Below are positions 1-64,000 of a DNA stretch of 64,000 nucleotides, piece by piece. The notes below the pieces were generated by a model. That model was not told the DNA's origin, did no database searches, and saw only the letters and a program-made list of their open reading frames with translations. Location of the stretch: positions 416,001 through 480,000 of the forward strand of contig JBMNLH010000001.1 of assembly GCA_050952625.1 (NCBI GenBank), read 5' to 3'. The DNA is from Bacillota bacterium (lineage in GTDB: Bacteria > Bacillota > Ch66 > Ch109). Position 1 is the stretch's first letter. Every line of letters begins with the position of its first letter. The translations under genes and the position numbers were made by a program.

Positions 1-3
1 GGA

Positions 4-960
4 ATGTTAGTAGTCAAAAGTGGCGTTATAGAATTACTAGACAATCAGGGACATCAGTTTGGGCAACTTAAATCACCGACTAATCAGTCATGTATTTCCG
101 CTGCCTGGTCTCATCAAACAAATCAACTGGCGTTGGTGCAGCGAGCGGACGGGGGAATTGATGCGATAATCAAAGTGCCCATCTCAATTAATCGAGAGCA
201 GCAACGAGTGGACTTGGCGAAGTTACAGGCTGATTTAGGGGAAGCGGAGCTAATCTTTAAAGCTCAGGCCGGACAGCAGTTGAATGACTTGAACTGGTCG
301 CCGGATGGAAGGGATCTAGTTTTCACCCTGAAACAAAATCAGGGAACAGCGGAGGTCTATGTCTTAAACGACAAAAACGAGGCAGTCAACCTTGGGCCGG
401 GTAAGAATCCGACCTGGTCTCCAGATGGCAGGCGGCTTGTCGTTGAACGGCCAGGTGAAAAAGCCGATACCTCAGATCTATGGCTGATTCAGCGTGACGG
501 TAGTAATCCAGTTCGTTTAACTTCCGGGCAAAAACCAGTCTGGGGAAGAAATGGCTATCTAGCCTACATTGAGGTAAAAGATACGGAAAGAGTATTAACC
601 TACAATTTAGACGGGTCGCCTCTGTTTTCAGTGCAGCAGCGGTTAGGAGAAATCCGCGTCCTTTACCTGGGCAAGGCCGGCACGGCCGCGGCCAAAGCCA
701 GTCCGGAGGACATTTTAGAAAACAGTCAGTTGCTGATTGCCTCGGATAACCGACCCGGTCCATCTGAGTTAAACTGGCTGCGATATTTGGAGTTAACCGG
801 GGTTCAGGAGCCCAGAACTTTACGCCTGGATCAGGTTAATCGGTTTCAGCAAATCGAGTTCGGGCCTGAGGGTAAAACCTTACTGATTGCCCGCCAGGAC
901 GGCGGCATGGTGGTGCTGGAACAGATCGGCTTACGGGAAAAGTTGATAAAGGCGAGGTGA
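4..960 (+). CDS. TolB-like/PD40 beta-propeller repeat protein (probably 5'-truncated by window edge)
   Basis: Repeated WSPDG-type motifs (AAWSHQ, LNWSPDG, PTWSPDG, PVWGRNG, EFGPEG). Confidence 0.75.
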   Translation: MLVVKSGVIELLDNQGHQFGQLKSPTNQSCISAAWSHQTNQLALVQRADGGIDAIIKVPISINREQQRVDLAKLQADLGEAELIFKAQAGQQLNDLNWSPDGRDLVFTLKQNQGTAEVYVLNDKNEAVNLGPGKNPTWSPDGRRLVVERPGEKADTSDLWLIQRDGSNPVRLTSGQKPVWGRNGYLAYIEVKDTERVLTYNLDGSPLFSVQQRLGEIRVLYLGKAGTAAAKASPEDILENSQLLIASDNRPGPSELNWLRYLELTGVQEPRTLRLDQVNRFQQIEFGPEGKTLLIARQDGGMVVLEQIGLREKLIKAR

Positions 961-967
961 TTGGCCG

Positions 968-3379
968 GTGATAATAGGAGAGTGGAAAATGGAAAAAGAG
1001 AAACGGTTAAGCCTTTTCTTCCCCCTGGTTCTGGCTCTGCTCATGGTCCTGTCCTGCCCGGGGATAGCGCAAGCAGCAGTCAGCCTTAACGTACGTCCGG
1101 GACTGAATGGTCTGTATAAAACAGAACAACCGGTTCCCCTGACCATAGTGATCGATAACCCAGGGCCTGAGTTTGCGGGCTATATTGAGGTAAGGCCCTA
1201 TAATCCGCGTCAATTAGATAGGGATTTGAACCAGACCGTTTATGTAAGTGGACCGTATTCCTCGTTTGATGGGCGTTACCGGACCGCGGTCAAGGTACCC
1301 GCTCAGAGCCGGCAAGAACTGCGATTAGTTATTCCGGGCGAAGTGGTCGCCTCCCTACCAGTCGTTGAGCTGATTTCCGAGGAGGTGGTCCTGGCTAAAG
1401 CCGGGGTGGAAGGGACCTCCGTGAGCGGAGGGCAGATCGTCCTGGCCTTGAGTGAGGAGATTATGGGCAGTGGTTTGCAGTCCTCTGTTTCGGAGCAAAG
1501 GAATTCGTCGATAAATCTGAAGTATCTGCCGCCGCAGAGTCTGCCGATCGGGCTTGAGGAACTAAACATCCTGGATATAATTATGGTCGACCCGGTCGCC
1601 GTCTTAGGTTTAACTGAGTCCCAGGCTAAAGCCATTAAAGAGTGGGTTTATCTTGGCGGCCGGTTAGTTCTCCTTGGCGGAGCCGGAGCGAATGAAGGAG
1701 CTCCTTTTGCCGACCTAACGCCGGTCCGGCCGACTGGAGAAAAGTTAGTGGACGGATCCCTGAAGGGGCTGCGGACTGGCGGGCCGTTACCGGTCGCATC
1801 CGGAGATCTGATTGCCGGGGAGATTGTTTTAGCCGATAATGGGGTCACGGTCCTGGCTCAGCGTGAATTGGGCCGCGGCCAAGTCGCCTACTGTGGGGCG
1901 GTTCCGGCAAACTTGGGTAAGGGAGCGACCGGGGTTTGGTCCTTCCTAGCCGGATTGTCACCTGGCCTAAGTATCTTAGAGGATGGTTCGGTTCTGCGTT
2001 ATATCCCTCTGGACAAAAGGCCATATCTGCAGAACCAGCAAAATTTGGTCGATGCGAGTTCCTATATCCCTCAGTTGAAGGGTCCGGCAGTGAAATGGCT
2101 GATGGGACTGTGGGTGATTTATTTACTTATCATTGGTCCGTTATTATACCTGATCCTGCGGCGTTTTGACCGGCGGGACTGGGCCTGGGGGCTGATACCG
2201 GCGGGAGCACTTTTAGCGGCTTTCGGTTTCTATATGTTAGCTCCTTTCCACCGTTTGCCCGGCCAATTAATCCAGACGTTGACCACCGTGGAAATCCTCT
2301 CCCCCCAACTGGCAGAGGTTAAAGCCGGGGCCACAGTCGTGGCTTCGAAAAAGGGAGACCTGGCAGTCCAGGGAGTAGAGGGGATGATGGTTATTCCAAG
2401 CCAAAATATGTATGGACCAGTGAATAACCAATCCACCCTGATTAATCAGCAGGATAATTGCTACCAGGTAGATTTCCACGAGGTGCCCTTTTCGGCCGCG
2501 CGGCAAGTGGCAGTCGCCGGCATTCAACGGAACCGGGGGAGTATTGAAGGAAAAATGTACCTGGAAGGGAGTAAGATAAAAGGCGATCTGATTAATCGAA
2601 CCGGGTTTGACCTGCAGGATGTTCGGCTAGTATGGGGAGGCAAGGTTATTGAAGCGGCTGAGTGGCCGGTTGATGGTAGCCTGACTATTGAGGAAACAGT
2701 TGCGACTTTGAAAACCGGTGCTTATTCAGATTGGTTTGGTCCATGGCGTCCGGATGATCCCTATTATCGCGAACGTCGGATGTTGAACAATCCGTTGAGT
2801 GGTCCAGTAGTGGTGGAGACGAAAGCAGTTTCTGCTATTGAATCGGTCTGGAGAACCGGGCTGCCGGAAACGGTACAGTTTATCGGCTGGCATAAGGGTT
2901 CGCCCGGATTGCTGACAGTGCAAGGACCGGAAAGGGTTACTCAGGAGTACGGACTGGTGCTGCTCACCCAAGACCTACCCTTGGAAATGGTCCCCGGTGA
3001 GATTAGTTTACCGGCTGGCAGCATCACGCCTTTGTTTGGCAAGGGAATTGAATTAAGGCCAGAAGGAATTATCGTTTACGAAAACAGCGGGAATTTAACT
3101 TATGACTTAAATAATCTAGAAAAGAAGTATGATTTTAAAATAACGGGACTGAGTTTTCCCGCTTGGGTAAGTGCTGAACAGTATAGCATTGAATTGCTTA
3201 ACCAACAAACCGGCAATTGGGAGCCTCTGCCGGAAAATGGTCGAAAGTTTGAAGCTGAGGAAGTTAATCAGTATCTAACCAAAGATAGGCAATTGGAGAT
3301 TCGGATAAATAAAAGAGGCAATTACAGAGATATGCTGCCCGGATGGATCGGCCCGGCAGTGGAAGGGGTGGTGTCCTGA
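968..3379 (+). CDS. Large membrane-anchored ABC-system-associated protein with GATase-like domain (start may be ATG 989)
   Basis: Signal peptide, 'WVYLGGRLVLLGG' motif, two TM helices near aa 375-425 ('YLLIIGPLLYLIL..W..IP'); operonic with ABC genes. Confidence 0.7.
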   Translation: MIIGEWKMEKEKRLSLFFPLVLALLMVLSCPGIAQAAVSLNVRPGLNGLYKTEQPVPLTIVIDNPGPEFAGYIEVRPYNPRQLDRDLNQTVYVSGPYSSFDGRYRTAVKVPAQSRQELRLVIPGEVVASLPVVELISEEVVLAKAGVEGTSVSGGQIVLALSEEIMGSGLQSSVSEQRNSSINLKYLPPQSLPIGLEELNILDIIMVDPVAVLGLTESQAKAIKEWVYLGGRLVLLGGAGANEGAPFADLTPVRPTGEKLVDGSLKGLRTGGPLPVASGDLIAGEIVLADNGVTVLAQRELGRGQVAYCGAVPANLGKGATGVWSFLAGLSPGLSILEDGSVLRYIPLDKRPYLQNQQNLVDASSYIPQLKGPAVKWLMGLWVIYLLIIGPLLYLILRRFDRRDWAWGLIPAGALLAAFGFYMLAPFHRLPGQLIQTLTTVEILSPQLAEVKAGATVVASKKGDLAVQGVEGMMVIPSQNMYGPVNNQSTLINQQDNCYQVDFHEVPFSAARQVAVAGIQRNRGSIEGKMYLEGSKIKGDLINRTGFDLQDVRLVWGGKVIEAAEWPVDGSLTIEETVATLKTGAYSDWFGPWRPDDPYYRERRMLNNPLSGPVVVETKAVSAIESVWRTGLPETVQFIGWHKGSPGLLTVQGPERVTQEYGLVLLTQDLPLEMVPGEISLPAGSITPLFGKGIELRPEGIIVYENSGNLTYDLNNLEKKYDFKITGLSFPAWVSAEQYSIELLNQQTGNWEPLPENGRKFEAEEVNQYLTKDRQLEIRINKRGNYRDMLPGWIGPAVEGVVS

Positions 3380-4320
3380 TGATTAAATTAAAGGGGGTAA
3401 CCAAACAATTCGGGACTACCCGGGCTCTGGATAATTTTAGCCTGGAAGTAAAGGAAGGCTTGGTTTACGGTCTGATTGGGCCGAATGGGGCCGGGAAAAC
3501 CACGGCCATGAGCATCCTGGCCACCTTATTGCTGCCAGATGCAGGCACTGCTCTAGTTAACGGCCGGGATGTAGTGCAAGACCCTCAGGAGGTGCGGGGG
3601 CTAATAGGATATATGCCGGACTTTTTTGGGGTTTATGATGGACTGCGGTCAGCCGAATACTTGGAGTTTTTTGCCGCAGCCTACGGGGTGCCGGCAGCGA
3701 AACGACCCCAACTCATCAAGAGTTTGCTGGAATTAGTTAACCTGCCAGATAAGGGCGAAGTTTATGTGGATACCTTGTCCCGCGGAATGAAGCAGCGTCT
3801 GTCTTTGGCTCGCTGCCTGGTTCACGATCCTCGGGTGTTGATCCTGGATGAGCCCGCCTCCGGTTTGGATCCCCGGGCGCGGGCGGAACTGAAGGAAATA
3901 ATCCGCCAGCTAAAACACTTAGATAAGACGGTGCTCATTAGCTCCCACATTTTACCGGAACTGGCGGAAATGTGTGACGAGGTCGCCATTATCGAACACG
4001 GTCGATTAGTCACCTGCGGCCCAGTTGACCAGATTACCAGGAGTGCCAAAGGGGCCAGACAATTGAGGGTAGGCGTAGCGGAACCAGTGCCAGATCTAGC
4101 CGGGTTTTTAAATCAGCAGCCAGGGGTTAGCAGCCCTTGGGTAGAAGGACTGACGGCACAGTTCTTTTATCAAGGAGACCAGAGCCAGCAAGCCCAGTTG
4201 CTGCAAACTTTAGTGGCCAGCGGGTGGCCGGTGATCGAATTCGGTGAAGTACGACGCAATTTAGAAGAGGTCTTCATGGCCATTACCGGGGAGGAGGGGC
4301 TGCCGAATGGCGGAAATTAA
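3379..4320 (+). CDS. ABC transporter ATP-binding protein
   Basis: Walker A GPNGAGKT, signature LSRGMKQR, Walker B LILDEP, H-loop SSH; ATG at 3379 overlaps upstream TGA. Confidence 0.95.
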   Translation: MIKLKGVTKQFGTTRALDNFSLEVKEGLVYGLIGPNGAGKTTAMSILATLLLPDAGTALVNGRDVVQDPQEVRGLIGYMPDFFGVYDGLRSAEYLEFFAAAYGVPAAKRPQLIKSLLELVNLPDKGEVYVDTLSRGMKQRLSLARCLVHDPRVLILDEPASGLDPRARAELKEIIRQLKHLDKTVLISSHILPELAEMCDEVAIIEHGRLVTCGPVDQITRSAKGARQLRVGVAEPVPDLAGFLNQQPGVSSPWVEGLTAQFFYQGDQSQQAQLLQTLVASGWPVIEFGEVRRNLEEVFMAITGEEGLPNGGN

Positions 4321-5197
4321 CCCTGTTTTACTAAAGGAACTACGCCAGCGTTTCCGGCGGGGCAAGACTGCCTGGCTTCTGGCCCTGTACCTTTTCACCA
4401 TCGGTGGATTTGTCTTGGCTTTCATCTATTTGAATTGGCAAAACGGGCCGGGCTACTATCAACCTAATCGCAGCCTGGAGATATTTATTACTCTGAGTGT
4501 GGTTCAATTATTTTTGCTGGCTTTTGTCGCCCCCGGTTTAACCGCCAGCGTAATCAGCGGGGAGCGGGAGCGGCAAACCCTAAATGTTCTGCTGACCACT
4601 CGGTTAAGTACCTGGTCGATTGTCTGGAGCAAACTGGTGTCTTCGACCGCATTTGTTGTTGTCTTAATTATTGCTACCCTGCCGTTATACAGCATTGTGT
4701 TTCTCTATGGAGGGATCGCTCCCGGTCAGGTCCCCGGGGTATTCGGGTTTTACCTGCTGACCATGTTTCTTTTTGCCTCATTGGGTATAGTTTGTTCTGC
4801 ATTTTTCAAACGCACCGGGGTCAGTACCCTGACTACTTACGGTTTGGTTTTTGCTCTCACTGGCGGCACTGGCTTCCTGGCCGCCTTCCTTACGGAAGTT
4901 GGCAGAATAAACCGGCCGGAAACCCTGGTTAACCCAGGTTTCCTTAACTGGATAGTTGAGTTTTTGCAGCAAACCAATCCAGTTTTTGTATTATTGAAAA
5001 TCCTGGCGGCCGAGGATGGTATCCAGACCGGGGTCAGTTTTGGCCTCCCCTACTGGGCCAACTACACCATCTTCTGCCTGGGACTAGGTCTGCTGCTGTT
5101 GTTTTGGAGCAGCCGATTGCTATTGCCCCGGCCACAGGGACGGTTCTCCCGGCCGGCAGACAAGCACAACCACAGGGGCGGTTCTCCTAATTGCTAG
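4307..5197 (+). CDS. ABC-2 type permease
   Basis: About 6 TM helices, 'ISGERERQTL..LLTT' motif; C-terminal tail runs into a repeat array. Confidence 0.9.
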   Translation: MAEINPVLLKELRQRFRRGKTAWLLALYLFTIGGFVLAFIYLNWQNGPGYYQPNRSLEIFITLSVVQLFLLAFVAPGLTASVISGERERQTLNVLLTTRLSTWSIVWSKLVSSTAFVVVLIIATLPLYSIVFLYGGIAPGQVPGVFGFYLLTMFLFASLGIVCSAFFKRTGVSTLTTYGLVFALTGGTGFLAAFLTEVGRINRPETLVNPGFLNWIVEFLQQTNPVFVLLKILAAEDGIQTGVSFGLPYWANYTIFCLGLGLLLLFWSSRLLLPRPQGRFSRPADKHNHRGGSPNC

Positions 5198-5385
5198 ACA
5201 AGCGCAGCCATGGGGACCGGTTCTTCCATCGGATGGCAGACAAGCGAAAACAAGAAACGGTCAAGGGGGTCTCCTGGATAGAAGATAAGTAAGACACGTC
5301 ACTGTGGATGAATACGAGTCCCGGGCCAGGAAGCGGTCTCCTGGATAGAAAGATAACTAAGACAAGGAGACAGTTCTCCAAAGGG
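5131..5385. repeat. Degenerate tandem array of GGGACGGTTC-type REP-like units plus two GGTCTCCTGGATAGAA(A)GATAA units
   Basis: CCACAGGGACGGTTCTCC / CCACAGGGGCGGTTCTCC / CCATGGGGACCGGTTCTT, each followed by AGACAAGC, period about 38 nt. Confidence 0.6.
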
Positions 5386-5415
5386 TCAGGCGGAGAACTA
5401 TCTGCATCTTCTCAA

Positions 5416-5461
5416 ATAATCTAAACATAAGACCCCCACTTTCATTAGGTGGGGGTTACCT
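5416..5461 (+). mobile_element. Left-end-only copy of IS200/IS605-like MITE (hairpin)
   Basis: AGACCCCCAC-TTTCATTAG-GTGGGGGTTACC matches the left hairpin of the full copies. Confidence 0.5.
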
Positions 5462-5682
5462 ATTTAACTTTTAACTATGATAATAAACTAAACACCGCGC
5501 GTTCTTGATGTTCTAGTCGTGTTGCCTAGTGGCATGAGGGTCCACGCTGCTCTGACTGTAATAAATGCTTATTCTAATTCGGTTAGTTGCTTTTTCAGGC
5601 CTTTTATATGCCGCAACCTGATAAAGTATGTTACAATAACTACAAATGTAAATTATGGAAAGCTAAGAAAGGGGGAAGATTT

Positions 5683-6804
5683 GTGTATACGCCGAAGTTT
5701 TTTGTGGGAAATATTCCGAAAAAGGTGCGTTTGGGTGATATCACGGTCCGGGATGGGTTTCAGCACGAGGAGTTTTATGTCCATCCGGACGCAAAAGTCT
5801 GGTGTATTGAACAAGCCATTAAGTGTGGTTTCAAAGACATTGAAACAACTAATTTTGGAAACCCCCGAATCATTCCTCAGTTTGCTGACTGCTGGGAAAT
5901 TACCGAGCGAGCCAACCGGCTTCGCGAAAAATATGGTGCTGATGTAGAATACACGGCCATTACGATTGCCAAGGATCGCGTTTACCCGGTTATTGAAGCG
6001 AAAAAGGCCGGCAAGCCAGTGCCGGATCGCCTCTTGATCATGGTGTCTACAAGCGAGGCCCACCAAAAAACAAACAGTGGCTTAACCCACCGGGAGTATC
6101 TAGGCAACAGTGAAATAGTCACCCGGGATTTACGGGAAGCCGGGTTTAAGGTATGTGGCGCGGTCAGTACAATCTGGGGCTGCCCGGTCACCCAGTCTGC
6201 GACTGATCTGGACTGGGCCGTGGATTTAACGGAAATCTTTCTGCGGATGGGTGTATCGGACCTAGAACACGCTGATCATGATGGGCAGGCTAACCCGGTG
6301 GCGGTTTACGACTACTTTGCCCGGATCATGGACCGATTCCCCAATCCTGACCTGCATGTCGCTCATTTTCACGTCACTCGAGGTTGGGGTCTGACCAACG
6401 TCTACGCCGCGATGCAGGCGGGTATTACGCGAATTGAAGCCACCTTTGGCGGCATTGGCGGCCAGCCGGCCAATTTTGTCGACGGTCGGCCGGTCAAGGG
6501 TACGGGTAAATACTACTACACCAACCCGGATGCTGTTGGGCTGGTAACTATGGAAGACCTGCTAGTGATGTTAAACGGCATGGGGGTAGAGCACGGAATT
6601 GACATGGATCTGGCGTTTGAATACGGCCACATGGTGGAAAAAATTTGCAAACGGACTTTGCGGTCTTCCGCCCTCCATTTTGGCGATCTGCCGAAGTATG
6701 GGGAAATCAAGACAACTCGAGATTACTCTGTAGAAGAATGGAGAGCCAAGTATCCGCAACCGGTGTATCCGGTCCCTGGGGTACCGGAGGAGATATGGCG
6801 GTAA
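5683..6804 (+). CDS. HMG-CoA lyase / DRE-TIM metallolyase family protein
   Basis: DITVRDGFQ motif, HFH metal motif, GGIGG; GTG start at 5683 follows AAAGGGGG SD. Confidence 0.85.
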   Translation: MYTPKFFVGNIPKKVRLGDITVRDGFQHEEFYVHPDAKVWCIEQAIKCGFKDIETTNFGNPRIIPQFADCWEITERANRLREKYGADVEYTAITIAKDRVYPVIEAKKAGKPVPDRLLIMVSTSEAHQKTNSGLTHREYLGNSEIVTRDLREAGFKVCGAVSTIWGCPVTQSATDLDWAVDLTEIFLRMGVSDLEHADHDGQANPVAVYDYFARIMDRFPNPDLHVAHFHVTRGWGLTNVYAAMQAGITRIEATFGGIGGQPANFVDGRPVKGTGKYYYTNPDAVGLVTMEDLLVMLNGMGVEHGIDMDLAFEYGHMVEKICKRTLRSSALHFGDLPKYGEIKTTRDYSVEEWRAKYPQPVYPVPGVPEEIWR

Positions 6805-6835
6805 GGCGGGCAGGAAACAATAGGTTTATGGGTGA

Positions 6836-6952
6836 GTGAACTCGTCCAGCTTCGCTGAACATCAGGGCTTCAGGTGTAAACCCTACTCTGCCTGAAGTTT
6901 GAACAAGTTAACCCCCATTCATAGAAGCAGGGGGCTTTTCAGCTTAGATAAA
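6836..6952 (-). mobile_element. IS200/IS605-like MITE (PATE), copy A
   Basis: About 115-bp multi-hairpin element; on the minus strand starts TTTAT|C and ends GAGTTCAC; four other copies in window. Confidence 0.7.
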
Positions 6953-7020
6953 CTTATAGGCGAATACAGCAGCCTTGTTTTTGGAATTATAGAGAGCCAG
7001 GAGAGGCTCTCTTTTTTATC

Positions 7021-7272
7021 GTTTGTGGTATTTTTAACATTAGTTTGTGCCCTGCGGGAATGGGCGGTTAACAAGAAAATAAGACCTTACTTCGACTGTC
7101 GTTGCTATGAATATAACCATTTATTCGTTTATCGTGGTGCAGGTAACGCGTGATTATTCTGAGCGAAGCGAAGAATCCTTCTCGCTGAGAAGCAAGATCC
7201 TTTGCTCACGTTCAGGATGACATATGTCCGCTATTTTCATAGGTGGTTGTGTCCTTGGACCATGGGCGGTTA
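7021..7272 (+). repeat. Composite dispersed repeat (GTGGTTGTGCCCTGCGGGCATGGGCGGTTA family) with nested ATTCTGAGCGAAGCGAAGAATC REP-like palindrome
   Basis: About 160 bp homologous to the reverse complement of 53181-53335; core motif present twice; REP-like stem at 7154-7222. Confidence 0.7.
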
Positions 7273-7277
7273 GGCGG

Positions 7278-7650
7278 TCAGTAAGGCAGGACCACCGGAA
7301 TACCTAAGTGCTGCCCGATGTCCGAATAGTGTTGGCCGCGCAGGTCCCGCCCATTGCTGTCAAAGGCAATCGGCGGAACAATGATTAAATCACCTTGCCG
7401 ACCGGCCAGACCCTGAATGAAATCTTCCACCATGAGCAATCCCGCACAACGGATATTCCCGCCAAAGAAACGATTCTAAATCTCCATTACCTGTGTTTTC
7501 TCAACCCTTATTTGAACGGTAAAGGCAGCGGCCATAACCGGATAAGCTAGGGTAGAAGTAGCGATAATAGGCTTTTGAGCCTGATGATGTTTAATGAGGT
7601 CAAGTATCTCTTGAATAACTAAGGGATGAAGATCATACTGCTGTAAAGCA
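7278..7650 (-). pseudogene. C-terminal remnant of DUF512-type (radical-SAM-associated) protein with in-frame TAG
   Basis: Reads ...TQVMEI*NRFFGGNIRCAGLLMVEDF...FDSNGRDLRG...PVVLPY*; N-terminus missing. Confidence 0.55.
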
Positions 7651-7711
7651 GGGTTTGGGTGTAAAATGGAGAAAATAATGGAAAAGATGCATTGAGTAAA
7701 ATAATAGGCCA

Positions 7712-8062
7712 ATTAGTACCTGGTGGCAAAAAGAGGTTGGGAAAGCCTATGATGATTTTTCAAGTCGGATCTTAAGTAGCCTGTATCCTTTCCAAAGTGC
7801 AGATTTAGAAAAACAGTTTTACGAGATGTTTGACGGGGCCGAGGTTTTACCCCTGGATTTGCTGGAGGATTATCGGATAGCTATGGAGGATGAGCCCTTA
7901 GAAGCGGCGGAATTAATGGTTCCGGTTACCCGGGGACAGTTCTGGCAGCTTAAAAAGGATATGATCCCGCAGAAGGAACCGGGATTGTATGTTGTACGAA
8001 GGCCGTACAGTAAAGAATATGGACTTGTTTTGAAGCGGGAGATTCTTAATGAGGGTGTTTGA
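7712..8062 (+). pseudogene. Probable 3' remnant of a CRISPR-associated Cas3 helicase gene
   Basis: Open frame WWQKEVGKAYDDF..LYPFQSADLEKQFYEMFDGAEVLP..PLEAAELMVPV..PYSKEYGL resembles type I Cas3 C-termini (recognised from memory); no SD before the ATG. Confidence 0.45.
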
Positions 8063-8161
8063 CGTTACACTTCTTTTTCGAACAGGGAAGTCAATAGGTT
8101 TCCCTTAGATGAATTTAGGGGCAACGTGATAATGACTTTTTAGATTAGAGGGATAATATCA

Positions 8162-8572
8162 GTGTATCTGAGTGAAAATGATATCAATTTAATCAAACAG
8201 TTCATGTTGGAAAAACTATCTCCCTTTCTTATTATTATCTTTGGCACTGCCGGTCGTGACGAGATGCGCCCGGACAGTGATATTGACATCGCTTATTTAA
8301 GTGACCAACATTTTGCTCCTTATGAGCTTTTTCTGCTCAGTCAGGAGTTAGCCAGGAAACTAAACCGAGAGGTCGATCTGATTGATCTGGCGACTGTCTC
8401 CACAGTCTTCCAAGCTCAAATTGTTGGGACAGGTAGAGTTATTTACTGTCGGAATGAGTACCAGCGCATGATCTTTAACCTGACGGTACTAAAAAAATAT
8501 GCCAGATTAAATGAGGAACGCCGGCCTATTATCGAGAAGATAAAAGAAAGAGGAAGCGTCTATGCAAAATGA
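8162..8572 (+). CDS. Minimal nucleotidyltransferase antitoxin (MntA-like)
   Basis: FGTAGRDEMRPDSDIDIA nucleotidyltransferase motif, VDLIDL; overlaps HEPN gene. Confidence 0.9.
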   Translation: MYLSENDINLIKQFMLEKLSPFLIIIFGTAGRDEMRPDSDIDIAYLSDQHFAPYELFLLSQELARKLNREVDLIDLATVSTVFQAQIVGTGRVIYCRNEYQRMIFNLTVLKKYARLNEERRPIIEKIKERGSVYAK

Positions 8573-8966
8573 TGTAATCTTGAACAAGATTCAGGTTATT
8601 GAGCGTTGCATCAAGCGGATCAGGGAAGAGTATGCGGGTGACCCGCGCAATCTAGCTAATCTAACCAAGCAGGATTCCATGGTGCTTAACATTCAACGGG
8701 CTTGTGAAGCCTGTATTGACCTGGCTATGCACCTTGTGTCTGAAAAAGGGTTGGGGATCCCTCAGAGCAGCCGTGAAGTTTTCGACATCCTCCAAAAAAA
8801 TGGACTTATCGATGAAGCACTTGCTGTTATTCTTATGGCTATGGTTGGTTTTCGAAATATCGCAGTTCATGATTATCAAAAGCTTAACCTGAAGATTGTG
8901 CAAAGTATTATCGAAAGACACCTGGATGACCTAATAAGATTCACTGAGAGAATCCTAAAAATATAA
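8562..8966 (+). CDS. HEPN/DUF86 RNase toxin (HepT-like)
   Basis: RX4H motif FRNIAVH followed by DY; paired with MNT. Confidence 0.9.
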   Translation: MQNDVILNKIQVIERCIKRIREEYAGDPRNLANLTKQDSMVLNIQRACEACIDLAMHLVSEKGLGIPQSSREVFDILQKNGLIDEALAVILMAMVGFRNIAVHDYQKLNLKIVQSIIERHLDDLIRFTERILKI

Positions 8967-9024
8967 AGATCCAATAATCAAAAGTAAATAAACCTCAGAA
9001 AACATTCCCTACTCCCGAAACAGT

Positions 9025-9056
9025 CGGAAGCAAGAGGTCCATCCCTCTTGCTTCCG
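9025..9056. repeat. REP-like hairpin, possible bidirectional terminator
   Basis: CGGAAGCAAGAG-GTCCATCC-CTCTTGCTTCCG; near copy at 30110-30140. Confidence 0.6.
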
Positions 9057-9080
9057 TTTCACGTTAACAGCTTAATTAAA

Positions 9081-9206
9081 CTACCGGCAGGAACCAAAGC
9101 CCCCAAAGCCCCCAAAGCAACATTGAATTACTAGCAGTATGGCTACACAATAAGTGAGGTTACAGAAGTTAAAGCCTCCAAATCCGAATCCAGATACCTC
9201 TGACAT
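9081..9206 (-). CDS. 41-aa Gly/Cys-rich hydrophobic micropeptide (not in ORF track)
   Basis: AAGGAGG SD 8 nt before ATG; MSEVSGFGFGGFNFCNLTYCVAILLVIQCCFGGFGGFGSCR; paralog at 37858-37974. Confidence 0.75.
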   Translation of the reverse strand: MSEVSGFGFGGFNFCNLTYCVAILLVIQCCFGGFGGFGSCR

Positions 9207-9383
9207 TGTAAATTCCTCCTTCAATTATTAATTTAACTGCCTATCTGTCAACAGTATATTCTTTAACAAACCTTATGGTTACACTGAACTTGGCTTGCGA
9301 TATGCGAATAGCCAGTACTGATACAAAGATGACAATGTCTTTTATTAAGATTGGTATTCACCCTGGTATGGGTACTTCATATT

Positions 9384-9528
9384 TATGATTCCACTGCGAA
9401 AACCCCATGGAGTAACAAAATAGTTCCAAAATTAGCAGGAAAACAACAATAAATGTTGAAATACAATATAAGCATCAAATATATATAGGCATATCCAACT
9501 ACTATATTTTGTTCCAGGAGGATCCGAA
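9384..9528 (+). repeat. 145-bp direct repeat (IS left end to transposase RBS), copy 1
   Basis: Near-identical to 19635-19779; ends AGGAGGATCCGAA(TG). Confidence 0.85.
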
Positions 9529-9532
9529 TGTT

Positions 9533-10227
9533 ATATGGAGAGGTAACTACAGGCTTTCCGAAGATGGTGTTATCTGAAGAATACCACAGATAACTGCCGC
9601 TTGTATCTTTAAGGGTTCTGAGAAGCATGGCTGTATTATCGTGCATAATAAACACAGCGTTATTGCGATATTCATCTTTTAATGAAAAATACAGAGAGAT
9701 AATCTCGTCAAAAGAGATGGTAGCACTATCTGCTGTAGTTACATCTGCATCTGCCGTAAGGATACCTGTTGGCTGTGTTGTGCCATTTCCATTAAGCAAT
9801 GCATTTTCCTCAGCCTTGCCAAAACGCTTCGTAAAATCACCCATCAGATATTTTTTAAGATTAAAGTTCATATCGGTGACAAATGAGCGGTTTAGCTTGA
9901 CAAGAGATGCCAGCTTGTATGATTTCACCTGAAACTGTGTAAATGTATCGGTACTTTCGGGGATTGGATCTCCATCTTCAACCCAATCTGCTATACCCGT
10001 TGAGGATACCGCTTGAATTTACCTTCTGCAGAAGATAGATTGATAACAGTAGCAAATCTGCGGAATATATTCTCTTTTGCCAAAGCAGTGTTAAAGCCTT
10101 CTCTGAACTCATCTGGTGCGACATAGGCTCCTGCATTATCAAAGCCCTCGCTTAGATTTTGATTATTTTCTTCTTTTCCTTTCATAACATTCCAAAACGC
10201 TCTATTATAAGTTGTTGATGTTGCCAT
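9533..10227 (-). pseudogene. Phage major capsid protein (HK97-type), frameshifted and 3'-truncated
   Basis: AGAYVAPDEF, FGKAEENALLNGNGTTQPTGI, IFGKPVVTSP; frameshift near 10010; cut by IS end. Confidence 0.8.
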
Positions 10228-10500
10228 AATCGTTTACCTCCTAAATTAAAATTGATTATGGGGTATATACCCCGTTTGAAACCGCATTTTTTTACGCGTT
10301 GCCCCACGCCCGTTGTCCAGATGAAAAGGTGTGGAGATTTAACCTCCCCTAGGGGGTAGGTATCAACACATAGGGTTGTTTCAGTGTTTTTTGTGGTTTT
10401 AAGCTTTGTAGCAAGATGTAGCAGGTAAAAACTAAACTCTCTATACGAGAGCGATTTTTTATATAACCTGTTTTTCTTGCTACAAGCTGCTACACTGTGT

Positions 10501-12045
10501 TTAAATAAGAAAAAATTCTTCTTCGGTCAGTTTATATCCGATAAGCATTGTGGTCATTCCACCACCAGAACGTGGTCGTTTCCGTTCTACACGGGCAATA
10601 GCTGTTAATGCTTGTTTGAAGTTTCTTGCATTCTCTGAATAACATCCATTGGCACTGCACCAACGCTGATACCGGGCATACACTTCGGATGTCCGCACCT
10701 CACTGTTAGGACTTTCCTCCAAGGCATCCTCGAAAAATAATGCTATTTTGTCGCTGTCACGCTTATAAGCCTCCGTTGCTGTCTTAACGGAATCAGGTAA
10801 AGTCAAGCCTTCTTTCTTTAACAACTGATAGCCTTCAATTAGCCAGTTGAGGATAGCACTCTGATTCTTCGCTTTGGCGAATTCACGTTTTAAGTTTTTA
10901 TCCTGCTCGCTTTCATCAAAGTGTCGTTCAAAAGGGATAATCACCACTCTGCCACTGGAAAATAGCGTCATATCCGTAATAACGGGCAGATAATTGGTGT
11001 TGATATACAGCTTAAACTTTGGCGAAAAGTCAAAAGAATTCTCATGTAGAAACCTTGCGTTGATGGTGTCACCACCCGTCATGCTTTTTACCTGTGCAAC
11101 ATTTAGGACAAGTCCTCTGCTAGGTTCTGATATATTCACAAAGCGTACTCCTGCAAGCCGGGCAATATCTTCACTTGGACTTGAACTGTTATTGTTCTTT
11201 TTCAGACTGATAGTCTCCGGCCTTGCGGTACAGCCATAACTGCCTAATACCTTAAGAATGCTCTCACATAGCGTACCTTTACCGTTTCGAGTTGTAGCAC
11301 CATAGAGAACAAACAGGCATTCATACCGAGTGTCTCCGCTGATACTGTAGCCAAAGGCTTTTTGGAGGAATTTTGCCTTTTCCTCATCCCCGCTCATAAT
11401 CTCATGAATAAATCTATCCCATCGCTCGCTTTTTGCTTCCGGGTCATATTTAACACCAGATATCTTTGTAAGTCTGTCCTCGCTGTTGTGGGAACGAAAA
11501 TCCATGGATATTAAAAACAAGGTGCCATTGGCACAGTTGAGCACAAGCAGGTCTTGGTCAAATTCAGCCATTGATATGGGATATACGCTCTGTGCATCCC
11601 TAAGCACCGTTTCCCTGTATCTTCTTGACTGCCACTTTCGGCAATAGTCAATGTATGCCTTTCTTTGATGTTCATCCTGAATAGTCAAAGCATAGGTTAG
11701 CAGTTGGTTAGCCAATGATTTACACATTTCCATCACTTTGAGGTTACCGACATCGGGAATCCAAATGCCATTCTCATAGCAAAACCACATCTTCCTTTCG
11801 GGAACAAAGCGAGCAAAAGATTTATGATAATCAGCAAACAGCCTGCTTGCCCCAATATCCGTCCAAGGGTAGCGACCGTTACTCTCAGGCTTAAAGTCAG
11901 CAAGGGAACATTCTCCAAAATCTTCTACAGCTGATGAACACTTACCACCTGGTTTGTATATTTCAGTAGCATTTGCGATAGCTTTTTCTATGGTTATCAT
12001 TCCATAAGTACTGCCAGACTGCGGTCTATTCCATTTATCTCGCAT
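10501..12045 (-). CDS. Phage/plasmid P4-family primase-helicase (D5-like SF3), 5'-truncated
   Basis: D5_N region, Walker A GATTRNGKGT, 'VKSMTGGDTINARFL', 'INTNYLP'; upstream RLFRQSG segment is out of frame. Confidence 0.85.
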   Translation of the reverse strand: MRDKWNRPQSGSTYGMITIEKAIANATEIYKPGGKCSSAVEDFGECSLADFKPESNGRYPWTDIGASRLFADYHKSFARFVPERKMWFCYENGIWIPDVGNLKVMEMCKSLANQLLTYALTIQDEHQRKAYIDYCRKWQSRRYRETVLRDAQSVYPISMAEFDQDLLVLNCANGTLFLISMDFRSHNSEDRLTKISGVKYDPEAKSERWDRFIHEIMSGDEEKAKFLQKAFGYSISGDTRYECLFVLYGATTRNGKGTLCESILKVLGSYGCTARPETISLKKNNNSSSPSEDIARLAGVRFVNISEPSRGLVLNVAQVKSMTGGDTINARFLHENSFDFSPKFKLYINTNYLPVITDMTLFSSGRVVIIPFERHFDESEQDKNLKREFAKAKNQSAILNWLIEGYQLLKKEGLTLPDSVKTATEAYKRDSDKIALFFEDALEESPNSEVRTSEVYARYQRWCSANGCYSENARNFKQALTAIARVERKRPRSGGGMTTMLIGYKLTEEEFFLI

Positions 12046-12514
12046 TAGGGCCGCTCTGCCGGAAAAGTCTGACTCGGAAGGTCATGCAAAGTATTTTCCT
12101 CTCACCTTATAGCCTTGGTAGAACACATTAGTTGAGGATTTTCTAAAAATATTTTTTTTCCTCATCAATAAGCGAAGAATTCTATTGATTCGAACCCCTA
12201 AAATAAAAAAACAGCCTGTCTTTTTTCTAAGGTAAAGACAGCTGTAATGTTTATGCTTTTGCTCAAATTTGAGCGAAAGTGGTATTAAATTTAAGAAGGC
12301 TTAATGTTATAACTTTGCCTTTGGTTTTACAAATAGACTTACAGACTTTTTTGTCTAAAAGTATTTATTTAAATAAAAATCAAAAATAAAGGCATACACA
12401 ACTATCATCATCTTTGTTAATATTGTAAAATTACTTCACAAACACAGAATTATCATGTTATGTTTGAAGAAAATGTGCTATAATGGAAAAAACATATATA
12501 AAGAGGTGACCAAA

Positions 12515-12736
12515 GTGTCCGTTAGCTATAAAAAGCTTTGGAAATTGTTGATAGACCGCGATATGAAGAAGAAAGATTTACAAGCTGCTGCGGGTATAAG
12601 TCCATCGTCAATTTCAAAGCTTTCTAAAAACGAATATGTCAGTATGGACGTTCTTGTAAAGGTTTGTACGGCGCTTGGCGTTGATTTTAAAGATATCATG
12701 GAATTAGTGCCGAATATGGTTGAAGAAAGGGAGTAG
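12515..12736 (+). CDS. Cro/C1-type HTH regulator
   Basis: VSYKKLWKLLIDRDMKKKDL...DIMEL; GAGGTG SD. Confidence 0.85.
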   Translation: MSVSYKKLWKLLIDRDMKKKDLQAAAGISPSSISKLSKNEYVSMDVLVKVCTALGVDFKDIMELVPNMVEERE

Positions 12737-12740
12737 AGTT

Positions 12741-14309
12741 ATGGAAAACAACAGAAAAGAACAGGAACGGGCGGAATTACACCGCACGATATGGAATATG
12801 GCAAATGATCTAAGAGGCAGTGTAGATGGATGGGATTTTAAGCAATATGTTCTAGGTATGCTGTTTTACCGCTACATATCGGAAAATATTACCGCCTATA
12901 TTAACGCCGGAGAATGGGAAGCTGGCAATAGGGAATTTGATTATGTCAAGCTATCCGACGAAGAAGCAGGACAGGCACGAGAGGATTTAGTTAAGACAAA
13001 AGGCTTCTTTATTTTACCCAGCGAGCTTTTTGAAAATGTCCGAGCTCGTGCAAAGGACGATGAAAACTTAAATGAAACATTAGAGCAGGTTTTCAGTAAT
13101 ATAGAAGCATCTGCGCAAGGAACAGAGAGTGAAGATAATTTCAAAGGTCTGTTTGACGATCTCGATGTTAACAGTAATAAGCTAGGAAACACTGTAGTAA
13201 AGCGTAATGAAAAGCTGGTTAAGCTATTGAATTCTGTCGGAGAAATGAAGCTGGGAGATTACAAAGACAATAACATAGATGCATTTGGTGATGCTTATGA
13301 ATTCTTAATGGGTATGTATGCTTCCAATGCCGGAAAAAGTGGTGGTGAATACTATACGCCACAGGAGGTTTCTGAACTCCTTACCCACCTAACATTAGTA
13401 GGAAAAACTGAAGTCAATAAGGTATATGACCCCGCTTGTGGTTCTGGCTCTTTACTGCTAAAATTTGCAAAAATCTTAGGAAAAGAAAATGTACGTCTAG
13501 GTTTCTTCGGTCAAGAAATCAACATTACAACCTACAACCTGTGCCGAATCAATATGTTCCTGCACGACATTGATTATGACAAATTTGATATTGCCCTTGG
13601 AGACACGCTAACAGATCCGCAACATTGGGATGATGAGCCTTTTGAAGCCATTGTATCAAATCCACCTTACTCTATTAAATGGAAGGGGGCCAGCGATCCG
13701 ATTTTGATTAACGATCCCCGTTTTTCTCCAGCTGGGGTACTGGCTCCTAAATCTAAGGCAGACCTTGCTTTTATTATGCATAGTCTTTCTTGGCTTGCGA
13801 CAAACGGAACAGCGGCTATCGTTTGTTTCCCCGGCGTAATGTACCGTGGCGGTGCTGAAAAGAAAATCAGGCAGTACCTGATTGACAATAACTATATCGA
13901 CTGTATCATTCAGTTGCCGGATAACCTGTTTTATGGCACCAGCATTGCTACCTGCATTATGGTGCTGAAGAAGTCCAAATCAGAAAATAGCACCTTATTT
14001 ATCGATGCATCAAAGGAATTTGTCAAAGTTACGAATAACAACAAACTTACACAAGAAAATATTGAGACCGTTCTTAACGCATTCAAAGATAGAAAAGATA
14101 TTGAGCACTTTGCCAGGCTTGTGCCAAACAGTGAAATTACTGAAGAGGATTACAACCTTTCTGTTTCTACCTATGTGGAACAGGAGGATACCAGAGAAAA
14201 GATTGATATTGTTGCCCTTAATGCTGAGATAGAAAAGATTGTGGCGAGAGAGCAGGTTTTGAGGGAAGAAATAGATAAGATTATAGCGGAAATTGAGGTG
14301 GGCAAATGA
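12741..14309 (+). CDS. hsdM: Type I R-M methyltransferase subunit
   Basis: YDPACGSGSLL (motif I), NPPY (motif IV), GEYYTP. Confidence 0.95.
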   Translation: MENNRKEQERAELHRTIWNMANDLRGSVDGWDFKQYVLGMLFYRYISENITAYINAGEWEAGNREFDYVKLSDEEAGQAREDLVKTKGFFILPSELFENVRARAKDDENLNETLEQVFSNIEASAQGTESEDNFKGLFDDLDVNSNKLGNTVVKRNEKLVKLLNSVGEMKLGDYKDNNIDAFGDAYEFLMGMYASNAGKSGGEYYTPQEVSELLTHLTLVGKTEVNKVYDPACGSGSLLLKFAKILGKENVRLGFFGQEINITTYNLCRINMFLHDIDYDKFDIALGDTLTDPQHWDDEPFEAIVSNPPYSIKWKGASDPILINDPRFSPAGVLAPKSKADLAFIMHSLSWLATNGTAAIVCFPGVMYRGGAEKKIRQYLIDNNYIDCIIQLPDNLFYGTSIATCIMVLKKSKSENSTLFIDASKEFVKVTNNNKLTQENIETVLNAFKDRKDIEHFARLVPNSEITEEDYNLSVSTYVEQEDTREKIDIVALNAEIEKIVAREQVLREEIDKIIAEIEVGK

Positions 14310-15322
14310 GTAAAGAACTTCAATTTTTAATATACAACACTCCTGAAGAAAATGTATCGGTTAATGCGGTTATTAAAGACGAATCCATTTGGCTAACCCA
14401 AAAAGCAATGGCAGAATTGTTTGATTGTACAACAGACAATATATCTTTACACCTAAAAAATATATACGCAGATGGTGAGCTTAATGAAAGTTCAACTACC
14501 GAGGAATTCTCGGTAGTTCAACAGGAAGGCAAAAGAAGAGTGAAAAGAAAAACAAAGTTCTATAATCTTGATGTCATTATTTCAGTTGGTTATCGTGTTA
14601 ATTCACGCAAAGCAACACGTTTTAGAATTTGGGCAACTGGTGTATTAAAAGAGTATATGATAAAAGGCTTTGCTATGGATGATGAAAGATTGAAGCAGGG
14701 TAAAACTGCTTTTGGCAAAGACTATTTTCGTGAACTTCTCGAACGTGTTCGCTCAATCAGGGCGAGCGAAAGGCGCATTTGGCAGCAAATCACCGATATA
14801 TTTGCTGAGTGCAGTATAGATTATGACAAGGATGCACAGGTCACACGTGATTTTTATGCCATGGTGCAAAATAAATTTCATTATGCTATCACTGGGCAAA
14901 CAGCGGCAGAGATTATCTATTCAAAATCCGATCGCAATAAAGAAAATATGGGTCTTACAACATGGAAAAATGCACCGGACGGGCGAATATTAAAATCCGA
15001 TGTTACAGTTGCAAAAAACTATCTTGAGGAAAAACAAATAAAGCAATTGGAAAGGACGATTTCCGGTTATTTTGATTATATAGAAGATTTGATTGAACGG
15101 GGAAATGTCTTCACGATGGAAGAGTTTTCCGAAAGCATTAACGAGTTTCTCTCCTTCAGAAAATATAAGATTTTAAAAGATAAGGGAAGCATTTCAAAAA
15201 AACAGGCTGATGCAAAGGCAGAAGAAGAATATACTCACTTTAATAAGACACAAAAAATTATTTCTGATTTTGACCGCCAGGTAAAAAAGCTGATAGCTAA
15301 AGGTGGTGATGGCAATGAGTAG
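14306..15322 (+). CDS. RhuM-family (virulence RhuM) DNA-binding protein
   Basis: WLTQKAMAELF, YNLDVIISVGYRVNS..ATRFRIWA, IRASERR, KNYL. Confidence 0.9.
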   Translation: MSKELQFLIYNTPEENVSVNAVIKDESIWLTQKAMAELFDCTTDNISLHLKNIYADGELNESSTTEEFSVVQQEGKRRVKRKTKFYNLDVIISVGYRVNSRKATRFRIWATGVLKEYMIKGFAMDDERLKQGKTAFGKDYFRELLERVRSIRASERRIWQQITDIFAECSIDYDKDAQVTRDFYAMVQNKFHYAITGQTAAEIIYSKSDRNKENMGLTTWKNAPDGRILKSDVTVAKNYLEEKQIKQLERTISGYFDYIEDLIERGNVFTMEEFSESINEFLSFRKYKILKDKGSISKKQADAKAEEEYTHFNKTQKIISDFDRQVKKLIAKGGDGNE

Positions 15323-16468
15323 ATTAAATCAGTTGATTGCTGAGCTTTGTCCTGATGGGGTGAAATATGCAAAGTTAAGCGAAATTTCGCCACCAAAAAG
15401 GGGGGTGAGAGTAGTAAAAAGCCAACTCATGTCAGAGGGCGAATACCCTGTATATCAAAACAGTATGACGCCGTTGGGATATTATAAGAAAAGCAATTGC
15501 TCCGCATACACGGTTTTCATTATCAGTGCAGGTGCGGCAGGCGAAGTTGATTACAGCACAAGGGATTTTTGGGCAGCAGACGATTGCTTCTACTTTATAT
15601 GCCCTGAGCAATTGCTTAGCCGATTTCTTTACTATGCGTTAATGTGTCAGCGGGAGTATTTGATTTCTAGAGTTCGTAGGCAAGTGTTCCGCGATTAGCA
15701 CGGTCGGTTATTGAGAACGTAAAAATTCCCGTTCCCCCTCTAGCTGTTCAGCAGGAAATTGTCCGTATTCTGGACAATTTCACAGAGCTTACAGCAGAGC
15801 TTACAGCAGAGCTTACAGCAGAGCTTACAGCAAGAAGAAAGCAGTATGAGTATTATAGGTATTTACTGCTTACGTTTGGTAATAACCCCGATATCAAGTG
15901 GATGACATTGGGGGAAATTGGACCTGTTTGTATGTGTAAGCGTATTATGAAAGCAGAAACAAGTCCAGTTGGTGATGTTCCATTCTTTAAAATTGGGACA
16001 TTTGGAAAAGAACCAGATGCTTTTATTTCACAGGAAAAATATGATGAATACCGAAAAGCATTTTCTTTCCCTAAAAAAGGCGATATTCTTATATCTGCTG
16101 CTGGAACAATCGGAAGAACAGTAATTTATGATGGAAAACCAGCTTATTACCAAGATTCTAATATTGTGTGGATTGATAATGATGAGAGTAAAGTGTTAAA
16201 TAAATATCTATATTATTGCTATGCGATGAAGCCTTGGTCAATATCTACTGGGGGAACTATTGCAAGGCTATATAATGACAATATTTCAAAGGCTAAAATT
16301 CCTGTCCCACCCTTAGAAGAACAAGAGCGCATTGTCGCCATCCTAGACCACTTTGACGCTCTCTGTAACGACTTAACCAGCGGCATTCCTGCTGAAATTG
16401 AAGCACGGCAAAAGCAATATGAATATTACAGGGATAAACTGTTATCTTTCAAGGAGGTGACGGCATGA
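15315..16468 (+). pseudogene. hsdS: Type IC specificity subunit, frameshifted near 15680
   Basis: Two TRDs, IPVPPL..Q..IV conserved regions, TAEL repeats; adding one base at GTTCGTAGG^CAAGT restores VRRASVPRL. Confidence 0.85.
15782..15832 (+). repeat. 12-bp tandem repeat ACAGCAGAGCTT x3 plus partials (TAEL spacer)
   Basis: ACAGAGCTT(ACAGCAGAGCTT)3ACAGCA. Confidence 0.9.
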
Positions 16469-19400
16469 GTATATACAACATCGTTGCTAGTACTGACGAA
16501 GCAACGGTTGTTGCTGAATATGCAGCTGAATATAATGTCCGTCCTGAAAAGTATCAGAGTGAGGCAGAACTTGAGCGGGAGTTTATTAGGCAACTGACTT
16601 CCCAAGGATATGAATATATTTCAGTGCACAATGAAGCTGCATTGATAGAAAATCTCCGAAAGCAACTTGAACTGCTTAATGACTTCACCTTTACTGATAG
16701 TGAATGGGATAGATTCTTCACAGAATGTATTGCCAATACCAACGAGGGAATTGTTGAAAAGACCAGAAAAATTCAGGATGACCATATCCAGATTCTGAAA
16801 CGCGAAGATGGAACAACAAAGAATATATACCTTTTGGATAAGAAGAATGTCCATAACAATCGCTTGCAGGTTATTAATCAATACGAAGAAGCAGGCGGCA
16901 AGCATGAAACCCGATATGATGTGACAATCCTTGCAAATGGGCTTCCCCTTGTCCATGTGGAGTTAAAGCGGCGTGGTGTTGCTATCCGTGAAGCCTTCAA
17001 TCAGATAAAAAGATACCAGCGTGACAGCTTTTGGGCGTCTTCTGGTCTATTTGAGTATGTACAAATATTCGTAATCTCAAATGGCACCCACACAAAGTAT
17101 TATAGCAACACCACAAGAAATGCTCATATCAAGGAGCAAAGCAGCAGTGAACGTCGAAGAAGTAAAAAAACAAGCAACAGCTTTGAGTTTACCAGCTTTT
17201 GGGCAGATGCAAACAACAAAATCATTCCTGACCTTGTGGACTTTACTAAAACATTTTTTGCCAGGCATACCCTCTTAAATATTCTAACAAAATATTGTAT
17301 TTTTACATCTGAAGATCTGCTCCTTGTAATGCGTCCTTATCAAATCGCTGCTGCGGAACGTATCTTATCACGTATTGTAGTATCAACCAACTACAAGAAG
17401 ATGGGCACAACTGCAGCCGGAGGATATATCTGGCATACAACAGGCTCTGGTAAGACATTGACCAGTTTTAAGACAGCCCAATTAGCTTCTGCCTTGCCTT
17501 ACATAGATAAGGTACTGTTCGTTGTTGACCGTAAAGACTTAGACTCTGGATTATCAGACCATGAAGGAATATGATCGTTTTGAAAAGGGAGCTGCTAATG
17601 GTAATACGTCCACAAGAGTTCTTCAAAGACAATTGGAAGACAGGGACGAAAAAGGAAATCCTCATGAATACAAAATCATTGTAACCACTATTCAGAAGTT
17701 GGATATATTTATCCGTAAAAACAAACAGCATGATATTTATAAGAAACACGTGGTGCTGATTTTCGATGAGTGTCACCGTTCCCAATTTGGAGAAATGCAT
17801 CAAGCCATTACCAAGAGTTTTAAAAACTACCATATCTTCGGCTTTACGGGAACTCCGATTTTTGCCGCCAATGCCAGTTCCAGCGGCAACCCACTGCTTC
17901 GTACAACCGAGCAGGCTTTTGGAGAAAGGCTGCATACTTATACCATTGTAGATGCCATCAATGATGGGAATGTTCTGCCTTTTAGAATAGATTTCATCAA
18001 TACGATTAAAATGACGGACAATATTAATGATAAAAAGGTTCGTAGCATAGACCGAGAAAAAGCCCTAGCTGACCCTCAGCGAATCAGTGAAATTGTTTCT
18101 TACGTTCTTGAACATTTTGATCAGAAGACGAAGCGTAATAGTTATTACACCTTCTCTGCGAAATGGGAAGAAGCAGATAAGCACAACCCTAAAAAGATGA
18201 TGGAAAAGCGTGAAACAAGGCGAGTTGCCGGTTTCAACTCCATATTTGCTGCTGCCTCCATCCCAATGGCAATCAGATACTATAATGAGTTTAAGAAGCA
18301 GATAGCGGAAAAGAACCGTAACCTTACCATTGCAACTATTTTCAGTTTTAGTGCAAATGAGGAGGAGCCAGATGGACTGTTGCCTGAAGAGGATTTTAAT
18401 ATGGAAAACCTTGACCAAAGCTCCAGGGATTTTCTTGAGGCGGCTATCCGAGATTACAATTCCACATTTAGCACAAATTACGATACTTCCTCGGACAAGT
18501 TCCAGAATTATTATAAAGACCTCTCTCTTCGTGTAAAGAATCGGGAGATTGATATATTGATTGTTGTCAATATGTTCCTTACAGGCTTTGATGCAACAAC
18601 CCTGAATACACTATGGGTAGACAAAAATCTGCGGCAGCATGGACTGATTCAGGCTTTTTCAAGAACTAACCGCATCTTAAACAGCGTTAAGACCTATGGT
18701 AATATCGTTTGTTTCCGAGATTTGAAAGAAGAGACAGACAAAGCTATTGCGCTATTCGGTAATAAGGATGCTGGCGGTATTGTACTGCTAAAAACATACG
18801 AAGAATATTATAAGGGATATGATGAAAAAGGTGAACACAAGCCGGGCTATGCTGAACTGATTGCAACCCTTACAACACAGTATCCCCTGGGACAACCTAT
18901 TCTTGGAGAAGAAGCAGAAAAAGACTTTATCCGGTTATATGGAGCAATACTTCGACTCAGAAATATTCTTACTTCTTTCGATGACTTTGAAGGAAATGAG
19001 ATTTTATCTGAAAGGGATTTTCAGGACTATCAGAGCATTTATATTGACCTATATCAGAAGTTCCGCCCAAAGGACGACAGAGACAAAGAAACTATCAATG
19101 ATGACATAGTTTTTGAGATTGAACTGGTCAAACAGATAGAGGTAAATATTGACTATATCCTTATGCTTGTAGCTAAATATCAACAATCCAACTGCAAGGA
19201 TAAAACCATTCTTACGACCATTGATAAGGCTATCAATTCGAGTATTGAACTTCGAAGCAAGAAAGAGCTTATCGAGCGTTTTATAGAGCAAGTCAATGTA
19301 TCGACCAAAGTGGATGAGGATTGGCGTAAATTCCTCCATGAGCGTAAGGAAGCGGATATTACAGCAATTATAGAAGAAGAAAAATTAAAGCCTGAAGAAA

Positions 19401-19573
19401 CCCGCCGTTTCATCGACAATGCTTTCCGAGACGGAATGCTTAAAACGACCGGTACAGCTATTGATAAAATCATGCCACCTGTATCCCGCTTTGGCGGAGG
19501 CAGAGCTGCGAAAAAGCAAGGAATTATTGAAAAACTGATGTTATTCTTTGAGAAGTATTTAGGGTTGGTGTAG
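16465..19573 (+). pseudogene. hsdR: Type I restriction endonuclease subunit (EcoR124-like), split by frameshift near 17545
   Basis: D..VELK nuclease motif, HTTGSGKT, DECHR, FTGTP, MFLTGFD, QAFSRTNR; 7-nt insertion in RKDLDYQTM. Confidence 0.9.
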
Positions 19574-19634
19574 CAAATTGCATTACGATCATTAATAATA
19601 ATTAGCATTATAGTTGCTATGCTAACTAACAATG

Positions 19635-20325
19635 TATGATTCCACTGCGAAAACCCCATGAAGTAACAAAATAGTTCCAAAATTAGCAGGAAAACAACAA
19701 TAAATGTTGAAATACAATATAAGTATCAAATATATATAGGCATATCCAACTACAATATTTTGTTCCAGGAGGATCCGAAGGTTTCGGGAAAACAAAAGCC
19801 ACCTACAACAAGAACTATTTAATAGTTACTCATGGATGAATCCAAAGATCCAAGCTAGTTTGCAAGGAACTTGGGCACCCCTTTTCTATGAGCATGTATT
19901 TTGTAAAATCGACGAAACTCCTTTTGCTTGCTTGTACTGCCTGGACAATGGACGTCCCAATTTCCCCGTGAATATTTTACTTTCCTTAGAATTCATAAAA
20001 CACATGAAAAATTACACAGATGAAGACCTTCTAGAACAATTCCGTTTTAACTATCATGAAAGATGCCTGTCCGGTAAAGTTCCAGAAAAAAAGCACCTCG
20101 TTACGAGTTAACCAAAGTGACATATTTTTGGCCGAAGCTCGTGAACGAAAAGAAGATAAAAAAGCCAGAAAAGAAGCTACTAGTAAACGAGCAGCCATTG
20201 AAGGAACCAATTCCTCGCTAAAATGTTCTCAAGGAGCAGGAAAACTCAAAGTGCGGGGTATAGTCAAAGCAACATTGGTTACGGGAATGAAAATTATTGG
20301 TCACAACTTCAAACAAATCGTCCAG
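19635..20325 (+). mobile_element. Internally deleted DDE insertion sequence remnant (IS1182/IS5-like) including copy 2 of the 145-bp repeat
   Basis: Start mutated (AGG TTT CGG); N-term WAPLFYEHVF..GRPNFPVN fused out of frame to C-term RAAIEGTNSSLK..KLKVRG. Confidence 0.7.
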
Positions 20326-21531
20326 GTCTGAAAGAGCTGTCACAGTGGCTTTGTAAAAACGACTGTAAGGATGTTTGTATGGAATCTACCGGGAAGTACT
20401 GGATTCCCGTATTTAATGTACTTGAAGATTCCTGTAACATCGTCCTAGCCCATCCTAAATACGTCAAAGCTATCCGTGGTAAGAAGACTGACAAAAAAGA
20501 CGCTAAATGGATTGCCGACCTATTCAAGCACGACCTTATAACCGGAAGCTTTATGCCCCCTCTTGCAATCAGGCAGCTTCGTGACCTTATGCGCTACCGC
20601 TTTAAACTCACTAACTTTATATCAAGCGAGAAAAACCGTCTGCAAAATTCCTTAACCGTATCCAATATTCAGCTTGGAAATGTTGTATCTGATACCTTTG
20701 GAAAAAGTTCTATGAACATCATTAACAAGCTTTTGGAGAATCCTTTAGATAACAATTTCGACATAGAACCACTTATTCACGCCTCTATGAAGGACAAACT
20801 TCCGGAATTGGAACTCGCCATTGACGGTTTTATTACGCCTGAACAAGCTGGAAAACTTAAGGTAATCAAGCAGCACTTACAAAGACCTTGAGTCACGAAA
20901 GGCTGATCTGGAACGAATTATCCTTTCTCTTTCCGAGCCCTACTCAGAAGAAATCAATCTGATCTTAACTGTTCCGTCCTTTAAGAACATCTTTTCAGCC
21001 ATCACAGTGATCTCTGAAATCGGTGCTAATATGGACGTGTTCCCGACAGCTAAGCATCTTTGCTCCTGGGCAGGGCTTACACCCACGAATAACGAAAGTG
21101 CCGGAAAGAAAAAGTCAGGAAGGATTTCAAGAGCTGGCTGTTATATTAAGCCGCTTCTGGTACAGTGTGCAACCGCTGTAGTTAAAAGCGAGAAGCATCC
21201 TGAAATCCGCAACCGCTATTTGAGACTTAAGCAGCGTCGTGGTCATAAAAAAGCGATCATTGCAATTGCTAGAATGCTTCTTACTGCTATCTACAACATC
21301 CTGAAAAAGAAAGAATCGTATAATGCTGAGCTATATAGAAAGTCGGATGTTCTTCCAGTAAACCGTGAAATCACGGTAGAACAAGCGATTATTTTGGCTA
21401 GAACCCAAGGTTACCGTATTCGCGCAGCATCTTAATTGCTTGCTGATTCAGGTCTCTTTTAGCCATCAACCAATGGCTTGCTTTGCTGTACCCACTTTAC
21501 TTTGTTGGTACCTCAATTAATTATTTCAGAC
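20326..21531 (+). mobile_element. IS110-family transposase pseudogene (5'-truncated, frameshift near 20880)
   Basis: CMESTGKYW, KTDKKDAKWIA, WAGLTPTNNESAGK, AIIAIARMLL. Confidence 0.85.
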
Positions 21532-21873
21532 TTATTACCTCGCTTGATAGGGACAGCGAAAGCCTTTGAAATGTGTCTTACAGGTGATCCAATTGATATC
21601 CAGGAAGCCCTTCGAATTGGATTAGTCAATCATGTGGTTGAACCGGAGAGACTTATGGAGTTCTCTTTGGATCTAGCTGGCCGGATTGCTAAAAATCCGG
21701 TAGTACCCGCCCGGTTCCTCAACAAGTCTATTTATCGTGGATTGCATACAGATCTAGAAAGTGCCCTGGACTATGAATCATCCGCCCAGGTTATCTGTTC
21801 GTTTACAGAAGATATGAAGGAGGGTTTAGCCGCGGCCCGGGAAAAAAGAATTCCAGTTTTTAAAGGCTATTAG
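21532..21873 (+). pseudogene. Enoyl-CoA hydratase/isomerase C-terminal fragment (cut by IS110)
   Basis: LPRLIG..KAFEMCLTGD.I...EALRIGLVNHVV...DMKEG..A.REKR.P.FKG. Confidence 0.8.
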
Positions 21874-22054
21874 GAAGGTCCTGTTTTTAAAAGAAAATAA
21901 GAAGTCAACCCTGGCCTATGTTAATTTAAAATATTAAAAGAAGAAAGTCCCTCTGATGCAGGGACTTTCCTAAAATAATAGTTGTTTTGGTTAAAGACCT
22001 GTGATCTAGCCCTTTGGTGAGATAGTCGCAATGGCTCAATCTTATGGCTGAAAG

Positions 22055-22549
22055 CTAATTAACTGCAAGTTTTAGCGTTTTGCCCTGGCACATCAGCAAG
22101 GGTTGTAGGTTCTGTTCGGCAACGTCTGCTGCTACCACTTCGCCAACAAAAAGAGTATGATCCCCAACCAAGTGCCGATCAACTACCTTACATTCGAGGT
22201 TGGCCAGGCAATCCGCAAGGCGGGGAACCCCAATTACTGAAGCCGGAACAGTTTTTAGTCTTAGATGAGCTATTTTATCTATATCACGTCCAGAGCGGAA
22301 ACCGCAAAAGGATGAGATGTCCTTTTGCTCCGAGGTAAGAATGCTAAGCATAAACTCGCCGGAGTGAACAATCATGTCATGGGTATAGCGGGTTGGTGAA
22401 ATTGAGGCAACTACTAGGAGTGGATCGACAGATACCTGGGTCACCCAGGCAATGGTCATAACATTATGTTTTCCTCTGTGTTTAGCACCGATTAGACAAA
22501 TCGGCCAAACTAGGCGGTGTATCGCCGCAACTGTTGATTCTTTTCTCAT
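22055..22549 (-). CDS. Flavin reductase-like FMN-binding protein
   Basis: NVMTIAW..QVS.DP, CGFRSGRD.DK, LECKV, GDHTLFVGEV. Confidence 0.9.
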   Translation of the reverse strand: MRKESTVAAIHRLVWPICLIGAKHRGKHNVMTIAWVTQVSVDPLLVVASISPTRYTHDMIVHSGEFMLSILTSEQKDISSFCGFRSGRDIDKIAHLRLKTVPASVIGVPRLADCLANLECKVVDRHLVGDHTLFVGEVVAADVAEQNLQPLLMCQGKTLKLAVN

Positions 22550-22675
22550 ATTAACTCACCCCCCATATAATATTTGCGAAAAAGTATTCGTTATTCGTCT
22601 CAAGATTCCTCCTGCCGTTGAGATTAATTTCATAAAATTAGAGCACTTTTGTTGTCGAATTTCTGCAAAATGATG

Positions 22676-22830
22676 TTGACACAGGATTAATGCCTGTGCT
22701 ACAATAGCAACTGTCGCGAGCGGGAACCAGGAAAGAATAACCTGAATTACCGACAGCGATCACGTGTAAAAACGAAGTAAAAACTGGCAACAAAAGGTTG
22801 TTGACAGTAGGAGTAGCCCCCTGATAAAAT
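22676..22830 (+). promoter_or_regulatory. Tandem rrn promoters P1/P2
   Basis: TTGACA-18-TACAAT (22676-22705) and TTGACA-18-TAAAAT (22801-22830). Confidence 0.75.
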
Positions 22831-23027
22831 AAAATTCCGCCAAGGGCAAAAAGCAAAAGCGAACGCCTGAAGCGAAAGACTGATCCCTGAAAACTGAACA
22901 GTTGTCAAAATGTGCGAAGCCTGATGCAAAAGTCAAGGACCTCGATCAACGAGAGTTTCAAGACAAAGCAAGGCTAGCGACAAGCTAGCGAGAAAGAAAA
23001 TAAGAGCAAGATAAGCTCTTCGATATT

Positions 23028-24715
<1,688 letters not shown>

Positions 24716-24811
24716 AGTAACATCCGCAAGGATGCGAAACTAGGTCGGTCATCAGACTTCGCAACAACTGTTTAGTTTTGAGGGACCAGTAAACTGGAAA
24801 CTCAAAGAAGG

Positions 24812-24904
24812 GTGAACTTGTTCAGCTTTGCTGAACATTGAGGCTTCAGCTAGAGACTCTACTCACCTGAAGTTTAAACAAGATAACCCTTTGATCCAGA
24901 TAAA
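24812..24904 (-). mobile_element. IS200/IS605-like MITE copy B inside the 16S-23S ITS (left hairpin deleted)
   Basis: Minus strand TTTAT|CTGGATCAAAGGGTTATCTTG...GCTGAACAAGTTCAC. Confidence 0.7.
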
Positions 24905-25986
24905 AAGCCAAGGCTTCTAACCAAAGAAGCCGCGGTAAAAAGACTTCCCATAAATTTGGCCAAACCCAAAAGAACCAGGCCAAACCAGATGGAAGTCAAA
25001 CTCGACTAACTAAGCGCAAACCGAAAGCTAGTCGAAACTGAACCCTGAAAACTGCACAGCGAATATAAAAAAAGTTCTGTCAAGCGCAAGCCAAAGGATA
25101 AACCGAAACAAACCTTAAGGTAGAAAGACTAAGGTCAAGCTACTAAGGGCGTACGGAGGATGCCTAGGCGCTAAGAGACGAAGAAGGACGCGGTAAGCTG
25201 CGAAAAGCCTCGGGGAGCCGCAAGCAGGCCTTGATCCGGGGATCTCCGAATGGGGCAACCCAACTGGAGTAATGTCCAGTTACGGCTAACTGAATCCATA
25301 GGTTAGTCGAGACAACCAGGGGAACTGAAACATCTTAGTACCCTGAGGAAAAGAAAACAACAGTGATTCCCCAAGTAGCGGCGAGCGAACCGGGAAGAGC
25401 CCAAACCTCAAGAGTGTCAAAGCCTGCCGGCGTTGCTTTTGAGGGGTAGCGGGACCATCCTGGGCAGCGGCAGCAGCCCAAAGGAGTAAGAAACCATAAT
25501 TCTAGGTGAAGCGGACTGGAAAGCCCCGCCACAGAGAGTAACAGCCTCGTAACCGAAAGGATTATGGCTCCTGGATGGGATCCCAAGTACTGCGGGACAC
25601 GTGGAACCCCGTGGGAATCAGGGAGGACCACCTCCTAAGGCTAAATACTCCTTAGCGACCGATAGTGAACCAGTACCGTGAGGGAAAGGTGAAAAGCACC
25701 CCGGGAGGGGAGTGAAAAAGAACCTGAAACCGTATGCCTACAACCAGTCGGAGCTTTTTCGAAAGAAAGAGTGACGGCGTACTTTTTGTAGAACGGACCG
25801 GCGAGTTACAGTAACTAGCAAGGTTAAGGAAACGGAGCCGAAGCGAAAGCAAGTCTTAAGAGGGCGCAAGTTAGTTGCTGTAGACCCGAAACCGGGTGAT
25901 CTACCCATGACCAGAGTGAAGCGATGGTAAGACATCGTGGAGGCTCGAACCAACCGTTGTTGAAACAGCGGTGGATGAGTTGTGGG

Positions 25987-26028
<42 letters not shown>

Positions 26029-26292
26029 CCCGAAATAGCTTTAGGGCTAGCCTCAAGGCATAATTGATGGGGGTAGAGCACTGAATAGGCTAGGGGCCTT
26101 ACCCGGTTACCGAACCTTCTCAAACTCCGAATACCATCAATCGGACCTTGGGAGTCAGACTGCGAGTGATAAGATCCGTAGTCGAGAGGGAAACAGCCCA
26201 GACCGTCGATTAAGGTCCCCAAGTGTGGACTAAGTGGAAAAGGATGTGGGGTTGCCCAGACAACCAGGATGTTGGCTTAGAAGCAGCCATCA

Positions 26293-26328
<36 letters not shown>

Positions 26329-26375
26329 CCTGCGCCGAAAATTCCCGGGGCTCAAGTCCGCCACCGAAATCACGG

Positions 26376-26582
26376 ATTTTGGTGGTTGGCGGTTAGTGGT
26401 TAGTGGTTGGGAGGAAAGGAAATGGCTGGATATCGGACATTGGAAGTGTATCAAAAGGCATATAAACTGTCTTTAGAAATACACCGTGTCACCCAAACAT
26501 TTCCTGAATTTGAAAGGTATGAATTAGGAAGCATGGTCAAACAAATCCCAACGACCAATTACTAACGACCAACCACCAAAAT
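26376..26582 (+). other. 23S helix-45 intervening sequence
   Basis: Lies between CACCGAAATCACGG and GGTAGGGGAGCGTTC; arms ATTTTGGTGGTTGG... / ...CCAACCACCAAAAT. Confidence 0.9.
26422..26565 (+). pseudogene. Truncated four-helix-bundle 23S rRNA IVS protein (PF05635/TIGR02436-like), 47 aa
   Basis: SD GGAGGAAAGGA; MAGYRTLEVYQKAYKLSLEIHRVTQTFPEFERYELGSMVKQIPTTNY matches the family N-terminal pattern Y.DL.V.QKA..L...IY..T..FP..E.Y.L.S. Confidence 0.8.
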
Positions 26583-27044
26583 GGTAGGGGAGCGTTCCCA
26601 CAGCGTGGAAGTCATCCTGGAAGGGATGGTGGAGCGGTGGGAAGAGATAATGCCGGTATGAGTAAGCGAAAAGGCAGGTGAGAATCCTGCCCGCCGAAAG
26701 CCTAAGGTTTCCTGGGGAAGGCTCGTCCGCCCAGGGTAAGTCGGGACCTAAGCTGAGGCCGAAAGGCGTAGGCGATGGACAACCGGTGGAAATTCCGGTA
26801 CCACCCCAAGCCGCTCGAGCGAAGGGGGGACGCAGGAGGGTAGGCGAAGCGTACCGTTGGTCGAGTACGCGCAAGCTGGTAGGGGGTAAGATAGGCAAAT
26901 CCGTCTTACGTGAACCCTGAGAGGTGACGCCGAGGGAAAACTAAGTACCGAAGTCGCTGAACCCAAACTGCCAAGAAAAGCCTCTAGCAAGGCAAAAGGG
27001 TGCCCGTACCGCAAACCGACACAGGTAGGCGAGGAGAGAATCCT

Positions 27045-27076
<32 letters not shown>

Positions 27077-27272
27077 CGGCAAAATGACCCCGTAACTTCG
27101 GGAGAAGGGGTACCCCGTGTAGCGTGACTATGTGCACATATAGAAGCGTGAGGGGGTCGCAGTGAAGAGGCCCAGGCGACTGTTTACCAAAAACACAGGT
27201 CCCTGCCAAAGCGAAAGCTGAAGTATAGGGGCTGACGCCTGCCCGGTGCTGGAAGGTTAAGGGGAGGGGTTA

Positions 27273-27579
27273 TCCAGCACTCAACCTTGTATATCAATAG
27301 AGGAAAATAAATGCATTACGTTTATGTGCTTAAGAGTGGAGATAAGCTCTATATAGGAAGAACAAGCGACCTAAAAACCAGGATAAAGTCACATAACGAA
27401 GGTATAAACCGCTCAACAAAAGGGCATCAGTGGGAACTGATATATTATGAAGCATATAAATCCCTGAAAGATGCCATAAAGAGAGAAAATCAGCTAAAAA
27501 AACATGGCAATGCCAAGCGATGGCTGAAAGAGCGGATTATACACAGCCTCAAAGGTGATATATAGGGTTGAGTGCTGGA
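27273..27579 (+). other. 23S helix-68 intervening sequence (24-bp terminal stem)
   Basis: TCCAGCACTCAACCTTGTATATCA (27273-27296) pairs with TGATATATAGGGTTGAGTGCTGGA (27556-27579), replacing the normal short apical hairpin. Confidence 0.9.
27311..27565 (+). CDS. GIY-YIG nuclease (stand-alone catalytic domain, UPF0213/SLX1-like) encoded within the 23S IVS
   Basis: YVYVL, LYIGRT, RIKSH, YYEAY, AIKRENQLK; SD AGAGGA; AT-rich relative to rRNA. Confidence 0.9.
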   Translation: MHYVYVLKSGDKLYIGRTSDLKTRIKSHNEGINRSTKGHQWELIYYEAYKSLKDAIKRENQLKKHGNAKRWLKERIIHSLKGDI

Positions 27580-27601
27580 GAAGCTCTGAACCGAAGCCCC
27601 A

Positions 27602-27686
<85 letters not shown>

Positions 27687-27933
27687 TCTGGGCACTGTCT
27701 CAACGAGGGGCTCGGTGAAATTGTACTACCGGTAAAGATGCCGGTTACCTGCGACAGGACAGAAAGACCCCGTGGAGCTTTACTGCAACCTGATATTGGA
27801 TTTTGGTAGGCAATGTACAGGATAGGTGGGAGGCAGAGAAGCAAGTCCGCCAGGATTTGTGGAGCCAACGGTGGGATACCACTCTTTGTGTACTGAAGTT
27901 CTAACTCGGCCCTGTAAACCAGGGTGAGGACAT

Positions 27934-27969
<36 letters not shown>

Positions 27970-28125
27970 CAAAGCGTAACGGAGGCGCCCAAAGGTTCCC
28001 TCAGAATGGTTGGAAATCATTCGGAGAGTGTAAAGGCAGAAGGGAGCTTGACTGCGAGAGAGACATCTCGAGCAGGGACGAAAGTCGGGCTTAGTGATCC
28101 GGTGGTTCCGAGTGGAAGGGCCATC

Positions 28126-28162
<37 letters not shown>

Positions 28163-28191
28163 TATCTCGCCCAAGAGTTCATATCGACGGC

Positions 28192-28275
<84 letters not shown>

Positions 28276-28280
28276 TACGT

Positions 28281-28323
<43 letters not shown>

Positions 28324-28348
28324 TCGCAGGCGCAGGAAACTTGAGAGG

Positions 28349-28386
<38 letters not shown>

Positions 28387-28438
28387 GCTGGTGTATCAGT
28401 TGTTCCGCCAGGGGCAACGCTGAGTAGCTATGTTCGGG

Positions 28439-28470
<32 letters not shown>

Positions 28471-28749
28471 ACCGGCCTCAAGATGAGGTTTCCCATGGAG
28501 TCAATCCAGTAAGACCCCAGCAAGACTAGCTGGTAGATAGGCCAGGAGTGTAAGAACAGCAATGTTTTCAGCTGACTGGTACTAATCGGTCGAGGGCTTG
28601 ACCTAATTTTCTAACAGTAAGGCGTGAGGTTGACGCTAAGCTATTCCCTGAAGTCTTGGGAGCTAAGGATTGACAGACTCAAAATATTCGCTGTGAAGTT
28701 TTGAAGGTTCAATCTAAAATCCAATATCTAAAATCTAAGAATTAGATTT

Positions 28750-28865
28750 TCTGGTGACGATAGCGGAGGGGAAACACCCGTTCCCATCCCGAACACGGCA
28801 GTTAAGCCCTCCAGCGCCGATGGTACTTGGGTGGAGACGCCCTGGGAGAGTAGGTCGTTGCCAGG
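28750..28865 (+). rRNA. rrf: 5S rRNA
   Basis: CCCATCCCGAACAC, GCCGATGGTACT, GAGAGTAGGTCGTTGCCAGG. Confidence 0.97.
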
Positions 28866-28872
28866 ATATTTT

Positions 28873-28905
28873 AAAGCCTCAGGTTTTTGCCTGGGGCTTT
28901 AGTTT
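28873..28905 (+). terminator. rrn terminator
   Basis: AAAGCCTCAGG-TTTTTG-CCTGGGGCTTT followed by AGTTT. Confidence 0.7.
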
Positions 28906-29091
28906 AATCAGCTTAAATTTATTAATCTACCTTTTGATTCTATTAGCTTAATTAAAGCCCTTTTCTTTTTATTTTGATTTGAATTTTTTATGTGGTATAA
29001 TAACATATATTAGCAATAGCCTGTCTAAGCGACAGGCCTCATTCTTTAAGGTTTGTTGGTATTATACAGTTTTGGATTATAAGGGGTTGAA

Positions 29092-30105
29092 GTGTTGGTT
29101 AGAGTTAATCGAAAACCAAATTTAGAAATAGCGCAACCCAAAACCAACGGTAAAATTCAGAAAAAGAACATTATAAGTGCGGTTAAATGGTTTATTGCAT
29201 TGTTTTCTATCTTTTGTTTATTCTTTATTCATGCAATTAAACAAAACGTCGATAATATACATAATTCACTGAATTCAGTGAGCCAGTATGATATAGCAGA
29301 TTATCCAGAACATCAAATTATAGTAGACGGAAACCTATTTGCCGGTTTAAATAATTCAAACATCAAGGATTTGGCCAAGGTTAGCAAAATGGGACTAACT
29401 ACGGTGCCCGAAATATCTATAATCAACGAAGGAGCAACTATTACCTTAAAGGAAGTATACTACGACAAATCACAAATTGCCCTGGGTCTGGAATTTAAAG
29501 AATTTAGCGATTATAACAGCTTCTATACCGCTTTTTTTCAAAATAATATCGAAATAGTCCCTAAAAGTGCGTTTGGGAAGAATTTTCCGGTTTCCGATAA
29601 CTTACATTACAAAGTGATCCGCTATAGATTCCTTGATAATTTACCAGACAAGTTCGACTTTCACATAATAATTAAAGAACAAGTTGATTTAAAGCGGGAA
29701 TTTGCATTTACGGTCCGCCTGGATCGTACAGCAGCAAATTCTTTAACCAGCGATCTTTTGATCAATAAAACTTATCAAATAGGGGATAACACAGAAGTAT
29801 TTATTAAAAGGCTGTTATTCACTCCGGCCGCTACTTATATCGAGTACGATTTACTAAAGCCAATCCGCCTAATTAATTTTGATAATCTAAATATTGATCT
29901 GAAAATACAGGATAGTCAGGGAAATATAATAGAATTAGCTGGGCTGACGGCTGGAGGTACCTTCAATAATGACCGCCAGGTTGTATCCTATTATGCTTTT
30001 TATAGTCCCTGTGATGAAGTTCCTAGGGAGCTTAAATGTCAATTTTTTAAGCATGGAACTAATAAACCAATGTTTTCCCCGTTCAGTATAGATTTAATCA
30101 GGTAA
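29092..30105 (+). CDS. Membrane-anchored hypothetical protein (DUF4179/DUF5643-like)
   Basis: Single N-terminal TM; 'GATITLKEVYYD' and 'RLLFTPAATYI' beta-rich repeats. Confidence 0.55.
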   Translation: MLVRVNRKPNLEIAQPKTNGKIQKKNIISAVKWFIALFSIFCLFFIHAIKQNVDNIHNSLNSVSQYDIADYPEHQIIVDGNLFAGLNNSNIKDLAKVSKMGLTTVPEISIINEGATITLKEVYYDKSQIALGLEFKEFSDYNSFYTAFFQNNIEIVPKSAFGKNFPVSDNLHYKVIRYRFLDNLPDKFDFHIIIKEQVDLKREFAFTVRLDRTAANSLTSDLLINKTYQIGDNTEVFIKRLLFTPAATYIEYDLLKPIRLINFDNLNIDLKIQDSQGNIIELAGLTAGGTFNNDRQVVSYYAFYSPCDEVPRELKCQFFKHGTNKPMFSPFSIDLIR

Positions 30106-30161
30106 AAAGAGGAAGCAAGAGGACCGTCCCCTTGCTTCCTTATTTTTTATGGCAATTAATT

Positions 30162-31754
30162 TTATAGTCTGCCGGTAGCAATAATCGGTCCGGTCGGCAT
30201 ATCCGTATCTGTTTCCCCTTCCACCGAAATAACGATTGCTTCAAAATCACTTAGTGGTTTAGGGCCACGGTAAGTCCATACTTGGTGAGGCGTTCTGTGC
30301 ATTGCATATCCGGTATACCTGCCTCTGGAAATGAGCCATACTTTATAAGTGTTATATTCCCAGCCAAAACTTGCTGGATCTGGGGCCCGATCAAGGTTAA
30401 CCAGGACAATATTTCCGGCATTATCAAGCAGAACATAGGGCATAGCATCTGGTGCGTTTTCGGTTGTCGCTAGAATCAAGGCCCTATTGTCCCCAGCGGC
30501 TGCGGGAAGGCTCCAGTCAGAAAAGGAATCCGTTAAAGACCCGGATGCCGTAATTTCACAACTTATCCCGGGAATGGCTAGTCTTCGGCCTATAGTCAGG
30601 AAATAAGGGGGGCCAATCTCATTGACCCGCGCAATATCCCGCCAATCAACGCCGTAGATATTTCCAATACTCGAGAGGGTTTGGCCGGCGGTTACTGTAT
30701 GCACGCGGACAGGGATGACAATTTCTTGACCAACATAGATAACATCAGGTGAAGTAATATCCGGATTGGCTCGATAGATTAGTCGAATCGGGATTCCAAA
30801 ATTATTGGCAATCGCCCCTAAAGTGTCCCCGGCTCTGACCGTATAGACCCAACCGCAATCAGCTGGCGGCCGGACGGTCGGTGTGGGTGTCGGGGTTGGC
30901 CTCGGTGGAAAAACTCGACAAGTTATTCCCGGAATCGCTAGTCTCTGACCAATTGTTAAGAAATAGGGGGGCCTAATTCCATTGACCCGCGCAATATCCC
31001 GCCAATCAACTCCGTAGATATTTCCAATAATTGAGAGAGTCTGGCCGGCAGTGACCGTATGCACCGGAACAGGGATGAGTATGTTTTGACCAGGAAAAAT
31101 AACATCAGGTGAAGGAAGATTCGGATTAGCATTAATTATAGCCTGTATCGGTATTTCAAAATTATTAGCAATTAACCCTAAGGTATCCCCACTTCTAACC
31201 GTGTAGACCCAGCCGCATTCACGGGGTGGTCTAGGCGTTGGTCTAGGAGTTGGTCTAGGTGTCGGCCTAGGAGTTGGTCTAGGGGTTGGTCTAGGAGTTG
31301 GTCTAGGGGTTGGTCTAGGTGTCGGCCTTGGAGTTGGTCTAGGCGTCGGAGTCGGTCTAGGCGTCGGCCTAGGTCGTACTTGACAGGTTAACCCGGGTAT
31401 AGCTAATCGTTGCCCGATAGATAAAGTATAAGGTGGTGGAATGTTATTAACTCGGGCAATTGTCCTCCAATCAACACCATAGAGATTTCCAATTGCCGAG
31501 AGGGTTTGCCCCGGGGTAACTGTATGGACCCAGATAGGGAGTACTATCCTTTGATTTACACTAAGTCTGTAGGGTGGAGTAAGTTGGGGATTAGCATCCC
31601 TTATCGCTTGAGCAGAGATACCAAATCTCTCAGCAATTCTAAAAATGTTATCTCCAGCACGCACCGTATAGGTCCATCCACATACTGCACCTACCGGAAT
31701 TCTTTGTTCTATTGTGGCAAAATCATATTCATATGGTGGTTGTTGCTGATTCAC
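30162..31754 (-). CDS. Six-LysM-domain protein with (PRPT)n linker, probable spore-associated protein
   Basis: Three pairs of LysM (YTVRAGD.../HTVTAGQTL...), 12-bp repeat at about 31225-31378; GTG start at 31754 after AAGGGAG; sigma-K-like promoter 31817-31845. Confidence 0.85.
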   Translation of the reverse strand: MNQQQPPYEYDFATIEQRIPVGAVCGWTYTVRAGDNIFRIAERFGISAQAIRDANPQLTPPYRLSVNQRIVLPIWVHTVTPGQTLSAIGNLYGVDWRTIARVNNIPPPYTLSIGQRLAIPGLTCQVRPRPTPRPTPTPRPTPRPTPRPTPRPTPRPTPRPTPRPTPRPTPRPTPRPPRECGWVYTVRSGDTLGLIANNFEIPIQAIINANPNLPSPDVIFPGQNILIPVPVHTVTAGQTLSIIGNIYGVDWRDIARVNGIRPPYFLTIGQRLAIPGITCRVFPPRPTPTPTPTVRPPADCGWVYTVRAGDTLGAIANNFGIPIRLIYRANPDITSPDVIYVGQEIVIPVRVHTVTAGQTLSSIGNIYGVDWRDIARVNEIGPPYFLTIGRRLAIPGISCEITASGSLTDSFSDWSLPAAAGDNRALILATTENAPDAMPYVLLDNAGNIVLVNLDRAPDPASFGWEYNTYKVWLISRGRYTGYAMHRTPHQVWTYRGPKPLSDFEAIVISVEGETDTDMPTGPIIATGRL

Positions 31755-32000
31755 ACTGATCACGCTCCCTTCTATATAAGCTTGCAAAATAGGGGAATAG
31801 ACGTTGCTATTCAATCCATTATATGGAGAGGTTACCTTAAATGTGCTTGTATATGAATAACAGTTAGGTAATTAAATGTTTGGTGTCGAAGGCGATTCAA
31901 TATATAATTATGTTAATAGTCTGTACCCGCTTAATTTTTTGGAAGAATTTTTCAACTTTGAATTAATCAAATCTGTTTAATAAGGAGCGTTTTTATTTCT

Positions 32001-32765
32001 ATGCCAAAAGTATTAATTATGCCTTGTCTGGATATTAAAGAAGGCCGAGTAGTTAAAGGGGTTCGTTTTATTGATCTGATTGATGCTGGCGATCCGGTAG
32101 AGTGTGCTTCAGTGTACTGTCAACATGGAGCTGATGAACTGGCTTTTTTAGATATAACCGCGACTATCGAAAAGAGAAAAACAACCCTGAACGTAGTTGA
32201 GCAGGTCGCCAAGGTGACCAGAGTCCCGTTTACGGTGGGTGGCGGAATTGGCTCGGTATCTGATGCAGAGGCAGTTTTAGCGGCTGGGGCGGATCGCGTC
32301 TCAATTAGTAGTGCTGCTTTTAGGAAGCCGGCCTTGATTGAGGAGGCAGCTAAGCTTTTTGGCAGCCAGCGGGTGGTAGCAGCGATAGATGTTGACCGCA
32401 ACCAAACTTTGCCGTCCGGCTATGAAGTATATATTGATGGCGGTAATACCGCGACCGGGAAAGACGCGATTGAATGGGCGCGGGAGGTGGAGGACCGGGG
32501 AGCCGGGTATATCCTGCCAACAAGCAAGACCCGTGACGGTGCAAAAAATGGCTATGATATACCTTTAATTCAAGGACTTAAAGCCACGGTTAAGGTTCCG
32601 GTCATTGCTTCCGGTGGGGCTGGCAAAATGGAGCACTTCCTGGAGGCAGCTCGGGATGGACGGGCGGATATTCTTTTAGCCGCCTCAGTTTTTCATTTCG
32701 GGGAGATAAAGATAGGGGATTTGAAGCAGTATCTGGCTAGTAACGGAATTAATGTTAGTTTGTAA
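32001..32765 (+). CDS. hisF: Imidazole glycerol phosphate synthase cyclase subunit
   Basis: [49 protein letters not shown]. Confidence 0.92.
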
Positions 32766-32802
32766 TATAGCTAATGGTCCCGACGCTATCGGGAGGGATT
32801 AA

Positions 32803-33606
32803 ATGGCCGAACGCATTTTAATCGTTGATGATGAGATTCTTTTACTAAAAAGCTTACAGCGAACCTTTGAACAGGAAGGTTTTACGGTCGAGGTCTCTCA
32901 ATCCGGCGACCAAGCCCTGGCAAGGCTAAAAAGCCAGGGGTTTGACCTGATTATTCTGGATCTAATGCTGCCGGGGGTTGATGGGCTGACGGTTTGCCGA
33001 GAAGTACGTCAGCAATCCGACACGCCCATAATTATGCTGACCGCCAAAGGGGATGACGTGGATAAGATTATTGGCCTGGAACTGGGGGCAGATGATTATT
33101 TAGTCAAGCCTTTCAACACCCGGGAATTATTGGCGCGCGCTCGAGCTGTGTTAAGAAGAACCGGCCGCCGCAGCCAAATAAACTCATTGTCTGACAGCTT
33201 GGTGAACCATGATCTCGACAGCAACCAGACGAGCAACGAGCATAAGGAACAGACTCCAGTTGGCGTTCGGACTAAACAACGGCTAACCAACGAACTACTA
33301 ATCAGAGATTGTGGACGACTGGTCATTGATTTGGCCCGGCGTCAGGTATTTTTTGAGGGTCGGGAGTGTGAAACGCTAACCAGTAAAGAGTTTGACTTGT
33401 TCGTCTTTCTGGCGGCTAATCCAGGCCGGGTCTATACCCGAGAACAGCTCCTGGATCAAGTATGGGGTTACGAGTATATTGGTGAACATCGCACAGTTGA
33501 CGTACACATTCGCCGGTTACGGGATAAGGTTGAGCCTGAATCCGGCAAACCCTACTATATCCGAACCAGGTGGGGAGTTGGTTATTACTTTGGGGTGGAA
33601 GATTAA
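32803..33606 (+). CDS. OmpR/PhoB-family response regulator with extended linker
   Basis: IVDDE, ILDLMLP, MLTAK, GADDYLVKPF; winged helix RTVDVHIRRLR. Confidence 0.95.
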   Translation: MAERILIVDDEILLLKSLQRTFEQEGFTVEVSQSGDQALARLKSQGFDLIILDLMLPGVDGLTVCREVRQQSDTPIIMLTAKGDDVDKIIGLELGADDYLVKPFNTRELLARARAVLRRTGRRSQINSLSDSLVNHDLDSNQTSNEHKEQTPVGVRTKQRLTNELLIRDCGRLVIDLARRQVFFEGRECETLTSKEFDLFVFLAANPGRVYTREQLLDQVWGYEYIGEHRTVDVHIRRLRDKVEPESGKPYYIRTRWGVGYYFGVED

Positions 33607-33638
33607 GCAAACTATGATTAGAGTTGGGTGGGAAATAA

Positions 33639-35051
33639 GTGCGATTAAGGCTGGGCTGGAAATTAGGGCTGACCTATATTCTGGTTGTCGTTATCGCTAT
33701 GTTAGCCTTTGGTTATCTTATTTTGCAGTATTTTGAACAGTCCTTTGTCCAGGAACGGAAAAATGCTCTTTATAGCCATGCTAATATTATTGCTAATCAA
33801 GCAGTTCCTTTGGTTCGCGAGGGTGAAGAGGGGCAACTGGCCTTTTTGGTCCGAGACTATGCTGGACGAATTGGTCATCGTTTAATACTACTTAACGCCG
33901 AAGGGAGAACAGTAGCTGATTCTGCCGGGGAGATGGATGGGGAACTGACTTCAATTTTCGAGGTTCGTCAGGCTTTGGCGGGAAAAAGCAGTGCCTCGGT
34001 CTACCACCTTACAGATTTTGGTCAGGTGCTGTACTTGACCGTACCGATAACTACAGGAAAGAACATTAGCGGGGTAGTCTTTCTGGCGGCTGATGTTAAC
34101 GATATCTTTGCCCAGTTAGGAATGATCAGATTACGCTTGATCTGGATAGGTTTAATCAGTAGTGGCCTAACCTTACTGGTCAGTTTGCTGTTGGCCCGGA
34201 TTGTGACCGTTCCGGTTGAAAGGCTGAGTACCGGGGTACAGAGAATGGCTGCCGGGGAATACGGATATCGGATCGAGGTAAAAGGTAATGATGAACTAAG
34301 TGAACTTGGCCAAGCGTTTAATGAAATGAGCCAGAAGATAAAAGAGGAAGACGAGGTCCGTAAGCAATTTATCGCCAACGCCTCGCATGAATTGCGTTCA
34401 CCCTTGGCCTCGCTGCGGGCTTCCTTGGAGTCATTTATTATTCAACGACCTGGGACCATGGAGGAATTATTCAGCCTCCTGCCTGAGCTTAACCAGGAAT
34501 TGAAAAGGCTAAGCGAGTTAGTAGACGATCTGCTCCTCCTGAGTAAGATTAAGAGCAATCGAGGAAGCCTGCAATTAGAAAACATCTCGGTAAGAGAAAT
34601 TCTAGAGGAGGTTCGAAAAAAGGTTCAGCCATTGGCGCAGAAAAGGAAGGTTGATTTGGTGATCGAAGGGCCAGGCGGGCTTTACTGGTTCTTGGATGGA
34701 GAAAAGGTTTACCGAGTGGTGTATAACCTAGCGGATAATGCAGTCAAATACTCACCCCCTCTGACTACTGTGATTATCCGATATTATCCTAAAGAGGACC
34801 ATCTAGTTCTAGAGGTAATTGATCAGGGCCAAGGTATTCCCCCTGAGGAGCGTACAAAGGTGTTTGAACGCTTCTATCGGCTTGGCCGAGCCCGGGATCG
34901 GAAGACCGGGGGAACTGGTTTAGGCTTGGCGATAGTCAAGGAAATTGTCGATTTACATGGGGGGCAAGTTGCTGTTAAAGAGAATTCTGACCGAGGCACT
35001 TGTTTATCGGTAGTATTCCCGTCGAATGATACAGAAGACCACTATATTTAA
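33639..35051 (+). CDS. HAMP-domain sensor histidine kinase
   Basis: ASHELRSP H-box, NLADNAVKY, DQGQGI, GGTGLGL. Confidence 0.95.
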   Translation: MRLRLGWKLGLTYILVVVIAMLAFGYLILQYFEQSFVQERKNALYSHANIIANQAVPLVREGEEGQLAFLVRDYAGRIGHRLILLNAEGRTVADSAGEMDGELTSIFEVRQALAGKSSASVYHLTDFGQVLYLTVPITTGKNISGVVFLAADVNDIFAQLGMIRLRLIWIGLISSGLTLLVSLLLARIVTVPVERLSTGVQRMAAGEYGYRIEVKGNDELSELGQAFNEMSQKIKEEDEVRKQFIANASHELRSPLASLRASLESFIIQRPGTMEELFSLLPELNQELKRLSELVDDLLLLSKIKSNRGSLQLENISVREILEEVRKKVQPLAQKRKVDLVIEGPGGLYWFLDGEKVYRVVYNLADNAVKYSPPLTTVIIRYYPKEDHLVLEVIDQGQGIPPEERTKVFERFYRLGRARDRKTGGTGLGLAIVKEIVDLHGGQVAVKENSDRGTCLSVVFPSNDTEDHYI

Positions 35052-35145
35052 TAATTTAGTAATAATTCGTCATCCCTTTGTAATAATCTGATTTTATAAT
35101 GTAATCGAGTACAATTAAATAAGCAACACTATCAAAACGAGGAGG

Positions 35146-35817
35146 TTGATGAAAATGAAACCTGGTCCGGTAAAACAATTTGGCCTCAGGCGGGTATTGA
35201 AAAGTGTTTTATTCCTAGGGGTAATCCTGATGCTGGTATTAGCGGCCGGTTGTTCTGGTGATCCTTCTGCCCAGGATAAACAAACTGGGAATATGCAGGG
35301 CGGGGCTGCAGACCCGGTAACCGCGGTTGATCCAAAACCGAACAGTGAAGAAGTTACTCTAAATCTTTATTTTGCGGATGATCAGGCCATGAACCTGGTT
35401 TTAGAACAGAGAACTGTGCCTAGTGAAGGCAAGTCCCTTGGGGTATTGATGATTGAGGAATTAATTAAGGGCCCTCAAAAAGCTGGTCTACACCCAACTA
35501 TTCCGTCGGAGGCAAAACTTCTTTCGCTCGAATTGGCCGATGGCGTTGCTTACGTCAATTTTTCTAAGGAAATGCAGACGAAACACTGGGGCGGCTCGAC
35601 CGGAGAATTGATTACGGTTTATTCAATCGTTTACACCTTGGCTGAGTTACCAGAAGTCGACCGCGTTCAATTTCTAATTGAAGGAAAGAAACAGGAGGCA
35701 ATCTGGGGTCATCTTGATACCATGGAGCCGGTTGATTCTAAAGAGACCGGTCACGGCCTGGGGTTGATCAAAAACCCGCCTCCAGAAGATTTACCGAGCC
35801 AGGAAAAAGCCCAATAG
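35146..35817 (+). CDS. GerMN-domain lipoprotein
   Basis: Lipobox LAAGC; LYFAD, ELIKGP, AYVNFS, VYSIVYTL, VQFLIEG. Confidence 0.9.
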   Translation: MMKMKPGPVKQFGLRRVLKSVLFLGVILMLVLAAGCSGDPSAQDKQTGNMQGGAADPVTAVDPKPNSEEVTLNLYFADDQAMNLVLEQRTVPSEGKSLGVLMIEELIKGPQKAGLHPTIPSEAKLLSLELADGVAYVNFSKEMQTKHWGGSTGELITVYSIVYTLAELPEVDRVQFLIEGKKQEAIWGHLDTMEPVDSKETGHGLGLIKNPPPEDLPSQEKAQ

Positions 35818-35855
35818 CGTGATTTATGTATGAGAAAAACACGGAGAACCCGGTT

Positions 35856-36170
35856 TTAATCCGGGTTCTCAATGTTTGTTTGCTGAATGGTAATCTGCAG
35901 GGTATTTAACTGAGGCCGGGAAAAGTTTATAGCTTGCACTTCCGCAAAGGAAAGGGTAGTTACTCTCGCCGGGTTATCCTCAGCCCAATAGAATTCAAGG
36001 ACCAAATTTTCAGGATTCTCTATTATTTCGACATAGTTGGCAGCGCAATCGACCGTTCCGCGCTCGAATATAATCTTAATGTGATAATCTTCTTTCAGAT
36101 TGATCGAATAGATCGGGTTAATTCGGACTAATTCTATTCCTTCATCAGCCGTAATAGTAGTGGCTGTCAT
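35856..36170 (-). CDS. Hypothetical protein
   Basis: GGGGAG SD before ATG 36170; about 104 aa. Confidence 0.55.
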   Translation of the reverse strand: MTATTITADEGIELVRINPIYSINLKEDYHIKIIFERGTVDCAANYVEIIENPENLVLEFYWAEDNPARVTTLSFAEVQAINFSRPQLNTLQITIQQTNIENPD

Positions 36171-36398
36171 GAACAACTCCCCCAATCAACAAGTTAATTT
36201 CAGTCTAGAATATTCTTGAGGAAGTATTAAGTTGAAGGAAATCGCTAGAAACTAAGATAATTAAATACTTTTGGGGTTTTCGATTAAATTCTCATTGTTT
36301 ATAGTAATCGTTGTTCGGTTGTTTTGCCCAATAGGTAGCTTCAAATGGATATTATATTTTTGGGTTTATCTAATTAATCGGTATATTTCTTTAAAGCG

Positions 36399-36635
36399 TT
36401 AATAGTTTTTAATTCTTTTCACTTCTTTAGCCCAGGAAATACGATGGCAGGCCGGACACCGTAAGAGTTTCATATTGGGCGGTCTTTTTGGGCTTATTCG
36501 ATTGGTTAACCAGGATATCTCAAAAATAGTGTTACAATGATCACATTTCCAATCATAAGTCCATTTATTGTGGTTAAACAACAGATATAAACCGGCTAAT
36601 AATAGGATTAATAAAAACCAGTGCATAGTGTGCAA
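36399..36635 (-). CDS. Small membrane-anchored zinc-ribbon protein
   Basis: N-terminal TM, CxxC...CPAC; GAGGAGG SD. Confidence 0.7.
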   Translation of the reverse strand: MHTMHWFLLILLLAGLYLLFNHNKWTYDWKCDHCNTIFEISWLTNRISPKRPPNMKLLRCPACHRISWAKEVKRIKNY

Positions 36636-36801
36636 TACCTCCTCTATTCAGTATAGCATATTGCCAATAACTGAAGGTAATTTAAAAATTGAATTCACTA
36701 TACAATTTGTTTACAATAATAATTTCGGAATATATAATGACTTATTAGAGGAATGAAAAATATACTGATCACAGCAAACTGAGTAGGAGAGCAAGACGGA
36801 A

Positions 36802-37722
36802 ATGAAAATCTATCGAAGTATTCTTGAGATTGTCGGCAACACGCCAATAGTATCTCTTAATAAGGTGACGAATGGCTGTTCAGCAGATATTTACGCGAAA
36901 TTGGAAATGTTTAATCCGAGCGGGAGTGCTAAAGCCCGAGCTGCTCTAGGCATGATCGAAGATGCCGAACAAAAAGGGATTATTCGACCGGGAGAGACAA
37001 CCATTATTGAACCAACCAGCGGCAATCAGGGGATTGGCCTGGCCATGGTCGGAGCAGTCAAAGGCTATCGGGTTATTGTCGTCATGCCAGATACCATGAG
37101 CAAGGAACGTCAGGATTTGGTTAAGGCTTATGGGGCTGAGGTTGTATTGAGCAAAGGGGAAGAAGATATCCAGGGAGCAGTTAACTTAGCGAATGAGCTA
37201 CTACGGCAATATGCTAATTCCTGGATGCCTAATCAGTTTGGCAATCCAGCCAACCCTGATTTTCATGCTCAAACCACGGCCCAAGAGATTTTGGGGCAAA
37301 TGGATGAAGTCGATGCTTATATCGCCGGGGTTGGCACTGGCGGGACCTTAACCGGGGTAGCCCGGGTGCTAAAGAAGAAATTCCCGGCAATTCAGGTCTT
37401 TGCTGTAGAACCCAAACAATCAGCCGTCATTTCCGGCAATCCCCCGGGGAGTCACCGAATTCAGGGAATCGGCGATGGGTTCATTCCCGAAAACCTGGAC
37501 ATGAGTGTGGTCGATGGCGCGCTCGCTGTTGACGAGAATGAAGCGATTGACATGACCCGCCGGCTAGCGATGGAGGAAGGCATATTAGCCGGGATTTCCA
37601 GCGGGGCTGCAGTAGTGGCTGCGATAAAGGTCGGCCAGATACTAGGCCAAGGAAAAAAGGTTCTGACTTTACTGCCGGATACCGGGGAAAGGTATTTGAG
37701 TACCCGAATCTTCGAGCGATAG
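36802..37722 (+). CDS. cysK: Cysteine synthase A
   Basis: KLEMFNPSGSAK, EPTSGNQG, GVGTGGT, HRIQGIG, GISSGA, PDTGERYLS. Confidence 0.92.
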   Translation: MKIYRSILEIVGNTPIVSLNKVTNGCSADIYAKLEMFNPSGSAKARAALGMIEDAEQKGIIRPGETTIIEPTSGNQGIGLAMVGAVKGYRVIVVMPDTMSKERQDLVKAYGAEVVLSKGEEDIQGAVNLANELLRQYANSWMPNQFGNPANPDFHAQTTAQEILGQMDEVDAYIAGVGTGGTLTGVARVLKKKFPAIQVFAVEPKQSAVISGNPPGSHRIQGIGDGFIPENLDMSVVDGALAVDENEAIDMTRRLAMEEGILAGISSGAAVVAAIKVGQILGQGKKVLTLLPDTGERYLSTRIFER

Positions 37723-37736
37723 TGATTTGACTGATT

Positions 37737-37853
37737 TTTATCCGAGTCTAAAAAAACCCGACTGCTATGAGCGGGGGTACCTTGTTCAAACTTCAGGTGG
37801 AGGAAAAGTCTCCACCTGAAGCCCCGATGTTCAGCAAAGCTGGACGAGTTCAC
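37737..37853 (+). mobile_element. IS200/IS605-like MITE copy C
   Basis: TTTAT|CCGAG...CCACCTGAAGCCCCGATGTTCAGCAAAGCTGGACGAGTTCAC. Confidence 0.7.
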
Positions 37854-37857
37854 TAGT

Positions 37858-37974
37858 TTAGCAACTAAACCGTCGGCAGAAGCAGCACTGAATTACCAAT
37901 AAAATGGCGATACAAAAAGCCAGATTATTGAAACAACCTCCGCCGAAGAATCCGCCGCCTTGAATATCTGTCAC
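37858..37974 (-). CDS. 38-aa Gly/Cys-rich hydrophobic micropeptide (not in ORF track)
   Basis: AGGAGGGA SD, GTG start; MTDIQGGGFFGGGCFNNLAFCIAILLVIQCCFCRRFSC; sigma-K-like promoter 38017-38045. Confidence 0.75.
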   Translation of the reverse strand: MTDIQGGGFFGGGCFNNLAFCIAILLVIQCCFCRRFSC

Positions 37975-38208
37975 TTAACATCCCTCCTGTTTTTCTTGGT
38001 AGCTGTTTTTTTAATATATAGTATTGAGGCACTAGCTAAAGTGTGAAGATTTCTATTATTAATTTTTAAAAAGTGAATAATGGATAACATGAAGTTTATT
38101 ATCCCTATACCTATTATTTTCATTTTTACTAGCTGGTTAAATTAGGGGCTTCCTATGATCACCCCGGATTGAGTACAATAAAGATGATGGATTGGGTCGA
38201 GGAGGACG

Positions 38209-38895
38209 ATGGATCAATTGAGTAGGACTCTAGTTGTCGGCGACATTCATGGCTGTTATACTCTCTTGGTTAAAGCTCTCAAACAAGCAAATTACCAACC
38301 AGGTTTGGACCGTCTGATCTTCCTGGGTGACTACATTGATCGGGGATATGAGTCGGCGAAGGTGGTGAAGCTGGTCAAAGAATTGGTGACTGAGGGTGCG
38401 ATTGCCCTGATGGGCAACCACGAGCAGATGCTGTTAGATACTATTAGAAATTGGGAAGAAAAGAGAGATTACTGGTTTTTGAACGGGGGAAAGCAGACCC
38501 TCCTGAGTTATGGTGTGGAATTATCAAAAGTAAGAGAAGAGGAGGCGGTTAAGCAGGCGGTTCCCCGCGAACACCTTGATTTTTTCCAATCACTTCCCTT
38601 GTATTTAGAAGACGATGAATATATTTATTGTCATGCTGGAATCAGACCCGGGGTACCGCTGGAAAAGCAAACCAGGGATGACCTGCTGTGGATTCGGGAG
38701 AGCTTTTTAACTTCGCCCTATCAGGGCAAGACTATTATCTTCGGGCACACGCCAACTATGTTGATTGATGGGCACGGGATAGCTGAGGTTTACCGACGCG
38801 AGAATAAGATCGGTATTGATACCGGGGCTTATTTTTCAGGAATGCTTACGGTATTGCAACTGTCTTCAAATACATACCACAGAAAGAGCGCCTAG
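38209..38895 (+). CDS. PPP-family Ser/Thr metallophosphatase
   Basis: GDIHG, GDYIDRG, GNHE, HAG, FGHT, IDTG. Confidence 0.92.
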   Translation: MDQLSRTLVVGDIHGCYTLLVKALKQANYQPGLDRLIFLGDYIDRGYESAKVVKLVKELVTEGAIALMGNHEQMLLDTIRNWEEKRDYWFLNGGKQTLLSYGVELSKVREEEAVKQAVPREHLDFFQSLPLYLEDDEYIYCHAGIRPGVPLEKQTRDDLLWIRESFLTSPYQGKTIIFGHTPTMLIDGHGIAEVYRRENKIGIDTGAYFSGMLTVLQLSSNTYHRKSA

Positions 38896-38986
38896 TCACA
38901 TTTGTCATTGCCGTTTTGGAAGACAATGCTTATTCCTGCCGTCCCACTGAACTGGATTGTTGTGGATCGGAAAGGGGGCAAATCAA

Positions 38987-39424
38987 ATGATTTGGCGCGA
39001 TACTTTTTTTACCTTTGTTGACCTTAATCAGAATCAGCCCACATCAGTTAGTGAATTTAATCGGATTGTGACTTCTAAGCGAAATCGGGTGTTGGCCGCA
39101 GTAAAAGTCGAATATCAGGAGGAGAATGAAACTTATCTAACTTATTGTCTGATCCTGAAACCTTTATTTGAGTCCCTCAATTTTAACGGAACGACTAATG
39201 CGGTTGTTTATTATATTGGAGCCAAAGGCGCGGAGACATCGAGTTTCAACGAGCAAATCATGAAAATTATCACCCAAACCCAGGTCAAACTGGTCGAGGC
39301 TTTACCTGATCCTCCCCGCACCTCGCGCGAAAAACTGCTAACACCCTGGGTGGGGACGCTCAACAAAAATCAGTGGCACCAATTCTTAGAGAGAAAAATT
39401 AAGGAATTGAGAGAACAACTGTAA
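38987..39424 (+). CDS. Hypothetical protein
   Basis: AAGGGGG SD before ATG; about 145 aa. Confidence 0.6.
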   Translation: MIWRDTFFTFVDLNQNQPTSVSEFNRIVTSKRNRVLAAVKVEYQEENETYLTYCLILKPLFESLNFNGTTNAVVYYIGAKGAETSSFNEQIMKIITQTQVKLVEALPDPPRTSREKLLTPWVGTLNKNQWHQFLERKIKELREQL

Positions 39425-39464
39425 CAGCCACGGGGACGGTTCTTGTGGCCGGTTTAACTCTAAA

Positions 39465-39645
39465 GTGAACTCGTTCAGCTTCGCTGAACATCGAGGCTTC
39501 CAGATGGTAACTCTACTCCACCTGAAGTTTAATTAAAGAAAACTTGGCTTACGCCAAGCCTTTGGCGCAGGCGGAAGCTCTAGTTGCACATACTTATAAT
39601 TAGATTATGCAAGGTAACCCCCACTTATAGAAGTGGGGGTCTTTT
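39465..39645 (-). mobile_element. IS200/IS605-like MITE copy D with about 78-bp nested insert, flanked by GGGGACGGTTC REP-like units
   Basis: GTGAACTCGTTCAGCTTCGCTGAAC...GAAGTTTA [insert] CAAGGTAACCCCCACTTATAGAAGTGGGGGTCTT. Confidence 0.7.
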
Positions 39646-39954
39646 AATGACCACGGGGACTTGGTTTTGGCAAGTAACCAGGGGCGGTTAACCCGAGAAT
39701 AAGACATCAACTTCGGCTGCCTTCTGAGCAGAGCGAAAAGCCCATCTTCAGGTTGACTAATGTCGATGAAACTACCTTTGGTTCAGCAAAAAACCAGAGA
39801 TTCTTGTCCTTCAGGCTGATTAATGTCGACGTAACTATAGCAGTTGAACAATGAAAAATGTTAACAACTCCGGGATAGGTCGTGAAAAGAATACAAAAAC
39901 TAAACCTTGGAATTCTAAGAACAGTGACACCTTGTCAAAGGAGGTTTGAAGTAA

Positions 39955-42186
39955 ATGCGGCATACGGTCAGGATTCATTATGATAATAAGAAGGAATTTG
40001 TCGAGCCGTTAATGTGGGTCTGGGTGAGCGATGGAGCCACTTTGGAAAGGGAGATTACCCCTTCGGGCCAGGATGATTTTGGGGTCTACTATGATCTGAA
40101 CTATAATCGGAGCAGTTTTCATTTTCGTTTTAAGGATGGTCAGGGAGTGGGAGCGATTTGGGAAGATGAATCCCTGAATCGTTACTACAGCCAACATCTG
40201 GGCCCAGAAATCTGGTCCATGGCGGACCGGCACAATCTTTATCCAGTCCGGCCAGCTGAACCAGTGGGTAATGTCCGAGCCTATTATGATGAAATCAAAC
40301 ACCTGATTCTCAAGGATAATTTTTATTTTCCTCAAACAGACGTCAGCGGTCTCGGTATTCCCTCCATGCTGGGAGCAAATCTGTTAGCCGACGGCTCAAT
40401 TCTGTTTGGGTTTTTTCATCCTCGGGCGGCCCGGGTCTATTTGACCGGAACGTTTAATGATTTTCAGTGCCCCGGCCACTCGAACCCTGAGCCCGATAAA
40501 TTTATTGAAATGAAGTTGTACCGGGGCTTTTACTACCAGCCGAACATCTGGCTAGCCCGCATTGTTCCGCCTGAGCCAGGGACCCGGATTGAGTATAAGT
40601 TTTATGTGCAAGGGGGGTTAGGGGGAGGAGTCACGGAGAAGTATGTGACCGACCCTTATACCCGGGTGTTCAGCGATGACTTCCTGCACCGTAACTCGGT
40701 TGTGGTCGATCCAACACGTTTTTCCTGGACTGATTCGAAGTGGCAAACGCCCCCGGTTCAGGACCTGATTCTTTATGAACTTAACATCTATGGCTTTACC
40801 GATAATGACCCGGACATCCCAGATGAACATCAGGGTACTTTTAAGGGAGTCACTCATCGCATTCGCCACGGTTATTTTAATGACTTAGGCGTAACCGTGA
40901 TCGCCTTGATGCCCACTGCCGAGGTCCCCCAAAAAAGGGGCCTAGGCTATGAACCTTGTACTTTTATGGCCGTAGAAAAGGATTTCGGCACCCCGGATGA
41001 TTTTCGGGAAATGGTCAATGAGGCCCATAACCATGGCCTGGCGGTCATTATTGATCAGGTTTTTAATCACACCTCCAATGACTTTAACCCACTGTGGGAC
41101 CTGATTGATGACCAGTCAGGCGAGGGTGGTTTTTATTTTGCCGGAAAAACCATGTGGGGCAATAAGGTAGCCACCGGTAAGGACGAGGTTGACAATATGC
41201 TGGTTGATTCCTGCAAATTGTTTATTAAGGAATACCATATTGATGGATTCCGCTTTGATGCCACGCATAGTTTCTTTCTCAATCATAAGCTGCTGCACCG
41301 GGTGGCGCATGAAATTAAGGATACCGGTTTTAAACCGGATGCGATCCTGATTGCCGAGAATCTGCCGAATGAACCGGATCTTAACTTAGAGGGCTATAAC
41401 GGATATGCTCAATGGTCAAATATCTTCCATGATAAGATCAAGGCCCTGTTACGGGAGGGACGTTTTGAAGGAGCCGATAACTCACCCGCCAATTTAGGAA
41501 CAGCTTTTTATTTCGGCAAAGACAGTTTTGCGGCCCATACCAATAATGTCATTAATTACTGCGAAAGCCATGATGAAAACAGTGTCCAATTTGAAGTAGC
41601 CACCGGCGGGCCGCATCTGCAAGATCAACAAATAAAAAACCGCAAGGCTAGATTAGGCATGCTTTCAACGGTCGTCGCCCTGGGTCAGCCGATGATTTAT
41701 ATGGGGCAAGAATACGGCGTGGAACGGGAACGCAATCGAATCGATGTGGATTGGCTTAAACATGATGAAACCAGCCAGTTTTACCAATGGACCAAGGGAT
41801 TATTTCATCTGCGCCGGCGTTATCCGGGATTAAAACTAAACGGTTATAACCCGGCAGACGAGGGTTTGTTCACCTGGGTCATCGGGCCGTGGCTGGGAGA
41901 TAACCGGGGTGGGGGCCACCGGGTGATCGGCTGGCGAACCCATGATCAGGGAGATCCCTGGGAGAGGATTCTGGTCCTGCTAAACTTCGAGGGTAAAGAT
42001 ATGACGGTCGATCTGGACCTTAACCCCGGCCGCTGGATTAAGCTAGCGGATATTGAGCAGGTAAACGACATTCCACCAATCGGCAGCAAAGGGCTGAATG
42101 ACTGGGACAACCTGAATACAGACGGACAATTCCAAAACTTTGTTCTGCCGCCTTATAGTGGATTTATTTACAAATACGAACCCTAA
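39955..42186 (+). CDS. GH13 alpha-amylase family glucan-processing enzyme with CBM48
   Basis: LYELNI, DQVFNH, GFRFDATH, IAENLP, ESHDE, PMIYMGQE. Confidence 0.9.
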   Translation: MRHTVRIHYDNKKEFVEPLMWVWVSDGATLEREITPSGQDDFGVYYDLNYNRSSFHFRFKDGQGVGAIWEDESLNRYYSQHLGPEIWSMADRHNLYPVRPAEPVGNVRAYYDEIKHLILKDNFYFPQTDVSGLGIPSMLGANLLADGSILFGFFHPRAARVYLTGTFNDFQCPGHSNPEPDKFIEMKLYRGFYYQPNIWLARIVPPEPGTRIEYKFYVQGGLGGGVTEKYVTDPYTRVFSDDFLHRNSVVVDPTRFSWTDSKWQTPPVQDLILYELNIYGFTDNDPDIPDEHQGTFKGVTHRIRHGYFNDLGVTVIALMPTAEVPQKRGLGYEPCTFMAVEKDFGTPDDFREMVNEAHNHGLAVIIDQVFNHTSNDFNPLWDLIDDQSGEGGFYFAGKTMWGNKVATGKDEVDNMLVDSCKLFIKEYHIDGFRFDATHSFFLNHKLLHRVAHEIKDTGFKPDAILIAENLPNEPDLNLEGYNGYAQWSNIFHDKIKALLREGRFEGADNSPANLGTAFYFGKDSFAAHTNNVINYCESHDENSVQFEVATGGPHLQDQQIKNRKARLGMLSTVVALGQPMIYMGQEYGVERERNRIDVDWLKHDETSQFYQWTKGLFHLRRRYPGLKLNGYNPADEGLFTWVIGPWLGDNRGGGHRVIGWRTHDQGDPWERILVLLNFEGKDMTVDLDLNPGRWIKLADIEQVNDIPPIGSKGLNDWDNLNTDGQFQNFVLPPYSGFIYKYEP

Positions 42187-42290
42187 ATCTGGTCAGCCTG
42201 TTTTCAGTTTAGCCGCATACCGTTAAGCAATCCTAGGAGAAAATGAAAATACGACTGAGTAAACCACCAACGTCGTTGAGGAGGAGTCTT

Positions 42291-44246
42291 ATGAAGGACG
42301 TTTATGTAGTTTTAGCGTTTCACGCTCATGAAATGATCTGGGATCTGCCGGAGATCCTAACGTCTTACCTGGATGATGGCAACCCGATGAAGGAGACCGT
42401 CTTCGAAGAAAACTATCTGAAAAAACGGCATGAGGAAGGACGAGATATTTATTCTTTGTGCAGTGAATTTGGCGATCGGCTGGATGCCCCCCTGTGTGTC
42501 GAGTATACCAATGAACTGTTATTTCAAATCAAAGACGTTATGCCGAGTACCTTTGAGAAAATGAAAAAAGATTACCAACGCGGCCGGCTGTACCCCTTGT
42601 ACGGTCATGCGCACCATACCCATATTGCTTTACTAAACGCAGAGGAAATGACTCAGGAGGTGGTCTGGAATAAAGAGTACCTCCACAATGTGATGGGTGT
42701 GCCATATCCAAAATACCCGGGGCTTTTTCCGACCGAGGACTCTCTTGATTACCAGAAATTAGCCGGGATTAGCGAGTCAAATATTAGTTATGTTATTTTT
42801 CCTCACCTGCGGCCAGGGAAAGTGCCTTATACGGTTGAGGGAGAAGGGGACATAACCTACAAACCTTTTTTGATTCAGACGGACAAGCAGAATCTATTGG
42901 CCTTTCCCCGCAATTTTCCTATTTCCCAGGAAATATGGTGCCCAATTACTAAAATGAAGCGGGATGAAGTTAAATTTCAAGGGTATATGCTCGGGACCTA
43001 CCCGGTGTTTTACAACGAGTATCTAAATCAGGAAAAAGAAGGGTTTCCCATTTCTTTAGAAGAGGGAGTAGAAATCTACAAAAAAGTCTTACAGACAGAA
43101 CTGGAGAAGGCCCCGGATAAAGCGGTGTTGGTGTATGTCCAGGACCTGGAGTTGATGGATTTTGGCGATATTGCTTTGGAAATAATGGAGAAGGCCTGGC
43201 AGGATATTATTCACCAGGAAGCAAAAAATATTAAGATTCATTTTATCACGCCTGATCAGTATATTGACGAGGTTCTGGGCAAACAAAATATCCGCCACCT
43301 GCCCCGGGTAAAATTTGAGCAGGTTTGCTGGGCCCCAGAAATCAGGCTTATCCTGCGGACTGATGGGCACTATCCGCCCATCGGGGTTACCGGCGTAGGC
43401 CGGTATGATCTGGAAAAAACCGGCGTCTATCACAAACCCCTTATTTTTTGGGAAAACGGAAAATACTTTTGTCGAATTTTTGAGACCTTGATGGCCAACT
43501 TAAATATCACCATACAGGTCCCAATTGGGGCCGAGCAATTGGATACACTCCAGTATCATTTAGATAAATTAGATTTACGGGCCCAAGCAGTAATGTATTT
43601 GCGGCTGATAAAAAGGGCCTGTAATTGGGGCTGGCGACCTACTGAAGGGAGACAGAAACGGCCCTGCCTAAAAGGTTTTCTTTTAGGCCAGGTTCTGCTT
43701 CGCTTGTTGACCGAGTCATCACCTGAATTGATTCTAAACCGGGAGATGAAGGAAATTGATCCACGAAATCTGGTGGGGATCATTGAGGTGCTGCGGGCTT
43801 TTATTGATAATCGGGTGAAGTACCTGAAGTATGGCCTGACCAAGCTGACCCAGGAAAAACCTGGTGTTGATTTAACCGAGGCTTACGCTGAGTTTCCTTT
43901 AGTCGAGGTCTGGAAGAAAAAAGCGGTGGATAGCGTTCGGCAGATGTACCGTGTCTCGATTAGTGATTTAGAGCCAGTGGAAAAAACGCGGGAGATAATC
44001 AGAGGGATGCAGGATTACTGTCAGGCCTTGTTCATCGCCACCGAGCATATTCAACGGTGCTGGGCTAAAGCCGAACATATGGAGTTCTTAGTGGAAAAAA
44101 TGTATGAGTATCTTTATGACCTGTACCCCCCAATGTTCCCGGCGATGGTTACGCAAATTGATGCCATGAGTCAGGAGGAGGTTCAGCAATACTTTGCCCG
44201 ATTAGAACAGGAGGATCAACAGCCAAATGTACTGGCGGCAAAATAA
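42291..44246 (+). CDS. GH57/GH38-like glycoside hydrolase
   Basis: AFHAHE, GHAHHTH, LFPTEDS, QDLELMDF; ATG after GAGGAGGAG. Confidence 0.65.
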   Translation: MKDVYVVLAFHAHEMIWDLPEILTSYLDDGNPMKETVFEENYLKKRHEEGRDIYSLCSEFGDRLDAPLCVEYTNELLFQIKDVMPSTFEKMKKDYQRGRLYPLYGHAHHTHIALLNAEEMTQEVVWNKEYLHNVMGVPYPKYPGLFPTEDSLDYQKLAGISESNISYVIFPHLRPGKVPYTVEGEGDITYKPFLIQTDKQNLLAFPRNFPISQEIWCPITKMKRDEVKFQGYMLGTYPVFYNEYLNQEKEGFPISLEEGVEIYKKVLQTELEKAPDKAVLVYVQDLELMDFGDIALEIMEKAWQDIIHQEAKNIKIHFITPDQYIDEVLGKQNIRHLPRVKFEQVCWAPEIRLILRTDGHYPPIGVTGVGRYDLEKTGVYHKPLIFWENGKYFCRIFETLMANLNITIQVPIGAEQLDTLQYHLDKLDLRAQAVMYLRLIKRACNWGWRPTEGRQKRPCLKGFLLGQVLLRLLTESSPELILNREMKEIDPRNLVGIIEVLRAFIDNRVKYLKYGLTKLTQEKPGVDLTEAYAEFPLVEVWKKKAVDSVRQMYRVSISDLEPVEKTREIIRGMQDYCQALFIATEHIQRCWAKAEHMEFLVEKMYEYLYDLYPPMFPAMVTQIDAMSQEEVQQYFARLEQEDQQPNVLAAK

Positions 44247-44281
44247 GGATACTCTTACCCTCGCCGCCAGTGTTCCTTGAT

Positions 44282-44447
44282 GAGGCTGATCGTCAAGTGC
44301 TGGCCGGTGCTAACGATAACACTGAAGAGATCAGGCAGGCTTTACTCGAAGCTGATCGTCAAGTGCTGGCCGGTGTTAACGATAACACTGAAGAGATCGG
44401 GCAGGCTTTACTCGAAGCTGATCGTCAAGCATTAACCGGTGTTAACC
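44282..44447. repeat. 66-bp tandem repeat x2.5 between convergent genes
   Basis: Units start at 44282, 44348 and 44414. Confidence 0.9.
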
Positions 44448-44471
44448 GCAAGGTAGGTAGGCTATCGCCCT

Positions 44472-46268
44472 TTAGCCCCTTGGACTTTCTAAGATAATAA
44501 GGTTGCCCGGGGTCAAGATTTGGCTTTCGCCTTCGACGCTCCCGCCGTAGATAGGCCACTCGGAGTTTAAGAGATGGGCTCCCGGATAGGGTAAAGGCCG
44601 GTTTTCTTGACCCAGGTTAAATAAGGCGATTAATTCTCGGTTCTCGCGCCACCGTCTTACCGTAATGAGCCGCAGTTCTTCTTGAACCTGGACCTCCAGG
44701 TTGAATTTATCCAGGACCCTTAGGACCGGATGAGTCCGGCGAAGAGCGAGCAGGTCGCGGTAAAAAGCAAACATAAACTTGTTTTGATCATCCCACTCGG
44801 TGCGGGGCGTTAGCTTGGAACGGTAAAAAGTGGCAGGATCCTGAGGGTTGGGTGCTTTTCCCCAGCTAAAACGTTGGAATTCTTTCTGACGTCCCTTGAC
44901 CACCGCGTCCTTTAGGTCCGGATCAGTAAAGTCAGTAAAAAACTGAAAAGGATTTTTTTCTGCATACTCTTCACCCATAAAAATCAGCGGCAGATAAGGA
45001 GAAATCAGGACCAAGCCAGCAGCAGCTTTCAGATAAGGAAATTCAACCAGTTGGGAGAGCCGCTCCCCTTGAGCTCGGTTGCCAACCTGATCATGGTTTT
45101 GAGTGGCAACGACAAACTGTTTGCCCGGGTTAGCCGAAGCATCACTGCCCCGATTTTTCTTCAGAAACCGGGAGTATTCGCCAGTATATAGGTAGTTCTT
45201 AAATACCTTCTCAAAGTCCTTGATTCGGCCATAATCCAAATAATAACCGTCTAATTCCCCGGTTAAAACGGTGTGGATACAGTGATGAAAATCATCCATC
45301 CATTGGGCATCTATCCCGTAGCCACCCTGATCAATGGGGTTAATCAGTTTAACATTATTTTCGTCGGTTTCGGCAATTACAACCAAGCGGCGGCCTTGTT
45401 GGGCGGCCAGTTTTTTCACGGTTTGACTAATCTCTTGCAGGATATGGAGTTCACTGTCGTCCAGGATAGCGTGAACTGCATCCAAGCGAAGTCCGTCAAA
45501 GTGATAGTTTTCAATCCAGTGGGTAACATTGTCCAATACCATTTGACGCGTAAACTCGCAAAATGCGTCATCGTAGTTTACCGCGGCTCCCCACGGCGTC
45601 TCGTGCTTATAGGTGAAGTAAGGACCAAACTCCGGCAGGTAGTTTCCTTCCGGTCCCAGGTGGTTATAAACGACATCCAGCAGGACCGCGAGCCCTTTTT
45701 GGTGACACTGGTCAATCAGATACTTAAGGTCGTCCGGGGTACCATAGTTGTGATTAACGCTGAACAAAAAAACTCCATCATAGCCCCAATTCCACCGGCC
45801 TGGGGTCTGAGCCAGGGGCATGAGTTCCAGGGTATTTACTCCGAGTTCGAGTAAATAATCCAACTTCGCGGCAGCTGCCCGAAAGGTGCCCTCTGCGGTA
45901 AAAGTCCCCACGTGCAATTCATAGATCACCATTTCTTCAAGGTCTCGTCCCGGCCAGCTCTGGTCGTGCCAGGTATATGTCTGATGGTTCACGACTTGGG
46001 AGAATTCATGCACGCCAAAAGGCTGAAAGTGGCTGTAAGGATCCGGGAAATTTTTATCATTAGCCAGCCTAAATTTATAGAGCAGGTCCAGACCTAAGCC
46101 AGTCACCGTAGCGGTATAAACGTGGGGTCGTTCCTCGGTCATGGGGAATAGTTCTACCCGATCTTTTGACTGCACTACCAGGCTAATTTCGGGTTTATCA
46201 AACGCAAAGACGCGAAAGGAAACCTCTGCATTTTGGGGATCTTTAATCCAGGCACCCATTGGCTTCAT
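44472..46268 (-). CDS. treZ: Malto-oligosyltrehalose trehalohydrolase
   Basis: PDPYSHFQPFGVH, YELHVGTFT, WNWGYDGV, DVVYNHLGPEGNY, GLRLDAVHAI, QNHDQVGNR. Confidence 0.92.
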   Translation of the reverse strand: MKPMGAWIKDPQNAEVSFRVFAFDKPEISLVVQSKDRVELFPMTEERPHVYTATVTGLGLDLLYKFRLANDKNFPDPYSHFQPFGVHEFSQVVNHQTYTWHDQSWPGRDLEEMVIYELHVGTFTAEGTFRAAAAKLDYLLELGVNTLELMPLAQTPGRWNWGYDGVFLFSVNHNYGTPDDLKYLIDQCHQKGLAVLLDVVYNHLGPEGNYLPEFGPYFTYKHETPWGAAVNYDDAFCEFTRQMVLDNVTHWIENYHFDGLRLDAVHAILDDSELHILQEISQTVKKLAAQQGRRLVVIAETDENNVKLINPIDQGGYGIDAQWMDDFHHCIHTVLTGELDGYYLDYGRIKDFEKVFKNYLYTGEYSRFLKKNRGSDASANPGKQFVVATQNHDQVGNRAQGERLSQLVEFPYLKAAAGLVLISPYLPLIFMGEEYAEKNPFQFFTDFTDPDLKDAVVKGRQKEFQRFSWGKAPNPQDPATFYRSKLTPRTEWDDQNKFMFAFYRDLLALRRTHPVLRVLDKFNLEVQVQEELRLITVRRWRENRELIALFNLGQENRPLPYPGAHLLNSEWPIYGGSVEGESQILTPGNLIILESPRG

Positions 46269-46548
46269 GTTTAATCGCCTCACTTAGTCGTTGAATTGAA
46301 TAGTCCGTTTTATTTCATGGATGTAATAGCTTAAGGACCCACATACAGCTAAGCAGCACTATCATCGAATGTATAATCCATGATTCGTAGTGTTTCAATG
46401 AGGTCAGCGATCGGCGATTTACCTATATTATTCTGTTTTCTTCTCAGTCTAGCCTGCTGACCGAGTTAAACACTAGCGTGACTACTAAAGCATAATATAA
46501 CCAGAGAATTAGGAAACTATATAAACTAATACCGAGAGGGGGCCCCTT

Positions 46549-47790
46549 ATGCAACTGGTTTCAGTCAACCGCAAAATTTACCAGGATTATCTAGAGTTCT
46601 TAGACCGCGATATTCAAAATGAACTTGATTTATTAGTGGGTGCACTAAAAGATAAACGGATCGCTATGGTAAACGCCACTTCGTTCGGAGGCGGGGTGGC
46701 CGAGATTCTACATTCAATGGTTCCTTTGATGCGGGATATGGGACTAGCGATTGATTGGTGGACGCTTCAGGCAGCAGACGAGTTTTATTATGTAACCAAA
46801 ACTTTTCATAACCGACTCCAGGGGCAGGAAGGGAGTATTACTGAAAGGGAAAAGGCGGTTTACCTCAAGTACTGTCAGCTCAACGCTGAGTTTATGCGCG
46901 ATTGGGAGTACGACTTTATTGTGATGCACGATCCCCAGACTGCCGGTCTGATATCCTTTCGGGAGCCAAGGGGCCGTGAAAGATGGATCTGGCGGTGTCA
47001 TATCGATACCTCGAGTCCAAACCAGGAATACTGGGATTTTATTTATCAATTTATTAGTCAATATCATGCAGCAATTTTTACGATTGAGGATTTTGTCAAC
47101 GAAAGAGTCGACATTAAAAATATAACCTTTATCACTCCTTCCATTGATCCAATCAGCTCCAAAAATATACCGCTAGACAAAGATGAGGCTAAGCGTATTA
47201 TTGTCCAGTTCGGGATTGACCCTCATCGACCATTAATCACTCAGGTCTCTCGTTTCGACCCTTGGAAGGATCCTTTGGGCGTTATCGATGCCTACCGCAT
47301 TGTCAAAAAGGAATTTCCCAGCGTACAGCTAGCCTTAGTCGGTTCTATGGCGACCGATGACCCGGAGGGGTGGGATTACCTTTATCGAACAATTCGACGA
47401 GCCGGGGAGGATTATGATATCATTATTGTCACCAACTTTAATGGGGTTTCCAATCGAGAAGTCAACGCCTTTCAGACCGCTTCAGATATCGTTCTTCAGA
47501 AATCATTAAGAGAAGGTTTCGGGTTGACTGTTTCCGAAGGACTGTGGAAGGGATCCCCGGTAATCGGCGGTAATGTAGGAGGTATAAGGCTGCAAATTGA
47601 GGATGGAGTGACTGGCTACCTAGTTAATACTGTGGAAGAATGTGCCGAAAAGGTTTTAACCCTTTTGCGCAATCCGCTCCTAGCGGATAGCATGGCCCAA
47701 GCCGGCAGAGAGCATGTCCGCCGGGAATTCTTGATTACCACCAATATTTTGCGTTATTTTAGACTGTTTCATAGTCTGGCCAATAATTAA
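46549..47790 (+). CDS. GT4 trehalose synthase (TreT-like glycosyltransferase)
   Basis: NATSFGGGVAEIL, HDPQ, WRCHID, QVSRFDPWKD, QKSLREGFGLTVSE. Confidence 0.85.
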   Translation: MQLVSVNRKIYQDYLEFLDRDIQNELDLLVGALKDKRIAMVNATSFGGGVAEILHSMVPLMRDMGLAIDWWTLQAADEFYYVTKTFHNRLQGQEGSITEREKAVYLKYCQLNAEFMRDWEYDFIVMHDPQTAGLISFREPRGRERWIWRCHIDTSSPNQEYWDFIYQFISQYHAAIFTIEDFVNERVDIKNITFITPSIDPISSKNIPLDKDEAKRIIVQFGIDPHRPLITQVSRFDPWKDPLGVIDAYRIVKKEFPSVQLALVGSMATDDPEGWDYLYRTIRRAGEDYDIIIVTNFNGVSNREVNAFQTASDIVLQKSLREGFGLTVSEGLWKGSPVIGGNVGGIRLQIEDGVTGYLVNTVEECAEKVLTLLRNPLLADSMAQAGREHVRREFLITTNILRYFRLFHSLANN

Positions 47791-47802
47791 AGCAGGTATA
47801 GA

Positions 47803-47835
47803 AAAGGCCTAAACCAAATTATGGTTCAGGCCTTT
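47803..47835. terminator. Bidirectional terminator
   Basis: AAAGGCCTAAACCA-AATTA-TGGTTCAGGCCTTT between convergent genes. Confidence 0.65.
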
Positions 47836-47859
47836 GACTAAATCAAAAGACATCATAAA

Positions 47860-48159
47860 TCAATCCCACCAGCTATACTTGTTTTTAGGTTTTGGCGGTT
47901 TCTTATGAGTTAGGCGCCAACCAATGCCTAAAATGATTGCTAATAAGAGTAAACCACCTAGGGTGGGGACCAGGTATTGCCGATTCCACAACTCTTGTTC
48001 TTGCATGGCCTTCGCATATGCCTGGACCAGCTCCCAGGTCTGATTGCCTATAACCACTACCGAACTGCTATCGGCTAAACTTACTGGGGATTGGGTTAAT
48101 AAGATCAGACAGACCAGAGTTACTGTTATCCACCACTTTAGAGATGTGTAAATCTTCAC
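47860..48159 (-). CDS. Small exported/membrane hypothetical protein
   Basis: AGGGGGTG SD, signal peptide, C-terminal TM and basic tail. Confidence 0.6.
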   Translation of the reverse strand: MKIYTSLKWWITVTLVCLILLTQSPVSLADSSSVVVIGNQTWELVQAYAKAMQEQELWNRQYLVPTLGGLLLLAIILGIGWRLTHKKPPKPKNKYSWWD

Positions 48160-48245
48160 ATGACCACCCCCTAAAATTATGCTATAACAGTAATTGTAAT
48201 TTTTCAAGGCTTTCGACATTACTATTCAAAAAGGGTTATTATTGT

Positions 48246-49745
48246 TTAGACCTCGTACTTGCTCCGCAACTGACTTTTCATTACTTTTCCCATCGTATTT
48301 CTAGGTAGGGCCTCGATTTCGTAAATACTTTTAGGTCGTTTATAGCCGGCTAGTTTGGCTTGGCACAAAGCAGTAAGTGCAGTCAGATCGATGGTTTGTC
48401 CGGGTTTAGGGACAACCACGGCAACCACCCGTTCTCCCAGGTCATCATCAGGAACACCAATGACTGCTGCTTCTAGGACCGCCGGGTTGGTTTCCAGCAG
48501 GGCTTCTATTTCTTTCGGATAAACATTCATCCCGCCGGAAATAATCAGATCCTTAGACCGTCCGACCAAAAATAAATACCCGTCACTGTCCTGATACCCT
48601 AAATCCCCGGTCTTAAACCATTCGTCAATAAATGATTCTGCTGTTTTGTCTGGCATTTGCCAGTATCCCTGGAAGACGTTTTTGCCTTTAACCAGGACCT
48701 CCCCAACTTCACCCGGATTAACGTCTTTCCCAGCCGGGTCCACAATCCGCATCGCTACTCCCGGCAGAGGTAGACCCACGCCACCCGGCTTGCGCTCGCC
48801 ATTCAATGGATTTGAGGTATTGATTCCAGTTTCGGACATCCCATAGCGTTCCAAAACCGCCTGGCCGAAGATTTGTTGAAAATGTTCAAAGGTGGCGGCA
48901 GAAAGGGGAGCGGAACCGGATATCCACAGACGCATGGAACTGAGATTATATTCTTTTGGATTAGGTATTTGCAGAAGTCGGTGATACATCGTGGGAACGC
49001 CCATGAAAACAGTACAGTGGTACTTATCGATGGCCGCTAGGGTGGTCACTGGGTCAAATTTAGTATGGATTATCATCTCCATCCCGGCGTTTAACGCACC
49101 GTGAAAGGCAAATATCAGACCGTGGACGTGGAAAATCGGCAAAACGTGGAGCAAGACATCTTGATCCGAGTGGCCCCAGATATCATGGAGGGTGCTGATG
49201 GTAGCCAGCAGATTGGCCTGACTTAACATTGCCCCTTTGGAGCGGCCGGTGGTTCCGGAGGTGTAGATGATGAGTGCCGTGTCGTTAGACTGGGCTGGGC
49301 AAGCAGTTCGGTCTGGTTGGGCGGTGAGCAAAGAATCGAAGGACACTGGTCCAGTGTTGGAGTCAGTAATGACCACATGTTTAAGTTCGGGAAACTCAGG
49401 TGATTCCGGCAGGGCAAAATCAGCGTGGCTGGCTTCGGTGACAAATACCTTGGCCCGGGAGTCAGCCAGAAAATAGGCGATTTCTTCCCGGGTATAGGCT
49501 GGGTTAAGGGGGATAGTAATACTTCCTAATTGCAGGTTCGCCAGATGGGCATATAAAAACTCCAAACACTTGGGCAACTGAATGGCGACCCGGTCGCCTG
49601 GCTGAACCCCCAGGTCGTGTAGGCCCTGGCGCACCCGAGCCGCTGAATCCCATAGTTGGCCGTAGGTAATAACTTGGTCATCGAATAGCAGTCGCTTATC
49701 CGGGTATTTTTCAATGTTGAGCTTAATTTGGTTGGCCAGGTTCAT
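48246..49745 (-). CDS. Acyl-CoA synthetase (MatB/malonyl-CoA synthetase-like)
   Basis: YTSGTTGRSKG, LPIFHVHG, ERYGMSET, FKTGDLG, GRSKDLIISGG, PRNTMGK. Confidence 0.9.
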   Translation of the reverse strand: MNLANQIKLNIEKYPDKRLLFDDQVITYGQLWDSAARVRQGLHDLGVQPGDRVAIQLPKCLEFLYAHLANLQLGSITIPLNPAYTREEIAYFLADSRAKVFVTEASHADFALPESPEFPELKHVVITDSNTGPVSFDSLLTAQPDRTACPAQSNDTALIIYTSGTTGRSKGAMLSQANLLATISTLHDIWGHSDQDVLLHVLPIFHVHGLIFAFHGALNAGMEMIIHTKFDPVTTLAAIDKYHCTVFMGVPTMYHRLLQIPNPKEYNLSSMRLWISGSAPLSAATFEHFQQIFGQAVLERYGMSETGINTSNPLNGERKPGGVGLPLPGVAMRIVDPAGKDVNPGEVGEVLVKGKNVFQGYWQMPDKTAESFIDEWFKTGDLGYQDSDGYLFLVGRSKDLIISGGMNVYPKEIEALLETNPAVLEAAVIGVPDDDLGERVVAVVVPKPGQTIDLTALTALCQAKLAGYKRPKSIYEIEALPRNTMGKVMKSQLRSKYEV

Positions 49746-50016
49746 TGTAATAATCCCTCCCGTGTTTTCTTTATCCTTCAGTTTACTACTCTTGAATTAG
49801 GGATGGAATACTCTGTCTGAGGATTAATCATTAATGCCAAATTTACCATAATAACATATAGCATAAAATGTAAAATGGACCAGTATTCAAGGTAGTTAGT
49901 AAGAAAATAACACGTTTCTCGTAGTTTGTGTTATTTTCATCCGTGGTTGTGCCCTGCGGGCATGGGCTGTTTATATGGAAAAAAGGTCAAGGTAATACTT
50001 GGTTAGACGGTCAAGG

Positions 50017-51399
50017 TCAGAGTAAACCGTACCGCTTCATCTTACGCCAGAGCGTACTTTTATCTATCCCCAAGGCCTGCGCGGTCTTGCCTCGGTGTCC
50101 TTGAAACTGTTCGAGAGTTCGGCTGATCAAGGCAATTTCGCTTTCCTGCCGGGTTTGGTTAATGATCGGCTGGTTTGGGCTAGTTTGAGCTTGGTTATTT
50201 TGATAATCGAAGATATCTGAGGAATTGCCTTGAACCACTTCTTTCGGTAAATGCTCCAATTCAATTTGATTTCCCCGGCACAAGATAAAGGCGTGTTCTA
50301 AAAGGTTTTCTAATTCCCGGATGTTGCCCGGGAACGAATAGCTTAGCAAAAACTGCAGAACCTCACCAGAAACCTGACTGATTCGTTTATCTTTCTTTAA
50401 ATTAAGCTTACGGAGGAAGTGTTCAACCAGAAGCGGGATATCCTCCCGACGTTCGTTTAAAGAGGGTAACTTAATCTTTAGGATATTTAAACGGTAGTAA
50501 AGATCTTGCCGAAATGTTTTTTGTTGCACCATTTCCAGCAAGTTTCGGTTGGTAGCCGCAATGATCCTGACATCGGTTTTCACCGGAGTAGTTGCTCCAA
50601 GTGGTACATACTCTCTTTCCTGAAGAACCCGAAGCAGTTTCACCTGAAAAGCTGGCGAAAGTTCTCCGACTTCATCTAGAAAGATTGTTCCCTTTTCCGC
50701 CTGAGCAAACCGACCCGGTTTATCTTTTTTGGCATCGGTAAAAGCTCCCCGGACATAACCGAAAAGTTCGGATTCCAGCAGGGTGTCTGGCAGGGCCCCG
50801 CAGTTAACCGCGATAAAGGGTTTATCATGGCGAGGGCTTAAATTATGGATGGCTTTGGTCATAAGTTCCTTCCCGGAACCGCTTGGTCCTTCAATTAAAA
50901 CAGTCGCATCACTATCGGCTACATCTGGGAGAATGGAGAAGATTTCTTGCATCGTGTGGTTCTTGCTGATAATGTCTTGGAAGCTGTACTGTCCAGAAAG
51001 TTCTTTGCGCAATTCTTCCAGAGCCGAAAGGTCGCGAAATGTCTCTACCCCGCCGATAAGACGGCCTGTTTGATCAGTTAGGATCGCAGTGCTGATACTG
51101 ATGGGTATTTGATCACCCTTGTGGTTAAGGACATTGATATGCAGATCGATAATTTCCTGACCTGAATTAATTGTATGTTTAAGAGCACAATTGCCTTGGC
51201 AGATATTAGCGTGAAAAACATCGTAGCACTTCTGACCGATCGCCTGCTCACGGGATATGCCGATAATTTTCTCAGCCGCTCGGTTAAATGATTTAATAAT
51301 GAAGTTTCGGTCAACAGTAAAGATTCCATCAGCAACACTATCTAAAATTGTCCGAACATGCAGATTATCCTGAAAGTCGTGACTGATATCGTGACCCAT
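50017..51399 (-). CDS. PAS-domain sigma-54-dependent activator (bEBP) with Fis HTH
   Basis: GPSGSGKE, ESELFG, GAFTDA, FLDEVG, RQDLYYRL, PGNIREL, C-terminal HTH. Confidence 0.95.
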   Translation of the reverse strand: MGHDISHDFQDNLHVRTILDSVADGIFTVDRNFIIKSFNRAAEKIIGISREQAIGQKCYDVFHANICQGNCALKHTINSGQEIIDLHINVLNHKGDQIPISISTAILTDQTGRLIGGVETFRDLSALEELRKELSGQYSFQDIISKNHTMQEIFSILPDVADSDATVLIEGPSGSGKELMTKAIHNLSPRHDKPFIAVNCGALPDTLLESELFGYVRGAFTDAKKDKPGRFAQAEKGTIFLDEVGELSPAFQVKLLRVLQEREYVPLGATTPVKTDVRIIAATNRNLLEMVQQKTFRQDLYYRLNILKIKLPSLNERREDIPLLVEHFLRKLNLKKDKRISQVSGEVLQFLLSYSFPGNIRELENLLEHAFILCRGNQIELEHLPKEVVQGNSSDIFDYQNNQAQTSPNQPIINQTRQESEIALISRTLEQFQGHRGKTAQALGIDKSTLWRKMKRYGLL

Positions 51400-51483
51400 A
51401 AAAATACCCTCCCGCAAATAATGCAACTATATTATTGCATCAATCATTGCAACAATGCAAGAGGGTGAGGCTTTTAAATTTAC

Positions 51484-52374
51484 TTAATCAATAGACATTC
51501 TAAGACCGGTCGGGCAGGGAAAGCAGCGGTCAGGGAATTCGGTTTGTAAAGCGAACGCGCCCATTGCTCCGGTACAGTGTCCCAGGCCAATTCTTTGAAC
51601 TGAATATTCCCTCAAAGTCTGGATCGTCTGTTTCACTAGTTTGGCGGAGGCCCCATTTAGGTGCATCCCGCCAATAACCATGTAAATGCTGGTTTGACCA
51701 GTCAAGGCTTTAACTCGATCAAAGGTAGCCTTCAGGCCAGAATGACAGCAGCCCAGGATGACAATTAAACCCTTTCGACTCTCCAGAATTAAAGCCTGGT
51801 CGTCTTTAATAAGGTCTGGGCGGGTTCCCGCACGGTCCTCAAAGAAGTGCTTTACCGTTAGGTCCGGTTGGCTTTTTGGTATTTCACCAGTGTTTAGACA
51901 CCCTGGAAAGAGAATGACAGAATCATGGGATAGATTAAATCGTTTGGAGTTTAATAATGCAGCGGGAACCCCAATCTCCCGCGCTTCGCCGCCCATAGGC
52001 GGCAAATAAAACCGGCACTTAAAAATATCAGGGTGAGCGTACACCTGGGCCTTAGAGTTTAACTGGAGGATATCAGCCAGGCCTCCAGTATGATCATAAT
52101 GACCATGACTGATGACGATTTTATCTACTGCGCTCAAATCAAGACCCAGGGGTTTAGCGTTGGCTAAAAGTAGGGAGCTTTGACCGGTGTCAAAGAGGAT
52201 CCGGCCCTTATTGCTCTCAATGAGGACTGACCACCCGTGTTCAGCCTTTAAACCAGGAAGCTGGACCGTATTTTCCACGAGAATACTAATGCAGATAGTT
52301 GAATTACTAGGAGAAGACAAAGTTTTAACCTCCATCTTTGGCATTTTTACCAGGTTTTTATTATTGTTCTTCAT
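51484..52374 (-). CDS. MBL-fold metallohydrolase (7,8-dihydropterin-related family)
   Basis: AEHGWS, FDTG, SHGHYDHTGG, GCCHSG, GGMH, HCTG. Confidence 0.9.
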   Translation of the reverse strand: MKNNNKNLVKMPKMEVKTLSSPSNSTICISILVENTVQLPGLKAEHGWSVLIESNKGRILFDTGQSSLLLANAKPLGLDLSAVDKIVISHGHYDHTGGLADILQLNSKAQVYAHPDIFKCRFYLPPMGGEAREIGVPAALLNSKRFNLSHDSVILFPGCLNTGEIPKSQPDLTVKHFFEDRAGTRPDLIKDDQALILESRKGLIVILGCCHSGLKATFDRVKALTGQTSIYMVIGGMHLNGASAKLVKQTIQTLREYSVQRIGLGHCTGAMGAFALQTEFPDRCFPCPTGLRMSID

Positions 52375-52918
52375 CTATTAGCTCAAATTCCCAGGCGCAC
52401 CAGATTCCGGGCGGAGTCTCGTCAGGTGGACAGCAGAGACAAGTCGTCTTGAATCGGCTATCTATCGTAGAGGCAAACGAAGAGTATTCGCAGTATCCGG
52501 GTGATTTGCAGGGATGGGGAGGCAAACCAGCTCTTCGCCGTCCTTCTTGTTGCCGACATTCATTCATTTGAAAGACTACTTTGTTTTCGGCAATCTGAAA
52601 AACTTTTTGTTTATTCACACTGGCGTAGGGACGAAATCTAAAAGCCTGGATTAGGGCTGGAATCCCCCCGTTTTCTGGGAGAGACAGCCTTTTTTTGATT
52701 CGGTTGGCTTCGATTACCGGATAACGACACCAGACTTCTTCGTCCATTTGCATGGCTGCTTCAAGACCATAGGCTCTTTCAACCGCCTGAAACCAGAGTC
52801 CATCAATCGCGGCCCAGTTCTTAGCAATATCGGTAATGTAATCAAGGAGCTCTTCCCTCGTAAGATCAGTAATTTCTTTAATCTGAGGATTTTTTAGCAC
52901 AATAACGTTCTTGTTCAA
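52361..52918 (-). CDS. DUF6125-like Cys-containing protein
   Basis: NWAAIDGLWFQAVE, ECRQQ..R, HPCK, CLCCPPD..WCAWEF. Confidence 0.75.
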   Translation of the reverse strand: MNKNVIVLKNPQIKEITDLTREELLDYITDIAKNWAAIDGLWFQAVERAYGLEAAMQMDEEVWCRYPVIEANRIKKRLSLPENGGIPALIQAFRFRPYASVNKQKVFQIAENKVVFQMNECRQQEGRRRAGLPPHPCKSPGYCEYSSFASTIDSRFKTTCLCCPPDETPPGIWCAWEFELIDEEQ

Positions 52919-52945
52919 AAAGCATGCTCCTTTCTTTTATAAGCT

Positions 52946-53061
52946 TTTATCTGAATCAAAAGACTCCCACTTCTATAAGTGGGGGTTACCTTGTTGAGGT
53001 TCCAGATTGAATAAAGCCTCCATCTGAAGCCTTGATGTTCAGCGAAGCTGAACCAATTCAC
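52946..53061 (+). mobile_element. IS200/IS605-like MITE copy E
   Basis: TTTAT|CTGAATCAAAAGACTCCCACTTCTATAAGTGGGGGTTACC...GCTGAACCAATTCAC. Confidence 0.7.
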
Positions 53062-53180
53062 TGAGATATCTTTTGAAAGAAAGTCTCTTCCAAAGTCCCT
53101 TATATAAGGTCTTTCACTTAAGGTCTTTATTGAATTGTTGCAAAATTTATGCCCATAAACCACTCATGCCTTTTAGGCAC

Positions 53181-53363
53181 AACTCTCCGCTCCGCCCAGA
53201 ATTATCATGCGTTAACCGCACCACGATAAACAAATAATGATTATATTCAGAGCAATGACAGTTGTTACGTTGTATTTTTCTGCTAACCGCCCATGCCCGC
53301 AGGGCACAACCACCAACGAAAATAACACAAACAACAATATGCGTGTTATTTACTTAACTAACA
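53181..53363 (-). repeat. Dispersed repeat family 2 copy (others at 49895-49973, 53859-53937, 63121-63150)
   Basis: AAATAACAC..GTGTTATTTTC..GTGGTTGTGCCCTGCGGGCATGGGCGGTTA. Confidence 0.7.
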
Positions 53364-53380
53364 CTGTCGCTATTGTCAAG

Positions 53381-53397
53381 TTGGCATGAATCCTGCA
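53381..53397 (+). promoter_or_regulatory. Sigma-54 promoter (-24/-12)
   Basis: TTGGCATGAATCCTGCA, GG-N10-GC; bEBP gene nearby. Confidence 0.7.
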
Positions 53398-53492
53398 ATA
53401 AAGATGATGAGTGGACTTATCATTTAACTTTTAAATCTATATGAGTGTAGTAAAAGGGAAGGCGAACAAACGATTAAAGATATCAATGCTGG

Positions 53493-53813
53493 GTGATACT
53501 TATGATAATTGGCATTGCCAAGCATCAGGAATTTATAGCCTCACGTTTTGATTGTGCCGAGGAATTCTTGATTATCGAGCTCCAGAATTCACAAATAACC
53601 AAACAGTTCATTCTGCAGTGTCTAGATAAAAACCTGCTGCGCAAGGCTCTTTTAATGTTTCAGTCATCAGTTAATATTATTATTTGTGGTAGTATTGACA
53701 GTTTTTCTTTAAGGCTTTTAGAGGATCATAAGATTACCGTTATTTCTGGGCAACATGGTCAACTACAAGATTTTTTGGACCGGTGGTTAAAGCAATTAGG
53801 GGGCGGGTCTTGA
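53493..53813 (+). CDS. NifB/NifX-family (FeMo-co-binding domain) protein
   Basis: IASRFDCAEEFLII, VNIIICGSI, ITVISG. Confidence 0.7.
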   Translation: MILMIIGIAKHQEFIASRFDCAEEFLIIELQNSQITKQFILQCLDKNLLRKALLMFQSSVNIIICGSIDSFSLRLLEDHKITVISGQHGQLQDFLDRWLKQLGGGS

Positions 53814-53977
53814 AAAACATTGTTGGTTAAGCTAGAGTTTACCATAAAGTTAACTATTGGTTAGCAAGAAAATAACACTTTTATTTTCGTTTGTGTTATT
53901 ATCTTGGTGGTTGTGCCTTGCGAGCATAGGTGGTTAACTAGAATAATTGATGACAAAGATCAGGAGGGATTAACCCG

Positions 53978-54836
53978 GTGAACTGTAAGCCGAATGAATG
54001 CAACACTTGTCAATCTACGACTTGTGGAGAAAAGAAACCAAATGGCAATCAACAGCAGTCAGGGATTGAAAGACTCGCCACTCACCGAATGAATACGATT
54101 AATCATGTTTTGGCCGTAATGAGCGGTAAAGGAGGGGTTGGGAAATCTTCCGTCACCGCTTTGCTGGCTTCAGAATTGAGCCGCCACGGCTTTAAAGTAG
54201 GGATCCTGGATGCTGACGTGACTGGGGCCTAGTATCCCTAAGATGTTTGGGATAAAAGAAAGGCCGAAGGCAGATCGGAACGGCATATATCCTCCGGCTT
54301 CAAATAGTGGGATTAAGGTTATGTCAGTTAATCTTTTGCTGGAAAAAGAAGATGATCCAGTAATTTGGCGGGGTCCGGTCATTGCCGGGGCAGTACGCCA
54401 ATTCTGGTCCGAAGTAATTTGGGGAAAACTAGATTTTCTTCTGGTGGATTTGCCACCGGGGACCGGGGATAGTCCGCTTACCGTAATGCAATCTCTTCCG
54501 GTTAATGGTGTGGTAATCGTCTCCTCCCCCCAGGACTTGGCCCATATGGTAGTCCGAAAAGCAATCAAGATGGTTAAAAAGCTCGACATCCCGATTTTTG
54601 GCATTGTCGAAAACATGAGCTATTTGCAATGCCCTCATTGCCAAGAAGCAATAGAGATCTTTGGCTCTCGAACCGAGGCACAGGATAACCCGGAGATACC
54701 GATATTGGGCGAAGCACCGCTTGATCCAGCCCTTAGTCGAATGTGCGATGAAGGAGTCGTGGAGTTTTATACCAGTCAGTGGATTACCAAAATCGCCGAA
54801 GGGATACTAGCGAAAACGATAAAAGGGAAGAATTAA
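53978..54836 (+). pseudogene. Mrp/NBP35 (ApbC) ATPase, +1 frameshift in G-run at about 54225
   Basis: [17 protein letters not shown]^PSIP, PVIWRGP, DLPPGTGD, VENMS, CPHC; removing one G joins the two ORFs (could be a sequencing error). Confidence 0.85.
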
Positions 54837-54846
54837 CGCCATTAAG

Positions 54847-55049
54847 TTGCAGAGATGCAAGTAGTGCGATTGCAGCAATTGCATTGTTGAACATTTATAG
54901 GTTCTCGTTTAACCGACATTTAGTTTGTAAATAGTTTTGTATCGTGTCATTCTGAGCGAAGCGAAGAATTCTTGGTTATATTCATTAAACAGATTTACAT
55001 TTACAAAAGGATTTTCGATACAGTAGCTAATTTTGGCGCGGTTTTTGCA
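54847..55049 (+). promoter_or_regulatory. Candidate bEBP sites (TTGCA-N4-TGCAA) and second sigma-54 promoter
   Basis: TTGCAGAGATGCAA 54847-54860, TTGCAGCAATTGCA 54870-54883, TTGGCGCGGTTTTTGCA 55033-55049; same palindrome at 51447-51460. Confidence 0.65.
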
Positions 55050-55059
55050 TTTAAAATGA

Positions 55060-55341
55060 CGCATTGGATAAAAATCAATTTATTGTAAGATGCCTAAATG
55101 GTAGCCGGAAAGATCTGAATTGTTGCGAATCAGTTATTACGAGTCATTATTGAAAGAAAGTAAGCTTGCCCAATGATGTGTTTGGCGGCCACATCCTGGG
55201 AAGTTATATGGTTGACTGTAGGGTAAATTTCTAAAGGTGTACTGTTATCCTCCAAGCACTTGTGTAAGCCACCCCAGTATCTCTGGTAAAGGCAAAAACC
55301 TGACCAGGCAGAGTCCCCCAATAAGGGGGATTTTGCATTTT
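55060..55341 (+). ncRNA. Candidate structured non-coding RNA ending in an intrinsic terminator
   Basis: No credible ORF; three apparent hairpins; terminator GCAGAGTCCCCC-AATAA-GGGGGATTTTGC then ATTTTGT. Confidence 0.35.
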
Positions 55342-55523
55342 GTATGCATGCTGAAAAAAGGGTTTATAATGCTAAAAAACGCAGGAATTTTAGACTTTAC
55401 GTCGAATTAAAAACGTTAGTAAAGATACCAAACAAAGGAAAATAACAATAAGGTGGTGAGGTTAAAGTAAAAAATGTATAATGTATCTAGATTATTCCGA
55501 ATATTTAAAAAGCTGGGAGGATT

Positions 55524-56363
55524 GTGATGAAGAGAAATTGGGTTAATAAAGGCATTATCGTACTTATGGTTTTAACTATGCTCCTTTCCTTTACTGTTAC
55601 TGCCTATGCAGAGTATAAAGCAATGGATTTTCTCCTGGATTCACCAGCTGCCATAGTACCGTCGGACAACTCACCAACGATTTTTATTAATGGAGTTCAG
55701 TTAGTTTCTGACCAACCAGCTATAATTGAGAATGATCGAGCTCTTGTTCCTTTAAGAGCAATTTTTGAGGCTTTAGGTCAAGAGGTAGAGTGGGATCCAA
55801 ATGATCAGTCAATCACTTCCGGAGATATTTGGCTGCAAATCAATAACCCTCAGGCAATTGGGCCCAATAATACAATGATTACCCTGGATGTACCGGCGAA
55901 GATTATTAACGATCGGACCTATGTGCCGCTGCGTTTTATTGCTGAGAGTTTGAATAAAAGAGTCGAGTGGGATGGGGTTGCGTACCGGGCGGACATTCTT
56001 GACCAAGCTGACCTTCCCGAATATCAGGTTAATCCACCTGCCGATCCATTTGCTCCGTCCATGGATTTTGAATTAACCGAGGTTGACTACGCAGATGGCC
56101 AACTGATAGCAGCCTGTACCTTCACCAATACCGGGGATGTCTTTATTTCCACTGTTAAGCGAGTAGATGTGGCAGTATTCGCGGTATATGATGATGGAGA
56201 TTCGATAGAGGCCGCAAACACATATTTTACTGATCTTGTCGTAAACATTGGCCCGGGTGAATCCGTTGAGTATACCCTGGAGATTACCGATGTACCAGAG
56301 TATGATGATGCTACCAACTGGGGGCTTGAATTAAGCGGTTGGGAGTTAGAGTACGTTAGTTAG
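55524..56363 (+). CDS. Secreted copper-amine-oxidase N-terminal (stalk) domain protein
   Basis: Signal peptide; DRALVPLRAIFEALG..VEWD, RTYVPLRFIAESL. Confidence 0.85.
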   Translation: MMKRNWVNKGIIVLMVLTMLLSFTVTAYAEYKAMDFLLDSPAAIVPSDNSPTIFINGVQLVSDQPAIIENDRALVPLRAIFEALGQEVEWDPNDQSITSGDIWLQINNPQAIGPNNTMITLDVPAKIINDRTYVPLRFIAESLNKRVEWDGVAYRADILDQADLPEYQVNPPADPFAPSMDFELTEVDYADGQLIAACTFTNTGDVFISTVKRVDVAVFAVYDDGDSIEAANTYFTDLVVNIGPGESVEYTLEITDVPEYDDATNWGLELSGWELEYVS

Positions 56364-56417
56364 TCTTATGGGAAATAAATTGAAAATTGGAATGATAACG
56401 TAATAATTGGTAACATT

Positions 56418-56453
56418 AAATGAAGCCTCCGCCGTCAGTTGGAGGCTTCATTT
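56418..56453. terminator. Intrinsic terminator
   Basis: AAATGAAGCCTCC...GGAGGCTTCATTT. Confidence 0.7.
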
Positions 56454-56583
56454 ATGGCTAGTTCCGATGGTGTCGCATTATCCTAAAACATCCAGCTGTT
56501 TGTTGCAGCTTTGAAACACAAATGAAACAGCTCTGAAATATGTTGTTATTATAATGTATTTACAAGTGCTTTACTTTTGAAGG

Positions 56584-57585
56584 GTGTATAAGGTGCGAAA
56601 ACTTGTAAATACATTATTAATAGTCTGCATAGCTATTTTTGCAACCGTTTATGCAAGTGCCACGGAAATTTTAGATTTGAGTAGTATTTCTCACCTTTCT
56701 GGCATTTTAGAAATGGGTGATGAACAAATGAATATTGAAGAAAAAGCGACATCTGGTGACGCAGGTTCTAAAACGAGAGCAATAGAAGGACCCGACCAGT
56801 CGGTTAAGTCCTCGGTAACTGATCCGGAACAGACTGAGCCAGCCCAACAGACTATGCCTGAACTAGGCTTACCTGATTCTAATTCAAACCCAGATTCAAA
56901 CTTAAACCCGGACTCAAACCTAAACCTAAACTCAAACCCAAACCTAAACCCACCGGTTTCCGATCAACCGGCAGTAGGGTCGGAAAAACCGGCAAGCATT
57001 CAAAAGATTACAAAATATCTAGATCTACTAGTCCTAGTAAATAAAGCCAATATTTTGCCGGCAGATTTTGTTCCGCCCGATTTAGTTAAACCGGATATCC
57101 CTTTTTGTTTTCAAGAGGATTTACCCAAAAAGTATCTGCGTCGAGAAGCAGCCCAGGCTATCAGTCGACTGATTAGTCAGGCCCAAAGGGAAAATATTCA
57201 AATCTATGGTGCTTCTGCCTACCGCTCTTATCAAACCCAAAAAGATATTTTTACCCGTAAAGCGAGAGAGCTAGGTGAAAAAGAAGCCAACCGTTTGAGT
57301 GCCTATCCGGGACAAAGTGAGCACCAAACCGGGCTGGCGATTGATCTAACTAGTTCTCGCGTCGGCTTTAAATTAACCCAGGATTTCGGCTCTACCCCGG
57401 AAGGCAGATGGTTAAGCCAAAATGCCGCTTACTTCGGTTTTATTATCCGCTATCCGGCCGGCAAGGAACACATCACCGGCTATAGTTATGAACCATGGCA
57501 TTTACGATATGTAGGTGTGGAAGCTGCTCAAGTCATCGCTGATAAAAAAATAACCCTGGAGGAATACTTGAGAAACTATCGCTAG
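56584..57585 (+). CDS. M15B D,D-/L,D-carboxypeptidase (VanY/LdcB-like) with Asn-rich linker
   Basis: LVLVNK, SAYRS, PGQSEHQTGLAID, GFIIRYP, YEPWHLRYVG. Confidence 0.9.
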   Translation: MYKVRKLVNTLLIVCIAIFATVYASATEILDLSSISHLSGILEMGDEQMNIEEKATSGDAGSKTRAIEGPDQSVKSSVTDPEQTEPAQQTMPELGLPDSNSNPDSNLNPDSNLNLNSNPNLNPPVSDQPAVGSEKPASIQKITKYLDLLVLVNKANILPADFVPPDLVKPDIPFCFQEDLPKKYLRREAAQAISRLISQAQRENIQIYGASAYRSYQTQKDIFTRKARELGEKEANRLSAYPGQSEHQTGLAIDLTSSRVGFKLTQDFGSTPEGRWLSQNAAYFGFIIRYPAGKEHITGYSYEPWHLRYVGVEAAQVIADKKITLEEYLRNYR

Positions 57586-57627
57586 TTGGAAAGGCTGCCG
57601 ATAGTTGCTACTTTCATTCAGAAGTCC

Positions 57628-57963
57628 TTACTCTTCACCGAATTGGTAACCAAAACCGTAGATTGTGAGGATATAGCGAGGCTGACGCGGGTCTTCCTCC
57701 ACTTTTTGCCGTAATCGAGTAATGTAAATATCTACGGCCCGACTATTGCCGGTGTAATTGTAACCCCAGGCCAGAACAATCAATTCTTCTCGGCTGAGTA
57801 CCTGGCCGGGATGGCGGGCAAGTGCTTCTAATAGCTGGTATTCCCTGGGGGTCAGGGAAATCGGCTCTTCTTTTTTATATACCTTTTTGTTCTTCGAATT
57901 GATGGTTAAATCCTGATATTTGATGATCTGGCTGATATTTGACGTAAAATCAAATTGACGCAA
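57628..57963 (-). CDS. Stand-alone OmpR-type winged-helix protein (no receiver domain)
   Basis: LTPREYQLL..LA..PGQVLSREEL, RAVDIYITRLRQK, GFGYQF. Confidence 0.75.
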   Translation of the reverse strand: MRQFDFTSNISQIIKYQDLTINSKNKKVYKKEEPISLTPREYQLLEALARHPGQVLSREELIVLAWGYNYTGNSRAVDIYITRLRQKVEEDPRQPRYILTIYGFGYQFGEE

Positions 57964-58130
57964 AAGAAGTCACTCCCATATTAAGCTGCTACTTTAGTAT
58001 ATTAGTTTTCCCAAACGGGTTAAAAAATAGATGAAAACTCCTTTTCCGGACAGGCTTAATCAGAAGGCAATTAGAATAGTATAAAACAAATACTATGATA
58101 CAAATACGATCTGGGAAAGGGTGTTTAGGC

Positions 58131-58760
58131 GTGAGTAACTTTCCTGGTAAACCAGTACAGATTATGACTAAGAAGTTGGTCAATCCAAGAAAGAAAACAG
58201 AAATTTTCTACCCAACAATCACCAATCTGGCCGATCCGGCCGGGCAGCAGAGAATGAATAAGGCAATTATCAATAGCGTCTACAAACTCCTGACTGAGCA
58301 GCATTATTATGAGATAGAGAATTGGCATAATATTGACGGTTGGTTTGAACTGAAAACGAATCAGCGAGAGGTGTTGAGCCTAATCAATTACAACTATGCT
58401 TTCCCAGCCCAGTATGCCCATGGGTTAACTTTAGCCGCTTCCTTAACTTTTGATACACAAACCGGGCAAGATTACTCCTTGAGTCAACTATTTAAAGCGC
58501 AAAGTAATTATGTAGCCATCTTATCTGACTTGATTAAACGGCAAATAAGGCAAAGAGAGATCTCGTTAATTAATGAATTTATCGCGATTAAACCAGATCA
58601 GGATTACTATATTGCGGATAAGTGCCTAGTGGTGTATTTTCAAATTTATGAATACACTGCCTATGTTGAGGGATTCCAATTCTTTCCGATCTCAGTTTAT
58701 GAAATTGCCAGTATAATTGAAGAAGAGAGCCCGTTGGGCCGGATGATTCCAGATTATTAG
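58131..58760 (+). CDS. DUF3298/DUF4163 (PdaC/RsiV-like) protein
   Basis: AHGLT..SLTFD..TG..YSLSQLF, VYFQIYE.TAYV.G. Confidence 0.8.
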   Translation: MSNFPGKPVQIMTKKLVNPRKKTEIFYPTITNLADPAGQQRMNKAIINSVYKLLTEQHYYEIENWHNIDGWFELKTNQREVLSLINYNYAFPAQYAHGLTLAASLTFDTQTGQDYSLSQLFKAQSNYVAILSDLIKRQIRQREISLINEFIAIKPDQDYYIADKCLVVYFQIYEYTAYVEGFQFFPISVYEIASIIEEESPLGRMIPDY

Positions 58761-58817
58761 GTTTCAGCCTAAGCCTGACTTAGAAGCTAAGCAACGCGGC
58801 GAGTTAGAAATTTAGGG

Positions 58818-58873
58818 TTGACAATGACCGTTAACTGTGGTTAAATTAATTCCAAACTAGATTGTATACATCT
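58818..58873 (+). promoter_or_regulatory. Sigma-A-like promoter with downstream GntR/FadR-like palindrome
   Basis: TTGACA-18-TAAATT; AGATTGTATACATCT at 58859-58873. Confidence 0.5.
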
Positions 58874-59136
58874 GTTCATTAAATCACTTTAAATCACTTT
58901 AGTAGAGAGTAGGCAGGTCAGAAAGGTTATGCAGGATATGTAGGATGGGAGTTTAGTCTAAGACAAATCAAAAGTAGGATGGTTAGGACGGTAGGAAATA
59001 AGGATGCCACATATTCCCTGGTTTTCCCTGTGCTTTTTTAAGAGGGGAACGGGAAATTTGGCGATTCTTAAAACTCCTAGGGGAGTTTTTTTTATTGTCC
59101 TGATTAGCTGATACCACAGAATTAGGAGGGACAAAA

Positions 59137-60216
59137 ATGAGGGGTTTATTAGGTAAAAGGAAAAAAGTGAGCGGGTTAGGCAAGGCAGTTTTGGTTGTGG
59201 TTGCACTAACGATGTTAGGTGCCTTGGCCGGGTGCGGCGGATCAGCCGGGAATAACGAAGGGCAAGTGGTAGAGCTTAGACTGGCCCATTTCTTCCCCAG
59301 TACTCACCCGGCTGAAGAGGAGCTAATCAAACCCTGGGCAAAAGCGATTGAAGAAGCCACTAACGGCAAGGTACATATAACCAGTTACCCGGGCGAAACC
59401 TTGCTGCCAGCGAATGGGATCTATGACGGCGTAGTTAATGGCATTGCCGATATCGGTTTATCTTGTTTTTCGTACACTAGAGGCCAATTCCCCGTTTTAG
59501 AGGCTTTCGAGCTACCCGGAATCATCTATAAAAACTCAAAGGTGGCCAGTAAAGTCGCTTGGGAAGGCATCCAACAACTTAACCCCAAAGAGGTGCAGAA
59601 CACCAAGTTAATGATGGTCTTGACTACCGGTTCGGGTGACTTATTCACCAAATCACCAGTCCGCAACCTGAACGATTTGCGGGGCTTAGAAGTTAGAGCC
59701 ACTGGATTGAGCGCCAAAACGCTGCAGCAATTAGGGGCGACTCCGGTCGCGATGTCCCAGGCTGAGGCCTATGAAGCTTTATCCAAGGGTGTGGTTAACG
59801 GCAATCTTGGGCCGATCGAGATCTTACAGGGCTGGCGGCAGGCGGAAGTAACTAAGTTTATCACCAAAACCCCGTTCTTATATAACACTCTATTTTTTGT
59901 AACCATGAATCTAGATAAGTGGAATTCCCTGGACCCGGAAACACAGCGGGCCATCGAAACGGTTAATGCCAAGTTTTTTGAAGAGGTCGCAATTGGGTTG
60001 TGGGATAAACAAAACGAAGCAGCTTTAAAATGGGCGACTGAACAAAATGGAATGCAAGTTATCGATTTGACCCCGGCCGAGACCGAGCTTTGGATCAACC
60101 GCGTTAAACCAATCCAGGATGAATTCGTGAATAACCTGAACCAACAAGGATTGAACGGCCAGGAGGCCCTGGACACGGTAAAGCAGTTAGCGGACAAATA
60201 TAACCAGCTTTATTAG
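59137..60216 (+). CDS. dctP: TRAP transporter substrate-binding lipoprotein
   Basis: Lipobox LAGC, DLRGLEVRA, LGATPVAM..AEAYEALSKGVV. Confidence 0.9.
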   Translation: MRGLLGKRKKVSGLGKAVLVVVALTMLGALAGCGGSAGNNEGQVVELRLAHFFPSTHPAEEELIKPWAKAIEEATNGKVHITSYPGETLLPANGIYDGVVNGIADIGLSCFSYTRGQFPVLEAFELPGIIYKNSKVASKVAWEGIQQLNPKEVQNTKLMMVLTTGSGDLFTKSPVRNLNDLRGLEVRATGLSAKTLQQLGATPVAMSQAEAYEALSKGVVNGNLGPIEILQGWRQAEVTKFITKTPFLYNTLFFVTMNLDKWNSLDPETQRAIETVNAKFFEEVAIGLWDKQNEAALKWATEQNGMQVIDLTPAETELWINRVKPIQDEFVNNLNQQGLNGQEALDTVKQLADKYNQLY

Positions 60217-60290
60217 CTCAATAAGACAAACAAGGTTAAAGCCAGTTATTTTGTTATCGCTAATTATGCGGAGAATGGGGAGGGTTAAGC

Positions 60291-60845
60291 ATGAAAAAAA
60301 TTATTCAAATGATAGCTGGGATAAGTCGTCAACTGGATATATTGGCCGGCATATGTCTGACGGGCGTAATGGTTTTGGTGGTTGCCAACATTTTGATGCG
60401 CTCACTTTTCAATCAGCCTATTTTAGGGACTTACGATGTGGTTGGTTTATTAACGGCCCTGGGGATTGGTTTCGCCCTGGCTAATTGTGCGATCTTAAAT
60501 GGTCACATTGCGGTGGATTTTGTCGTAGACCGTTTGCCGATTAAGCTCCAGGTACCGGTTGATATCTTGGTCGACCTAATCGGGTTCGGGTTTTGGGGTT
60601 TGGCGGCCTGGCATGTTGGGGCATATGCGAAGGTGCTGGCCACCAACGGGGTTGTCTCGGCCACGGCCCAAATCCCCCTGTATCCGATCGTTTACCTGAT
60701 TGCTTTCAGTCTAGCGGGGCTTTCCCTGGTTCTGCTGGCCAGGTTAATTAATTCACTGGCTAAGGCTGTTGCCGGGGTATCGATGGAAAAACTCGCTTGG
60801 TCAGTTGAATTATCAGATGACTCAGCAAGGAAGGCGGTCAGATGA
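60291..60845 (+). CDS. dctQ: TRAP transporter small permease
   Basis: 4 TM helices, GHIAVDF motif. Confidence 0.9.
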   Translation: MKKIIQMIAGISRQLDILAGICLTGVMVLVVANILMRSLFNQPILGTYDVVGLLTALGIGFALANCAILNGHIAVDFVVDRLPIKLQVPVDILVDLIGFGFWGLAAWHVGAYAKVLATNGVVSATAQIPLYPIVYLIAFSLAGLSLVLLARLINSLAKAVAGVSMEKLAWSVELSDDSARKAVR

Positions 60846-62146
60846 GTTCATTATTCATAGGGATTATTGGCTTGGCTGTCTTTTTCATCCTGATCATGCT
60901 GCGAATGCCGATTGCTTACGCTATGGCCTTGGTCGGTTTTGTCGGATTTAGCTTGCTGACTTCAATTTCAGTCGGTTTTAACATGGTGGCTAAGGAAATT
61001 TTCAACACTTTCTCTTCTTATTCGTTGAGTGTGATCGCGATGTTTGTTTGGATGGGATTTCTGGCCTATTACTCGGGAATTGGGGCTCGTCTCTTTAATT
61101 TGGCCTATAAATTGGTGGGTCATATTCCAGGCGGACTGGCTATCGCGACCCAGGCAGCCTGTGCTATCTTTGGGGCTGTTTGTGGCTCTAATACCGCTAC
61201 CGCCGCTACGATGGGGGCTGTTGCCCTGCCTGAGATGCAGAAATACAAATACGATACCTCTCTGGCCACCGCCAGTATTGCGGCCGGGGGAGTGTTAGGG
61301 GTTTTAATTCCGCCCAGCGTTATCTTTATCGTTTACGGTATGGCTACTGAGCAGTCAATTGGTAAACTGTTCATGGCCGGCATTATTCCTGGACTCTTAC
61401 TGATGGCTGCCTATATGCTAACCATCTATCTGCTTACCCGGCGCCGGCCGGAGTTGGGTCCTGCTGGGCCAAAATCTAGCTGGCGAGAACGATTGGCGGC
61501 CCTGAAGGGCGGGATATTAGAAGTATTGATTGTTTTTTGCCTATCAATTGGTGGTCTTTTCAAGGGCTGGTTTACGCCAACAGAAGCTGGCGCGGTCGGG
61601 GCAGCGGGCGTCTTGCTCGTCACTCTCTTAGGCAAACAACTTAACTGGGAAAAATTTAAGGGTTCGCTTTTTGATACTACCCGGACTACGGCAATGATCA
61701 TGTTAATCATTGCCGGGGCGATGATCTTTGGCCGTTTTATGGCGATCAGCCGACTACCCTTTGAACTGGCCTCTTGGACCGAGACCTTGACTTTACCGCC
61801 CTTCGCCATCATGGGCTTTATCTTGCTGATTTGTTTAGTCTTGGGCTGTTTCATTGACGTGTTAGCTCTGGTGCTATTAACGGTACCGATCTTCTACCCT
61901 ATCGTGGTTAGTAATCTCGGCTATGATCCGATCTGGTTTGGTGTCATTGTAACCCTGGTGGTTGGGATGGGGGTGATTACCCCTCCAGTGGGGATGAATG
62001 TCTATATAATTAAGGGAATAGCTCCAGATGTCCCCCTGGAAGTAATCTTTAAAGGCATTTGGCCGTTTTTAGTTGCCTTGATCGTGTGCGTGATTATCCT
62101 GATTATTTTTCCACAGCTTGCAACCTTTCTGCCCAATATTTTTTGA
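60842..62146 (+). CDS. dctM: TRAP transporter large permease
   Basis: GVLIPPS, LFMAGIIPG, FTPTEAG, DPIWFG, ITPPVGMN. Confidence 0.93.
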   Translation: MSSLFIGIIGLAVFFILIMLRMPIAYAMALVGFVGFSLLTSISVGFNMVAKEIFNTFSSYSLSVIAMFVWMGFLAYYSGIGARLFNLAYKLVGHIPGGLAIATQAACAIFGAVCGSNTATAATMGAVALPEMQKYKYDTSLATASIAAGGVLGVLIPPSVIFIVYGMATEQSIGKLFMAGIIPGLLLMAAYMLTIYLLTRRRPELGPAGPKSSWRERLAALKGGILEVLIVFCLSIGGLFKGWFTPTEAGAVGAAGVLLVTLLGKQLNWEKFKGSLFDTTRTTAMIMLIIAGAMIFGRFMAISRLPFELASWTETLTLPPFAIMGFILLICLVLGCFIDVLALVLLTVPIFYPIVVSNLGYDPIWFGVIVTLVVGMGVITPPVGMNVYIIKGIAPDVPLEVIFKGIWPFLVALIVCVIILIIFPQLATFLPNIF

Positions 62147-62205
62147 ATATAAGCAATTAATGCTTGGGATGGTATTAAAGTTAGGGTCATTTCAAGTATG
62201 CTTTT

Positions 62206-62240
62206 AAAGCTGCCGGTTCGAGACCGGCAGCTTTATTTTT
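62206..62240 (+). terminator. Intrinsic terminator of TRAP operon
   Basis: AAAGCTGCCGGT-TCGAG-ACCGGCAGCTTT then ATTTTT. Confidence 0.8.
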
Positions 62241-62324
62241 AGGCTTGTCGGTTCTTAACGCACCAACGAAATGCCAATAGCATACCATATTATGTAGTAA
62301 TTTCCTGTACAAGGGGGCGCAGCG

Positions 62325-62513
62325 ATGGACCAAATCTTAACACAATTAGCGGTTCTTCATTCAGAAGTGAAGTGGTTAAAGGATCAGGAAGTAAGACTAT
62401 CAAACCGAATTGATGAAGTCAATAAAAAAGTAGACTGTTTGAAGACCTGGATAATGGGGGTGATGGCTGGAGTTATAATTTCAATCTTAACCCAAGTTAC
62501 AAATTTTCAATAA
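62325..62513 (+). CDS. Small coiled-coil + C-terminal TM protein (XhlA-like architecture)
   Basis: AAGGGGG SD; sigma-K-like promoter CACC-16-CATACCATA at 62261-62289. Confidence 0.65.
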   Translation: MDQILTQLAVLHSEVKWLKDQEVRLSNRIDEVNKKVDCLKTWIMGVMAGVIISILTQVTNFQ

Positions 62514-62774
62514 TACTATCATTAATTAAAACTAAGACGTTATGCCCTTATTGGTGGTCTGGCAGATCTCCGAAGGGCATTTTTATTAAGATAAATTAAT
62601 ACTAAGTTTTTAGGTATGATTGAAAACAAAAAAGAGTATAGTATATTTTAAAAGATTACCTTTAAGATATTTAAGGTAAAATATTAAAAATATTAAAAAA
62701 CAATTTGAAAAAAGAAGGCCCCTGACGGGGCCTAGGTAAAACAACATGAACAAAGGCCTAGAAAACCTTCCGGG

Positions 62775-62999
62775 CTAAAATCGGGGAAAGCGTCTTCTTC
62801 GCCTGCGGAAGAACCGCCTTCTGAAAAAGAAGGGTGGGAAAAAGAAAATCGGTCTACCAAAAAAGGGTGGAAAGAAAAATGGGTTACCATCCGGATTACC
62901 ATTCGGATTTGAATCCGGATCTGAGTAATAGTCATCATCATAGTCATCATCATAGTCACACGGAGGGTATGTCGGATACATTCGATGACGTGGGCTCAT
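62775..62999 (-). CDS. Low-complexity Asp/Tyr-Phe/Pro-Arg protein, probable spore coat protein
   Basis: AGGGAGG SD before ATG 62999; sigma-K-like promoter 63030-63058. Confidence 0.65.
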   Translation of the reverse strand: MSPRHRMYPTYPPCDYDDDYDDDYYSDPDSNPNGNPDGNPFFFPPFFGRPIFFFPPFFFRRRFFRRRRRRFPRF

Positions 63000-63203
63000 G
63001 GTAAAAACCTCCCTAATTAATTGATAATACATATTATGTACGTTAATTGGCATTGGTTCCACAATAAGGTAATAGGTTTGAGCTTTTTAAGAGAATTATT
63101 GTATGATTATATTGTTATCGATGCTTGTGCCCTGCAGGCATGAGCATTTACAATAAAGAGGGTAAAAAAGAAGAAGAATAAAAAATAAAGAAGGTTAAAA
63201 ACA

Positions 63204-63386
63204 ATGAATAAAAAAAATTACTATGCTGGCGTGGGAATTGCCATTGGGACAGCTGTGGCTGGTGCTATATTGATGCCTATCTATGTCCAAACCGGAAACG
63301 CTGTCTTTATCGCCTTTATCGGAGTCGGTACCATTGTGGGTTTGATAATCGGGTCCGGAATGGATAGGCAGAACAACGATAAATAA
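63204..63386 (+). CDS. Small two-TM membrane protein
   Basis: Gly-rich hydrophobic hairpin, 60 aa. Confidence 0.6.
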   Translation: MNKKNYYAGVGIAIGTAVAGAILMPIYVQTGNAVFIAFIGVGTIVGLIIGSGMDRQNNDK

Positions 63387-63424
63387 CGAATTGTCAAAAA
63401 CTCAGTTAGATTGAAGGTGCAAGC

Positions 63425-63826
63425 ATGAACTTACATAAACTTACAGTCAAAACCAGCCGGCGAACTGAAATGATCGACCTTACTTCCGAGATAGAGGCAG
63501 TTGTTGCCCAAAGCGGAGTAGAGGAGGGCCTTTGTTGTGTTTACGTACCTCACACGACTGCCGGTGTTACGATCAATGAAAACGCGGATCCTACAGTTTG
63601 CAGGGATATTGAAACAGTGCTAGAGACCCTTATACCTTGGAATGGTCCCTACACTCACTCCGAAGGCAATTCTGCAGCCCACCTCAAGTCTTCACTAATG
63701 GGCTGCTCTCAGACTTTGATTATCGAAAAGGGGCGATTAGCCTTGGGGACTTGGCAGGGAGTTTATCTGGCCGAGTTCGATGGTCCCCGGCAACGACAGG
63801 TCTGGGTAAAGATCTTAGAGGGCTAG
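63425..63826 (+). CDS. yjbQ: YjbQ/UPF0047 family protein
   Basis: PHTTAGVTINENADP, HSEGNSAAHLKS, LGTWQG..EFDGPR. Confidence 0.92.
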   Translation: MNLHKLTVKTSRRTEMIDLTSEIEAVVAQSGVEEGLCCVYVPHTTAGVTINENADPTVCRDIETVLETLIPWNGPYTHSEGNSAAHLKSSLMGCSQTLIIEKGRLALGTWQGVYLAEFDGPRQRQVWVKILEG

Positions 63827-64000
63827 CGGTTGTTCGCTGGTCATTCCCGGCTATGATGTGCCACAATAATATCCACACGGAAGACGGTGTCAGAATCAAT
63901 GATGGAGAAGAATAAGGTCTAACATACGCGGTACTCCACACCTCATCAAATGATTTCCGCCCCTTTCAGTCAAACAGTCAAGTTCACTTGAAAAATTTAC

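Follow-up and report, generated by a model that had tools for sequence, protein, structure and literature searches.

Why does a 23S rRNA gene carry, within the tip of one of its helices, an intact open reading frame for a GIY-YIG protein, and how can such a gene reside there without an intron? This question arose from a stretch of 64,000 nucleotides (hereafter the window) of the genome of an anaerobic-digester Bacillota bacterium (assembly GCA_050952625.1, contig JBMNLH010000001.1, positions 416,001 to 480,000). A first-pass annotation, made from the sequence alone, had described a 307-nt hairpin-bounded insert in helix 68 (H68) with a Shine-Dalgarno site and an 84-aa GIY-YIG ORF. It had interpreted the insert as a selfish nuclease cassette that is rendered harmless by host RNA processing, is expressed from the excised fragment and may spread among rrn copies by gene conversion. 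Our analysis confirmed the observation. The interpretation was supported only in part.

The insert in helix 68 and its reading frame

The 23S rRNA gene of the window was delimited by a search with the Rfam models. A local alignment revealed 303 extra nucleotides in the 4-nt apical loop of the helix directly preceding the GGCCGUAACUAUAACGGUCC hairpin. This hairpin is H69 and, thus, the interrupted helix is H68. The ends of the insert form a stem of 24 consecutive base pairs, two of which are G-U pairs. Folding of the insert gave a minimum free energy of -115.6 kcal/mol compared to -71.95 ± 4.87 kcal/mol for 100 shuffled sequences (z -8.96), and none of the shuffled sequences folded as well. The positions of all features are summarized in the table.

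Features of the rRNA operon and of the insert (window coordinates, all on the + strand)
Feature	Position	Size	Basis and remarks
16S rRNA gene of the same operon	23028-24709	1682 nt	Rfam; context only. Carries its own ORF-less hairpin insert at about 23099-23244 with different arms (comparison of the 16S copies of the genome, and a fold)
23S rRNA gene hosting the insert	25133-28605	3473 nt	Rfam RF02541 (bacterial LSU rRNA), 2876.8 bits, model positions 1-2925
Intervening sequence (hairpin cassette) replacing the apical loop of H68	27273-27579	307 nt	Local alignment to the 4-nt model loop
5' arm of the stem	27273-27296	24 nt	Sequence and fold; outer part CCAGCACTCAAC is the family-conserved arm motif
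Shine-Dalgarno-like AGAGGA	27299-27304	6 nt	Sequence; 6 nt upstream of the ATG at 27311
GIY-YIG ORF (UPF0213/SLX1-like, catalytic domain only)	27311-27565	84 aa	ORF list; Pfam PF01541
3' arm of the stem	27556-27579	24 nt	Sequence and fold; contains the TAG stop codon (27563-27565)
5S rRNA gene of the operon	28750-28866		Rfam RF00001; context only

The encoded protein matched the Pfam GIY-YIG family over residues 1-68 with an E-value of 4.5e-15 and 56.1 bits, above the cut-off of 22.6 bits. The YVY motif is located at residues 3-5 and the YIG motif at residues 14-16, which agrees with the usual spacing of about 10 residues. Thirteen residues were invariant in 41 of 41 aligned relatives, among them the residues of the GIY-YIG catalytic set Y5, Y14, G16, R24, H28 and E47. 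In a single-sequence search the best solved structure was the UPF0213 protein 1zg2 (E 5.6e-5). A profile search likewise returned 1zg2 (E 2.5e-13), followed by 1ywl (E 3.4e-8) and SLX1 (7wme, E 2.4e-4), whereas I-TevI (1mk0, E 9.4e-4) was a weaker match. Thus, the nearest solved relatives are UPF0213 proteins and SLX1, which is labelled in the PDB as a structure-specific endonuclease. This fits the suggestion of the first-pass annotation that the enzyme may be structure-specific, but only as a lead. A separate DNA-binding domain, as found in the I-TevI architecture, is absent. The median length in the family is 84 aa, and 136 of 144 members are between 75 and 95 aa long.

In order to search for an intron, positions 27265-27590 were compared with all Rfam families. 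No match was obtained even at E <= 10, and only 52 nt of the insert lie outside of the ORF. The contiguity of the locus was examined next. A separate metagenome contig of 2204 nt (locus L112 of the family described below) carries an ORF with 100% identity and flanks with 99.7-100% identity and spans both junctions. A contig of 383 nt from a DNA sequencing run (X1) also spans both junctions (27236-27618) with 0 differences. However, X1 may be the source sample and is therefore not independent.

Copies within the genome and relatives in other bacteria

The genome (G000; 2.9 Mb in 9 contigs, at least four rrn operons) contains four full 23S copies and one truncated copy, and these differ at the H68 site. 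Only the copy of the window holds the full cassette. An identical 81-nt ORF-less hairpin with the same arms is present in the copy on contig C7 and in the truncated copy (C1:1300156-1301590). The copy on contig C4 harbors a decayed remnant of 169 nt with 69% G+C which is collinear with the ORF (local score 53 compared to 38.9 ± 4.7; 2 of 500 shuffles scored as high). The fifth copy (C1:1274744-1278183) has the normal short tip, which reads GCGCAAGC, and differs at two paired positions next to the site. Within the genome the arm motif was found only at H68 of the rrn copies. An insert of another 23S copy encodes an IVP-type protein (PF05635, E 5.1e-23). The genome possesses an RNase III gene, and the ORF of the cassette is its only stand-alone GIY-YIG; the one other hit is a 634-aa frame. 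The large ORFs of the window gave only a type I restriction-modification system, an amylase-domain protein and a histidine kinase.

In 16 phylum-level relatives 43 of 43 23S copies were uninterrupted at the tip of H68. This count carries no information on the closest relatives, since 0 of the 6 same-family or same-order genomes had an assembled 23S at this region, and the only match in one genome (G039) ends exactly at the H68 tip because the contig ends there. A protein search of 80 relatives gave no close homologue (best 49% identity). A search of phages and plasmids returned one weak phage hit (37%) and no plasmid hit and, thus, suggests no vector.

Wider searches revealed 144 distinct family loci (numbered with the prefix L), many of them from Patescibacteria MAGs. 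The same nucleotide position in H68 is filled in at least seven other assemblies, including Acidobacteriota and Bacillota: L012 (Ca. Saccharicenans MAG, 61% amino acid identity), L014 (Desulfotomaculum copahuensis), L113 (80%), L114 (71%), L115, L119 and L126. Their 23S flanks are only 73-83% (5' side) and 82-91% (3' side) identical to those of the window. The closest named 23S piece among the loci is from Desulfofundulus (93.7% over 364 nt). Elements with the same arm sequence (CCNGCACTCAAC...GTTGAGTGCNGG) also enclose homologous ORFs near the 23S 3' end at H98 (L015, L116, L117, L120 and L134), at H25 (L013) and at another 23S site (L118). Consequently, the arms belong to the element and not to the host rRNA.

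The arms were then tested for covariation on 16 elements. Of 22 pairs, 14 change on both sides. Pairing was found in 95.9% of the cells compared to 81.2% in shuffles (0 of 500 as high) and 32-41% when the partner was slid. At isolated non-Watson-Crick positions of 103 stems a symmetric count gave 44 G-U and 12 A-C, although the register was taken from a stem finder that extends through G-U and related sequences are not independent. This excess points to a constraint at the RNA level on the sense strand. ORF-enclosing stems of at least 14 bp occurred in 102 of 145 loci, compared to 6 of 145 and 2 of 145 in two controls. A purine-rich GGAG/GGGA block is located at the Shine-Dalgarno position in 15 of the 16 aligned elements, while the row of L181 is gapped there. 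The ORF is under purifying selection with dN/dS values of 0.19 (window and L113), 0.06, 0.13 and 0.17 for unsaturated pairs.

Of the 144 loci, 70 lie in or beside stable-RNA genes (rRNA, RNase P RNA, tRNA leaders), all of them on the strand of the RNA. RNase P RNA contexts were recognized with an nhmmer scan, for which seeds containing the ORF had been trimmed, and with a scan for the P4 motif. The tRNA-leader copies are flanked by 11-13-nt direct repeats of the tRNA 5' end. No recognized stable RNA was found beside the other 74 loci, and 28 of these 74 were scanned with Rfam without a hit near the ORF. On a protein tree the contexts cluster, requiring 29 changes compared to 62.5 for shuffled labels. 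However, this tree is based on 86 columns and is poorly supported (14 of 132 branches starred).

Assembled RNA-library contigs from three studies lie wholly inside the insert (27308-27563, 27286-27503 and 27329-27503). These contigs are shallow (depth 3-10), could derive from DNA in the libraries or from precursor, and cannot show RNA ends. The flanks reached depths of thousands, but this sums many organisms and the difference is not taken as evidence of excision. No listed joint connects 27272 directly to 27580. Every joint carries other letters, which represent short tips of other alleles or organisms.

A probable mobile intervening sequence and its alternatives

We conclude that the 307 nt most likely represent a mobile, ORF-bearing intervening sequence (IVS), and assign to this reading a probability of roughly 0.65. 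It is a self-contained cassette of two conserved inverted-repeat arms, a ribosome-binding site and a minimal GIY-YIG gene. In this view it belongs to a widespread family which resides in sense orientation at helix tips of stable RNAs (23S, 16S, RNase P RNA) or in tRNA 5' leaders. The cassette would be transcribed with the rRNA precursor. Its arms extend H68 coaxially into a long perfect duplex, a structure under RNA-level constraint. By analogy with classical IVSs, host RNase III would cut this duplex, so that the cassette leaves the ribosome and the 23S rRNA stays in two pieces without religation. The released loop or the precursor would serve as mRNA for the nuclease. The nuclease would act on DNA, perhaps on hairpin or cruciform structures or on its own arms, and would thereby keep or spread the cassette between rrn copies and, rarely, to other genomes and other helix tips. 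Copies that lose the ORF would decay to short hairpins and finally to the empty tip, and all of these stages are seen in this one genome.

The anatomy of the cassette, its differences between the five 23S copies, its occurrence at other sites and in other phyla, the covariation of the arms and the purifying selection on the ORF rest on sequence comparison. In contrast, transcription, excision by RNase III, fragmentation of the 23S rRNA, translation, nuclease activity, gene conversion and the mechanism of transfer are inferred. Some observations argue against parts of this reading. The empty copy of the same genome has not been invaded, which argues against efficient homing or implies a resistant target. 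The lack of a DNA-binding domain leaves site specificity unexplained. ORF identity falls roughly in step with 23S flank identity among the H68 carriers and, therefore, old vertical descent with loss is not excluded for part of the pattern.

Among the alternatives, a non-selfish function survives best but appears unlikely. The protein might be a maturase-like factor for stable-RNA maturation or quality control, acting on RNA or on its own hairpin, encoded in the precursors it serves and inherited mostly vertically with frequent loss. The sense orientation in precursors of rRNA, RNase P RNA and tRNA, the purifying selection and the rough agreement of ORF and flank identity are compatible with this. 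Moreover, the outer arm sequence is conserved beyond what pairing requires, as would be a protein-binding site. However, only one of the five 23S copies keeps the ORF, two keep just the hairpin and one has no insert, so the host RNA does not need the protein. The relatives with 43 of 43 uninterrupted copies and the roughly half of the family loci without a stable RNA beside them also speak against it, and an RNA-cleaving GIY-YIG enzyme is not known to us.

Less likely still is a retained expansion segment with an ORF that is an unexpressed passenger. The G+C-rich remnant on C4 and the 81-nt hairpins do resemble stabilized helix extensions, and no RNA ends could be mapped from the contigs. Nevertheless, the low dN/dS values, the 13 invariant residues and the conserved Shine-Dalgarno block point to a protein that is used. 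In addition, H68 lies on the subunit-interface side, where an appendage of 300 nt is unlikely to be harmless, and comparable long perfect stems of classical IVSs are RNase III substrates. A spliced, unrecognized intron is very improbable. Nuclease ORFs in rRNA genes usually ride in introns (PMC11270868), but the absence of any Rfam match, the 52 nt of non-coding sequence and the lack of a direct joint among those listed argue against splicing, and all GIY-YIG ORFs in rRNA inserts of CPR bacteria were reported to lie in non-intron insertions (PMC11270868). An assembly artefact can practically be dismissed: although rRNA repeats are error-prone and one 23S copy is truncated, the independent contig L112 and the X1 contig span both junctions, homologous inserts occupy the same position in at least seven other assemblies and the arms are present in three further copies of the genome.

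Relation to known elements and meaning of the cassette

Classical bacterial 23S IVSs (Salmonella, Leptospira, Coxiella and others) are excised by RNase III, and some carry a 23S_rRNA_IVP ORF (IVSs are described in PMC11270868). The cassette shares with them the extra sequence at a helix tip, the long terminal stem, the sporadic presence among rrn copies and related organisms, the small ORF and the absence of an intron core. It differs in its site, which is H68 and not the classical H25 or H45, although a relative with the same arms occupies H25. Furthermore, it encodes a GIY-YIG protein instead of the four-helix IVP protein (PF05635), and its arm sequence is shared between different sites and phyla.

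The first-pass annotation was not aware of a described H68 IVS with a GIY-YIG ORF, and its claim of novelty was too strong. Non-intron rRNA insertions encoding GIY-YIG proteins, scattered over several sites, have been reported for CPR bacteria (Tsurumaki et al. 2024, PMC11270868, who credit Brown et al. 2015), and the cassette fits this description. The present host, with its 2.9-Mb genome and several rrn operons, is not CPR-like. The text of PMC11270868 that we consulted does not mention hairpin arms, their conservation across sites, ORF-less derivatives or the RNase P RNA and tRNA-leader contexts. Literature searches for an H68 IVS, for GIY-YIG proteins with IVS, RNase P RNA or CPR, for Pelotomaculum and for UPF0213, which did not cover subscription papers, found only PMC11270868 and PMC8172020 to be relevant. 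No insert at H68 was found in print, although the supplementary site tables of PMC11270868 may list an equivalent site.

With intron-encoded homing endonucleases of the I-TevI type the cassette shares the GIY-YIG domain and stages of gain, decay and loss. It may also share the repeated occupancy of one exact site in conserved genes of unrelated hosts, since the same site is filled in at least seven other assemblies, but an empty copy coexists with the cassette in this genome. It lacks the intron and the DNA-binding domain, and many unrelated sites are used. Stand-alone GIY-YIG (URI) domains of the UPF0213/SLX1 type (1zg2, 1ywl, 7wme, 6seh) are the best matches and, as single catalytic domains of about 85-110 aa, are similar in size. 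These proteins are ordinary chromosomal genes or subunits of a repair complex, and none is known to us to sit inside an RNA gene. Hairpin-associated small mobile elements (MITEs, REP with RAYT, IS200/IS605) offer an analogy only. They have terminal or subterminal inverted repeats, ORF-less derivatives and a cognate small nuclease gene, but belong to a different enzyme family. In contrast to them, the cassette is not dispersed through the genome and is strictly in sense orientation inside stable-RNA genes.

A more far-reaching reading is possible, though less likely than not. The insert may be one member of an undescribed class of mobile element, a hairpin cassette of about 300 nt with conserved C-rich inverted-repeat arms (CCNGCAC... 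/ ...GTGCNGG), a Shine-Dalgarno site and a minimal SLX1/UPF0213-like GIY-YIG nuclease. This class would colonize helix tips and 5' leaders of stable-RNA genes (23S, 16S, RNase P RNA, tRNA) across many phyla, depending on host RNA processing to be harmless and on host stable-RNA promoters to be expressed. It would move by a structure-directed DNA mechanism in which the nuclease recognizes hairpin or cruciform DNA or its own arms, and the direct repeats at the tRNA-leader copies would be the footprint of this mechanism.

In practice, such inserts break the detection and assembly of rRNA and RNase P RNA genes in metagenomes, and diverged CPR RNase P RNAs that escape the models have been noted (PMC8172020). 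ORF-bearing IVSs and GIY-YIG ORFs in CPR rRNA inserts are on record, but neither the unit of mobility nor its way of moving is known to have been stated. Here the unit can be defined as arms, Shine-Dalgarno site and ORF. It is shared between different rRNA helices and phyla and extends to RNase P RNA and tRNA leaders, while one genome holds the full, decayed, ORF-less and empty states. Thus, it becomes testable with simple substrates how a nuclease gene without an intron and without a DNA-binding domain persists inside essential RNA genes. If the nuclease proves structure-directed or hairpin-guided, it would represent a new route of mobility and a very small tool enzyme.

The insert in the 23S rRNA gene and the rRNA copies of the genome

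The window contains an rrn operon with 16S, 23S and 5S rRNA genes. A local Rfam alignment of positions 27130-27720 revealed that the 4-nt apical loop of the long helix preceding the GGCCGUAACUAUAACGGUCC hairpin is replaced by 303 nt. This hairpin corresponds to H69, which makes the interrupted helix H68. The two arms of the insert pair over 24 consecutive positions, two of which are G-U pairs. A Shine-Dalgarno-like AGAGGA and the start codon follow the 5' arm, and the TAG stop codon lies inside the 3' arm. The predicted fold is far more stable than those of shuffled sequences (-115.6 kcal/mol compared to -71.95 ± 4.87 kcal/mol; z -8.96; 0 of 100 shuffles as good). The ORF of 84 amino acids matched the Pfam family GIY-YIG with an E value of 4.5e-15, whereas no Rfam family, introns included, matched the insert at E ≤ 10. 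Both junctions are crossed by an independent metagenome contig (L112) and by a contig of the DNA run X1, which may, however, be the source sample. The observation of the first-pass annotation, an intact GIY-YIG nuclease gene in a hairpin-bounded insert at the tip of H68, was confirmed in every detail.

The assembly (G000; 2.9 Mb, 9 contigs) has four full 23S genes and one truncated gene, which differ at the H68 tip. The copy in the window carries the full cassette. The copy on contig C7 and the truncated copy on contig C1 carry an identical 81-nt hairpin which keeps the same arms, a 13-nt duplication and about the last 30 nt of the ORF region. The copy on contig C4 has a 169-nt insert with 69% G+C which keeps the 3' arm. 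This insert is collinear with blocks of the ORF, including a 13 of 13 match (local score 53 compared to 38.9 ± 4.7; 2 of 500 shuffles as high). Finally, a divergent full-length copy on contig C1, which is 94-95% identical to the others, shows the ordinary tip GCGCAAGC. So full, decayed, ORF-less and empty states coexist in one genome. The arm motif was found nowhere else in this genome. The ORF is its only stand-alone GIY-YIG, the one other hit being a 634-aa frame.

The truncated 23S gene covers only Rfam model positions 1309-2912 and lies about 22 kb from a full operon. It could be a real pseudogene or an assembly problem. The divergent copy carries a different insert in the H45 region, about 255 nt longer than in the window copy, which encodes a 23S_rRNA_IVP protein (PF05635, E 5.1e-23; profile positions 35-105 of 106). 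So one genome holds two kinds of ORF-bearing IVS. The 16S gene of the window (1682 nt) contains a long hairpin insert of about 118 extra nt near position 70, built of TTAGTGG-like repeats and present in three 16S copies. The divergent operon lacks this insert and instead has a hairpin insert of about 115 nt near the 16S 3' end with GTTAGAC-like repeats. Neither of them has an ORF or the GIY-YIG arm motif. Type I restriction-modification genes lie upstream of the operon, and their HsdR-like frame starts within the SWI2/SNF2 profile.

Coordinates of features in the window, elsewhere in its genome (G000) and in loci of relatives (L numbers)
Feature	Sequence	Coordinates
Type I restriction-modification genes	window	12720-19573
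HsdM-like gene	window	12720-14309
HsdR-like frame	window	17561-19573
16S rRNA gene	window	23028-24709
Hairpin insert in the 16S gene	window	23099-23244
23S rRNA gene	window	25133-28605
5' arm of the cassette	window	27273-27296
AGAGGA	window	27299-27304
ATG start codon of the ORF	window	27311
3' arm of the cassette	window	27556-27579
TAG stop codon of the ORF	window	27563-27565
5S rRNA gene	window	28750-28866
16S hairpin insert of the divergent operon	G000:C1	1274190-1274304
Divergent 23S copy with empty H68 tip	G000:C1	1274744-1278183
Truncated 23S copy with 81-nt hairpin	G000:C1	1300156-1301590
RNase P RNA gene with cassette	L032	3898-4550
Gap in the 23S match downstream of the cassette	L012	4310-5779
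ORF-less hairpin downstream of the ORF	L017	4260-4340
DUF3800-II RNA (RF02961)	L133	5234-5297
DUF3800-II RNA (RF02961)	L023	6234-6297

Related cassettes and their conserved arms

In order to find relatives of the protein a word-indexed protein search was performed. It returned 33 relatives, among them one with 99% identity and one with 80% identity which is named as a hypothetical protein of Pelotomaculum propionicicum. Pattern scans revealed 283 relatives in species-representative genomes and at least 413 in metagenomes, and the best 80 of each were kept as loci. BLAST with the rRNAs of the window detected rRNA beside the ORF in 27 of these 160 loci, always on the strand of the ORF. The same H68 position is filled in L012 (Ca. 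Saccharicenans MAG), L113, L114, L115, L119 and L126 and, judged by its short flanks, also in L014 (Desulfotomaculum copahuensis). The 23S flanks of the six loci with BLAST flanks, which do not include L014, are only 73-83% (5' part) and 82-91% (3' part) identical to those of the window. In L012 the BLAST match also has a gap of about 1.47 kb just downstream, between 23S positions 27623 and 27637 of the window in the H69-H71 region, which may be an intron. Other ORFs sit about 100 nt from the 23S 3' end, which was assigned to H98 by position (L015 Desulfofundulus, L116, L117, L120, L134), in H25 (L013 Tindallia MAG, L028 Deferribacter) and at three more 23S sites (L034, L036, L118). Five loci are in the 16S rRNA gene, namely L037, L052 and L157 near position 70 as well as L076 and L137. 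Among 80 relatives of the genome of the window only 18 had this 23S region assembled. In 16 of them all 43 copies run uninterrupted across the tip, and the other two end at contig ends.

The elements at H68, H98, H25 and one further site share the outer arm CCNGCACTCAAC...GTTGAGTGCNGG (14 loci by regular expression, the window and L114 by eye). In an alignment of 16 whole elements the 22-pair stem is paired in 95.9% of cells, compared to 81.2% in column shuffles (0 of 500 as high) and 32-41% when the partner is slid. Fourteen pairs change on both sides; position 3, for example, is A-U, G-C or C-G. Across the family, stems of at least 14 bp enclose the ORF in 102 of 145 loci, but in only 6 and 2 of 145 in the two controls. 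Other lineages have different but related C-rich arms such as CCCCCACAC... and GCCCCTCACC... At isolated non-Watson-Crick positions G-U outnumbers A-C 44 to 12, which is expected if the sense-strand RNA and not duplex DNA must pair, although the relatedness of the sequences means that this test overstates. In some free-standing loci (L017, L018, L022, L029, L125, L188, L191) an ORF-less hairpin with family-type arms (ACCCGCACACTTAA...TTAAGTGTGCGGGT) lies just downstream of the ORF instead of around it. In L027 and L030 the cassette appears to sit between TTGACA and TAAAAT-like hexamers, so that its removal would leave a promoter-like spacing, which may be coincidence. In two Patescibacteria loci (L133, L023) a DUF3800-II RNA lies about 2 kb downstream of free-standing family members and is probably unrelated.

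Unsaturated pairs of ORFs gave dN/dS values of 0.19 (window and L113), 0.06, 0.13 and 0.17. In 41 aligned relatives the residues Y5, Y14, G16, R24, H28, Y45, Y46, E47, A48, A55, R58, E59 and K63 are invariant. The nearest solved proteins are UPF0213 proteins (1zg2, profile E 2.5e-13; 1ywl), followed by SLX1, which is labelled a structure-specific endonuclease (E 2.4e-4), and by the I-TevI catalytic domain (E 9.4e-4). There is no second domain.

Occurrence in other stable-RNA genes and in RNA libraries

Rfam, ARAGORN, nhmmer and a motif scan showed the family in other stable-RNA genes. Homologous cassettes sit inside RNase P RNA genes (L032, L143, L189, L190, L051, L132, L170, L021 and others). 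In L032 a full-length match of 250.8 bits carries a 291-nt insertion with the ORF in a hairpin loop. In many other loci the ORF ends 4-25 nt upstream of GAGGAAAGUCC, that is upstream of P4, a position which we read as the P3 hairpin. Furthermore, 35 of 159 loci have a same-strand tRNA within 150 nt, and 33 of these place the ORF 0-60 nt upstream of the tRNA (L149, L039, L033, L172, L169, L084, L054, L079, L187, L138 and others). In 13 of 24 distinct tRNA-leader loci an exact repeat of at least 10 nt of the tRNA 5' end (usually nt 1-11, ending TAGC) lies upstream of the 5' arm, and 10 of these repeats start at tRNA nucleotide 1. The control gave 0 of 239. The repeat may be a target duplication or an alternative-pairing device.

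After removal of duplicates, 70 of 144 loci are in or beside a stable-RNA gene: 23 in rRNA, 17 at RNase P RNA, 29 in tRNA leaders and 1 next to an rrn operon. For the other 74 no such gene was recognised, although only 28 of them were scanned with Rfam. On a weakly supported tree of 135 proteins the contexts cluster, with 29 changes compared to 62.5 for shuffled labels. The H68, H98 and H25 elements fall in one group of 24, and the H68 label needs three changes.

An RNase III gene is present in the genome. Contigs of three metatranscriptome runs from three studies lie wholly inside the insert (27308-27563, 27286-27503 and 27329-27503; depth 3-10). No listed joint connects 27272 to 27580 without other letters between. 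This shows that the sequence is present in RNA libraries and gives no sign of splicing, but such contigs cannot show ends, level or excision.

Interpretation of the cassette

The best-supported reading is an ORF-bearing intervening sequence that is a member of a mobile hairpin-cassette family. The analysis itself demonstrated the anatomy of the cassette, the RNA-level constraint on its stem, selection on the protein, the sense orientation in stable-RNA genes, the reuse of one exact site in distant hosts, the same arms at different sites, and presence, absence and decay among the copies of one genome. In contrast, excision by RNase III without religation, translation from the precursor or the released piece, the nuclease activity and its action at the DNA level, and the way in which copies spread are inferences. 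The interpretation of the first-pass annotation, a selfish nuclease cassette relying on host RNA processing, is supported only in part. The persistence of an empty copy in the same genome and the absence of a DNA-binding domain argue against classical efficient homing. A maturase-like host function is less likely than the preferred reading, as are a retained expansion segment and, further down, an unknown intron. An assembly artefact is the least likely.

For CPR bacteria it was reported that rRNA insertions often encode LAGLIDADG or GIY-YIG proteins, that all GIY-YIG ORFs lie in insertions that are not introns, and that they are sparse, spread over several sites and seem outside the context of homing (PMC11270868, which credits an earlier study, its reference 2). 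Diverged CPR RNase P RNAs with extended helices were noted without mention of GIY-YIG (PMC8172020). Our literature searches, which did not extend to most subscription journals or to supplementary material, found no description of an H68 insert, of the conserved arms, of ORF-less derivatives or of the RNase P RNA and tRNA-leader contexts.

The feature is real, and its basic nature as a non-intron rRNA insert with a GIY-YIG ORF has precedent. New here are the site, the non-CPR host, the definition of the mobile unit, the series of states within one genome and the wider niche of the family. That the family is a distinct, undescribed class of mobile element is possible, but we propose this only tentatively. 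The affinity to SLX1 and UPF0213 and the strict association with hairpins make a structure-directed activity of the nuclease the most attractive lead.
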